Assembly: GCF_001194135.2 (NCBI RefSeq)
Contig: NC_068989.1
Span: forward strand, 33,164,094-33,228,093
Direction of reading: 5' to 3'
Length of the DNA: 64,000 bases
Source: Octopus bimaculoides
Lineage: Eukaryota
Shown here: positions 1 to 64,000 of the stretch, in pieces
Layout: every line of letters starts with the position of its first letter
How positions within the stretch are numbered: the stretch's first letter is position 1
Position numbers and translations under genes: made by a program
Notes under the pieces: generated by a model
Databases searched by the model: none
Told to the model about the DNA's origin: nothing
Seen by the model: only the letters and a program-made list of their open reading frames with translations

Positions 1-66
1 AGATCTGGCCAGTTTGAACATAAAGCTGGTAGAATATTTGGGCTGGTTTAAATTCTAAAGGGTTAA
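1..66. mobile_element. Right end of a TTAA-flanked piggyBac-type MITE
   Basis: Ends ...ctaaagggttaa. Same sequence as the end of the element at 18156-18382. Confidence 0.6.
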
Positions 67-462
67 AGAAGGTAATCGATGAAAAACGTCCAGAATTGAA
101 GACTTCATGTTTCTTAGCAGACCTAGCAAAAATTGGTACAGCTTGGTTGGGACATCCTACCGCACCCACCCTACTCACCTGACCTTTCACATTTGGATTA
201 CCATTTATATCAATCCCTACAAATGTCTTTTAACAGGAAGAACTTCAATTCTTTGAAAGATTGTAAAGATCACGTAGATCAGTTCATGATCCAGAAAGAT
301 GCCAAGTACTGGGAGGATGGAATTGTGAAGCTGCCTCAAAGATGGTGAAAGGTAGTGGAACAAAATGGGATATATGTCTGAATAAAGATACATATAAATA
401 TCTAAATATTGTTTTTGAATTGTACTTAAAAAACAGTATGAACTTATAGTCCAACTCAATAG
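67..462 (+). mobile_element. mariner (DD34D-type) transposase 3' fragment with right TIR
   Basis: LGWDILPHPPYSPDL...DYHL, WEDGIVKLPQRW. TIR-like acttatagtccaactcaata at the end. Confidence 0.85.
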
Positions 463-1164
463 ATATATACCGCTCTCACTAAGCCCACCTTACTGTCTAT
501 CACTTTATATCTCTTCTCCAGGACTACCATCTCCTCATCATCCATAGCACACTCTCTCAAGTTACCTATAATACCACCCAACACCTTTCTTTACCTTTAT
601 TTCACTACCCACCCTTAAACCTCTAGAATATCTTCTAGCCTTTCTTTCCCTTACTCTTACTACACTCACCAAGTTTCTTTTCCCCTCCACTCTCTCTCCT
701 TTCTTTCTATTTACAATGTCCTTGCAGTATTCACATATTGCACTTCTTCATACTTCTCATGGTTCTCTGCAATATAATACTTTACATCCTTTTCTCTCTG
801 CCTCTTTTGCTCTCACAGCCCTCTCACTTACAGGTTCTCTGCCTCCTCAACACCACATCTTTTCCATCGATTCCCTCTCTGACATACCCACACAACTCCA
901 ACACTTCTTTTTCCTTCAATGACTCACTTAGAATTCCCCTCTATCCTAATCAACTGCTCCCCTTTCCCTCATGGATTCCTGCCTTTTACCATGTTGGACA
1001 GCCCTGGACCCCACCTTATCTTTTTAACTCTATCCCTCTTTTTCACAACTGTCATTAATTCCCTCCCTTTCCCCTGTTCTCTACCTTCTTTCAACCCCCA
1101 CCTTACCATTCTCTCATCCCTCCACCTAGGATCATTGTCCATGCTCTCTCTCTCTTCTGTTCCC

Positions 1165-1410
1165 CCTCTAGCATAGCCTTGTAAGTTACAAGGTGGTTAT
1201 CATTGGTACTGGTACCATGAAATAAACCGCTTGGTACACTCAGAATTCTGGTTGGCATTAAAAAGGTCATCAAGTCATAGAAACAATGCCAAAGCAGACC
1301 TTGATGCATGATGCAGTTCTCCAAATCATCAATCACTCTCAAACTATCCAACCCATGCCAACATAGAAGCTGGATATTAAATGATGATGAGGACAATGAT
1401 GATGGATGAT
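1165..1410 (+). mobile_element. Decayed RTE-type 3' end / tail-sharing SINE fragment
   Basis: ccaacccatgccaacatagaagctggatattaaatgatgatga tail, shared with the RTE copies in this window. Confidence 0.55.
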
Positions 1411-1449
1411 GTAAGTCTCTTTATCTATTTGTGAGTATTGCCATTGATG

Positions 1450-3250
1450 TGCACCCAATATTTCTAATGTTTGGGCCAATGATCATTCAACTCTACTGCT
1501 CCAACACTAACTCGTATTATGCAATATCTGACTTTCAAAACAAAAGCTATCACCTCATTCATATTTTTCAGAGTTGGTTTTGTTTTTAATAGCTTTGATA
1601 GTCTTCTTTGATAATCTTTTCAATGAGGTAGGCATAAAAGAAATTATGTCATTCATTTGTATTTTTAAAGACTATAAATAATCTTTGTGATTCTTTTGTT
1701 AAATTAATTAGTAAAAATACACTTTTAAAATCTATGTTGAATGGAATAACTCATCGTATCTGAGTATTAAGTAGCAATTATCTCCAATATGAGTGCTTAA
1801 GGTAACTTTAAAACTTTGCCATTTGCTTTCCAAATAACAACTGGCACAATGCAGTCCCTGTAATTGGTTCCTATGTACATACAGTAGTATTTCACTTACC
1901 AATTCTTCTTTTACCATTTAGCTTTTGAAAACAGTTATAGTCTGGCATTCCAATAAATTGGTATCATATATGGATATAGTTGAATTCTGGCTTGCATGTT
2001 TGTGTGAAATCCAGGTGAAATTACTTCTAGATACTTAGCACATAAATTGCTGATTTTATTTCTAATTCATTTTGAAATGGTGAATCTCGAAGCAGATAAA
2101 GCTCTCAATAATATTTAAATATTGAGTTAAAACCACTTTTTGGATAGAAAAAGTTGAAGGCTGCTCATGGGACACAAATCTACATTTGTAAACCTGACTG
2201 GCATTCTACCATTCAAATCAGCTGATTTTCAACATTATTAACAATCCAAGCAATAGTAAGCATAAATAATAGTGACATTAAATGTTTTTAACCAATTCAT
2301 TTCAAATAAATCTAAACTTATCTCAGAAACAATTACAATGGCCTCTAAATTTGTGAGTGCTTATTTCCAATTTTAAGCCTAAATAAGCATTTTTATTAAA
2401 CAGGTTCTAATGTTGGAGATCAGAGCAGTTTGTATGCATTTACATTAATTAAGGTTCCAGCAAGCATGAGGCTCTAATTTGATTTTAATAAATTCATCAT
2501 TGATTATCAATTTCTTCTTGGTATAAATTTTACGATACAGAATTACCTTCAATTTTTTTCCGCAACTGTCATTTTTATAATTTGTTCAATATTTTTATCA
2601 GATTTGAAATTATTATAGTTTCAATTTGATACCATGCATACATTCACTATATTTTATGATTATATGGACAAGCTTTCCTTTTCTGACAAATATTCTAAAC
2701 AGCTTTTCCATCAGTAGATTGATTTTATTTTTATTATTTTTGTTTCAATTATGATGAGTAGCTTTGAATTCTTTTATATAATTCATGACATTGTAAAAAT
2801 ACAGTTAATGTCTTGGTTGCTAATGCTTGAATTATATATTTGGTGACTTTTAATATATCATTGAGTTATGGATTCTTGTTATATAGACGAGATCAGTGAA
2901 TTTGTTTGTGTAACAGTTCCATCACGTATCAGCCAGGCAACAATATTCAAAAAATTTATCTTTAAATTCACAATCATGTATCAATAGTCTCATTTTACAA
3001 ATGCAATCTTGATATAAATGACCTATATTCATTACACATTAGTAAAATATATCAAAAGCAATCAGAATATTCAAGACCTTTTGGTACTTTTTAAAAATGT
3101 TCTGTCAACTTTTCCGTAATTACTTTATACAAAACTTTACCTCTTTCTTCAAGACTAAATATCTGGGTTATTAAGTCATCTGTTTGATATCCAATTCACA
3201 ATCATGAATATGATTTGTATTTATCATCATCTACAACATTGTATGCACAT
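1450..3250 (-). mobile_element. Heavily decayed Gypsy/Ty3 internal region (gag, protease, start of RT)
   Basis: Fragmented minus-strand motifs: ACPYNHK zinc-knuckle remnant, AGTLINVNAYKLL protease-like segment, SLDLFEMNWL, ARIQLYPYMIPIY, VPVVIWKANGKV (RT N-terminus). Many stops and frameshifts; no LTRs recognised. Confidence 0.55.
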
Positions 3251-4019
3251 TAAGATGGTCAAGATAATTTTCCCAGGTATCATGCTTACAGTTTTTTTTT
3301 TTTTTTTTTAAAGAGCACTAGTGGCAAATTTTTTTTTAGCTAGTCAGCAATGGTTTTCAGAAATAAAGAAAACATATTTGCCAGTCTTTGTTGTTGTTGT
3401 TTCTGCATATACTCTATTTGTGTGTTATTAATTTGTAATTGTTCTTTCATTTGATAGAATATTGAAAAAGTTTGTGGATCATGGCATTTTAATAAATTGC
3501 AACGAGGCAAACTTTTGCTTTGATTTGAATAGAATTATTGTAAATTTGACAAAATTGTAACTATTTATGATAAAAATTATGATAATTATATGAATAATGG
3601 TGAGAAGTTGATAGAAAAAACACACAAACAAATAATAATAAGGATGAAATTAACTATGAATAATTTTCAAATATAGAAATTCAGATCCTACTGTGGGAGG
3701 CAACCCCACTTCTGACAATAATATTGTTGTAACAAGAACAAGAAATTCTATAGTAACACTTATGTGGTCAGCTGGTATAGCATTGTTGTGGTCAGGTTTT
3801 TCTGAATCGAGTTCTTATAGAAACTAGTAATTCTGTCCAGAAATCTATGCCCCCACGCCAGACAAAGAGGAACAGAATTGCAACAAATTAAAACTTTTAT
3901 TTATTCAACTGAGGGTGTTTAACAGAGTTCGGTATTACATATATGCAGGCAAATGTATATGAAACACACAACAAAAATAAACATGAAATATGTGCTAAAA
4001 GTGAATGATCAATGAAACA

Positions 4020-4477
4020 AGAGGTGTTGTATGGAATACAACAGAAGTATTACCAAGAAATCAACAAATTGCATCAAAAACTGTAATGTTTGCATCCAGC
4101 ATTGGTTAATCGAAGAAGACCAATTCTTTTCCATGATAATGCCCAACTACATACCTGGCAAAGGACCTTGAAAATAATCGAATGAACTGCACTATGAAAC
4201 TCTACTTCACTCAGCTTACTTTTCAGTCCTTTCTTCAACTGACTATCATTTTTTCAAATACTTCAATAACTTCCTTCAACAACTAAGCAGCAGCAAAGCA
4301 GTTAGGATTCATCAGTTCCACGACTCCAGAATTCTATGATACCAGAATCAAAAGATTTGTTGCTTATTGACAAAAATGTGTATATTCTATTAATAAAACG
4401 TTTTTTTTATCTGAAATATACTGCTTTAAAGTTGATGGGTGAAAACCACAATTATTTTTGCACCTGTATTAATATTC
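4020..4477 (+). mobile_element. Decayed mariner transposase 3' fragment with TIR
   Basis: YQEINKLH..LHPALVNRRRPILFHDNA motif; terminal aattatttttgcacctgtattaata resembles a mariner TIR. Confidence 0.75.
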
Positions 4478-5945
4478 CAAATAAAAAGAGCATGTGTGGC
4501 TCTCATTACACTGAGACCGGATAGCAACCAACTATGCTGAAATCAATATACTTTGGTTGTTAGACTCATTTACACTCTATAGGGGTTAACCTTTAAATTG
4601 CTTTACAGCAAGGCTAGAAATATAATTTTATATAAAATATATTTATTTCAAAAGGTGTGTTATGTAATTTTCCTTGCATTCTATTTATCACTTCCATCTA
4701 TAACATAAGGTGATTTATTCTGGCAAAATTGAAGTCTGAGTGAAAGAATATGCAGTTTTTAACTATCCTGAAGCTAAATTAGACCTAAGTCAAAGTCACA
4801 ACATTTCAACTGTGATATCTATATGATTTTGGAAGAAATGGGGAAATTCCATAGCATTTTTCAAAACAAGGTAAGAAATGTATTTTTGTGTAGAATTTAT
4901 TACTGAAAATGTTAAGTTATTAATATTGTCAGTCTAACAATTATTGTCACCACCACTGCCATCATTGACATCATCATTATCATTATACATCAACCTCATT
5001 TAACATCCTTTTTCTTTTTTCATACTAGCATGGGTTCATGTGCAAAGGATCTTGTTAATTGTCTCACCATTTAATATGATTCTTTGCACATACAGTACAG
5101 AGAAAAAACCCACCAATCTTTTATTATGAATTGTATTTTTGTGATTTTGGCATCGTTTTTACAACTATATATCCTTCTTTTCACCAATCATCTTATAACA
5201 ATGACTGTGTGCTTTTTACTGAGGAACTAGCACAAGTTGTTTGCAACAGAGATAAAGTTCTCTCTAACATATATCAATTTGTATCCAGAATTGTTGTTCT
5301 CCTTAATGAAGGATCTTTGCTGCTATTAACAATGCCCACACCTCCTCTACATAATAAAAGCAAAACCTTTTTCAGATACTATTGAGTGTGTTTACAGAGC
5401 CCAATTACCAAGATGGGTTGACTTCATTACAGTTAAGAAACCTCATTTCTCCATTATGTTAAGTTGGAAATCAAATCTGCAGTGAATGAAGGTTATGTTG
5501 AGATGAAGTTAGCTAACAAGAGGAAAAGGTCTTATACAACTATGCTTTCTAGACGTGCCATCTTCACTATGGTTGAGAAACCATGATAGAGGGTAAATTC
5601 TTTAATTACAAAGGGAGCCCTGATAATACTATAAATCAGCCAAGCAAAAAATTCTTGCTATTATATGGGTAGGGGAAGGCTTACAGAGTTAGTCTGGGGC
5701 AACTGTAAAGTAAATGCTTAATGAGCAAGTCTAATAAAACTAAAATGGGTCTGTTGTTTTGACTGGTTGGCATTAAAGACAAATCCACCCAATTTCTATC
5801 TCTTTTATTGCCCCAAAATTTAGGTAATTTGAAAGGTAATGTTATGTAGGGTATAATCAGATCAACCCCCTATTTTATGCCCATAGAAAGATAAACCATA
5901 GAGAAATACTTGTCATGTTGAGGCTAGAATTAGATTTCAAACTTG

Positions 5946-5982
<37 letters not shown>

Positions 5983-7336
5983 GTACACAGAAGGCTCCCC
6001 TGAGTATTTTCTTTTAGTTATATTATTAACAGGAGCAGCAGGAATAAGGCTGCCTCTATGACAGAGATCACAATTAATAACAATTGTGCTTGATTGTCAA
6101 GATAGGTAACAAGTGTGCTATGGTGGTTTATACCAGCCAAAGAGCTTTGACATATATTTCAGTCACTGTCAAGAATGTTTAAACGTGTATACATATAATT
6201 TCCAGCAATTATTTACAGATAGAAAATAAACTTCAAATGAGCTGTGTCTACAACCCAATAGTAACTATTTTAATTACAAGAGAATGCAATGGAGAGAGAT
6301 ACAAATGTTATAAACCCCATTTCAGTGCATAAAAATCTTAAGCTTCGTGTCTACTTGAGAAAAACAATGGAAAACTATAAAAATCCATACACCTGAAAAC
6401 CTACACCAGAGTTTGTTTTTTGTTTTTTTTTTAATCAATAAATCAGAGGGGAAAGAACAGTACACAGAATATTTGCAAATCCTCCAAGATGAGTGGAAGG
6501 AAAGGAAAGATATTACACATAGGTTCCTGCAATAGCAAGAAGTACATTAAACTACTAAGTTATTTATCCTAAGATGTGATTCAAATGCTTGCAATAGATT
6601 GGACTCCGATGTGATTCAAATGCTTGTAATAGATTGGACTCTATAAAAAGGAACCTAAGAGTCAGATGGTGGTATTAAGCCAGTGGGAAAGACTTCTTCT
6701 ACCACTAAAGAACAGGTACAGTCTGCAGGACTTCACACAAGATCATTCAAAGGAAAAGAATCTTATGACTGAAAAGCATAGACTCAGGCATGGCTGTATA
6801 GTTTAGATGTCTACTTTGCTTTGGAACCATATAGGTCCAAGTTTCATTTCTCTGTATAGTACATTGGACAAGTATCTTCTGCTATAGTCTCAAGTTGACC
6901 AATGCTTTGTAAGTGGAATTTGGTAGATAGAAAATGTACAGAAAGAAGTTTGTTGCATGTATGTGAATATATATATGTATATATCATTGGGGTTTTTTAT
7001 GTGTTTTACCATGTTGCATGGGTTAGATGAGACTTACTGAGGTATGCCAGATGCCTATCTTATCACCAACAGTTACCTTTTTTTCATGTAAAATACTTTT
7101 ATACCACTGCTCTTCACATATTGAAATCCCTGTACTACAGGATATACTGTTTACAGATGTAGACATGACATTGCTATTGCCCGTCTTTATGTGTCATGCA
7201 ATGACACACAAAGGTGGGCTTCTGCATAGTTTCCATCTACCACATCATCATCATTTTATGTCCACTTGCCCATATTGGCATGGACTGAATGGTCTGTCCA
7301 TATGTACATATACATAGGTTATGTGTAATGTGTAAA

Positions 7337-8895
7337 TCTTACTATATAAAATACATTGTCTGTGTGTGTGTGTATCCTTTATGTATGGCCAAACCTCTGG
7401 ATCAATCTGTGCCGTACTTGGGGTACATGAATAATTTGACCTGAGAAATAATAATATGGTCTTGATTTATTTTTTTAATTAAAAACAAATAATATTGCTT
7501 TATATATATAATAAAAATTCACTTCTTCAAACCATTTTGTCAATGTCAACTTCCTGTGTCTGGTGTTCTGACGTAACTAAGTAACCAGCTATTTACATAC
7601 AGACGTATGTATACATCATTACAGTTGTGACAGTTTCTGATAAAAAAGAATTTCTAAAGGTACTGTCATTTTTTTATATTCTTCTCCAGCTTTCTATTTT
7701 TGTATCTGTACATACAGGTTCATTTCTGTAAAAATTTTCCCATGTTAACAGGTCTGCTTCATATATAAGATATATATTTATGTGTGTGTAAATACATTCT
7801 CCATAGAGACAGACGCATCTTTCTCATATGTCAACAGGTCTGTTAAGATATATATTAATGTGTGTGTGTGAAAATACATTCAATACGGAGATACACACCT
7901 TTTTTTTCAAATGTCAACAGGTCCGTTTCACATACATGGTATATATTATTGTGTGTGTGTGTGTGTGTGTGTGTATGCCACCTCACCACTTAACACTTAA
8001 AAAAAGGGCCCCAATCATGCTGCTCAGGAATCTGGATCCACCTTGTCTGTGCAATGGCACCAGACTGGTGGTGAAAACAATGCGACCCCATGTCCTAGAG
8101 GTAACAATTATGACTGGGAACTATACGGGTGAGGATGTCTTCATTCCACAAATCCTGTTAATCCCATATGACCTCCCCTTTAAATTTAAACAATTCCAGA
8201 TCCCAGTTTTGTTATGTCAATAAAGAAATCTCAAGGACAGTCTCTCAAGGTTGTTGGACTTCTCCTTGCTTCTCTCATGGGCAATGATATGTAGGATGTT
8301 CACAAGTCCCCAAAACCTTTTCATTTATTCACCAATTAAAGGACACACTCAAATCATTGTATATTTAGAAGCTCTACATAATTAAACTGTGATTGATTTC
8401 CGGATTTGTTTCAATACATTTGTTTATACTCACAGCATCTGGTAGAATTTTTGTTAAATGTATTTATTAATAGGAGAGGAGCACCAGGAAGGCAGTTCTT
8501 CCCAAATTTATGCATTTTCAGGTTCAACATGTTTCAAATAAGTACTGACAATTGAAGGTGATTGCAAAGACAAAGAACTACGTGCTTTTTTAGCAATTTT
8601 AACAGTGTGAACATCGGATAAAACATGTTATTGACACATACAGTTAGTACCTCAGTTAATAACTGTTGAGAACTGCATAATCCATGTTTCATTTTACTTA
8701 GAGATTTAAAAGGTATACTTAAATTTCATTATTTACAATAACCTGGGAAACACCGGGTTATTAACTTATAAAGTTGGTATCTCAGTTACTAGGAGGTGAG
8801 ACCTGCATAGTCTATGTTTCATGTTAGAGATCTAAAAGACATTTTTAAATTTCATTATTTTCTTTAACCTGAGTAATGCGAGGTATTTCTGCTAG
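7337..8895 (+). mobile_element. Non-autonomous Helitron carrying a C-terminal Pif1 helicase fragment (about 7975-8380)
   Basis: A|TC-TTACTATATAAAA 5' end. Translation [18 protein letters not shown]...FKFKQFQIPV. 3' hairpin then CTAG|T at 8892-8896. Confidence 0.8.
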
Positions 8896-8996
8896 TATTA
8901 CATACACATAGATAGGGTATGTTTTAAGCCACTATCTTTTTAATTAGCAACGATTTTAAATAATCAGAATAACGTTGATGAAAATATCTCCTATCA

Positions 8997-10477
8997 TCTG
9001 TATATATATAAAAGAGATGATGTTTGTGTGTATGTGTACGTGAATGTAGTTTATGCACATCCACAAATTAGCACGCATGTTGCTCCAATTTTAGGTGATG
9101 TGTCATGACACTATGTGCATTTTCGCCAAATATTTCTCTCAGAGGCACCCGCGTATAGCTGTAAAAATCGATAGACTTTTACCAATTTTGAAGTTTGTTG
9201 ACATGGCGAAGTCAAATCTGTGCGTACACGTGTGAAGAGAGAGAGAGAGAGACAGAGAGACAGACAGACAGAGAGACAGACAGACAGAGAGACAGACAGA
9301 CAGAGAGACAGAAAGAAAGAAAGAGTGTGTTTGTGACAGGGGGGAGATACAGTGTTTGCTAGCGTCCAAAAAAAATTAAAATTAAAAAAGTGGGTAAGGT
9401 AGACAGAAATCAAAGCAAATTTTTCTAAGCAAGACAGAGTTTACTTTGCTAGCGTCTAACAAANNNNNNNNNNNNNNNNNNNNNNNNNNNNNNNNNNNNN
9501 NNNNNNNNNNNNNNNNNNNNNNNNNNNNNNNNNNNNNNNNNNNNNNNNNNNNNNNNNNNNNNNNNNNNNNNNNNNNNNNNNNNNNNNNNNNNNNNNNNNN
9601 NNNNNNNNNNNNNNNNNNNNNNNNNNNNNNNNNNNNNNNNNNNNNNNNNNNNNNNNNNNNNNNNNNNNNNNNNNNNNNNNNNNNNNNNNNNNNNNNNNNN
9701 NNNNNNNNNNNNNNNNNNNNNNNNNNNNNNNNNNNNNNNNNNNNNNNNNNNNNNNNNNNNNNNNNNNNNNNNNNNNNNNNNNNNNNNNNNNNNNNNNNNN
9801 NNNNNNNNNNNNNNNNNNNNNNNNNNNNNNNNNNNNNNNNNNNNNNNNNNNNNNNNNNNNNNNNNNNNNNNNNNNNNNNNNNNNNNNNNNNNNNNNNNNN
9901 NNNNNNNNNNNNNNNNNNNNNNNNNNNNNNNNNNNNNNNNNNNNNNNNNNNNNNNNNNNNNNNNNNNNNNNNNNNNNNNNNNNNNNNNNNNNNNNNNNNN
10001 NNNNNNNNNNNNNNNNNNNNNNNNNNNNNNNNNNNNNNNNNNNNNNNNNNNNNNNNNNNNNNNNNNNNNNNNNNNNNNNNNNNNNNNNNNNNNNNNNNNN
10101 NNNNNNNNNNNNNNNNNNNNNNNNNTTAGAGTTAACCTAGAAGGGACAGGCCCCTTATTTTTTGGTTAAGGCTGTTGGTAAGTTTTCCTAAGTTACTCCA
10201 ATTCACATCCCCAATGCAAACCTTCAGATCAACCTTTTCCTATGCAGATCTCTAATGCAACTTTAAAAAAAAACAGTCAATGAGTGGAAATAATCAATAA
10301 ACTGATTCCTTATTGGATTTCCCAATTAAATTGCCAGCAAACCATTTTTAGCCAAACCAATTTCAACAGATTTCGCTCAAATCTGATGTCCATGTTACTT
10401 ATTTTGGTTTGAAATAAAGCACTTGATCACTTAATAATCCTAGCTTAATCCCGAGCAGTGCCGGGCTACACTGCTAG
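8997..10477 (+). mobile_element. Non-autonomous Helitron-like element spanning an N gap
   Basis: A|TC-TGTATATATATAAAAG start; cccgagcagtgccggg hairpin then CTAG|T at 10474-10478; internal (GA/GACA)n. Continuity across the gap is assumed. Confidence 0.65.
9464..10125. other. Assembly gap (N); further gaps at 16334-16445, 52984-53044 and 59185-59730
   Basis: Runs of N. Confidence 1.
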
Positions 10478-11721
10478 TCTTATATATAATGGGATTTTAT
10501 ATTCATTTAAATTTATATTTGATCCTTTTAGAATGAATATAAAGCAGTCAAATTATGTTATTAAAAGGCTGAAGATGTAATGTTAACATTGTGAGCCAGC
10601 AAAACTTAACATACTCTATGTAATGATTCATTTACAACAAAAGCTTTTACAAATCTTACAAAGGGGTTTGAAGAAATGTTTTTTGGTTGACCATTAGTTG
10701 AAGAAGAGAGGAAAGAAAATGTTATGAAAACATTGAAAGAAATGCTAAGTTAAAATGTAAACAGCCCTACTAATTCTAGCTCTGTAAGTAAACCTTGTGA
10801 CATTCCTGATAGATGTGTACACAGATTATTCCATTCACAGGAATTATGATCATATGAATTTTGGCTTATTTGTTGTTGTTTTTTTTTTGGGGGGGGGGGG
10901 GTTGCAATCAAATTACACATGAAGATAAAGAAAATAGATTCAGAACAATTAAAACTTGCTTTATGATATTTTGGAGTCAAATGAATCCTATTTTTCTCTA
11001 AATGGGTTAGTTAATCACCATAATTGTATCATCTGATCTGACAATGCTGTTAGTGCCCATTCACCATTTTCATAAAATACTTTGAAAATTTACAATCTAG
11101 TGTCTAAATTTATTTTATATAAGCTCCCTTTACATAGGCTTAAGATAACATATTTTGCCATCTGTTTTGTTTGGTTAAATTATTTGTTTATTAAAAAAAT
11201 ATTTGGCATACTCTGTCTTTTACCAATATATATCAGAAGAAAAACAAAAGATAAACAGGATTTTCAAGCTATAATATCTTGAGGTATTTGTTGCATCCAA
11301 GTTGATAACTCATGCCAGTGTGGATGAAGCAAACCAGTAACTGGCCTGTTGGAAACCTTTAACTGAAAAATGTGACATAAAATAATGTGGTGCCCAGATT
11401 ATAATAATAAGACACTAAGACGCTTGCCCTAAGTCCTCACAGTGAGAGATAACTTGGAAGTACATGATGTGCAGTGAATTTCTAAAACCACACAGCCATT
11501 CGTGCACCCAGAGACAGTCCTAAGAAAAAAATTTGATACTTCTGATTAAGAAAGATCACATAATTGACATTTTATTGTACTCCACATAGCTTATTCACAG
11601 TTAGGTGAACTTAGTCACTGAGAATGAGGTGTCTTAAACCATCCCAACAACTCCACTAGCAAAGGCTTTTGTTTTCAAATTTGATGTGTCAAAGAATAGT
11701 TTACAATAAAGTGTTACTTAC

Positions 11722-11846
11722 ATTATCTCCTTTAAGATCCTGCACAGCATTTAATCCTGTCTCTCTGATATAGCTTTCCACTTGATCAATCAAATAATTC
11801 AAGCCATTGTGGATAGGTTTCAGTAATACATACATGTTTGACAAGT
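11722..11846 (-). CDS. CUL2: Cullin-2 coding exon 9 (125 nt; DLSNMYVLLKPIHNGLNYLIDQVESYIRETGLNAVQDLKGDN); the gene continues beyond this exon
   Basis: Matches DMANMYVLLRAV..GL; TTTCAG / GTAAGT boundaries. Cumulative CDS of 999 nt is in frame. Confidence 0.94.
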
Positions 11847-13796
11847 CTGAAATAAATACAATATGTGTTCAAAACATTTGAAATTATGTAACAGACAAAT
11901 GATTTTATAAAGTTTTTTTTATTTTGTAATGCAAAAGCATTTTGATTGTTGTTTTTAAAACTTTATCATTATTTAGTCCAAGTTCCAAATAGAAAGTTCT
12001 AGGCAATGTTCTATGTGGTATTTGATTGGTGAGATACAGTAGAGATGACAAGACAAGAAGCAATGGGTTTGGAAATATTGGCATACTGAATTCTAATTTA
12101 GAGGAGCAAAAGCTATTGCATTAAGAAAAAGACTGAAAGGGAAAATAATAAATATTTTAGACTAATGGTTGTAATTTGTTGGGATGTGAATTTTTGCAAT
12201 TATCCAGACAGTGTTTTTTTTTAATGCATAATAGTATGGTGGTGATGATAGCAGTCAATCATCCAACCAAACTAAAGAAACTGTTTCCATTAATTTTTCA
12301 AATTGCTTATACAATCTGCCAATGACAACTCCTGACAGAAGTATCACCATTTTCCAAGGATAGGGTTAGATGTGAACAAAGAATGCAGATATGTATATAT
12401 ATATAGAAATAGCAGTAATACCAGTCGTTGAGGGGTAATTAATTTTATTCTTTCTCAGGAGCCACATTCAAAGTATTATTATATATATAATTTACTCCTC
12501 CTCTATGTGTGTATTTTATAAGAGAAAAACATGTAATAATTGAAGTAGAAAAAAGATCAGTCTCATACACAAACTTTTGTTTGTTTATTATATGACTCTA
12601 AGTGAGTTGTGTGTTATTTTATTTATCAATACATTAATGGCAATTATATAATACACTTCACTTAAAAAGGTGATTTACTCATTCTTGAATGTAATGATAG
12701 TAATGGCAAATTAAGTTATTGAAGTATTCATGTTGCATTAAGAGTGAATATTTCTTTATAAACAATGTTTTCTCTTTTATTTCAGGGTGCATAAGCAAAA
12801 AGACTTGCTTTTTGCTCCCACACATGATGCTCCTACATAAAGTTGGCCATGTGAAAAGCATGGTTCTTCAAGTTGCAATCCAACAACTTTTAGTGTTTGG
12901 CCCTGACTTTTATTAATATTCATGGCAAAAGCAACTCGGATAGGAAACTGTAACCACTTAAAGTGGAATGGGACATTAGATGGTATAACTGGTATGTGAG
13001 GAATGAAGACAGTCTTACCTTTGCCACAACCAGTGAGAATATTTGCCTCAATGCAGTTCCTCATAAATTTGTGCACAATCAGTCTTGGACCACTGCGTAA
13101 TTTTGGTTGAGACAAATTATGCAATAGCATAATAGGAGTCCCTTTCTTCAGCTGAAGACAATGAGGAACTGTACCTGGTGGTTCTAGTGATTTCAAAAAT
13201 TTGATGGGGTAGTTAACACTATCCTGATCAATAACAAAACTGTCAATTGAGTTATAAGTAAATACTTCTCCTGGAAGTTTATTCAATAGCATATTATTAA
13301 TGCTATTTACAGCAACATTTTTTGGAGCCAGGATAGGGCACTCACAGATCCAATCTGTATTGTTGTAATTATGAAGAAGATTTGGAAAGATTTCAGCCAC
13401 TAAATCATCAACAGAATCAGCTGAACTACATGTTGGACCGAGTGTAAGAAACTGTTCTTCCTCAATTGCAACTCTCTCTTCACCAAGTTTCAAAAGCTGC
13501 TCTGCAAATAGTTCAGCTGATTGATCTCTTGAAAGCCTCAATTTCATATTTGTCAAAAGTTGAAGTGTTTTCATGTGGTGCCATAATACAGAAGACTTTA
13601 TTGAAGCACTGAGCTCATCTACTTTTGTTCCTATTGGAACAACTGGTAGTGTTTGTTGAAAGTCTCCTGACAATAATACTGTGACATTTCCCATTATGGA
13701 ATTATGATTTCTAATGTCTTGTAATATTCTGTCCACAGCTTCAAAAGCTTTTTTTGTGGGCCATGATACATTCATCCTAGACAATTAGGTAGCATT

Positions 13797-14149
13797 ATCA
13801 TCATCATCATCATCATCGTCGTCATTTAATGTCCATTTTCCATGCTAGCATGGGTTGAACAGTTTAACCGGGGTCTGGGAAGCCAGGAGGCTGCACCAGG
13901 CTCCAGTCTGATCTGGTAGTGTTTCTACAGCTGGATGCCAACCAATCCATGGGTGTAGTGGGTGCTTTCTACATGCCACCGGCACAGGAGCCAGAGGAGG
14001 CTGGTAGCGGCCAGAGGAGGTTGACAGCGGCCAGAGGAGGCTGGCAGCGGCCATGATTGGTTGGTGCTTTTTACGTGCCACCGGCACAGAAGCCAGTCGA
14101 TGCGGTGCTGGCATCAGCCACGTTCGGATGGTGCTTTTTACGTACCACC
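13797..14149 (-). mobile_element. 5'-truncated RTE LINE (3'UTR only) inserted in the Helitron helicase
   Basis: (GAT)n tail, catgctagcatggaaaatggacattaaa terminus, and 66-bp repeat units. It interrupts the helicase just before the DEC motif. Confidence 0.85.
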
Positions 14150-16094
14150 AAGTTCACCCATTCCAGAATTTTTAGATATATTACAAACTGGATCTTCTTT
14201 GCTAGATAGATCTAAAGGTAACTTGAATGTTGAATGGGCAGTCCGACCTCCAGATAGTCATGTTGCTGCAATCCCAGAAGTAGCAGTAGCTAAAGCTATT
14301 TTATTTTCTTGACAAACTTTAGCCAGGAAGAGTTTAATAACAAATGTTTTCCCAGTACCTCCTGGGGCATCTAAGAAATAAAGTCCTCCTATGTTATTTT
14401 TAATACTTTCTATGACAGTAGAATATGCACAACGTTGATCAGATAGAAGGTTGAGAAAATTATCATTTATATACATGGTCAGTTTTTCCATATCATAGGA
14501 AATTTCCCTCATTATTTCAGTGGACAGACTGTTAAGACCCCTTCTATTAGTTAGTGGGAGACCTAAATTTTCTATAGGTTCACCTCCCAACGAAATAATT
14601 TGATCTTCTATTTCAATCAAAGCTGCATTGTATATAACATCAGTGAAACCAATATCTTGCTCAAGATTACTCAATTGAACTTGGTGCTTGAAATCTTCAG
14701 CAAGATCATTTCTGAACTTATTCCACAGTTCAACAGGATTACTTACTTCGCAATTTTTGAGAATAATAGCAAAATGACCTCTTAAACTCTTTGGTGTTTT
14801 TGATATTGAAGCTTCTACCAGTGTTGCTTCCCATTGCTGATCGTTTGCAAGCAAATCTAACTTCAAATATGCTTCTCAACATCTTCTGCAAATCTCACTA
14901 TCAACTTCTCTCAAAACTTTCTCATGAAGTTGGCCCACTTTTTACATGAAGAAAGCATTCATTTTCCTTAGCATGTACAGTATATATTCTACTAATTGTT
15001 GTACCCAACTTAATCCCAGAATGACCTTGAACCTTTGTACCTATTTTGCATCTATTCCATTTATTATTACTCCATGTGTAATAAGAAGGAACCTCATGAT
15101 ATGGCAATGTTTTTGCAAAATTGTTCCCCCAACAAAGATTGAAAAAGGCTGTTAAAGTGGTATCCTTTGGATTTGAAACTCAATTTGCCGCTGTTTCGGC
15201 AGTGAAGTAAACCCTTTGACCATTTTCTAAATGCACAGAAAGTTGTTAAACGGTTAGGTGCTTTTGTGGATTGCAAATCCAAATATGCGCCAGAAGGCCT
15301 CATTACTGCTTATACATCTCCCTATTTGGTATTGTTAAACTTCATCATTAGTGTTTTCTTGAATGGTGAAAGAAGTAGCATCACTGCCTTTATTTATGTA
15401 TTTGCATACATACTTTATGCTCTTTGTAGAGTTACAAGACTTTGTCATTTTCTGCTGCACTTTGAGCTGCCATTCTTTGTTGGCTATCTGCAAGTCATGC
15501 ATTTCTTTGATGTCTGATTTCAGATGTACGTCAAGCTTTCTTTCTTTGTCAATCAAATCATCTGTAAGCAGTTTGTGTCTCTTGTCTTCATTTTGTGCTG
15601 CACATCATGCGTTTCTTTGATGTTCATGGTTTGACATTCTTTTATTAGGAGACATTTTTTTGCTAAGGAATATCAGTATGTAATAGTCAAATGAAATTAC
15701 AAATGCTGTATCCTGTCACTGTAAGCGCTGAATTTCCAATGCTATATTACAGGAATGCAAGGCAAGGCGCTGTGTGATAGAGAAGTTTAACTAAGTCAGA
15801 ATGTATGTTGTTGATGTGAATTGTCTTTTTTGTGGGTGTGTTGATGATTTACGTTTCACTCTCAAGTTCTTTGTGTGTGTGTCATGCATCTCACTTCAGT
15901 CGGATTCTCTCTGCCTATCTCAAAGAAGTATGTATATTCATATCTGACCTGACAAACTAGAAAAATAGCTATATCATATAGAACAATAGCTTTAATGAAT
16001 CCAGGTGACTGTATGATGGCACTGAAAAGGCCACAGGTCAAATGGAACACCCATTTGTCACGGTTCCTTTTGATGTTTGAATAGGCCATAAGCC

Positions 16095-16691
16095 TGGTGA
16101 GAATGGATGAGGATAGCTGCCTGAAAAAGTGCCACACCCTAACAGTTGAGGGAACCCATGGAAGAGGTAGGCCCAGGAAGACCTGGGCTGAGGTGGTGAA
16201 GCAAGACCTTCGTACATTGGGCCTCACCGAGGCGATGACTACTGACCGAGACCTTTGGAAATGTGCTGTGCGTGAGAAGACCCGGCAAGCCAAGTAAGAT
16301 CGTTGCCAGTGCCCCTGGACTGGCTCTTGTGCGNNNNNNNNNNNNNNNNNNNNNNNNNNNNNNNNNNNNNNNNNNNNNNNNNNNNNNNNNNNNNNNNNNN
16401 NNNNNNNNNNNNNNNNNNNNNNNNNNNNNNNNNNNNNNNNNNNNNCATAAAAGACACCATTTCGAGCGTGGCCATTGCCAGTATCGCCTGACTGGCCTTC
16501 GTGCAGGTGACACGTAAAAGCACCTACTACACTCTCTGAGTGGTTGGCGTTAGGAAGAGCATCCAGCTGTAGAAACTCTGCCAAATTTAGATTGGAGCCT
16601 GGTGATGCCATCCGGTTTCACCAGTCCTCAGTCAAATCGTCCAACCCATGCTAGCATGGAAAGCGGACGTTAAACGATGATGATGATGATG
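16095..16691 (+). mobile_element. 5'-truncated RTE LINE (ORF end plus 3'UTR)
   Basis: GRGRPRKTWAEVVKQDLRTLGLTEAM...KTRQAK* followed by 3'UTR and (GAT)n tail; possible AAGCC TSD. Confidence 0.88.
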
Positions 16692-18155
16692 AAGCCCAAA
16701 GAGAATTGAAAATTCAGTTTCAAATCTGAACCAGGATGAGACTACTCCTACAGATTTGGTGTCATCACTGACAAACAAACAAACAAACGGACAGAAATTC
16801 AATTTTATATATATAGATATATATACTACAAGTCATACTCAATGTCTAAGTTCCACTAATCTACCACCCTTGACTGGTACTTTTTTATTTACCCTCAAAA
16901 GGATGATCTGAACTCAGAGCACAAAGAGTCAGAACAAATACCACAAGGTATTCTATGAAACAGCCAAAAAACTCTGCTAATTTTCTGCCTTTCAAATGTG
17001 ATCCAACTATCTGTTAGTAGTTCCCCCACCTACTGATATGCCTAGTGAGTGTATCACTGGATTTTACAAATTACTGGATCTGTAGGTAGTCAGAATTATT
17101 TCTTTTTACAGGTTACATACTGGGACAATCAGTGCACATGACTGTTTACAGAATCTCTGAAGCTGATGGGAGGGAAGGAAACAGGAAGGTATCTTCAAGC
17201 TGGAAATCTGATCCAAATGTTTGTAAGAGAGTGGACTCTGCTAAAGGCAACCAAGGAGCAGGAAGGGTTTTAAATCGAGAGATAGATTAAGTCTACCACT
17301 AAGAACTGTTCATTTATGAAGTATTTCTGCCCTTGAATAGGAAACACAACATTTGGAATGCTATTTTAGCAATGTTATAAAAGTGAGGTTAGCATGCAAG
17401 ATCATTAAAGAATGAGAATGAAGTAATTTTTAATTTTTTATCTGTATTAAAAGGGTAATAGGCTGATAGTATGTAAGAAGAATGAGATAAACTATATATA
17501 GTCCTAATGAAAAAAGTATGCACATATAGAAGATGCACATATTAAATATACTTTTAGCAAAAATGAAATTAAATTATTTAAAGATTGTAGAGAGATAAAT
17601 AAATAAGTATAAAGATTATAATTTTAAAACCTAAAAGAAAATTGATTTCTTTTGACTAAGAACATGTTATTTTGTAGGAGACTGTTATGGTTTGTTAAAT
17701 CAACCAAATATTGTTACTGTTTATTTTACTGATTCTGATAACCTTGACCTTAGTAAAGTTATTTTGTAGTGAGACCAGTCAAAGTCAATAAAATGCCAAG
17801 TCAATAGTGACAGACAAGAATTTGAAATCATAACAAAAAGGCACTGAACTAAATGCATTACAGAATCTAGTTCTGCATTATTTATGACAACTAGATATAT
17901 TTAGCAATAGTTTTATGTCAATTTGAAATGATCAAGACAGACTTGGGTATCAACTACTTACAACCAACCAGAGACAATAGATACATGAAGTTATTTATTA
18001 CTGTGGCTATGATGAAGTATATAATTACTGATTTGATTCATTTTTATAAACATTTTTATCATTCTTATTTTAATAGCTATTTCTTGTTTCAATATCGTGT
18101 CTTCGTGCAAGTATGAACTACACAATTCTACATAAACAGCAAACTATTTAACATT

Positions 18156-18382
18156 TTAACCCTTTAGCATTCATATTATTCTGTAAAATGTAATGCATAC
18201 TTGTACACGCTGTGTTAAATTAATCATGCATTATCACATAGCTTCAAAATTTTGATGATGCAACAATTCATTTTTAGAATGATACTGTAGGGTAAGTGCA
18301 AGAGGTTGAATTTGGCTGATCTGAACATAAAACACATAGAATATTTGGGCTGGTTATCTCTGGTTTAAATGCTTAATGGTAG
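18156..18382. mobile_element. piggyBac-type TTAA MITE
   Basis: Starts TTAA-CCCTTTAGCATT; the right end is a degenerate inverted copy; family shared with 1-66. Confidence 0.65.
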
Positions 18383-18744
18383 GAAGACCATGGCCAGAGA
18401 AAAATATTTTGTGTTCTTGGAACTGTTTTTTCAGCAAGATACTCCTCCTGTATTAATCAGTCATAATAAATCAGGTCTCACATAAAAGAAGGGAGATGAG
18501 CTCATATGAAGTAGCCTTGGTATTATAAAAAATTTGTAGTCAACATGAAAATAACTGAACAGTATGTAGACATTGTAGAGAAAGTGAAGGTACAAACTGC
18601 TTTACTCTCCATGTTACTGAAACCAAGTTACCAAGCAACTTTAAAAATTCATCAGGTTGTCTAAATTTGCAAAAGCCATTAAGCCCAAGTAAGCAGAAAT
18701 TTCTCAGAAGAAACATAAATTTGAAATAAATGATTCTTATGTAC

Positions 18745-18907
18745 CTTTTCGTCGTTCTGATTGAACCATGTCTTCACATGCTGCATGTAAGAAATAAATG
18801 TGATCAGCGACCATTCTTTCTTGAGTCTCGTGTGTAACTTTCTCATAAGATGAAGGATGTAGAAATTTCCGACTGCGAAGATTCTCTTGCCCCAACTTTT
18901 GAATTAC
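18745..18907 (-). CDS. CUL2: Cullin-2 coding exon 8 (163 nt; VIQKLGQENLRSRKFLHPSSYEKVTHETQERMVADHIYFLHAACEDMVQSERRK)
   Basis: Matches LHPSSY.KV.HE.Q.RMVADH; TTTTAG / GTACAT boundaries. Confidence 0.96.
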
Positions 18908-18940
18908 CTAAAAAGTAAATACACACATTCACAATATATG

Positions 18941-19032
<92 letters not shown>

Positions 19033-19176
19033 GAAAGAAATAGTGAACATAGAGACATTTATGGAGATGGAAAATTCAAAACATTCCCATTTCTAAAACA
19101 AAAGAAAAAGGTCAACTACAAAAGGTGAAAGAAAAATACTTTATAAGAGTTCTAAATCCAAAACCAAACTAGAAAT

Positions 19177-22100
19177 TGTTGTAAAGCGGTCTTTTGCCAC
19201 TGTTGTATCTGTCTTGTGACAACAGGTGTCGCTCTAACAGATATTGTTATATTCTGAAGTCATCAACAGGATGGTTCTATCTGGCACTGTACAACTGGGG
19301 GTCGTACAGTGTTATTATCCTCAAAAGGTTGGATCGATACAACATCCACTCAGTATCACAGTATGACCACTATATTAGCACAAACACAACTACCAACACA
19401 GTCTACATGTACTTTTGACCTCCTGGCCTTCTTTACCTTCTCATGTCGACTGGCTACTGGTCTATTTATAATAGGTGGCTACTACCACTTTTCACTGGGA
19501 GGGGTGTACAGTTTCACTATACAACATCTCCCCTTTTAATTTTTTTTATTTAACATCAGTTTCTTTTATTCACCCTACCTCCTCCTTTTTCTTTTATATG
19601 TATACATATATATATATATATATATATACATACTTAATATCTTTTCTTCTCAGGGTCTACTTTTAGAAATTTAGTATTCTTCCTTTTCCTTGTGTGTGTG
19701 GTTTTGATTTCTTGTAACGCTGTTGGAACCTGAAAAGTGTCATATAGCCAATCCATTGGTACTTCTACTCTTGTTGGTTCCTTTTCTATGACGCTTTCTT
19801 TAAGCTGATTTCTATGTCTCCTTTCCATTCCATTTCTGCTTCTTTCTGTTTGCTGTGGTCACAACTTTCTGCATCATTCTTCCTATGTATGTTACAATTT
19901 CTCCTTCTTCCCAGTATTGCTTGCCATTTTTGTACATTCTTACATATACCTTATCACCTATTCTGAAGAATTTTGGCATGTCTTTATTAGCACGTATATT
20001 TTTTTCACTGGTAACAGTTTATCAAATACTGACTTCACCTTTCTGCAAACATCAATTCTGCTGGTGAACATACTTCTGGCACATTTGGGTTCAGAGTTAG
20101 CCTGTATAGTCTTAAGAATTGTTGAATCGAGACTCATCTGTAGCTTCCTTATTAGCTTTCTTTAAAGCTCTCTTAAAATTGTCCACAAACTGTTCGGCCC
20201 TTCCATTCGATCTAGGGTGATACAATGCTAGCATGAACATCTCACAGGATCTTTAAAACTCACAGGATACAAACTGTGTTCCATTGTCAGAGACAATTAT
20301 ATCCAGTACACCAAATCTTGCTAACAGCTCATGTAAGAAGTTTATCACCATATATGAGGTTGTTTGTTTACACCTCACAACCTCAGGCCATTTTGTGTAG
20401 CTGTCCACTACTATTAAGTTATAATATCCATTTACCGGGCCTACAAAATTGATATGCAATTGGGACCATGGTATTTTCATTTCCAGCCAAGGTTCACATT
20501 TTGTTGTAGGTAGTTTCACTGCCAGCACACATCCTCTGCAGCCTTTTACCAGGTTTTCAACCTTCTTGTTCATGCTTGGCCAGTATACGAAACTTCACAT
20601 CAGCACTTTCATTCTAGAGATGCTTGGGTGTCCCACATGAAACTCTTTTAGCATTCTCTTCTGTAATGTCAGTTGTATGACCACCCTCTAAGCTTACATT
20701 AGTACACCATCACATATAGAGTACACGTTCACATCTTGGCAGTTCTTTGCATCAGACCTTTCTTCATTTCTTTTTGTCAACCACAGTTTTCTTTTTGTCT
20801 CATTAATAAATTTGTCATTTCTTGCACTTCTTTTTATTTCTTCCAAAGTTACTGGTAGTTCACACACAATGTTCCACATCATTATTTTTTTGTTTCAGTT
20901 CATTGACCTCGTTCAATCGTTTGACTGCTCCGGTTATGCTATTGCACAAAACACTTATGGGTGTATCCCAAACATTAAATTTCTTCATACATTCGGTGCC
21001 AAATAAATTCATGGATTTTTTCAACACATAAACATATACTTTTTTGGTTCGACCTTTAAACGTTATATTACAAACATGCTCGCCATGTAATATAATTTTC
21101 TTCCCATAATACTGTGTGCTATTTTGTTTGAACTACATAATTTTGGTTTACCTATTTGTTCCCATGTTTTCTCATTTATGATTGTGATATCACTTCCTGT
21201 GTCTAACTGCATTCTAAAACTAGTATATTCAGTTCTTACATTTACAAATTTTCTGTTTGCTGTAGTCACAACTTTTCCAACTGACAAACTATCTATTTTT
21301 TCTTATTTGTTCCATTTTGTTTTCTTAAAACTAGTTTTGCAGTGCGATTTTATATGTCCTGTAAACCCACAGCTAAAACACTTTGCTTTTTTATATGGAC
21401 AATCGTTTTCCAGGTGCATCCCACCACATGCCATACATGGGTCTACATCCCGATATTTTTTCTGTTTTTCTTGCAACACTTTGTCTTCCAACTTTTTTGC
21501 ACTGGTGGAAACACTCTTTCCATTGAATTTCTTCCATGTCATGCCTTAATCTTAATATCCTGTCACACTCTTCCGACAGTTTCTGCAATGTCAGATCCTG
21601 GTTCATTTCCAGTTTAGACAGAATTTTCATTTGCATTTCTGCATCCCTTCTATCTGTCAATCCTTGTGCAAAAACTCAAACACTTGAAAGAATCTGAAGT
21701 AAGCATATCTAGCCTAAATCTCTCACATTCTTTGTTGATTCTGCCTGTGTAAGTAGTGAAGCCTTCATCTTCGCTTTTTTCTATGTTTAAACATTTCCAT
21801 CTAGTATTAAACAGTGAGCTCTTTTCACTAAACATTTTGCACAAAATGTCAACTGTGTCAGTGAAATTTGTCAGACGTTTTTTTTTGGCAATATGAAGTT
21901 ACTATACTTCTCATGCTCTACTGTCACTAGTTTTCTTAAAACTAGATGCGTTTTCATATCGTCCATCCAATCCTGGCATTCTTTTTCAAAAATTTGCTGA
22001 AATCTTTGAAAGTAAGCCTTGAAGGTTACTCCTCCTTCAGAGTCATATTCACTTATGGAACTTGCTACATGGTCAGGTGAAAATGTATTCTCTGGTTTGG

Positions 22101-22706
22101 TTATCAACTTCATTAAGTGTAACATTTGCTGCTGCAATCCTTGTTGTTGGTCTCGTTGTCCCTTGAGTTGTTGTTGTTGGTTTTGCAACTCAACTATCCC
22201 AGCTAACAAGTCTTCCATATCTTACAATTTTTGTAAGTTTGCACAAGACTTTTGTTTCTTTTTTGTCAAGGTATTTAATTCTCCACGTGAATTAGTTTAA
22301 ACTCTCTACGTGAATGTTTTTTTTTTCACTCCACATAAATTTGTGTTTCCTCGTTGCCACTGTTGTAAGGTGGTCTTTTGCCACTGTTGTATCTGTTTTT
22401 TGATGATGGTTGTCACTCTGACAGGTATTGTTATATTCCGAAGTTGTCAACAGGATGGTTCTATCTGGCACTGTATGACCCCCCAGTTATACAGTGCTAT
22501 TATCCTCAAAAATTTGGATCGATATAACGTTAGTTAGTATCACAGTATGATTACTATATCAGCACAGACATGACTATCAACAGTCTAAACATACTTTCGA
22601 CCTTCTGGCCTTCTTTACCTTCTCGAGTTCACTGGCTACTGGTCTATTTATAATGGCTAGCTACTTCCACTTTTTACCGGGAGAGGTGTAGTTTCATTAT
22701 ACAACA
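19177..22706 (-). mobile_element. Gypsy/Ty3 LTR element with both LTRs, gag, protease and integrase remnants, but no RT/RNase H
   Basis: LTRs 19177-19526 and 22361-22706 (TGTTGTA...TACAACA); GAAAT 5-bp TSD. PBS TGGCAACGAGG resembles the complement of the tRNA-Ser(GCU) 3' end; PPT AAAAGGGGAGA. CMACGGMH..C..CFSCGFTGH knuckle, LDTGS protease, HVGHP / YWP / GCRGC, IVSDNGTQF integrase. Confidence 0.93.
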
Positions 22707-23069
22707 GAAATAGTCAATACTGCTGCTAAAAACAACTTCTTCTATACAGATTATCCCATAACATGTGTATTTGAAAAACTGTAAACAGCAAAAGCACCGA
22801 CAAAATACAAATGCTTCTTTTCAAAAGATTTGTGTCACCCTGTTTTTTTTAAAGCTTTATATAATTAATAATTTTTAATTTAAGAAAATCTTTGTTCAAA
22901 TACTGAGACAAATGTAATCCTTTTATTGTTCCTTAAATCCAAAATCATGTGAAGTAAACATAATCAGCTGCTCAGTTTACCAACACCATTTACCAACTGA
23001 TTGCAAACAATTTACGTTTCACATTAGTGAATTTTTTATTTCTTTTTTAAGATTTACTTATGTGGAAGG

Positions 23070-23880
23070 AGCAGTGTCTAAGGCTTTCAAAGACACAAAG
23101 ATTGGTGTGGTTGATATAGTTTGTATATCATGGATGAGAAGGGATACCAAAGATCTGATGCTCTAGAGAAGAAGAAATGTGCATAGTAATTAGTGCAGAG
23201 TAGAGAGACACAACAAGAATGACACAATGGAGACAATGTGTATCAGTTGGGCTTGAGCAGAAGTGGCATGAAATTGACTAATTCAAAAAATAGGCCATTG
23301 TAGTAACAGTAGACTAGGCACATCTACAATATATTGGTGAGTCTTTGACAATTAATTAGATAACTTTGTTTTCAATATGATCTGATGGTTGCAGCATTCT
23401 ATAGCAGATCTCCCTTAAATTTTATTGTCATTTATATACATTTACATAGAGCTAAAATATATTTTGCCCATTGAAAGTTAAACCTTTAGGATGCAGTTTT
23501 CACTATGTTATGAATATGAAATGACCAAGAGAGACCAACAGAGGTTATAGCACCTAATAATTGCACATTTCCAAGATGAGAAGGTGAGGTGTAAAATTAT
23601 AGTTGTGTCTTTGTGTTGTTGAAAGAGACAACATTATCAGGATACTTTTTGGACAACGTTTATGAGGTTTCTGTTTATGGCAATAGGTTTCATGTAACCT
23701 GTTTAAGAATGCATATGGATGAAGTCTGTGTGAGGAAGATTAGGGGAGAGTAAAGAATGGTATCATCTGCTTAGGAATAAGTAGGTTACAGATGATAGCA
23801 AGTAAGTCACTAATATATAAGAGAAAGGATGTGGGAGCCATAAACAAACTGTGGGAACACCAAAGTTGACAGAGTTACTC
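23070..23880 (-). mobile_element. Decayed Jockey/CR1-like LINE RT 3' end
   Basis: YYNGLF...YAHFFFSRASDLW-like C-terminal remnants; similar to 33100-33915. Confidence 0.5.
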
Positions 23881-23891
23881 AAAGAATACTA

Positions 23892-24077
<186 letters not shown>

Positions 24078-25138
24078 TTAGAAATCTAATACTTGCTCAG
24101 AATTCAGAGAAAATAGCACATCAAAATTTAGTATTTCTTGCAAGGCAGACTCAGAATAGTCTATACTAGAAAAAGGTAAGGAAGTGTTAAAATGTATGTA
24201 CTGGATTATGATATGGTTTTGAATTTCTCTTTACCTCACCATAATCAATAAAGATTTCACTGTCAAGTTGGTTGAACACCTGAAAGCCATCAACATACAG
24301 GTCAGTGGTACAGTTATAATGAATAGAAGAGATCCACCCAGAGAAATTAAGGATATTAAAGTATAACAAAAGTGTTTGTCACCACATTCAGAGACAAACA
24401 GTAAATACAAATACACAACCAGGAGTGGATAATTGTAAACAAAAAGCATAAAGCATACATAGAAAAAGTGGGATGACTAGATCAATTTCTCTTACATTGG
24501 CCTATTGGAAGAGCTGAAATGAAGCTGTGGCATTACATTGTAAGGAATATTATTAATATATACAGAGACAATGCTTTTATTCTTCTATATCAAAAGAAGA
24601 CTTAACATATCATGACTACCAACATTTTAAAACTGATATTACTGATTAACCACTAATGGCTTTATTGGGAAAATATAATGTTAGACAAAGTCAGAAATCA
24701 TAAAAAAGAAAATAAGAAAAAAGAAATTTACATAAACTAATCCAAACAAAAGGAAGAAAAAGACAATATTGGGGATGTTCTCCATGAAGAAAAGTAAGCT
24801 CTATCTGATGTGCTAGTCAAAACATCTTTCATGCTGGTGCATCATTATTCAGAATTGGATTATTTTAGACTTTTAATTACAGAATTTAAATTATTTAATT
24901 TATACAGTTTGCTTGTCTTTCTCTCAGATTCCTCTACATATATTACAATTTGAAAAGTATATATATTTTAGCAGGTGATACATGCTTTGATTTTGGTAAT
25001 ACATCACTGTATTTGGATATGTATATTAGCAATTTCTTATAAATCACAAAATTATTATATAATTTAATCTATATTAACAGTGGTGGTCCACTATAGCATT
25101 AGCTATAATGGCTAAAACAAACAACTAAAGAAGTTATA

Positions 25139-25840
25139 CAGGGTATTCAGGCTAAATTTGACAGTTTGCATAAAAGGAAAAGAAAACACAATATATCATC
25201 CAAAAATAGAAGTATTTTTTTTTTTAAATCAAAAAATATCAGCTAGATTATGGTTGGCAGATAACAGTTTACTCAAAGTGGCTGCTCTCAGCTTGCACCA
25301 CAGCCTCAAGACAGCTTCAGAGCTTGGTGCATGCATTCTTCATTGCGTTCCAAAACCTGGCACATGCATTCCTCTTCATGTCCCTGGGAAGATCTTCAAA
25401 CACCTCCTTGATGTTGGCCACCAGCTTGGCCTTGGTGTTGCAGGCAGAGTGGTTGGTGTCTTTCTCAACCATGCTCTACACATAGCAAATCAATGGGATT
25501 ACAATCAGGAAAATTAAGAGGCCTGAAATTGGAGCTGGTGAAGTTGTAGGAATTCTCTGACTCTTTCTGGAAGTATGGTAAAGAGTCAAATCCTACTGTC
25601 ACACATAACCTTTTGGCATCTTCACATAGCTATCTGAATTGAGCCTAAAGCCTTGTTCATCAGTTATTGGATAAATATAACTGTGTGTATGCCATCAGAA
25701 CGTCTGCTATGTCCCTTCTTAGTCTCTGTTGCAGCTGTCCTTGTCACATCTCCAGTCCATGTCAACTAACTTTTTCTCAACTACAACTTTAATCTTTATG
25801 CTCTACAACAAAAATCATCAAATTTAACCTGAACACCCTG
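25139..25840 (-). mobile_element. Internally deleted Tc1/mariner element
   Basis: TA-flanked TIRs CAGGGT(A/G)TTCAGG(C/T)TAAATTTGA at both ends; transposase C-terminal remnant (LEAVVQAESSHFE) on the minus strand. Confidence 0.85.
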
Positions 25841-26439
25841 TACATATGTATATATAATCAATATATACATCAGAATTTACTTATTCATTTCGGATACATA
25901 ATTATTCATTCTCAGTTAATCAATTTGATCAAATTGACTATTTGTATTCAAATAGTTGGATTTTATAATTATCTGCAAAAGAAATACATTATTTTTTTAG
26001 TTTTCAATCTTTTTTTCCATATATGAATTTACTTGTGATGTTATTCCCAAACTATGTATTACTAGCCTGAAAAAGTAGATGTATGATGATGGAGATTGCA
26101 TTAAAAAATAGGATATGCAGTTGATAGTTTCTAATTGTTAATTAATTTAACTGCAACTAAAATTGCTATAAAAGCAATATTAGCACTTTCCTAAACCAGA
26201 ATTATATCAGGGTTAATAGCAAATGAATGTTATATTTCTTTATTTTGTTGCAATTTAAAATGTTCCCTCAGTTTTATCTGGCTTAACTGCAATTATCTAA
26301 AAGGTTGCTTAAAATAAATCATTAAAAATCACTATTAAATGCATTGGTAGATATGGAACATACTTTCCAAATGGCACATAATTATATCAATTGAGATAAA
26401 AATTATTACTACCATCTGAAAATTTGTTTGCATCATGTA

Positions 26440-27000
26440 AACTACTATCATGCCTAGCACAGCCTACCAGCTCACCTGCTTTTAACACTGGAACTTGTTG
26501 TCAGACAGAATCCTCCTGCTCACAACTCAAACAAAATGGTCCTTGAAGCAGCACTCCTGCAGAGAAAGTTTGCTACTTACTGCTTACTGTGCTTCTATCT
26601 CAACAATGCAATATACTTGACAAAACTTCTCCAAAATATCCTTTCTCCATGTATACACATGGACAGGTCAAGTGTGAAAGCATCTCCAGTCACTTCAAGC
26701 CAGTAAAGCTGCTAGCCTTGACAATGTCTTTTCCATTATTCTCTATCTTGAACTATCGCAACGTCATTGCCAAATTCTTCAATATTTCTCTCTCTACAAA
26801 AATCTATTGCAATATCTTGAGACATGCGATAGAGTATAATTTCCATAACAGATGCAATTTATCACCCCTGCTCAGTATTACCTTCTCCAGCACCTTGACT
26901 TTCTCTTCTTCCTTGTTGACATTAATTCAGGTTCTACAGAGCCTGACATCCCACAGACCTAATCTCCTATGCCACTCACAAGTAGACTCTTTCTATTGAA
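26440..27000 (+). mobile_element. Decayed Jockey/CR1-like LINE RT N-terminal fragment
   Basis: HLQSLQASKAASLDN...IAKFFNISLST resembles RT domain 0/1. Confidence 0.5.
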
Positions 27001-27244
27001 AAGATTGGCAAAGGCAATGTTGTTGCATTTTATACCAGCAATGCATTTGACCAAATCTGGCACAAGAATCTCCCAGTAAAGCTGTTATACACAGGGATTC
27101 ATGTATCTCACATCTCTTTGATTGGAGGTGTCCTGTTAAATTGTACTGTTGCAGCATGTGCTGACAGTTTCCTCTAACCAATATTCTATTAAGTATAGTG
27201 TGTCCTTATGTTTGATTACATCATCCACATTCTTCCTGCTGTAC

Positions 27245-28247
27245 TTAGTAGCAGAGGTGGATGCTCCAAGAGCATAGCTGTGAGAACAAAAATAGGCTGG
27301 GCAAAGTTCAGAGAGCTCCTACCTCTGCTGGCAACAAAGGGCCTCTCCCTCAGAGTGAAAGGCAGATTGAATGATGCGTCTGTGTGAACAGCTATGTTAC
27401 ATGGCAGTAAAACATGGCTGACAGCCAAGGACAAGTGTAAGCTTGAAAGAAATGAAGTCAGTATGCTTTGCTGGATGTGCAATGTCAGTGTGCATGTTCG
27501 ACAGAGTGTAAGCATCTTGAGAGAAAAGTTGGGCATAAGAGGCATCAGATGTGGTGTGCAAGAGAGACAAATGTGCTGGTATGGTCAAGTGGTGCATATG
27601 GACAAGGACAGCTGTGTAAAGAAGTGCTGATCTCTAACTTTGAATGGAACCTGTGGTAGAGGTAGACCCAAGAAGACATGGGACGAGGTGGTGAAGCATG
27701 ATCTTTGAACTTTGGGCCTCACAGAGGCAATGACTAATGACCGAGACCTTTGATGATATGCTGTGCTTGAGAAGACCTGTCAAGTCAAGTGAGATTGCAG
27801 TCGTGGCTGATGCTGGTGTCACCTAACTAGCACCCATGCTGGTGGCACGTAAAAAGCACCTTTCAAGCACTGGGCCTCACGGAGGGAAAGTGGCCAATGC
27901 CTGTGGCACATGAAAAGCACCTTTTGAATGTTGGGCCTCACAGAGGCAATGACAAATGATCAAAACTCTTGGCATTATGTCGTGCTTGAGAAGAATACCC
28001 ATCAAGCCAAGTAAAATTGCAGTCGTGGCAGATACTAGTGTCATTCAAATGGCACCCGTGTTGGTGGCACATAAAAGCACCCATTAAACTCTTGAAGTGG
28101 TTAGCATAAGGAAAGGCATACAGCCATAGAAACCATACCAAATCAGACTGGAGTCTGGTGCAGCCTTCCAACTTGCCAGCTCTGGTTAAACCATCGAACC
28201 TATGCCAGCATGGACAACAGACATTAAATGATGATGATGATGATGAT
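27245..28247 (+). mobile_element. 5'-truncated RTE LINE with an internal duplication of the ORF end and 3'UTR
   Basis: MLHGSKTW...GRGRPKKTWDEVVKHDL; the ttgggcctcacagaggcaatgac segment is repeated; (GAT)n tail. Confidence 0.88.
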
Positions 28248-28929
28248 AGTTATAACTCACTGAAGCAAACGAGTGGTTTGCTGGGTCATTGATAGAGCTT
28301 GTTTACATAATGAAAACATGTTAAAGTCCATTAGGGACATTCTTAATTCAGTGCGAGATCAAAAAACGTTCTGTACCAATGGAATTTCAGTATAGCAGTT
28401 GAATGCTTTCCTTATCCAACTGAAATATATAGAAATCCTATGTTCCAACACTAAGTCCTAAAATGAAGGTAGTAGAACCACAACTAAATAAACAAAGACT
28501 CAATGTTGCATTAAGAGCATTTATTAAAAGTATCTTTGATATTTATTAGAAATATCTTTACAACATTGATACAATCAACAAATAAAATACACAGGCTACC
28601 TATGTATTGCTAATAATCTGTTCCAATTTATCGAAAAGTCCAACTCATGCCAATATGGAAAACAGACCCTAAAGTGAAATGATAATGAACTTCAATTGCA
28701 GTAACTTAAGGAATATCAAAGTTTATTAATTGCTCATCTAAATCTAATACCACAAATATTCTCCCCAGTATTACCTACTTCAAGTGATGAACTTAACATC
28801 ATATATCACCAAATTGTGAAGAAAAATGAAATCCTTTCATGGACCACATGTTAGCTCTGGTTTCTGAAGCATCATGAGAACAAAAAAATATATTTCCAAT
28901 TATATATAGTGAGAAGGAGTTCAGCTTAC

Positions 28930-29026
28930 CTGAACCTGTTCTTTCTTTTTGTACTCTTCAACATTAACAAAAGAATTGATGACCCCGTGTAGCACAGCCT
29001 GGTTAACATACCCGCCATTTCGATCT
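28930..29026 (-). CDS. CUL2: Cullin-2 coding exon 6 (97 nt; [32 protein letters not shown])
   Basis: Matches [34 protein letters not shown] / GTAAGC boundaries. Confidence 0.96.
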
Positions 29027-30343
29027 CTGCAACAAATTAATGAAGCATTCTGTTTATGTAGCATATAGTAATTTAGATCATTACAGGGTGGCAACATCAG
29101 GATAAGGGATTTATAGGTTAAACAGGACTCTGAAGACAGAGCATCTGGTTTAGTTATTATAGGGGTTAGTTAATTACAATATGCAAAAAAGACTTATTAT
29201 GTAAGTAGGAGCATTTAAAGATCTTATGCATTGCGTCTAAGGATTTCCAATACTTCTACTATATGTATATAACTCCTATCTGTCTCCACTACTTTTATAA
29301 AGCTGTGTTGAATGTATAATTGACCACATAATTGTGTAATATATATTTTTGTCAGTAAACTTTCAAATATATCAAGCTAATGAAGTACAGCTAGCTTTAT
29401 TCCTATTCTTAAATGTGTGCAGGTAGTTATACCAGTGATGTTTAAATTTAGATGTTATTATTAGAATTTGGTTTACTGATGAGATTACTAAGTCAGAGAG
29501 GATATTGGTGTAAGCTGGAGGGTTCAAAACATATTTAATTCCAAGGTGGTCAAGGACATTGTTGCTAGTCAGGATATGATATAAGTTCCTACAATTAAAC
29601 CTGCAATATTTTTTGTGAGGTTAGACATGGCAGGACAGGCAAGTTTTACAGTATGTCTTTTGAAAATTTCCCTGTATTGCTAGATGGAGTGAAGTGTTTA
29701 TCCAAAGCCCAGGAAAATACCTTCCAGAATATCTTCTTACATAATTTATTTTCCCTTCTAACAATATTGTTTTTAGTAGTTAGGTTAGAGTTAGTTTTTT
29801 TTATTACTATATAGTAGTGTGTGACTGTTACAATTACTCAGAGAATAAGCACAATTATTTTTAATACTCTCACCTATGTGAATAATTTTTTATTACCATA
29901 TCTTAGTGCCTTGTAATAATCATAATTATACATATATAGAAACACACATACATACATACATGCAAATATGCATATAAAAATAATAGCAATAATAACAACA
30001 ATGATGAAATTAACTGCACATGGTTCCAGTTTGAAATTGCCAATTGATAAAAGTGAGATGTTTTCATAAGCATAAAATGAAGAAAAGAAATTAATATAAA
30101 ATTGAAATTTGAATTATTTTTTATTGCATGCATTAGTGAACAATATCATTGGAAATTTGTACTTAATCTGAATAAAAATTTAATAAAAAATATAATTTTA
30201 TTGATTTGAATTCACACAAATTTCCATTTGATTTTTTAAATTATTTCAATTTGATCTCCATCCTTTGGTTTATGAAAACACCTCACATTTATCAATTCAA
30301 TTTTAAATTACTAAGAAGGAAAAAATGTATCAAAATACCCTCC

Positions 30344-30543
30344 ATTATTTACATTATTTACATTTGATGGATATTTGTCCTCGTCTTGTTTGTTGTTAAC
30401 ACAACAATTTGGCTGATATACCCTCCAGCCTTCATCAGGTATATCAGCCAAAATGTTGTGTTAACAACAAACAAAATGGACAAATATCCGTCAAATGTAA
30501 ATAATGTACATAATTCCTCATCTCTTACATATAGAACTGTAAG
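30344..30543. mobile_element. Penelope pseudo-LTR-derived mini-foldback with a degenerate hammerhead core
   Basis: About 70-bp inverted arms (30351-30421 / 30438-30507); minus-strand CTGATGA-aggctg...cagcc; ATACCCTCC direct repeats flank it. Confidence 0.75.
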
Positions 30544-30732
30544 ATACCCTCCTTTCTAGCTTTTATTCTTGAGCTTCGTTTTTTTTTCTTTAAACATAAT
30601 AACTAATATATTACTAAAAATACCATATTAATTGCTCTTTTTTTTTTGTGCTTTACTTGGAAAATAATAGAAGCATATGTTTGCATTTAAGTTGAAAAGA
30701 AGAGATACAAAAGAATTTTAGCTGTAACTCAC

Positions 30733-30815
30733 TTTTGAATTTCTTGTAATATCAGCAATATTAACTGTAATTTTAATGGCTCAATCATGTGTCGTTTCCA
30801 TATATCCAAACACAA
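30733..30815 (-). CDS. CUL2: Cullin-2 coding exon 5 (83 nt; LCLDIWKRHMIEPLKLQLILLILQEIQK)
   Basis: Matches LALDMWRKLMVEPL; pyrimidine tract plus AG acceptor and GTGAGT donor. Confidence 0.94.
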
Positions 30816-30849
30816 CTTTAGAATAGAAAAGATCAAAAGAAGTCAATTT

Positions 30850-31050
30850 ATAATATTGGTTTCAAATTTTGGCACAAGGCCAGTGAGTTCAGTAGAGGGG
30901 CTTAGTCTATTAATTCAACCCTAGTGTTCAACGTTGAAAGGATGTAAGGCAAAGTCAACTTCAGCAGAATTTTAACTCAGAATGTAAAACTGGAATAAAT
31001 GCCACTATGCATTTTGCCTGGCATGCTAACAATTCTACCAACTGAGCATC
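30850..31050 (-). mobile_element. tRNA-derived SINE
   Basis: Same family as 35865-36050 and 43780-44000 (gttcaaattcc B-box-like; gactttgcctttcatcc core). Confidence 0.7.
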
Positions 31051-31497
31051 AATTTCTATCTATCTATCTATCTATCTATCATTGTTGCTTTAATGGCCAC
31101 TTTTTCATACTTGCATGAGTCAGATGAAATTTGTGGCAGATTTTCAACAGCCAAATATCCTTCCTATCGCCAACCTCACCTGTTTCCATGTAAGGTAATA
31201 CTTCTCCATGATCAGACTTGTTTTCATGTAAGATTGGAAATGACTGATACCACTTGCATGATGACAACACTTGTTTACAACTATCAAGCAATGTCAAGGA
31301 AAGGAGAAAGTAAAACACACATATATATAAAGACATGATGGAGTTCTTTCAGTTTCTATTTACCACATCCACTCACAATGCTTTGGCTGGCCCTGGACTA
31401 TAGTAGAAGACATTTACACAAAGTGCTATGCAATGGGACTGAACTGTAACCATGATAAAACTTCTAAGAGATATAGTCAACTGTAGTGTATAACTAA

Positions 31498-31770
31498 GGG
31501 CACATAGCCTGGTGGCTAGAGTGTTACATTCATGATTACAAGATCATGGTTTGCATTCCCAGAACAGGAGGTACATAATGTTCTTGAGCAAAACACTTAA
31601 TTTCCTAGTGCTCTGTGACCACTTCAACATCTGTATGTGGTGCACCATGCTCCTGTACAGGCAATGTAGGTTTGATGGATGGAGTGAGTTAATTTACAGC
31701 ACAAATATTTGATCACTGTGCAGGTTGTTCAACAAGAAATTGCAGAAACCACATCTGTCATCGACAACAT
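31498..31770 (+). mobile_element. tRNA-derived SINE (second family)
   Basis: A-box/B-box-like head (tagcctggtggctagagtg ... ggtttgcattcc) followed by a ttcttgagcaaaacactt core. Confidence 0.6.
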
Positions 31771-32303
31771 ACTACAAATACTAGTACTGATGTTTTCAAT
31801 CCTAGAGAGCTAAAAGATGAAGTCAATCCTAATAGAATTTGCAATTTATATGTAAGAAAAGGTAAGTAAATGTTATAAAGTATTTTGTCCAGTGATCTAC
31901 CATTTTTACTACTCTACTGCCCTCACATTATTTATAAATATTAATTTTGTGACTAAAACAAAACCAATGACAGGATTTCATTTCCTATAAATGTGACACA
32001 TCATGCTTAAGATGTTTCTCATTTTGCTAAGTTGATAAAATACATACCAGTAGTGTACAGATGTCAAATAAAACAATAACTAATAAAAGGTAATTCATAT
32101 TCAGAGAGGAATATATTTCATAAACACTTAGTTTTTAGTCAGTACATCAATATTTTCGAACATGAAGATAATTTCAAAAACATTTTAATTTTATCAAATT
32201 CTTTAAATAGATCTTCAAAAAATGTAACAAGTTCAAATAAAAATTACAAATAAATTCCACAAGAAATGAAAAAATAAAATTGAATACAGTCTAAAATATT
32301 CAC

Positions 32304-32409
32304 CTCACCAATTTCAAGTTTCTGATCACTGGCTTCATAGTTAAAAGAACCATATGCCAGATCAGCATCAGACAGTTTTTGCTTCTTTATGTAAGTTGTA
32401 TTTAAATAA
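32304..32409 (-). CDS. CUL2: Cullin-2 coding exon 4 (106 nt; YLNTTYIKKQKLSDADLAYGSFNYEASDQKLEIGE)
   Basis: Matches CUL2 [20 protein letters not shown]...EIGE; TTTCAG / GTGAAT boundaries. Confidence 0.95.
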
Positions 32410-32661
32410 CTGAAACATGTTAATAATAGAAATTAATAATTATCATATATATGGAACTGGAGAATATATAATATAAAAAAACTTTCATTACTGTGGCAAA
32501 TCAATAAATGTCAATATAATCAATTTATATAAATCTAGCAAAATTATCCATTAGTTAATGCTAATCCTTTAAGAAACTTCAAGGATCTTTAGGCTCTTTA
32601 GAAACTCTGGTTTCCATTTATCCTGGGAAACAACAGAGATAGGGTGTTGGATTCAGTAGAT

Positions 32662-32880
32662 TTAACCCCTTTGTTACCATATTTCTGCTGAGATACTCTG
32701 TGTTTCTTTCAATTGATTTTAAATATAACAAAAAATTTAGTAAAATAACTTAGTTATCATTAAGCTAGTATTAGAAACATAAATTGTGACTAAGGTTTGG
32801 TGGAAGATTTTAATTCAGAACTTTTGAAAACAAGACATTTGTACCACAGAGTCAGAGTCGATTTCAGGCAGGTTGGACAA
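32662..32880. mobile_element. piggyBac-type TTAA MITE remnant
   Basis: TTAA-CCCCTTTGTTACCATATTTC start; right end degenerate. Confidence 0.5.
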
Positions 32881-33099
32881 ATCTCTATTGAGTTACATCT
32901 TCTTGGAAGCTATATCTAAAATATAAGAGAGCTATGGCTTAATCTTACAAAAAGACAAAAAAATTCCTTCCAGTGAGATTTTAAATCATAACCCATGCCA
33001 TTTTGTTCCCACTGCCATTGACATCAAATAAAAATGTATTTTCAGGTCAGCTCTAAAATTTTGGCTTACAACTCCTAGAGAGATCATGAACCAGTTAAC

Positions 33100-33915
33100 T
33101 CTCACTTTAGAGAAGTTCAGTGAAAACAATGTTATTGTTGTAGACATCGGCAAAGCCTTGCAAGCATATCCAGAGACTAACTTTCCCCAGTCATGCATCA
33201 TCCATACAACCTAGACACCACATACAAAGCCTGCATTGATTCCATGCACAGAAATCTTGAGAGCGTCTACAGCAGAGCCATGCCAACCTAGTCTCTTTTA
33301 ACATCAAAATAGCTCAAGCACTACCAATAAACACTACTAAGAAAACATCACCACACACTCCTAAACATGAGTGGCACTTAACTAGAGCTCTCTTACCTGA
33401 CAAAAGCACATCCCAAAGACTGACCCTTTTTCTTCAGAGATAGAAAATGTATTAGGCCTCAACAGCTGCCAACACTCTACCAGGTTCAAATTAAGATTCA
33501 CAAATAAGTAATACTCCCACATCTAGAACAGTGCTGCTATTACACACACCAACATCCTGGACATGAATTCAGAGAAAAGCCACTCGACTGATTGGCATTT
33601 AATTACTAATGGATATGCTCAAGACTCAGACTACAGAAGTGCTGTCTCCATTGTCTTTTATATTGCCATTATAATGGCCTCTATTCCTCAGAGTTGACTA
33701 TCTTATACCTCCACCACTCACACCCCAACCAGCTCATCTCCCTATTATCACACTTGTTGTGTCCACCTGACATTGACCACTATGTTCAGTCCTTCCTCCC
33801 CAGAACATCAACCCTTTAGGATGTTCTCCCTGCTAATGTCTTTCTTGCCGGTATTGATCTCCAGCAATTTAAATGGAACATTAATAGCATCAAGTTCAAT
33901 GGTCTCAGATGTCAT
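33100..33915 (+). mobile_element. Decayed Jockey/CR1-like LINE RT fragment
   Basis: VIVVDIGKALQ (DISKAFD-like), NILDM.QRKATRLIG, HYVQSFLPRTSTL, DLQQFKWNIN. Confidence 0.7.
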
Positions 33916-34538
33916 GGGTACTGCCTGCTCCTTCCTTTTACTTCCTTAGTTAAAAAAGAAACAAAAGACTATGGGTGTGATAACCAAAGAATTGTAGCAC
34001 TGAGTTTAGGCACCATCAGAACTATATATACTCTTTTTCAGTTAAATATTTTACATACATCAGACAATATCCAGAATAAATCATTCAATGTTAAAGATTT
34101 GCAATAAAGGAAATTTACATAATACGTACCATAAAACATACAAAATAATTAATTCCATGTAAAGATATTATTAATCATTACTAGTTCGTATCATTTTACA
34201 CCTGTTTTTCCATGTTGGCGTGGGTTGGGTAGGTTTTCAATAACAGCTTTATGACCTCATGTCCTTCCTGTTGCCAACTCTTTTAGTTACCTCATACAAC
34301 ATGGTGTATCTACTGTAAAGCAGAGTTACTTAACAGTCTTGCTCCAAAATATTTTGGGATGTCTACATCTAGGAGAATAAATGGAGATGACAACAGGAAG
34401 ACACTGATTTTGATGTAATTGGATCACAATACTTGATACTGAGTTATTCTCATCTCATATCAAAGCCTGTAACTTGCTCAATCAGTACAAAGGATTAAAT
34501 AAAAATTGGTGAGATTATATTGTTTTTATTAAACTTAC

Positions 34539-34630
34539 CCAAAAAGTTGGTTCAAATATATGGATCCTTGACTGTATTCTTGCCAATGTTTGTGGTATGC
34601 TGATAATATGTTGCTATCATTTCGAACAGT
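34539..34630 (-). CDS. CUL2: Cullin-2 coding exon 3 (92 nt; TVRNDSNILSAYHKHWQEYSQGSIYLNQLFG)
   Basis: Cullin repeat motif YH..W.EYS.G..Y; TTTTAG acceptor and GTAAGT donor. Confidence 0.94.
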
Positions 34631-35864
34631 CTAAAATTAATAAGAAGGACAGAGAAGCTTATAATCTTAGAGTAAACTGTGACAGTATTAAAGAAAACAA
34701 TATAACAGAACATCATCAACACACTGTTGTGTCAACATGCCTTACCATCCTTATTTTCATTCTTTACTAGCAGTATGTAAAATCACAAAATATTAGCTAT
34801 ATTTTCTCAGCCCCTATTTTATTTAATTCATAAATTTGTGTAAGAATTTCTCAATGAAAATCTCCCAATCTGGTTAGAAAGAAGCAATTTTGATGAAAAT
34901 GCATTTATTCCAGTATAAAAATCGTACAAATATAACTATTCCATGAATTTGGATGGAACTTAATGAGATGTAACAAATGCTGATATACATTGTGAATGTG
35001 GTTGTGAAGCTGCACAACTTGTATTTGAAAAAATATTCAGTGATATGCCTTCATCTCCTTCATTGTGGTGTTGCTCTGTTGATGCATATATCATGTAATT
35101 TTATCACTCATCATCATCATCATCAACAACAACAACAAAAATCTCTTCAGGAAAAAGTTGAAGAAAATGTACCACAGACTTTACTTCTAAGTTGAAAATT
35201 TTTTGAGGGCCAACACCACAAATGAAAGCATTAACACAATGATTATGTGATCAATCCACTCCAACTCAAAATTAATAAATCTTGATATCATTTAGATTGC
35301 TGGTGTGTATAGATGACACTGAAGTATCTGTCTGATTATTTACTTCAAGTCCAAGCTCTCTTATTCTAATTAAATCATTAAATCAATAAATAGACAACAA
35401 CAAATAAATCATTAATAAATAATATCACTGAATTTCAACTCACTGCTTGAGGTATATCTGCCATAATACTTGAAAATTGAAACAAGAAAAAAAATCCCAA
35501 AATGTCCAACAGATACAAATGCACATGGTGCAAATAGGAAGTCATTTGTCAGAAAGTACTTTTTAAAATAATACTAATCTTGATTTCTCGCACAGAAAAG
35601 TGTGTAACCCCAGTTTTTTAAATTGTGGTTACATATGGTTCAGGAACCAATGACAGTTTCAGTTACTTGCAGTACTGTAAGAATTACTATATTTGGTAAG
35701 GAAATAGTAAAGCACTTGTGAGGATATATGAACTGTCAGTTATTTGATAATAGCTGCAGCTCTCATGCTGATAATTTTAACTAAAATTATTATCATTATA
35801 TATTCTTCAAAATCTCCCATCTTTTGCTCTACTCCTTTGACTTAGTATATTTACTTAAAATATT

Positions 35865-36050
35865 GGCTTCAAATTTTAGCAGCAAGGCCAGTAAGTTGAT
35901 TACACCAACCCCAGTACTCAGCTGGTACTTAAAAGGGACGAAAGGCAAAGTTGACCTCAGCAGAATTTGAACTTAAAACTTAAAGGCAGACGAAATGCAA
36001 CTAAGCATTTTGCCCAGCACGTGAACAAATCTGCCAGCTTGCCACCTTAT
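35865..36050 (-). mobile_element. tRNA-derived SINE
   Basis: Homologous to 43780-44000. Confidence 0.72.
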
Positions 36051-37828
36051 ATTTGCTTAAAATATTGTACTGTAGTACAAATCAAGCAAACAATTGTAAT
36101 TATCACCATAAGTATAGAAACAGATATATTAAAACATTAAGAAGCTACATATGAATTGCTAGATAAAACAAAATGCTAGAATACAGTATCTTATGAACTG
36201 TAGCAAAAGATATATTAAAAAAAAACAAGAAAAAAAGAAAGCATTATAAAATTAACATAGGCACAGGTGTGGTTGTGTGGTAAGAAGTTTACTTCCCAAC
36301 CAGTTTCAGGTTCAGTCCCACTGCATAGCATCTTAGGCAAGTGTCTTCTACTATAGCCTTGGGCAAACCAAAGCCTTGTGAAAAGCTTTGATAGACGAAA
36401 ACTGAAAGAAGCCCATTGTGTACAGGATGTCCTAGAAAGATTTACCCATGTTTAAAACTCTTCCTAACGAATATCAGTTCAGGCCTCAGCAGCTGCTGAC
36501 ACTCTACCATGCTTACATTAGATTCACAAATGAGTAATACTCCCACATCTAGAACAATGCTGCTACTACACACACCAACATCCTGGACATGAATTCAGAG
36601 AAAAGCCACTCGACTGATTGGCATTTAATTACTAATGGATATGCTCAAGACTCAGACTACAGAAGTGCTGTCTCCATTGTCTTTTATATTGCCATTATAA
36701 TGGCCTCTATTCCTCAGAGTTGACTATCTTATACCTCCACCACTCACACCCCAACCAGCTCATCTCCCTATTATCACACTTGTTGTGTCCACCTGACATT
36801 GACCACTATGTTCAGTCCTTCCTCCCCAGAACATCAACCCTTTAGGATGTTCTCCCTGCTAATGTCTTTCTTGCCGGTATTGATCTCCAGCAATTTAAAT
36901 GGAACATTAATAGCATCAAGTTCAATGGTCTCAGAGAGACTTCAAATATTATCTACATTCTACATAAAGATTTGTATATGTCTTTTGTTCATGAATCTAT
37001 TGTTTCATTCATTCGTAATAGGTTTGTAAACAAACATAGCATCAAAAGCAAAGCATGACCAGATTGTCGCTTTGAAAACAGCTGGAGTGAGCAAAAAGGA
37101 TATAACAAAACAGTTGAATGTGTGCCGTAAAACAGTGTTCAATACCTGGAAACGATATATGGAGCCTGCTACTTCCTCTAACAATCCAATTCTTGGTAGG
37201 AAACAATCAATTCATACCAAACAAACAGTTACAGTTGTGGAGTAAATGAACTGAAATACCTACAGGAGTGCAAGAAAAACTGCAAAAGCTCTTGCTATTT
37301 CGAAATTGTCAACGCACAGGATTTTTAAAGAGGATTCAAAGCCAATTGCATACAAGAAACAATTCTGGCAGTTAATTTCAGCAGCTTCCAAGAAGAAACA
37401 GCTAGATAGGGGTGAAACCATGTTAGCTAAGATGAAGTGCACTGCTAACAAAGTGTTAATTTGGTCCAATGAGAAGATCCTCACCATGGAAGCAGTTACC
37501 AACAGGCAGAATGATAGGCTTTATACATGTAATGCAGGAGACTTGCTCGAAAGTAGCAGGAGTCATTTACACCAACAGAAACCAGCTTCACTCATGGTAT
37601 GGGCCACAGCTGCAAAGATAGGTCCAAGTCTCCTTTGATCTTCATCAATGCTGGCATCAAGGTCAACAGCAAAGTTTATGTGGAAATGTTGAATGAGAAA
37701 GTGTTATTCTAGGTCAGAGAAACCTTTGGTGACCGTTACATCTTCACTCAAAACAGGGCTCCGGCCCACACATCCAATTTGACACAGGGGTAGTGCAAAG
37801 AGTATTTCAATGGACTTTGCTATCTGGT

Positions 37829-40725
37829 TCATCATCATCATCATCATCATCATCGTCATTTAACGTCCACTTTCCATGCTGGCATGGATTGGACGGTTTG
37901 ACTGAGGGCTGGCAAGCCACAAGGCTGTACCAGGCTCCAATCTGATCTGACAAAGTTTCTACAGCTAGATGCCCTCCCTAATGCCAACTACTCCAGGAGT
38001 GTAGTGGGTACTTTTTACATGCCACAGGCATGAAAGCCAGTCAGGCAGTACTGGCATCAACCATGCTTGAATGGTACATTTTACATGCCACCAGCATGGA
38101 GCCAGTCAGGTGAAACTGGCAATGATCATGTTTGAATGGTGCTTTTTATATGCCACCGGCACTGGAGCCAGTCAGTCGGAACTGGCATCAACCATGCTCG
38201 AATGGTGCTTTTTACATGCCACAAGCACAGGAGCCAGTCAAGTGACACTGGCAACAATCACGCTCAAATGGTGCTTTTTACATGCCAATCAGGCTGCACT
38301 GGCATTGACCACGCTCAATTGGTGCTTTTTATGTGCCACTGGCACAGGTGCCAATCAGGCGGTACTGTCATCAGCCATGACAATGACTTCACCAGGTCTT
38401 CACAAGCGCAGTTTACTGCTCAATGATTGAAGGGTACTCTTAAATGGACCGATTATGCTGCACAGGCATAAGCCATGGTTACGGTCTCACTTGGCTTGCC
38501 AGATCTTCTCAAGCACTGCATATCTCCAAAGGTTTTAGTCACTTGTCGTCACCTCTGTGAGGCCCAACATTCAACGGCCATGCTTCACCACCTCATCCCA
38601 GGTCTTCCTGGGTCTACCTCTTCCACAGGTTCCCTCTACTGCTACGGTGTGACACATTTTCACACAACTGTCCTCATCCATATGCCCATACCAGTGCAGT
38701 CGTCTCTCTTGCACACCACATCTGATGCTTCTTATGCCCAACTTTTCTCTCAGGGCACTTACACTCTGTTGTGTATGCACACTGACCTTACACATCCAGC
38801 GGAGCATACTAGCTTCATTCCTTGCAAACTTACACAAAGCCTCAGCAGTCATGGCCCATGTTTCACAGTCATGTAGCAAAACTGTTCGCACACATGCGTC
38901 ATAAAGTCTACCTTTTTCTCAGAGTGAGAGGCACTTTGTCACCAGCAGAGGTAGGAGCTCTCTGAACTTTGCCCAGGCTATTCTTATTCTAGCATCTACA
39001 CTTGTGGGAGAATTCACCCCGACTACTGACTTGGTCACCTAGGTAACAGAAGCTATCAACTACTTCTAGCTTTTCCCCCTGGCATGTGATGGAAGCTGTT
39101 TTCTGCATATTTTCGGTGTTTATTGCCCCTGAGCATTTGCCACACACAAAAACTATCTTCCCAGTTAGCCTTCCTTTGATATTGCTGCACCTCTTATGTG
39201 TACCTCTTATGGGTACATCTTATGGAGTTTCTATGCCTTTTCTACAGATCGAGCAAGGCCATCTACCTGAAGGCATTTGTAATTTGTTTGCCTTCCTACT
39301 TATTAAGACTTTGGTTTTTTTCTAGATTGACTCTAAGGCCCTTTGATTCTAGACCTTGCTTCCACACCTGAAACTTCTCTAGTTCTGCTAGTGACTCAGC
39401 TATTAAAGCAATGTCATCAGCATAGAGGAGCTCCCAGGGGCATCCTGTCTTGAATTCTTCTGTTACTGCCTGGAGGACTATGATGAATAAGAGGGGGCTG
39501 AGGACTGATCCTTGGTGGACCCCTACCTAGAATTCTTCACTATACTCGTTGCCAGCCCTCACCTTACTGACAGCATCCTTGTACATGGCTTGTACAGCTC
39601 TCATGACCACCAGATAAGGGAACGAGGGACTTGTCAAAAGCTTTCTCCATGTCAATGAATACCATGTACAAAGGTTCATCTTTGGCTAGGTATTTCTCCT
39701 GCAGCTGTCTTACCAGAAATATAGCATCAGTGGTGCTTTTCCCTGGCACAAACCCAAACTGCATCTCATCTAAACTAACTCTCTCTCTACTTAGTTGGGC
39801 TATGACATTCTCCGTGACTTTCATTACCTGATCCAACAACTTGATATCTCTGTAATTATTCATATCTAATGCATCACCTTTACCTTTGTAGCAGTTGACT
39901 ATGGTGCTGCTACACCAGTCATAGAGTATGACTCCTTCATGTATCACCTGATTGACTATACAGGTGACTAGACTATAGCCAACACCGACAGATATTTTAA
40001 GCATTTCTGCAGTGATTCTTGGTGGGCTGGGAGCCTCCTCTGTCTTCATACCCTTAATTGCTTTATCTACCAAGGTACAGTCAATTTGGATAGCTGGTCC
40101 CTCTGTTGGGTCGACATTCAGCAGACTCTCTTTCTCCCATTCATTCTCTTCATTTAGCAACCTTTCATAGTGGCGTCTCCAAGTCTCTCTCTTTGCAGCC
40201 TTGTCTAGTGCAAGTGAACCATAATCCATGCAGACACATTTCTCTCCTATGACATCATGATTCTCTCTCACACGCTGTCTTGCAACATGAAACACTTCAA
40301 GTATTTGCTCCTCACGGCACAGAACATTAACAAATTTTTTTTCTTATCTGCTTCCCCTCTGGCTAAGTAAACCTGGCTCCTAGCCTCCCTTCCGGCAATC
40401 TGATATAATTCCCTGCTACCACCGTTCTTCCAGTCCTTCCATGCCTGTTTCTTTTCCCTAATGGCCCTGTCAACTACATTGTTCCACCACCACGTTACCT
40501 TGGGTCGAGAGGGGCCTTTGCACCATCCACAGATCTGGTCAGTAGCCCTCAACAGGTTATCTCGTAGGAACCTCCTGTTGTCTTCCACATCATGTGATGC
40601 TATGTCCCTTTCTATTTCATCAAAAGCTTTGAGTAATACGTCTCTAAATCTCTGAGAGTAATGTTTCTGCTTACTCCTATTTAAATGTGTCAGATCTGAA
40701 GAAAGCCTGTGTGTTTTCATGTGTC
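37829..40725 (-). mobile_element. 5'-truncated RTE-clade LINE (most of the RT, 3'UTR with 66-bp tandem array, (GAT)n tail)
   Basis: NYRDIKLL, FGFVPGKSTTDAIF, DMEKAFD, GVHQGSVLSPLLF, LLYADD, GRGRPRKTW; frameshifted. Confidence 0.93.
38008..38390. repeat. Tandem array of about six 66-bp units in the RTE 3'UTR
   Basis: Unit ggtgctttttacatgccaccggcacaggagccagtcaggcggcactggcatcaaccacgctcgaat (approximate consensus). Confidence 0.85.
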
Positions 40726-41468
40726 AAGTTAGATGTAGAGGTGGTACGGTGCTCATGCAACTCAGTGACCACTTTTTTGCAGGCTATGATCAAGGTGAAA
40801 GGTGGTCATTTTGAAATGTAATTACTGCAATGGATTGACAATTTACATTAGAACATGTATGCCATATTTCATTATCCTACCTTAAGTTTATTTTGAATAA
40901 TTAAGAATTATCAATGGGTAAATCTTTCTGGGACACCCTGTATATGTGTGTATGCGTGTGCAGGCCTTTGTGTTTATGCTGTCCTCCACCACCACTTAAC
41001 AACCTGTGTATGTCCCCTGTAACTTAGCAGTTTGGTGAAAGAGACTGACAGAATAAGTGCCAGGCCTAAAAAAATAAGTACTAGTGTTGATCCGCTCAAC
41101 TAAAATTCTTCAAGGCAGTGCCCCAGCATGGCTGCAGTATAGTGACTGAAAGAAGTAAAAGATAAAAGCAAATCTCACAATATTATATAATTCAAGATAG
41201 CAAGGGAATATGAACCAAAGCTGGAACTTTTATATAACTCTTTCAGCTATTCAATATAACAGCTAAATTTCTCTTGTGAATTTTTACCAACTTTACAATT
41301 GAGACACTGATTTTTAAGTCCTGATTCTGAGCACATCAGGACATAAAAATGTGGTACCATATTAAGAACACTAATCAAACAATGAAGTTCAACAAAACTG
41401 CTATACCCACAGGTTTGTTCATCAAATAAAGGTGGCTAGATTTACTCAACAACAAATGGCAAGAACTA

Positions 41469-41636
<168 letters not shown>

Positions 41637-43779
41637 TTACATAAAAAGTCATAGTGTTATATTTTTCATCAGATTAACAGTGAAATAGATTAATGCTAAT
41701 ACATTTCCTTAAAGATTCAATAGGAAAAACAAATAGCTTTAAAGTCATTAACACTTATAATAATTTTTGATGATTGATATAAAAAGAAAGAGGAAATAAT
41801 GAAGCTAAGAAAAAAATGCAACTTCCTTTCTGAGAACAAATACCAATATGGCAGTTAGGTTTTTCCAGTTTGAATGCCAGACATGCAAAACAGGGTTTGT
41901 TTATATTTTTCAAATGTAATTCTTTCAAAATAGCTTAAAACTAATATATATGCTATTTATGTTTACATTAAATAGTGTCAAAGATCTAAGACTGAATATT
42001 AAATTGTACTTAACGTTTATTCCATTCGTGATGAACACAGTTTCATCAGATTTGGCCATTTACAAGTTTCTTGTACAGAAAGATGCCTTTTCAGTTAAGA
42101 ACTAAGAAGTAGAAGCGATTTTTTTTTCTCAACAAGACAAACTGAGATAAACAGTTATGTGCTTTTCCTAGGGGTACAATACGACAACTGTAACCATGAA
42201 GCCAGTAGTCTTACACCTTAACCTCACAACCACTAAGAAAAATGTTATATGCAACACTATCTAATATATATACAGTAGTATGAGAGGCTCAATAAGATAT
42301 CTGATAATTTTTTCTTGTCACATAAGCTGGTAACAAGACACTTTAAACCTTATGGTATTTAACTCATGTTGGATCAGTTTATTTAAATATATAAAAATAC
42401 TACAGAGATGATTATAACAGTGAAAGAATAATAAATATTTTATCAGTTTATAATGAATGCCAAGTTCAAATGCTCTTATTAATTATCAGAAAAAAAAATG
42501 GTAATGCCAAGAGCATGATTATTCAAGATAAAGTGTAAATGTTATGGGAATGATAAAACACACTTTTATCATAATAATAGTAATAATGTAAATCAATAAT
42601 AGTAATAATGTAAAAATGATGTTGATTATTTATCTAATAATAAAGATGTTTAACTTTGTTTAATTTTGTGTGATGACCGCCAAATGAAATGACTCTAGTA
42701 GGATTTGAATATTGACACATGATTGCAAATTTGTAATAGCTAATAAGAATCACATTCAATCAACAATAAACCTTCTTAAAAATGCATACAGATGTTAATT
42801 GTGAACTTAGGTTTCTACCTATCTCATGGAATATATACTTAGTTTAAAATATAAAGGAGTTAAACTGAAGATGAATTGGAACAGTATTAATTCTGCCAAA
42901 ACATACAAGGGGAATAGGCAAGTTTGCCATTTATGTACATATGAAGCACTGTAAATCATTTGTTAAATATGTGAAGAGAAATAATTAATTGTAAAGCACA
43001 ACTCATAATGAGGACATACATTAATATACTTGCTATTCCTTATTTCTTTCTTCTCCTCCTTTTCTTATTTTGATTGCAACAATCAAGAATGGAATGACTT
43101 TAAGTGAATCATGCATGCAAAGGATGGAAAATTGTATGGATCAATAACCAATGTTTCCTTTCATTACAGGTTACAAATCAATGACTAATACCAAAATATT
43201 TTTATAAGTGAACTTCTCTACAGTTAAATTCAAACCAGAACTATCTCTTTGAAGCTTATTGTGTTCTTTAAAACACTACATCTATAAAGGAATCTTTTTT
43301 CCAGATGACCACTGCTGCCTCTGTTTACGCATATGGCATATTTAACATGTTAAATATGCCATATGCATAAACATTTAAATCTAGAGCTGTTTCTATTACA
43401 TAATTTGATTTTATTCAGCCTAGCAATCTCTTTGCTAGGCCAATGCATTGTTTATTCAACATTTCTCTATATTTCAGACTGACTGAGGAGACTTTGTGTT
43501 GGAAGTGCATAACATTGACAAGTGGAAAAAATGGTGAAATCCACTTTCACAGTTGCTTCCAGGATGATTTTTTGCTTTGTCTACCTCTGATGTACATTGT
43601 GTTTTTAACACAGTGTCTTTAAAGGAATCTTTCATGAGATGCCCACTGCAGCCTCTAACTTTTCAGTTACATACATACATTAGTATGTCATATAGATAAA
43701 AATTTTTATCTAGAGTTCTATTGTACAATTTGAATATATACATATGCATGCATGCACACACACACACTTTTCCAACATA

Positions 43780-44000
43780 TATTCTTTTCTACTCTAGGCA
43801 CAAGACCTGAAATTTTGGGGGAGGGGGGGCCAGTTGATTAGATCAACCCCAGAATGCAACTGGTACTTAATTTATTGACCCCAAAAGGATGAAAGGCAAA
43901 GTCGACCTCAGCGGAGTTTGAACTCAGAGCGTATAGTCAGATGAAATACTGCTAAGCATTTCACCTGGTGTGCTAACATTTCTGCCAGCTCGCTGCCTTA
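43780..44000 (-). mobile_element. tRNA-derived SINE, near full length
   Basis: Head aaggcagcgagctggcagaaatgttagc, B-box gagttcaaactcc, tail ending tagagtagaaaaga. Confidence 0.8.
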
Positions 44001-44187
44001 CTTATCCAACATATACTGATCTACAATTTTACAAGCTGAACATCAACTACATTAATTTCAGTATCTTGTGAGGGCCTCCAAACTTATAGGCCCCCACCAT
44101 TTCTTCTGATTATCTTATAAAAAGAAATAACAGAAAACTTTATAAAGATCTAGTGCAAAAAAAAATATCTAATGGGAAGGACTCTTG

Positions 44188-45162
44188 TATTACATGGAAA
44201 AATGCGAGCAAGAGAAATAATATTCTTAAATTTATAAACCTGGAAAAGTACAGGACAAAAATACAGAACAAGAAAATTTCTACTTTAAAACATTGCAGCT
44301 AAGGATAAAATTTCAAATAAAATATTTAGATTTAGAAAATATTAGCTTTTATTAAAACTAAAAATTTTATTACAAGTTATTACTTCAGTTCTATATTTAA
44401 GAGATGAGGAATTATGTATATTATTTACATTCGACGGATATTTGTCCTCATCTTGTTTGTTCTTAAAGGCTGGAGGGTATATCAGCCGAAACATTGTATT
44501 AACAACAAACAAGATGAGGACAAATATCCGTCGAATATAAATAATGTAAGTTATTACTTCTATTTGTTATTACTTGTTACTTCTATTAAAAATAATAAAT
44601 AATTCAATAGAAATATTTTTTTAATTATTAATTAGAATATTAATTTAATTAATAATTAGAAAGTTGAAAATAGGTTATAAAAAATAATAGTAGTACATAA
44701 TTAGTTAGTACAATAAATTAGTTATATATTACAGTAAAATCTACCTATAACAACAAATTCACAGTAAAATTTGCTTCAGTTATTGCCTAAGTCTTCACAT
44801 TTTTTCACATTTTTACATAATGAATTTGCCTACCATATATACTATTTACTTTGCATAAAACTTTAGTTATATTGGTACTTTTGGATCTCATTTTTTGAGT
44901 ATTCTAGTGTGTCGATATTTTACCAAAATGATCGTACCTTTTTTAATTATACTGTTACGTTGTAAATTGAAGTCAAATGATTTTTAATATTCAAATTTTA
45001 TCCTTAGCTGCAATATTTGAAGTAAAAATTTTCTTATTCTGTATTTTACCAGATGTAATAAGTTGTCCTTAACTTTTCCAAGTTTAATAACTTATCCTGT
45101 ACTTTTCCAGGTTTATAAGTTTAAGAATATTATTTCTCTTGCTTACATTTTTCCATGTAATC
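44188..45162. mobile_element. Foldback/MITE-like element with long inverted arms
   Basis: Arm 44188-44325 is the reverse complement of 44985-45162; the right arm has an extra insert of about 45 bp. Confidence 0.7.
44387..44547. mobile_element. Penelope pseudo-LTR-derived mini-foldback with 13-bp TSD
   Basis: Inverted arms acattcgacggatatttgtcctcatcttgtttgt; aggctggagggtatatcagccGAAAC retained; AAGTTATTACTTC on both sides. Confidence 0.8.
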
Positions 45163-45319
45163 CATGTTTTTTCCAAGCTATGCTATTATGCTAATTAATA
45201 ATATGTCAATTTTTTCTTCTATATTTAATTTGAGCTTCAGCATGTTTTTTTTTCTTCATTTCTTCTTCGTCCAATTGATTACCTCCCCCCCCCACCTTAT
45301 TATTATTATTATTATTATT

Positions 45320-45676
45320 TTTTTATGTTTGACTTTTGCTTTGCATTTGTACAAGTTGGATTCAAGTCTCACCCAGAGACCTCAAAAGACAACAAGTTAG
45401 AAGTTCATGTAGGTGTTATGCCTAGGGTACCATATATTTGGATTTGTACATAGTGTTGTTCTAGAGAATGTTTAAGAAACCATAAGAAAATTGTGTGTTT
45501 GTTTTAAAATTTGAGATCACATAGACACAATTTTACGTAGGATATGGGCAGTTCCCATGAGCACTATCTTTTGAACTTCAGCCATTTTAGGGTTTCCTGG
45601 TATCTGAGCTAGGTAGTAATCAGCCCGTTTCGCTGTCATTCCCAGGGCACCTATGACAATAGGTATTGTTTTAGTC

Positions 45677-45677
<1 letters not shown>
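45320..45677 (-). mobile_element. 5'-truncated R4/Dong-like (RLE-type) non-LTR element inserted in (TAA)n
   Basis: TIPIVIGALG...VQKIVLMGTAHILRK is typical of an RLE endonuclease C-terminus; followed by a 3'UTR; (TAA)n on both flanks. Confidence 0.75.
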
Positions 45678-45707
<30 letters not shown>

Positions 45708-45839
45708 CCTTTTTATTAATCCCAGGCCCCGGATTCAATTCTACCCCACCAATAATGAGTAACAGCAAAATTAAAGCATGCAAGCAGTATTTATTATAAA
45801 AAAACTGAGTGCTTGTTTTGTGTTAATATATAATTATTA

Positions 45840-46842
45840 TGTAGTGAAACCTCTCTCTCGGGTATTTATTTACGAATGATAACGTAGCGGCTAACATCTA
45901 GCCTTCAGCTGTTTGGACCGCTGTGTCCATCACCCTGATTGGCTCTTATTTGCGCGGCATTTGTCAACAGTTCTGTTTCGCGCCAGGGTGCATATCAACC
46001 AATCGTGGCCTTCAGTTAAGGTCACGTGAGAGAGTGTTTTCCTGCTGTTTGTGGAGCCCCTGTTTTATCTATAAATAGCCCTGCTTCATCCACGCCAGTT
46101 TGTCTTTGATTTCAGACCTCTCACAGGTCTGGTCATTTGACCACACACCAACCAGCCAGTTTCCAGTGACGACGTCAACACCACCAATCTACTGTCTTCT
46201 ACAGTTCCGTCGCAAGCGCCAACACCACCACCAGAGTACACGTACCAACAGCAACCGCGGTTCCATCTCAACACTGTTTGTGTGGATTGTTTCCACCTCG
46301 AAAATAACAGCCAGAACAACCTGTGAGAATCTTCTGTACTAAGTAACCGGTCGCAGCATCAACGCTCAACTTCACACACATGTGACACCTCAGCTCTGCT
46401 TTTTGGCCACGACCTCTTGTGTACGGACATTCTACCTACTGCATAACTCTTCTATGAACTGGTACTTTCTTATCTTTGTGTTCAAGACTCTTATAGTCTA
46501 TGTTACAGACACTTATTCCATGCTCTGTATTTCTCATTCACACACAAACACATATTATGTATACCTACTATTGTTCATACAACAGCCTGTCTTATGTATT
46601 GTATTACTTATATTGCCGCATGCACGCACACACAAACACACAGTTGACTACCCTAATAAAACCTACTCTTTATATATCTAATGGTTGTCTCTCTCTCGTT
46701 CCTTGCTGGCACTTGCTTGCATCTCACATGCGAGCCCTCTTATGTTAAATTACATGTTTTGTGTCGACCGTGTGACACGTTAAAAGGAGCCTGTTTCCAC
46801 ACGTTGCCATTCTCCTTTGGTTCGCACGGTCGTTCTACTACA
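45840..46842 (+). mobile_element. Solo LTR (1003 bp)
   Basis: TGTAGT...ACTACA inverted termini, ATTA 4-bp TSD, TATAAATA at 46070, AATAAA at 46655, CpG-rich relative to the flanks. Confidence 0.88.
45938..46077 (+). promoter_or_regulatory. LTR U3 promoter module (CCAAT boxes, E2F-like site, E-box, TATA)
   Basis: ATTGG 45938, TTTCGCGC 45976, CCAAT 45999, CACGTG 46023, TATAAATA 46070. Motif matches only; activity is untested. Confidence 0.55.
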
Positions 46843-47036
46843 ATTATATTGAAACAAATTACAACAAAAAAATAAACGTGCAAAAAAAAATGTGATAATT
46901 CATCTTAAAAATATACTCTTAATAAAAATTAATCAAGAAACTAATTCTAATATAAAGAATATTTTCAAGATAAAAAAAAACTTTTTATAAATTGCAGAAG
47001 AAATCGTACTATGAGCTATATAGTAAGAAGCCTAGT

Positions 47037-47391
47037 TGTGGCACTCCATCGGTTATGACAACAAAGGTTCCATTTGATCCGATCAACGGAACAACCTGCT
47101 TATGAAATTAATGTGCAACTGGCTGAGCATTCCACAGACACTTGTATCCTTAATGTAATTCTCAGGGAGATTCAGCGTGACACAGAGTGTGACAAGGCTG
47201 GGGAGAAAGAAAGTTGTGGTGAAAGTGTACAGTGGGGTTCGCCACCCCCACCCACCCCTGCTGGAGCCACCAGGAGCTTTAGGTGTTTTCACTCAATAAA
47301 CACTCACAATGCCCTGTCTGGGAACTGAAACCGTGATCCTACAACTGTGAGTCCACTGCCCTAACCACTGGGCCATTGTGCCTCCAACAAC
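47037..47391 (-). mobile_element. Full-length tRNA-derived SINE with 9-bp TSD
   Basis: Head ggaggcacaatggcccagtggttagggcag; AAGCCTAGT at 47028-47036 and 47392-47400. Confidence 0.82.
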
Positions 47392-48690
47392 AAGCCTAGT
47401 AAGAAGGGAGACAAAAAATGAAAAATTGAGCAATTAACTGGCAACTGATTAAAATACGAATGTAGATTGTCAATGAAATTATGAATGTGAATGATTTATG
47501 TGTGTGTAAATTTTATTTTTTAATTGAAATACAAAAACAATATAAAAATATTTAATATAATTAGACGAAAACTATGAAATTCCTTGCAGTGTCATTGATA
47601 ATTTTTTTCCTTACCTCAATGATGCTGGTGGCATATATAAAAAGTCCACTTAGAATAAAAAAGTATGGAATAATATTATCACCCTCAAATTAGAGAAACA
47701 AATACTAATAACTTTTTCTTTTAGAACTTCATTGCATGAGATTGATACCATGAAATTCCTCGAATTGAGCTCTACCATTTAAGCTTAATTAAAATATCGG
47801 TTGTTTTTAAAATATAAAAGTTATTTATACTTGAATCCAATTTTTTTGCCTTACTTATATTTTTTTCGTGATATTTTACATCACAACTTTTTTTATACAA
47901 ATTTTTGTTGTAGGGGACAAAAACTATGAAAATCTTCATGCTTTCTTTTATCATTAAAGCTAAGATAAATATATTTTTCTTTTAAAATAAAAAGATATTT
48001 AGATCTAAACTTGACTAGTGGCGTTACTTACTCTCCTATAATGTTGCTACAAATTTTGACATAAACCTTTTTCAGCTTGACCAAATCTCAATTTTTTTAA
48101 TGCCAAAATGTAGCTAGGGACCAGTCCTCTTCAAAAATGTTAAAATTACAGCCTTAAGAATATTATTCAACTACTACCATAGTAGAATGATTAGTTGAAC
48201 AGGAGCTGAATGTTTAAATACTATGCTAAACTACTGACAACCATTGAAAAATGAAAGACAAAACCTGGTAACAAAAAATAAAATTAACATAGGACCCAAG
48301 TTTACTAATTGTAATTTACTACTAAATTTAACTAAATAATCATAACAAGCATAATTTGTTTCTCCCTAAGTTCAAGGCAAATTTTTCTGAAAAGTAAGGT
48401 ATAAACTGCTTTTACTTAGTTTATCAAGAACTTTGGATTAATACAAAACATATTATTAAACAAATAAGGATACATCTAATATACTCCTTTTATTTTGTTA
48501 TATAATTTAAAGAAATATTTAATCTGGAATGTATTTTGTATTATTAGAAAATATATCGAGAAAATATTGTTTCTACGTAACTAATGTGTGTAAACATACC
48601 ATGAAGTATATAATATGCTAAATAGAGCCTTACCTGCATACTAAAAAAAAAGAAGTAATAATTAAATAAGTAATAATTGTTGAAGGATAT

Positions 48691-48809
48691 GAAAACCGAT
48701 CATTCCATATTGACCTGGCAACTTGTCCACAGGTTATCACTCCACGTACTGTCTCTAACAGGATTTGCCAGGTAGCATTAAAGTCAACCTTCCTTGGCTT
48801 CAGTGACAT
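48691..48809 (-). CDS. CUL2: Cullin-2, first coding exon (119 nt; MSLKPRKVDFNATWQILLETVRGVITCGQVARSIWNDRFS)
   Basis: Translation matches the CUL2 N-terminus as I recall it (human MSLKPRVVDFDETW...WNDRFS). ATG at 48809, preceded by a pyrimidine tract and TTCAG acceptor (exon start about 48825, short 5'UTR). The exon ends at an ATATCCTT U12 donor. Confidence 0.96.
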
Positions 48810-49269
48810 CCTGATGTATTTATAACTGAAGATAAAAAGAAAAAACAAAGCTTCAATTATAACTATAAAGACATCATTAAAAATGAGGAATTTATATGAA
48901 ATTCAACAGATGTTGGTGAGTCAACTTCACAACCAGTTTTCAATTACAAACACTAAAATAAGTTTTGTTGTTAATGCCCTAAACAAAAGTATGAATACAA
49001 TGCATAATTATTTTCCTTTTAGTAAAGATACTGTGGACTACATAAATGGATGAGCAGAATCTTTAAAGCATTGAACAGTGTGCCTTGTATTTGTTTCAAT
49101 TTTTTATGTTCTGAATTCAAATCCTTATCAATCCTTCCAAGATTCATAAGATAAATTACTAGTCAAGAACAGGGATTGATATGATCAACTAAACCACTCA
49201 CCCAAATTTCTAGCTTTGTGCCTAAATAAGAAATTATTAGTAATATCATTAATCTTACTGTGATTCCAC

Positions 49270-50945
49270 TGCATTTCTTTGTGTCCATAGCTTGCATTGG
49301 GTACACTGCTTGGAATTCCTGCCTGTACATTTCTTACATATACCCGCAGAAAGAGAGTCCTATCTATTTACTCGCATATTAGAACTTTCATCTTTGCAAA
49401 GTTAACTTTAAGATCCTTTGATTCCAGGTTTTGCTTCCTCATCTGGAATTTCTTTTCTAATTCTACTACAGATTCTACTTTAAGAACTAGTTCATCAATA
49501 TAGAATAGGTAGTTCCCAAGGACATCTGGTCTTAAATTCTTATGCTATGGCTTGGAGGCCTATGATGAATAAGAGGAAACTGAGAACCAACCCTGGTGAA
49601 CTCCTGCCAGCACACTACATTCATTATTCTACTTGTAGAGGACCCTGTACATGACTTTATGGCTCTCAAAAGCCATTCATCTACTTCTAACTTCCTCAGA
49701 GACTACCACATCACAGAACAAGGGACTCCGTCAAAGTCTTTCTCCAAGTCAATAAGTTTCAAGTACAAAGGTTTACTTTTAGCAAAATACTTTTCCTGCA
49801 GTTATCGTACAAGAGAGCACTAGTAGTACTTCTCACTGGTGCATGCCTGTGCATACACACTCATACACACACAAACCTGCATCTCATCTGGTCTAACTCT
49901 GATCAAAATTAAGTGGCTTATAACTCACAAATATCTTTCATGACCTGGACCACTAATATGATACCTCTGCATCTAAGGCATCTCCTTTACCCTTGTAATA
50001 GCTGACTAGAGCTGCTACACCAACCATTGGATAAGACACCTTCTTATACAACTTGATTAAATATATGGGTAACTAGGCCATGTCCTCTCCACTAGATATT
50101 TTAAGCATCTCAGTAGTGATTCTTAATGGTCCAGGGGCTTTTCCTACCTTCATATCTTTCTTTGCTTTATCTATCAAACTGCTATCAACTAAGATCCCTT
50201 AGTTGAGTCCGCATTGAGAAAACCCTCTTTCTCCCAGGCATTCTTCATGTTTTATTGTAGCACTATCATACCTCTTTTTTTTCAAAATTACTAGGGGTAA
50301 GTGTACTATTATCCATCACCATACACTTCTCACCCACAACATCTTTATTCTGTCTGGTATACACTCTTACAATTCAGAACATCTCACACTGTGATCCTTT
50401 ATACTCCAAGACATTGGCAAATCTCATACTTTCTGCTTCTCCCTTTGCAATGTAAACCTGTTGCCTAGCCTCTCTTCTGACTACCTGATACAATTCTCTG
50501 CTGCCACCATTTTTTTCAGTCTTTCTAAGCCTATATTTTACTTTTTTTTTAGCTCTGTCTGCATCACTGTTCCACCATGTTAATCTTCATCTGACCAGTA
50601 CTTTGCACAAACCATAGATTTGGTCTGTAGCCCCGAGGACGTTGTCCCATAGGAATTTCCTGTTGTCCTCTATGCTAATGTCTCTAACTCCTTTTCATCA
50701 AATGCTTCCACTAGAATTTCTCTAAACTTCTGACTGTTTGATGGGTCTTTCCAGATTGATTTGTTTCTCTGGCTTGTGTTCCTACCAGATTCATAGATGA
50801 TTAGGTGGCTGGGTGGTATCCTGAAGTTAGTATTGTAGATAAAGTCATTTGCATCACAGATGTAGTAGTAGATTAAAACAAGTTACTGACATTGCTCAAC
50901 AAGGCAGTAAAGTACATCCACCTAGCCTAGCATTCTCATAAGGCC
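49270..50945 (-). mobile_element. Decayed RTE LINE fragment (same family as 37829-40725)
   Basis: Homologous DLEKDFD, GVHQG and KGLKVNF segments; many stops. Confidence 0.82.
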
Positions 50946-52030
50946 AGAACAATTTTCATCTACCTCCAAAATGTATTGTGTTTTTAAACACAGCACTTCT
51001 ATAAGAGATATTATCTCCAGACAAATAGAGCAGTAAATCTACTTTTTGCGATGCATTTACATTATGATACACTGATGGCTATTTTAATCTAAAACTTCTT
51101 TTAGTCAGTAATGTACAAAAATAAATTTAGATTTTTGTAGACATTCCAGGATTGCAGAATGTTTCTAAGTGGTCTCTGAGAATGTTTCTATGTAGTCTCT
51201 CAGAAGGAATGGGGATGTCATGTGATTTAATAGCAGCAAATACTGTGTTATAACATGTAAAATTTATCAATTTTAGAATACTGAACAAGGAAAGTAGCAA
51301 AAATAAAACCTGTAAACATTTTACCCTTCTTTCAAAATTTGTTTTCCATTTCCATTAACAGGAATTACTGTTTTATTAACAATAAAAAAAATCTAAACAG
51401 CTTCTATAACAACTACAAGCACAGATTTACAAGACTTAGACCATATTATCAAGTGAAATGAGCATCACTCATATGAATGTATAAACTGTTTTCAATTGAT
51501 TCATAAAACCAGAAAATGGAAGAAACAAGCAAGAACAACAATGAACTTTAGCACAGGAAAGAAAAAGAAAGCAAAGAGAATGGCAAATTTGATAAAAGTA
51601 AAATTATATTGTATGTATGCCATATTTCTTGACATTACACATCATGACAAAAGTATACATTCAAAGTTATACAACATATGATAGGCAACAAACGTTCTAG
51701 TATATTATATATAAGACACATATACATATTTAATATATATACAAAGAGAATTATAGCCCAATTGATTAGGAACAGAATAAAAGTAGAAGAGATGTGATTT
51801 GGTTTTGCACCTGGGAAGGGTACCACAGATGTTACCTACCTAGTGAGACAGCTGTAGAAGTATCAGGAGAATAAGACTACAATGAGTTCAGTTCTTCACT
51901 GAGCTATAAAAAGAGATGATATATTACAAAAATTTCAATTAATTTTGGATATACATGCTTATGCATGCATGTGTGTGTGTGTATAGATACACATAAACAC
52001 ATATAAATGTATGTATACATGTATACATCT

Positions 52031-52065
<35 letters not shown>

Positions 52066-52576
52066 AATAAAAGCAAAATTCTGTGTCTGTCTAAAAAAAA
52101 AAATTTGCTCTACATAGACATATTATAATTTTTTGAAATCAGGATGATACTGATATTGAAAATCTGTTCTTCATCTGGTTCTTGAATATCAATCATTAGG
52201 ATCTGATTTAAAAGTATTTGAGTTGCTACTTCTAGCAGGTAAAGTGACCACGAGAGGCTTCAGCGCCATAGCATTATTGGCATAGGTGAACAAGAGTTAC
52301 TTCCCTTAGCTTAAAGTTTTACTGAGAAATTTGGTGCTTCTTTTATCTTTTTCAGTAATCAGACTGCAACCACACTGGGGCATCACGTTGAAGAATTTTA
52401 ATTGAACAAATCGACACCAGTTTTTTTTCTTTTTTTGTGCCTTGTTCTTTTTCTATTGGCCTCTTTTACTGAACTGCTAAGTTACGTGAACATAAACACA
52501 CCAACACCAGTTATCAAGTGGTGGTAGGGAACAAACACAGACACAAAGCCACAATATATATATATAAATATATATA

Positions 52577-52738
52577 GGCGCAGGAGTGGCTGGGTGGTAA
52601 GAAGCTTGCTTCCCAACCACATGGTTCCGAGTTCAGTTCCTTTGCATGGCACCTTGGGCAAGTGTCTTCTGCTATAGCCATGGGCTGACCAAAGCCTTAT
52701 GAGTGGATTTGGTAGGCAGAAACTGAAAGAAGCCCGTC

Positions 52739-52782
<44 letters not shown>

Positions 52783-52983
52783 ATGTGTCTCTTTTTCCCT
52801 CCACCATTTCTTGACACCCAATGTTGGTGTGTTTGCGTCCCCGTCACTAAGCAGTTCAGCAAAAAGACACCAATAGAATAAGTACTAGGATTACAAAGAA
52901 TAAGTCCTGGGGTCGATTTGTTCAATTAAAGGCAGTGCTCCAGCATAGCTGCAGTCAAATGACTGAAACGAGTAAAAGAATAT
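52577..52983 (+). mobile_element. tRNA-derived SINE with a central (TA)n
   Basis: Head ggcgcaggagtggctgggtggtaag...ggttccgagttcagttcc; tail ...gactgaaacgagtaaaaga. Confidence 0.82.
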
Positions 52984-53044
52984 NNNNNNNNNNNNNNNNN
53001 NNNNNNNNNNNNNNNNNNNNNNNNNNNNNNNNNNNNNNNNNNNN

Positions 53045-53045
53045 T

Positions 53046-53077
<32 letters not shown>

Positions 53078-53915
53078 TGGACGGTTTGACTGAGGACTGG
53101 CAACCCAGAAGGCTGCGCCAGGCTCCAATCTGATCTGGCAAAGTTTCTACAGCTGCATGCCCTTCCTAACTCCAACCACTCCAAGAGTGTAGTGGGTGCT
53201 TTTACGTGCCACCAGCACGAGGGCCAGTCAGGCAGTACTGGCAACAACCACACTCAAATGGTGTTTTTTACATGCCACCTGCACAGGTGCCAGTCAGGTG
53301 GCACTGGCAACGACCACGCTTGAATGTTGTTTTTCACATGCCACCCGCACAGGGGCCAGTAAGGCGATGCTGGCAATGATCACACTCAAATGGTGGTTTT
53401 TACATACCACTGGCACAGGTGCCAGTTAGTGGCCCTGGCAACGATTACACTCAGATGGTGCTTTTAACGTCCCACTGGCACGGGTGCCAATCAGGTGGTA
53501 CTGCCATCGGCCACATCAGTGATTTTGATTTCACTTGCCTCAACAGGTCTTCGGAAGAAAAGTTTATTGTCCAATGAATGAAGGGTACTCATACGTGGGC
53601 TGGTTATACACCACGGGCATAGGCCACGGGTTATGGTCTCGCTTGGCTTGCCAGGTCTTCTCAAGCACAGTATATCTCCAAAGGTCTTGGTCATTAGTTA
53701 TTGCCTCGGTGAGGAAGGTCGTGCTTCACCACCTCATCCCAGGTCTTCCTGGGTCTACCTCTTCCACGGGTTCCCTCAACTGCTAGGGTGTGACACTTTT
53801 ACACACAGCTGTCCTCATCCATTTGCAACACATGACCATACCAGTGCAGTTGTCTCTCTTGCACACCACAGCTGGTGCTTCTTAAATCCAACTTTTCTCT
53901 CAGGGCGCTTATACT
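53045..53915 (-). mobile_element. 5'-truncated RTE LINE (ORF end, 3'UTR repeats, (GAT)n tail)
   Basis: Same terminus and 66-bp repeats as the other copies. Confidence 0.87.
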
Positions 53916-53924
53916 GTCATGTAT

Positions 53925-53969
<45 letters not shown>

Positions 53970-53974
<5 letters not shown>

Positions 53975-54610
53975 TTAACTCTTTGGATCCTGGAATGCCA
54001 TCTCACAAACTGACATTGAAGAAGAAAGGTGTTCCCATCATACTTTTGAGAAATCTGGATCCTCCAAAGCTGTGCAATGGAACAAGACTGATTGTCAGGC
54101 AAATGCACCCACATCTTTTGGAAGTAACAATCCACACTGCACAAGGAAATGGAGAAAATGTGTTTATTCCAAGAATTCTACTGATTCCAGTAGACATACC
54201 CTTTAAATTCAAGAAACTTCAATTTCCTGTAAGAGTTAGTTTTGCAAAGTCAATTAACAAGAGCCAAAGATAATTACTGAAAACTGTTGGACTTCACCTC
54301 ATGCAGCAGTGCTTTTTCCCATGGTCAGTTCTATGTTGGTTGTTCCAGAGTTGGAAATGGGAACAATCTCTTCATACTCACACCAAATGATAAAGCCCAA
54401 AATATTGTTTAACCTGCTAGTTTACAGTGATCTTCAAATGTCACAGTGGCACAAAATTCTCCAAATGTGATACTCTGTGATATAAATCTGAGAAGGTAGA
54501 ATACTAATAAATGCTTTATTATTATTTCCATTTAGTTTTGGGCTGCAGGCCCAAGTAGCCCTCTGCAGGAGGTGGCTTAAAAGTCTACACAGAGTGTAGC
54601 TTTTAAGATA

Positions 54611-54611
<1 letters not shown>
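53970..54611 (+). mobile_element. Helitron 3' part with C-terminal Pif1 helicase fragment
   Basis: [18 protein letters not shown]...SINKSQR; terminal hairpin aaaagtctacac-aga-gtgtagctttt followed by ATAGT. Confidence 0.75.
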
Positions 54612-54648
<37 letters not shown>

Positions 54649-54919
54649 CATTCTGTACCTCGTTCTTCCATTGATTAGCGCTAACATCAGAATATTAATA
54701 TATCACAGGGTAATGGTGTTTCATTTATCATGTTTACATTCTTAGCTTCAAATCAGTGTTATTAATCTTAATATTTTTATAATCTTAAACAAAACACATA
54801 GATATGCATATATATATGCATATGTGTGTATATATATGTATATACCTCTGGTAACTATTAACATATTTACATTGTCAAAGGTTTTTTTAAAACTGAGATA
54901 ATATTAATATATACATAAA

Positions 54920-54954
<35 letters not shown>

Positions 54955-54959
<5 letters not shown>

Positions 54960-56510
54960 GCGCCAGCTTGTATCCGAACATTGGGTTCGTCAGTTTATCC
55001 AGTCTCCTTGGCAGATGTTTGTGCTGAATGTGACTTTGGAGTCCAAGTCAGTGTGTAAGAGTATGTGGGCAGAATTCATATAGCATGGTTGGTGTGGGTC
55101 AAGGATATTGAAGACATTCCTTTCTTCTCCAGTATTTTACCTCCTCATTCTGTTGTCTGTTCTGCTCGAAGGAGCTGGCTCCATTGTGGATAGCAGTACT
55201 CCAGGCTATCCTATCCATGGCAATCTGTTCCCATGATGATGGTTGGATTTAAGTTTAAGCCAGGGTCCATTTGAGATGGTCTTTAAAACGGAATTTTGGA
55301 CCTCCTCTGGGTCTTGTTTCAATTGCAAGTTCTCTGTGGAGCATAATCCTCAGGAGACAAGAGAGCTGGACGTGACCTGCCCAGTAGAGACGATGACGAA
55401 GAACCTCGTTGTTGGTAATGTGATCTTCCTATTGAATATTGAGGATCTGTCATACCTTGGATTGCTGAAAGCATTCAAGGTACATGAAGTCACGGTGGTA
55501 CAGCGTCCTAGTCTCACAAGCATAGAGAAGAGTTGACAGAACAATGGCACGGAAGACCATGATCTTTGTCCAGATGGTCAGTGCATGACTGAAGAATACA
55601 CAGCTGAGTCTACTGAAAGCAGAGTGGGCTGCCCTGATCTGGTTCTCCATGTCCTTTGCACACATGGGGGTCTTCAAAAGGATACTCCCAAGGTATGAGA
55701 AGTGTTCAACCTCTTCTAGGGGTTGGCCGTTGATGCTAATGTTCACGGGTGTCCTGTTCTGGCTTGATGCAGGCTGGATCAGGGTCTTGGTCTTTAATGT
55801 GTTTACCTGCATCCTGAAGCATTCAGAAGATGAATTGTAAAGATCGGCCATCCTTTGTAGGCCATCTGGGGCCCAGCTTGGAGTGGCATGATCATCGGCA
55901 TACTGCATTTGATGGACTGAGATGGCAGAGGTCCTCGTCTTTGCATGGAGACATGTGAGATTGAAGAGTCCACCATCCAAGCATTTGTGCATGTTGATGG
56001 AAGGCAAGTCTAGTGGAATTTTGTTGAACATGGTGGCCATGTACGAAAAGAAACAGGACGCAACCTTGCTTAAGACCTCCAGTGATGAGAAACGGGTCTG
56101 TGAGGGCATTTTGATGGCATACCCTACCCACCACGCCGTCATGAAAGGAGCAGACCAGAGCAATGAAGTCGTCCGGACATCCAAACCAAGCAAGGATGGC
56201 CCACATTGCAAGACGGGCAACCTTGTCAAAGGCTTTCTTTAGATCCCAGAAGATGAACATTGCAGGCAGATGTTGTTCTTGACACTTCTGAAGTTGGCAG
56301 GCACAAAAGATCATGTCGATTGTGCCTCAAGAGGGTCGAAAACCACACTGAGACTCAGGGAGGACATCTTCTACAAGGATGAGGAGGCGATTGAGTAGGA
56401 TTGCATGCAATACTCAGGAGTGACATGACCCGATAGTTGTTGCAATCCTCTTAGTCCCCTTTCTTGTACATGGTGATGATAGTTGCATCACAGCAGAGTC
56501 GGCAATAACC
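54955..56510 (-). mobile_element. Decayed RTE LINE of a second, BovB-like family
   Basis: DLKKAFDKV, GLKQGCVL, MQYADD, VEHFSYLGS, LLYACET motifs. Confidence 0.85.
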
Positions 56511-56516
56511 ATTGCC

Positions 56517-56560
<44 letters not shown>

Positions 56561-56564
56561 CACA

Positions 56565-57413
56565 CAACAAATTTTACTGACATGAATGTGTTCATACTGG
56601 ATTAGCATTTGTCACAATCAAATGTAGAAAACAGCATCCATCATGTGGTGTCTGTTTTCATTGATGCATTTCTGAAGGCGTTCTTAGAAGTTGGCCTCCA
56701 CTCTCTCCAGCATTGCCCTGTCAATTTGGGCGACTTCCATGTGAATGGCTTCCTTCAAATCGTCCTATGTATGGTGCTTATGCGCATACACATGTGCCTT
56801 GAGGTTTCCCCACAAGAAATAATCACACATGGACAAATCAAGGGACTGAGGTGGCCATCTGACATGTGAAGTTAACCTGCTGTGCATAGGCCCATGGTTT
56901 CAACTGTTGCCCAATGACCAATTTGTACGGGTGGAAATGCATGTCTCCATGCAAAATACACCTTACTGAACGATTACCAATGCCAAGTTCTGTGAAATGC
57001 CTCCGAGCAGTGATTTGGACTCCGTATCAAAGCTTGTCTGATGTGTTCTACATTTTCCAGGGTCTGTACCATCCATGCCCCCCACCAGCCTCCTGTTCAT
57101 TAATGTACATTGTGTATAAAGTGCATACACCCAATGTAAGATTGTGTTACAGGTGGGAACATCCTAATTTCAATGATTGCTGAAGTGGTGCTGAAACTCA
57201 TGCTGAACTGCTGTCACAGACTCGTTATTCTTCACGTAACTGTTGTAGGCAAATACACAATGCTCTATTGTCCACAGCATCATGGCTTCACCTGAAAAGA
57301 AAAAAAAATGCTAAGACACCACAGACCAAGTGGTACCTGTGAAACATATGTACCTCCCCCTGGGACTGAGTAATAGCCATTTCAAAAGCGTCAGCCCTCT
57401 CTGCCCCGCCCTG
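56565..57413 (-). mobile_element. Internally deleted Tc1/mariner (rosa/maT-like, HPYK type)
   Basis: TA-CAGGGCGGGGCAG end; ILHGDMHFHPYKL joined directly to DLSMCDYFLWGNLK, so the DDE core is missing. Confidence 0.75.
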
Positions 57414-57414
57414 T

Positions 57415-57665
57415 ACATACATATACATACATATATGCATACATACACATACATATATACATACACACATACATATATACATACATACACACATACATAT
57501 ACATACATACATACACACATACATATACATACATGTGCATATATATATACATACAAACATATACATACATACATACACACACACATATATATACACACAT
57601 AGATACATACATACACACATACATATTTATATATATAGACACACATATATACATACATATATATA
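57415..57665. repeat. Complex (TACA/TA/CA)n microsatellite between two Tc1/mariner elements
   Basis: Directly visible low-complexity tract. Confidence 0.9.
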
Positions 57666-58913
57666 CAGGGTGCAAGGGGTATTTGAGGACATTTCATTTT
57701 TAATTCATTACTCCTTCAAATTATTTAATTTATCATTTTTTTTTTTTCAGATAACACTTTCAAGATATCATGCTAACTCAAGAAACGAAAAGATATGCAG
57801 TCATAATTGCTATACATGCAAACCACAGTGATTTAGAAATTAGCAACTTTCTAAATGTTGCAAGATCATTTGTACACAAAGTTCTGTTGGAATTGGAGGC
57901 ATGTGATGGTAATGTTTCACCAGTATCAAAGAGAAAAAACATTCACAATGCTCAGACACTAAAAGGACACCAGAATTTATACAACACGTTCAAAACATTA
58001 TTGATGAAAACCCCAGAAGATCAATGGGGTCCATTGCTAAAGAACTTCAGATGTCAGAGTGGACTATCAAAACTGTGGTACATCGTGACATTCAATACAT
58101 ATCCTATGTAATGAGAAAAGGCCAATTCGTGTCTGCAAAGACACAGGAAAACTATCTCATCTGTTCAAAACGGTTACTTAACAAAGTGAAAAACCCTCAT
58201 GAATAATGCATGCTGTGATTTTTCTGATGAAAAAAACTTTGACCAGAATCAAAAGTCTAACAGAAGAAATGATAGGTGGTCATCTGCAGATCCTTCTGAA
58301 GTACCCAAAGTGACGCACACAAAATTTCCAGCAACTGTGATGGTTTTAGGAGTGGTGATTAGTGAAGGATATGTGATGCCTCCCCACTTTTTTCCACAGG
58401 ATCTTAGAATTAATGCTGCTGGATACATTGAGGTACTGGAAACTGTTATCAAGCCCAGGATTGATGAGATATGCAATGGAAGGCCATACGTTTCAACAAG
58501 ACTCAGCGCCTTCTCACAAAGCCCTAATCACCCAAGAATGGTTGTTGGACAATCATTATGATTATGTAACACCCAATATGTGTCCTCCAAACATGCCAGA
58601 TTTGAACCACATGGACTACTACATGTGGCGCGCTGTTGAAAGGGAGGCTAATCATTCATCCTCATAATACCATAGTTTCACTGTAGGTTGCCACTGTCCT
58701 GGTAATGTCCGAAATGAATAAGGAACATATACAGGCAGTTTTGGTACTGCATTGGAGTAGTCATTGAAGCCAAAGGCAGTTTCATAGAATGATTTTCTTA
58801 CAAATTCACAATCAAAACTAACTGCACAAATGATTACTCAAATATTTATTTATGCTGAAAAATAGTTGTTTTACAGTATACCAAAACTGTCCACAAATAA
58901 CCCGCGCACCCTG
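57666..58913 (+). mobile_element. Full-length but decayed maT-type (DD37D) Tc1/mariner
   Basis: TA-flanked TIRs CAGGGTGC..GG.TATTTG.GGACA. FSDEKNF, FQQDSAPSH, and 37 residues to the D of NHMDY. Confidence 0.92.
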
Positions 58914-59151
58914 TATACACATATATATACACATGTATATACACACACACACGCATATACACACACATACATATAAACATACACAAACCTAAAACTATAT
59001 ACATATATATATACATACACATACAAACACACCTGTCTTCGTCTTCTGTTTTTTTGTAAATTCTCACTAAATATATAAGAAAACCTCTCCTTCAACCAAT
59101 TAAAGGTGTCTATTTACTTCCTGCATGTCTGTGTGTGTATGTATGTGTATG

Positions 59152-59184
<33 letters not shown>

Positions 59185-60209
59185 NNNNNNNNNNNNNNNN
59201 NNNNNNNNNNNNNNNNNNNNNNNNNNNNNNNNNNNNNNNNNNNNNNNNNNNNNNNNNNNNNNNNNNNNNNNNNNNNNNNNNNNNNNNNNNNNNNNNNNNN
59301 NNNNNNNNNNNNNNNNNNNNNNNNNNNNNNNNNNNNNNNNNNNNNNNNNNNNNNNNNNNNNNNNNNNNNNNNNNNNNNNNNNNNNNNNNNNNNNNNNNNN
59401 NNNNNNNNNNNNNNNNNNNNNNNNNNNNNNNNNNNNNNNNNNNNNNNNNNNNNNNNNNNNNNNNNNNNNNNNNNNNNNNNNNNNNNNNNNNNNNNNNNNN
59501 NNNNNNNNNNNNNNNNNNNNNNNNNNNNNNNNNNNNNNNNNNNNNNNNNNNNNNNNNNNNNNNNNNNNNNNNNNNNNNNNNNNNNNNNNNNNNNNNNNNN
59601 NNNNNNNNNNNNNNNNNNNNNNNNNNNNNNNNNNNNNNNNNNNNNNNNNNNNNNNNNNNNNNNNNNNNNNNNNNNNNNNNNNNNNNNNNNNNNNNNNNNN
59701 NNNNNNNNNNNNNNNNNNNNNNNNNNNNNNTGATGAACAAAAGAATACAGGTTACTTCACAGTTTTTCTGTATTTGATTGAGAAACCAGTGGTCTACCGT
59801 TGAGTTAAATGTTTTTAAGAGATAAACTTTGAAAGCTGCATTCCCTCGCTTTCAGTAAATATGTTGCTTATTCTTTTTGGTAGTTTTTGACTTATTTAGT
59901 CCCTCGAAGCGTGAGGCATTAATACACAGTTAATGCCCTTTATATATAAGTATTTATATTTATGATGAAATGATGAATTTTTTCATTACGAAAATTTTTC
60001 GTTATTTTTTCATTTTGAGGTTTTTTTCACGCTACTTGATAAATTCTTATAAAGAATTTATCCTATATTATATTATATATATATACATATATATATATAT
60101 ATGTATGTATTCTTATATGTACATATATATATACATATATACACATATACATATATATATACACATACATATATATACACATATATATATACGTATACAT
60201 ACATGTATA

Positions 60210-60247
<38 letters not shown>

Positions 60248-60249
60248 CA

Positions 60250-63200
60250 TATATATCTTAAAATGTAAAATGAAAACAGAACACAAAGGATATCGCGGTA
60301 CACATGTTTCAAGCTTTACACACAAACTGTCGTATCATTATATGAGTATATAATTGATAGAAAGGATGGTTTAAAGCTATCTTCAGCCCCAAGCATTTTC
60401 AGTCCCAATATTACATCGCAAAGAAAAAAGAAAAAGAGAGAAAAAGGAAAAGTCCACCTAGTATTATCCATTGTAATATGCTTATCTTTTAAATTGTTAT
60501 ATCTGCATAAATGTTCCTTGGTATTCAAAAATCTGTCCATATTGTAACACAATTCAGGGTAGAGTGAATGATAAATAGATTGGATTGTATTTAACTAGCT
60601 ATATGAGATAGAAGGAGATCAAAAATAAAATAAAAGTTAGAGGTTAAAACAATATAAAATACAAAATAAAAGAGATAAAATATAAAAATAATAGAAGTCA
60701 AATCGAGAGTAATATAAGAAAAATTTACGGATAATAAAGTAAGATACATATAAATAAGATTTAGTAGGGTTGGAATAAAGTAATAAAGGAAATAAAGGAA
60801 TTGGGATAAAGAAATAGAAGAAATAAAAGAAATGAAATAAAAGAAGTAAAGGAAAAGAGGAATAAGAAAAACCCATAAAGTAGATAAAGAGATAAAGAGA
60901 TAAGATACTAAATGGCAGTAAACAGGATGCTGTCTTGGCCAGGATTGCCGGGAGTCATAAATAATATCTTAGCTAGACTAGGGTTGAAATATGATATCCT
61001 TGTGATGAGTGGTCAGTTTACCCAAAACACACCACTACAGATACTTAACTATATAAACTTATCTATTATATGGATACATACACTTACTTAGAAGATAAAT
61101 AAATAATAATGATAGAAGGGGTAAAGAGTAATTAGAAAATATAAAAACTAAAAAAAGAAAAATTAGAAAATGTAAAAAAAGGTAAGAAAATTAGGGTTGA
61201 AGTTAAAAATTAAAATTTATGGGGAACAATTATAATAGTAGTAATATAATAGAAATAATGTATTATATAATGTAATAGTAATAAAAAAATAACAACAATA
61301 ACAATAATAGTAATATAGTGGTTTGAAAAAATACATTGATTAGAAAAATATTGTGATTGGGGAAATTTTGGCTTATCTATTTGCGTAAATTATATGTCAT
61401 AGGGCAACTTCTACTATAATCGTATTTTAATCATTTAGGTATTGCTATATGAAGTTAAAAGAGTCTGGGTTTGTATCTCCTAATGAATACTAGTATAATA
61501 TTGTTATAAACATTGAAGTGATAAGTGTTATTTAATGTTACCTTTGTGTATTGTAGTGCTATTCGAAATTTTAGAGCCAGTGACTAAATTATTTAGTAAT
61601 TTTCCTCTAAAAATGGGATTAGAGATCTCGGGTTATTAAATATGTGTGTACTATATGGGGTCAGAATCTAGCTAGGTGAGGGTAAACTGAATAATTAAAG
61701 TAAATAGTTAAGTTGTTGGGAGTAGAGTACAGGATTCGTTAATTCAATGGCTGAATAGTGGCAGGATGGATCAGACGAGGGAATTACCAATGAGAGAAGA
61801 TGATGAAGTGATTATAACTTAAAAGTGTGGACTTAAGGATTATAGTATTTAAAGGTTTTAATCAGTTTATGTATACAAGTTGGTCTGAATTCTTATCTCT
61901 TATTAATTAGCTTGTTCTTTTCAGGGAATCTAATGATTTTCAATAGTTCTAAGGAACATAACTGGCAACCAGTTCTATTATTTTTATAAGTTGCTGCCAA
62001 TCCAACCATGAACCACTTAAGGTTAAAGTTAATATTTTCGTCTTTAAGTTCCCATATTCTACATGATAATGAAGAGCTATTAGCCTTAAGCCTGAGTCTA
62101 AATGATGACCTATGGTTATAGAACCTAGATTTCCAGGAGGAAGAGCACCCAAGGTAGGTGAGGGTATTCGTTTCAGTAATTATTTCACAAGAATAGACTG
62201 TTTTTTTGCTAGGTAGTTTCCACGTAAAGGCAATGTTGATGTTGTTACACAATTGCACCCAAGTTTATAATTTTTAGGCTGTCTTATGCTTGCATGTGGA
62301 GGGTAACTGTTTATAGGATTATCTTTGTTAGTTCTTGGGTGGTTAAGGTTTACGCCGACATGGCTGTTACTATTATTGTTGTTACCTTTATTGGGGTTGT
62401 TCAAAGTTTCACTAGCTTTATTCTTTCTGCCGTTAACACTGGTACTATATTTATTAGCTCTATCAACAATATATATAATTATAGTGGAATTGTGGCTAGT
62501 ATAATTATTGTCATGATTACTATTTGAGGTGGAGTTGGTTATTCTATTAGTAGTAGCAGCATCGTTATTTAACGTGGAAGTACTATATGGTGTGCCACTA
62601 TCCTGTGTTGGGTCTAGGTTTAGTGATTCATCTATTGTACTGTGATTTGATATTTGTGTAGGATTATAGGGCCTAATAGTGTTGTTGTCATTATAATTAT
62701 TATTATTACTACCATTATCAACAATGTTATAATTCTCAGGATTATTAGTTTGTATACTATCATTATTAGTTCTTGGATTATTGGGGTTAGACTGATAATT
62801 ATTATTTGTTCTTAATCTAGCTTTTTTTATTATGTTTAGATATAAGGCATTTCATATTGGGGAGGGTCGAATATGAGATTCTAATAGTTTTAGTGGAAAG
62901 AATACTGTTATATTTATGAGTGGGTGGAAAGTTATTTGATATAATTGAAACTATTTTCTTGCATAATCTACCTGTAACCGCTACATTATATGGTATGTTA
63001 TACCTTATATAGTTGCATAATTTACTGTTATTTTGTTTAGTAATTCTTCTATTGCTATTATTATTTCTATCGCTAGGGTTTTCTCTAACTGAACTATTAT
63101 CGGTACGATTTTTTTTCTTTATGCTTTTTGATCTTAAGCTTATTTGTATTAGTACTAGTTGTATCTGTGCTTTTATTTTTGTTTTTATTCGACTTATTTT

Positions 63201-63778
63201 CCATACCTCCATTTAAGGAATTAACTCTAGATTTACTAATTTGTTTATATGATGGGTTTTTACTCAAGGTTGATGCTTTTGGCGGTTTACAATTTAAGTT
63301 TTTAACAAAAGATATTTTCTGGGAGTACCCAGTGTTAGAGAGGGCTTGATTATAATGATGAGCATGATCTTTAAAAATGTCTATCAGAAACAGCTTGGAC
63401 AGTAGTATTAATTATAGAGGGCGAGTGATTGGATAGAGTGTGCTAATGTAACTTGTAGTTTCTTCTGGCTTTCTGTAAGGGTAGTGAAGGCCTTTATCTA
63501 TGTCTAGTGTAGCATCTAAAAAATTAACTATCTTACAGTTGGTCATAAATTCAAGTTTTAGATTAAATGATTTAAAAAATGCCTAATCTTTTTCCTAATT
63601 CTTTCTACGGTACTTTTGCTATTGGTGAGGTATATGAATAGTGCATCGTCTCTGTATAGACCCCACTGAAGGCCTGGTACCTCCGAGAATAGCCTCTTAA
63701 GTAGAAAGGCTCCGACTAAGTCAGTTACCTGAGCTGAGTCGCTCAAGCCCATAGCCACAATCAGAGCCTTTCTACTTA
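60250..63778 (-). mobile_element. 5'-truncated Penelope-like element (RT thumb, C-terminal GIY-YIG endonuclease 61893-62260, AT-rich 3' region)
   Basis: AMG...DLVG.FLL, GLYRDD, VNFLD.TLD, PYRKP, ISYS.LPNMK..I.KHNKK, CNC linker, TYLG..WKSRFYNHRSSF, CQLCSLE, LINKR. Flanked by (TA)n. The 3' boundary is approximate. Confidence 0.88.
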
Positions 63779-63779
63779 G

Positions 63780-63953
63780 CTATATACATGTACACACACA
63801 TATTTATGCATATATATATATATATATATACATATATACATAAATATATATATACATACATATATATACAAATATGTATATATACATATATATATACAAA
63901 TATATATATATACATACATATATATACAAATATATATATACATACATATATAT

Positions 63954-64000
<47 letters not shown>
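63780..64000. repeat. (TA)n-rich microsatellite
   Basis: Directly visible. Confidence 0.9.

What the first reader, a model, noticed from the sequence alone, without database searches (positions are those of the whole stretch)
48628..48690. Strong in-phase U2 donor, and a possible 7-nt microexon, nested just inside the U12 5' splice site (twintron-like)
Seen in sequence: 57 nt into the AT-AC intron is CAG|GTAAGG. The 57-nt extension is stop-free and keeps the exon phase (adds YPSTIITYLIITSFFLVC). Directly upstream is CTTC-T9-AG, which would define a 7-nt TATGCAG unit between a U2 acceptor and this donor. Established: U2-within-U12 twintrons exist (Drosophila prospero), and cryptic U2 sites are used when minor splicing is limiting. 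Inference: competing spliceosomes could switch CUL2 between productive and NMD or start-less isoforms. The nearest upstream AG at the 3' end (22 nt before the exon) would give a frameshift with a TAA.
Basis: partly seen in the sequence, partly recalled or inferred. Interest (0 to 1): 0.7.

Follow-up and report, generated by a model that had tools for sequence, protein, structure and literature searches.

The report
Latent U2 splice sites in CUL2 minor intron
Just inside the ancient minor-spliceosome (AT-AC) intron of the octopus CUL2 gene sits an unusually strong pair of ordinary splice signals flanking 7 bases. They are real and statistically odd, but nothing available here shows that the cell uses them, and their reading-frame fit is a coincidence.

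Summary
The window is Octopus bimaculoides CUL2, on the minus strand. The ATG exon ends at 48691. A textbook AT-AC U12 intron follows (48690-41599: ATATCCTTC ... TTCCTTAAC-N8-AC).

Fifty-seven nt into the intron lies CAG|GTAAGG, preceded by CTTC-T9-AG and the 7 nt TATGCAG. The donor outscores 14 of 18 real CUL2 donors. It is the only strong acceptor-plus-donor pair in 94 kb of CUL2 introns.

Evidence against a conserved function:
- O. sinensis keeps the block at +55, so the phase is lost, and its conservation is no better than the rest of the intron.
- Argonauta keeps only a weaker GTAAG at +115, with 2 nt instead of 7.
- Sepia and about 20 non-cephalopod orthologues of this conserved minor intron have nothing comparable.
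- The only nearby U2 acceptor at the 3' end (AAG, -22) is weaker than every real acceptor in the gene.

New here: an all-GT-AG route is in frame. It runs from a weak exon-internal donor to T9-AG, through the 7-nt exon and GTAAGG, to the -22 AG. It is exactly the deposited O. vulgaris CUL2 model. That model came from EVidenceModeler, which cannot represent AT-AC introns.

The most likely reading is a latent cryptic U2 site pair. Regulated use is possible but unproven.

The parts
48691..48825 (-). CUL2 ATG exon. The acceptor AG is at 48827-48826. The CDS is 48809-48691 and encodes MSLKPRKVDFNATWQILLETVRGVITCGQVARSIWNDRF+S(TC).
   Evidence: identical to O. bimaculoides CUL2 protein P0033
41599..48690 (-). 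U12-type AT-AC intron of CUL2, 7092 nt. It is orthologous to the known minor intron of human and mouse CUL2.
48682..48690 (-). U12 5' splice site ATATCCTTC
   Evidence: RTATCCTT follows WNDRFS in all 29 orthologous loci that were fetched
48641..48655 (-). Pseudo-acceptor CTTC-T9-AG. It has 15 of 17 pyrimidines and T at -3, which is stronger than 15 of 18 real CUL2 acceptors.
48634..48640 (-). 7-nt unit TATGCAG (candidate microexon)
   Evidence: used in O. vulgaris model CAI9728248.1
48628..48633 (-). U2-type donor GTAAGG in the context CAG|GTAAGG. It matches the U1 consensus at 8 of 9 positions and scores 7.64 on the PWM.
48744..48752 (-). Weak exon-internal GT site ACA|GTACGT (PWM 0.2). It is needed for the in-frame all-GT-AG bypass. 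It is 109 nt upstream of the T9-AG.
41621..41622 (-). Nearest U2-type AG before the 3' end (-22), in the context CCATTCTGAAG|ACT. It has only 8 of 17 pyrimidines and A at -3.
41608..41616 (-). U12 branch-point sequence TTCCTTAAC, with the branch A about 10 nt from the 3' splice site
41599..41600 (-). U12 3' terminal AC
41496..41598 (-). Next CUL2 coding exon, (S)[34 protein letters not shown], with donor AAG|GTAAGA
48466..48473 (-). Second U12-5'ss-like motif GTATCCTT at intron position +218. It is also kept in O. sinensis. Significance unknown.

Best explanation
The block is a latent (cryptic) U2-type splice-site pair: a strong polypyrimidine-AG acceptor, 7 nt, and a near-consensus donor. It lies inside an ancient, canonical AT-AC U12 intron of Octopus bimaculoides CUL2.

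Productive CUL2 mRNA is made by U11/U12 recognition of ATATCCTTC and TTCCTTAAC-N8-AC.

The nested donor can persist because it does not compete for the same machinery and has no competent partner:
- The only AG near the 3' end (-22) has a poor pyrimidine tract and A at -3.
- The 7-nt unit is too short for ordinary exon definition.
- The 7-nt unit can be entered only from a very weak exon-internal GT.

Inference: if U1 engages the site, for example when minor splicing is limiting, the expected product joins 48634 to 41620. That product reads ...VCRLFLN*, which is a premature stop in an early exon, so it should be degraded by nonsense-mediated decay (NMD).

The in-phase, stop-free look of the 57 nt is coincidental.

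What is shown: the anatomy, site strengths, rarity, phylogenetic distribution and predicted products. What is inferred: silence in vivo and the NMD fate.
For: U12 signals are consensus and positionally conserved from coral-like to vertebrate-like orthologues. CUL2 is a listed human and mouse minor-intron gene.

The canonical junction gives the conserved protein, which aligns residue for residue with solved human CUL2. The cluster that holds the O. bimaculoides and O. sinensis RefSeq proteins contains only the canonical form for those species.

Site strengths:
- Donor 7.64, but the partner AAG(-22) has 8 of 17 pyrimidines, below all 18 real acceptors.
- The exon-internal donor scores 0.2.

Conservation:
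- Phase is lost in O. sinensis (+55).
- Octopus-Octopus identity of the first 136 nt (92.6%) equals that of the last 1 kb (92.1%).
- Argonauta has a weaker GTAAG at +115 and a 2-nt unit. Sepia has none.
- No donor of at least 5.5 lies in the first 100 nt in 22 other orthologues.
- Intron-end conservation of this intron is not exceptional among the 19 introns.

EVM forbids AT-AC introns, which explains the O. vulgaris model.
Against: The site pair is much rarer than chance:
- Only 3 decoys of at least 7.6 in 94 kb.
- It is the only strong acceptor-donor pair in all CUL2 introns, and it lies in the first 57 nt of the only U12 intron.

The first ~60 nt are homologous in Argonauta, and GGTAAG aligns with GGTAAG. 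The alignment score is above all 2554 random Argonauta intron segments. So the donor may predate the Octopus-Argonauta split.

Some evidence track fed to EVM contained the 7-nt exon. If that track was RNA-based, the sites are used.

No RNA-seq could be examined.
Confidence: 0.6

Rival explanations
1. Functional twintron-like switch. U1/U2 use of the +57 donor with the -22 AG competes with U11/U12 splicing. It diverts a regulated fraction of CUL2 pre-mRNA into a transcript with a premature stop that is degraded by NMD. This would couple CUL2 output to minor-spliceosome activity. It is the first reader's main idea.
For: - The donor is near-consensus and statistically exceptional in position.
- A GTAAG and the CTGAAG block near the 3' end are both retained in Argonauta.
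- Nested U2/U12 arrangements with unproductive isoforms are documented. The paralogue CUL4A is among the 18 human twintrons (PMC8329584).
Against: - The 3' partner is weaker than any real acceptor.
- Neither distance nor phase is conserved, and the site is absent in Sepia and all non-cephalopods.
- Conservation between the Octopus species is at neutral level.
- No such isoform is in the cluster that holds the O. bimaculoides and O. sinensis RefSeq CUL2 proteins.
Confidence: 0.15
2. A real in-frame all-U2 bypass isoform. The route is ACA|GTACGT (48750/48749), then T9-AG, then the 7-nt microexon TATGCAG, then GTAAGG, then AAG(-22). The product is a 727-aa CUL2 in which VRGVITCGQVARSIWNDRFS is replaced by [10 protein letters not shown].
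For: - The route is in frame (-59 +7 +22 = -30 nt) in both Octopus species.
- It equals the deposited O. vulgaris protein CAI9728248.1 residue for residue.
- That annotation used Iso-Seq and RNA-seq among its inputs.
- The middle acceptor and donor are both strong.
Against: - The route needs the weakest donor (0.2) and the weakest acceptor in the gene.
- EVM cannot output AT-AC introns, so a GT-AG workaround is what is expected.
- In Argonauta the equivalent route has a 2-nt exon and runs straight into a TGA codon (read by hand from the sequence).
- It deletes a stretch of the first cullin repeat that is conserved from octopus to human.
- The cluster that holds the two species' RefSeq proteins has no such isoform for them.
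Confidence: 0.12
3. A U1-binding element that is not a splice donor. U1 would be docked just inside a long (7.1 kb), AT-rich intron whose own 5' splice site binds U11 rather than U1. There it could suppress premature cleavage and polyadenylation, or assist recognition of the neighbouring exon.
For: - 8 of 9 positions are complementary to U1.
- The intron is long and 31.5% GC.
- This is the only intron in the gene that lacks a U1-bound 5' splice site.
- The mechanism itself is proposed from general knowledge of U1 telescripting. It was not tested here.
Against: - Sepia (2.7 kb intron) and the other orthologues have no such site.
- The upstream 5'-UTR intron (implied by the acceptor before the ATG exon) would already supply a U1 site.
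- It does not explain the adjacent T9-AG.
Confidence: 0.06
4. Pure coincidence with no consequence at all, not even cryptic use. Alternatively, an early step in U12-to-U2 intron conversion.
For:
- AT-rich sequence with a T-run that varies between species, T9 against T8.
- Conversion through a nearby cryptic U2 5' splice site is a recognised route (PMC3584512).
Against: - Joint rarity of the acceptor and donor.
- Conversion would also need a usable AG and pyrimidine tract at the 3' end, which is lacking.
Confidence: 0.07

Closest known systems
Minor (U12-type) intron of vertebrate CUL2, listed in the minor-intron sets of Olthof et al. 2019 (PMC6717393)
   Same: Same position, after ...WNDRFS with the Ser codon split TC|N. 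Same RTATCCTT 5' splice site and a CCTTAA-type branch site. Similar length: 8.1 kb in human, 7.1 kb here.
   Different: Cephalopods use the AT-AC subtype and vertebrates GT-AG. The vertebrate-like orthologue L021 has no strong U2 donor in the first 3 kb examined.
U2/U12 twintrons: Drosophila prospero and dUrp, and the 18 human cases including CUL4A (PMC3564746, PMC3584512, PMC8329584)
   Same: Two sets of splice signals for two spliceosomes occupy one intron position. In many known cases the U2 variant is truncated or subject to NMD.
   Different: Known twintrons are defined by transcripts from both routes and by conservation of both site sets. Here no transcript evidence is available, the 3' U2 site is very weak, and conservation is limited to octopods.
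Cryptic U2-type splice sites activated near U12 introns when minor splicing is impaired (SNRNPE, EDC4, SLC9A8, LKB1 and others; PMC8329584)
   Same: A U2-type donor lies within or near a minor intron and is silent in normal annotation. Its predicted product is frameshifted.
   Different: Cryptic sites are usually weaker than authentic ones. This one is stronger than most authentic donors of the same gene and comes with a matching acceptor 7 nt upstream.
Recursive splice (ratchet) sites and zero-length or micro exons
   Same: A pyrimidine tract followed by YAG|GTAAG: CTTCT9AGTATGCAG|GTAAGG.
   Different: It lies 57 nt from the intron start and behind an AT-type U12 donor, so it cannot subdivide the intron. 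The strict motif search found no match in the window, this site included, so the motif fit is by eye only.
Mis-annotation of AT-AC introns by GT-AG-only gene builders (EVidenceModeler; PMC2395244)
   Same: The O. vulgaris CUL2 model replaces the AT-AC intron with two GT-AG introns and a 7-nt exon, using exactly these sites.
   Different: It is not established which evidence track supplied the 7-nt exon.

Membership tests
U12-type intron, AT-AC subtype | 5' splice site |ATATCCTT directly at the exon end | tested here: met
   ATATCCTTC at 48690-48682
U12-type intron, AT-AC subtype | Branch site TCCTTAAC about 10-15 nt from the 3' splice site, no pyrimidine tract, terminal AC | tested here: met
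   TTCCTTAAC at 41616-41608 and AC at 41600-41599
U12-type intron, AT-AC subtype | Orthology to a recognised minor intron | tested here: met
   Same codon position in 29 loci from diverse animals. Human and mouse CUL2 are listed as minor-intron genes with CTC|GTATCCTTT.
U12-type intron, AT-AC subtype | Removal depends on U11/U12/U4atac/U6atac | not testable with these tools
   Needs knock-down or in vitro splicing.
U2/U12 twintron | A U2-type 5' and 3' splice-site set at the same intron position | tested here: inconclusive
   The donor is strong (7.64). The only proximal AG (-22) has 8 of 17 pyrimidines and A at -3, weaker than all real acceptors.
U2/U12 twintron | Transcripts from both spliceosomes observed | not testable with these tools
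   No octopus RNA-seq is reachable. The cluster with the two species' RefSeq proteins holds only the canonical form for them. Exact look-ups of hypothetical products were empty but uninformative.
U2/U12 twintron | Both site sets conserved across the lineage | tested here: not met
   +57 in O. bimaculoides, +55 in O. sinensis, a weaker site at +115 in Argonauta, none in Sepia or in 22 other orthologues.
Cassette microexon | Flanked by a competent 3' and 5' splice site | tested here: met
   Acceptor 15 of 17 pyrimidines and donor 7.64. It is the only such pair in 94 kb of introns.
Cassette microexon | Length and sequence conserved in related species, and frame-preserving | tested here: not met
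   7 nt is not a multiple of 3. It is identical in O. sinensis only. Argonauta has 2 nt and Sepia has none.
Cassette microexon | Inclusion seen in mRNA | tested here: inconclusive
   It is present in the O. vulgaris model CAI9728248.1. That model was built by EVM, which disallows AT-AC introns.
Recursive splice site | Pyrimidine tract-YAG|GTAAG, deep in a long U2-type intron, used from an upstream GT donor | tested here: not met
   The motif resembles the site by eye, but it is 57 nt from an AT-type U12 donor. The strict motif search matched nothing in the window.
U11 snRNP-binding splicing enhancer (USSE) | Closely spaced tandem U12 5'ss motifs downstream of a U2 3' splice site | tested here: not met
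   The second RTATCCTT is 217 nt away and lies downstream of the block, not adjacent to it.

The most novel reading that the evidence does not exclude
Octopods have evolved a U2-spliceosome route through the ancient CUL2 minor intron. It is built around a 7-nt microexon placed 50 nt behind the U12 5' splice site. Depending on which sites pair, it yields either an NMD target or an in-frame CUL2 with a rewritten first cullin repeat. That would make CUL2 output a read-out of the balance between the two spliceosomes. It would be a cephalopod twintron with a microexon, caught part-way along the U12-to-U2 conversion path.
Probability: 0.12. Interest if true: 0.6.

Novelty: new member of a known kind. 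Interest (0 to 1): 0.27.

Why it matters
If the sites are used, this would be a lophotrochozoan example of competition between the two spliceosomes on one intron. I know of none reported. It would sit in a gene whose minor intron is conserved from coral-like sequences to humans, and it would show how a U12 intron can acquire a U2 bypass.

If the sites are not used, the practical lesson is about annotation. GT-AG-only gene builders turn AT-AC introns into false micro-exon models. The O. vulgaris CUL2 protein in the databases then probably carries a wrong 10-residue segment in place of 20 conserved residues.

Tried and rejected
1. A protein search with the 59-aa read-through ORF found only non-cephalopod read-through ORFs. 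None shared the extension. It was useful only for showing that the U12 site is ancient.

2. The first protein search missed all full-length CUL2. A chimeric full-length query was needed to reach Octopus, Argonauta and Sepia.

3. A metagenome pattern scan gave 19 more orthologous junctions but no cephalopods.

4. The Octopus-Sepia similarity downstream of GTAAGG (18 of 22 positions) looked promising but is not significant against shuffles, p about 0.35. Rejected.

5. Excess conservation of the last ~45 nt in Argonauta was rejected, because other introns score as high.

6. The first 200 nt are not a repeat or transposon copy.

7. There are no Rfam hits in the window. Local RNA folding is unremarkable, z = -0.85.

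8. Exact look-ups of eight hypothetical isoform and read-through peptides found nothing. This is uninformative, because even the plain genomic read-through ORFs of these species are not on record.

9. The reading 'U12 donor spliced to the T9-AG' was rejected. It would be a 50-nt AT-AG hybrid intron, and it gives ...RFSMQTIP*.

10. A single GT-AG intron that keeps the frame exists only through a GAG acceptor 34 nt inside the next exon. With the strong donor, this works only in O. sinensis.

Full report
**What is there.** The finding lies on the minus strand in the gene for cullin-2. A tblastn search with human CUL2 placed ten coding exons in the window. The window is 100% identical to Octopus bimaculoides chromosome CM046609.1 (GCA_001194135.2). 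Its exons encode the O. bimaculoides CUL2 protein exactly.

The ATG exon runs from 48825 to 48691, with the CDS starting at 48809, and ends ...TGG AAT GAT CGG TTT TC. The next 7092 nt (48690-41599) are a textbook AT-AC U12-type intron. It has the 5' splice site ATATCCTTC, the branch site TTCCTTAAC (41616-41608), 8 further nt and a terminal AC. Mapping all four available cephalopod CUL2 genes showed 19 introns each. This is the only AT-AC intron; the rest are GT-AG.

**The observation.**
- Intron positions 1-57 are 48690-48634.
- CAG|GTAAGG follows, with the GT at 48633-48632.
- CTTC-T9-AG (48655-48641) precedes the 7 nt TATGCAG (48640-48634).
- The extension is open and in phase, reading (S)YPSTIITYLIITSFFLVC.
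- The nearest AG before the 3' end is at -22. Joining the +57 donor to it gives ...VCRLFLN*.

**Is it more than chance?** I scored donors with a position weight matrix, using the same matrix throughout.
- The 18 real GT donors of O. bimaculoides CUL2 average 5.6 (range 1.4-8.9).
- The candidate scores 7.64, above 14 of the 18.
- In 94,388 nt of CUL2 introns only three decoys reach 7.6.
- In the first 120 nt of the other 18 introns the best decoy scores 2.96.
- The T9-AG acceptor has 15 of 17 pyrimidines, better than 15 of 18 real acceptors.
- A strong acceptor followed within 60 nt by a donor of at least 5.5 occurs once in all 19 introns, and it is this block.

The 'in-phase, stop-free' property is not unusual: 33% of 57-nt intronic windows are open, and one third of those would be in phase, which gives about 11%.

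**The intron is ancient and known.** Read-through ORFs and a degenerate pattern scan recovered the same junction...WNDRFS|RTATCCTT, in 29 loci. These include coral-like, vertebrate-like and other invertebrate sequences, and the intron is either AT-AC or GT-AG. CUL2 is listed as a minor-intron gene in human and mouse, with CTC|GTATCCTTT. None of the 22 distinct non-cephalopod orthologues has a U2 donor of at least 5.5 in the first 100 nt.

**Cephalopod comparison.** A chimeric full-length query reached the CUL2 proteins of O. bimaculoides, O. sinensis, O. vulgaris, Argonauta hians and Sepia (Acanthosepion) pharaonis. I could fetch four of the genes.
- **O. sinensis** keeps T8-AG-TATGCAG|GTAAGG, but at +55, so the phase is lost. 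The first 136 nt are 92.6% identical between the two species. Other alignable parts of the intron are 83-92% identical, so there is no excess conservation.
- **Argonauta** has a 534-nt intron that BLAST cannot align to Octopus. Its first ~60 nt are nevertheless homologous once a ~61-nt tandem duplication is allowed for. The global alignment score is 9, above all 2554 random Argonauta intron segments. In that alignment GGTAAG aligns with GGTAAG. The Argonauta site is weaker (GTG|GTAAGC, 4.37), lies at +115 and is out of phase. Its preceding AG leaves a 2-nt 'unit' behind a poor pyrimidine tract.
- **Sepia** has nothing comparable in the first 120 nt (best score -3.2). A GTAAGG at +307 with an 18-of-22 downstream match is not significant against shuffles.
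- Conservation at the ends of this intron between Octopus and Argonauta falls within the range of the other 18 introns.

**A new point: an in-frame all-GT-AG bypass, and a database model that uses it.** The O. vulgaris protein CAI9728248.1 reads ...[20 protein letters not shown]... where all other cephalopods read ...LLET-VRGVITCGQVARSIWNDRFS-DVYALC.... That peptide is exactly what the following route produces:
- a donor inside the exon, ACA|GTACGT (GT at 48749);
- spliced to the T-tract AG;
- the 7-nt exon TATGCAG;
- the GTAAGG donor;
- the -22 AG.

The net change is -59 +7 +22 = -30 nt, so the route is in frame. Apart from a 17-residue N-terminal extension, the O. vulgaris protein equals O. 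sinensis CUL2 with that swap.

The O. vulgaris annotation was built with EVidenceModeler from Augustus, GeneMark, Spaln and PASA inputs. The EVM paper states that AT-AC introns are disallowed. A GT-AG workaround is therefore expected.

The route also needs the weakest donor (0.2) and the weakest acceptor (8 of 17 pyrimidines, A at -3) in the gene. It removes 20 residues of the first cullin repeat that align residue for residue with solved human CUL2. The cluster that holds the O. bimaculoides and O. sinensis RefSeq proteins contains only the canonical protein for those species. I could not determine whether an RNA-based or an ab initio track supplied the 7-nt exon.

**Most likely mechanism (about 0.6).** The block is a latent U2 site pair that is tolerated inside a U12 intron. 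It does not compete for U11/U12 and has no competent U2 partner at the 3' end. Productive mRNA comes from U12 splicing. If U1 engages, for instance when minor splicing is limiting, the predicted product joins 48634 to 41620. It carries a premature stop after five codons and should be degraded by NMD (inference). The literature documents such cryptic U2 activation near minor introns (PMC8329584; PMC3584512).

**Rival explanations.**
- A regulated twintron-like NMD switch (0.15).
- A real in-frame microexon isoform (0.12).
- A U1 docking element without splicing (0.06).
- Pure coincidence, or an early step in U12-to-U2 conversion (0.07).

**Comparison with known systems.**
- The intron itself is a member of the known CUL2 minor-intron family.
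- The nested sites resemble twintrons (prospero, dUrp, 18 human genes including CUL4A). They fail, or cannot be tested on, the defining points of dual transcripts and conserved dual site sets.
- The motif looks by eye like a recursive splice site, but it is in the wrong place and behind an AT donor. A strict motif search matched nothing in the window.
- It is not a USSE.

**Verdict.** The functional interpretation is unproven, and several of its supports (phase, conservation) fall away. Interest is modest. The decisive data are junction counts in existing octopus RNA-seq and Iso-Seq, which these tools cannot reach.

Noticed in passing
O. vulgaris protein P0154 (CAI9728248.1) against window 48750-48628 and 41622-41598: The deposited O. 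vulgaris CUL2 model replaces the AT-AC intron with two GT-AG introns and a 7-nt exon. It also adds a 17-aa N-terminal extension. It is probably an annotation artefact of an EVM-based pipeline. Other AT-AC genes in that annotation may be affected in the same way.
   Followed up: partly
window 48466-48473 (-), and the whole window: A second U12-5'ss-like GTATCCTT lies 217 nt into the same intron and is kept in O. sinensis. RTATCCTT occurs 15 times in the window against 5.8 expected (0 of 100 shuffles reach 15). This is unexplained.
   Followed up: partly
window 12777-14866 (-), 53875-54273 (+), 7828-8223 (+): PIF1-like helicase ORFs and fragments (Pfam PIF1, Pif1_2B). They look like Helitron-type transposon remnants, inside and upstream of CUL2.
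   Followed up: partly
window 39564-40720 (-): A reverse-transcriptase ORF (RVT_1) in the GC-rich patch at 38-40 kb (GC 0.46), inside the intron after the second coding exon. It is a retroelement insertion.
   Followed up: partly
window ~33454-33909 and ~36481-36935: Two copies of a 456-nt element, 97.6% identical, inside a CUL2 intron.
   Followed up: no
window 9464-10125, 16334-16445, 52984-53044, 59185-59730: Runs of N (assembly gaps or masked stretches), 1381 bases in all.
   Followed up: no
L032 (Argonauta hians) 1126-1245 and 2379-2484: Two tandem duplications. One of ~61 nt lies right after the U12 5' splice site. One of 84 nt copies the acceptor and the first 21 nt of the third coding exon. 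My exon mapper first read the second as a false AT-AC mini-intron.
   Followed up: partly
P0158 / L033 (Sepia pharaonis CUL2): The deposited 802-aa model has a non-homologous C-terminal tail of about 85 aa. This suggests a missed last intron.
   Followed up: no
L001-L029: The CUL2 minor intron switches subtype among animals. It is AT-AC in cephalopods, L001-L004, L007 and L014, and GT-AG in the vertebrate-like L021, the coral-like loci and others. In L010 it appears to be only ~77 nt long.
   Followed up: partly
L031 (O. sinensis) intron +55 and 34 nt into the next exon: In O. sinensis the strong donor could pair in frame with a GAG acceptor 34 nt inside the next exon. This is not possible in O. 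bimaculoides, where the donor is at +57.
   Followed up: no
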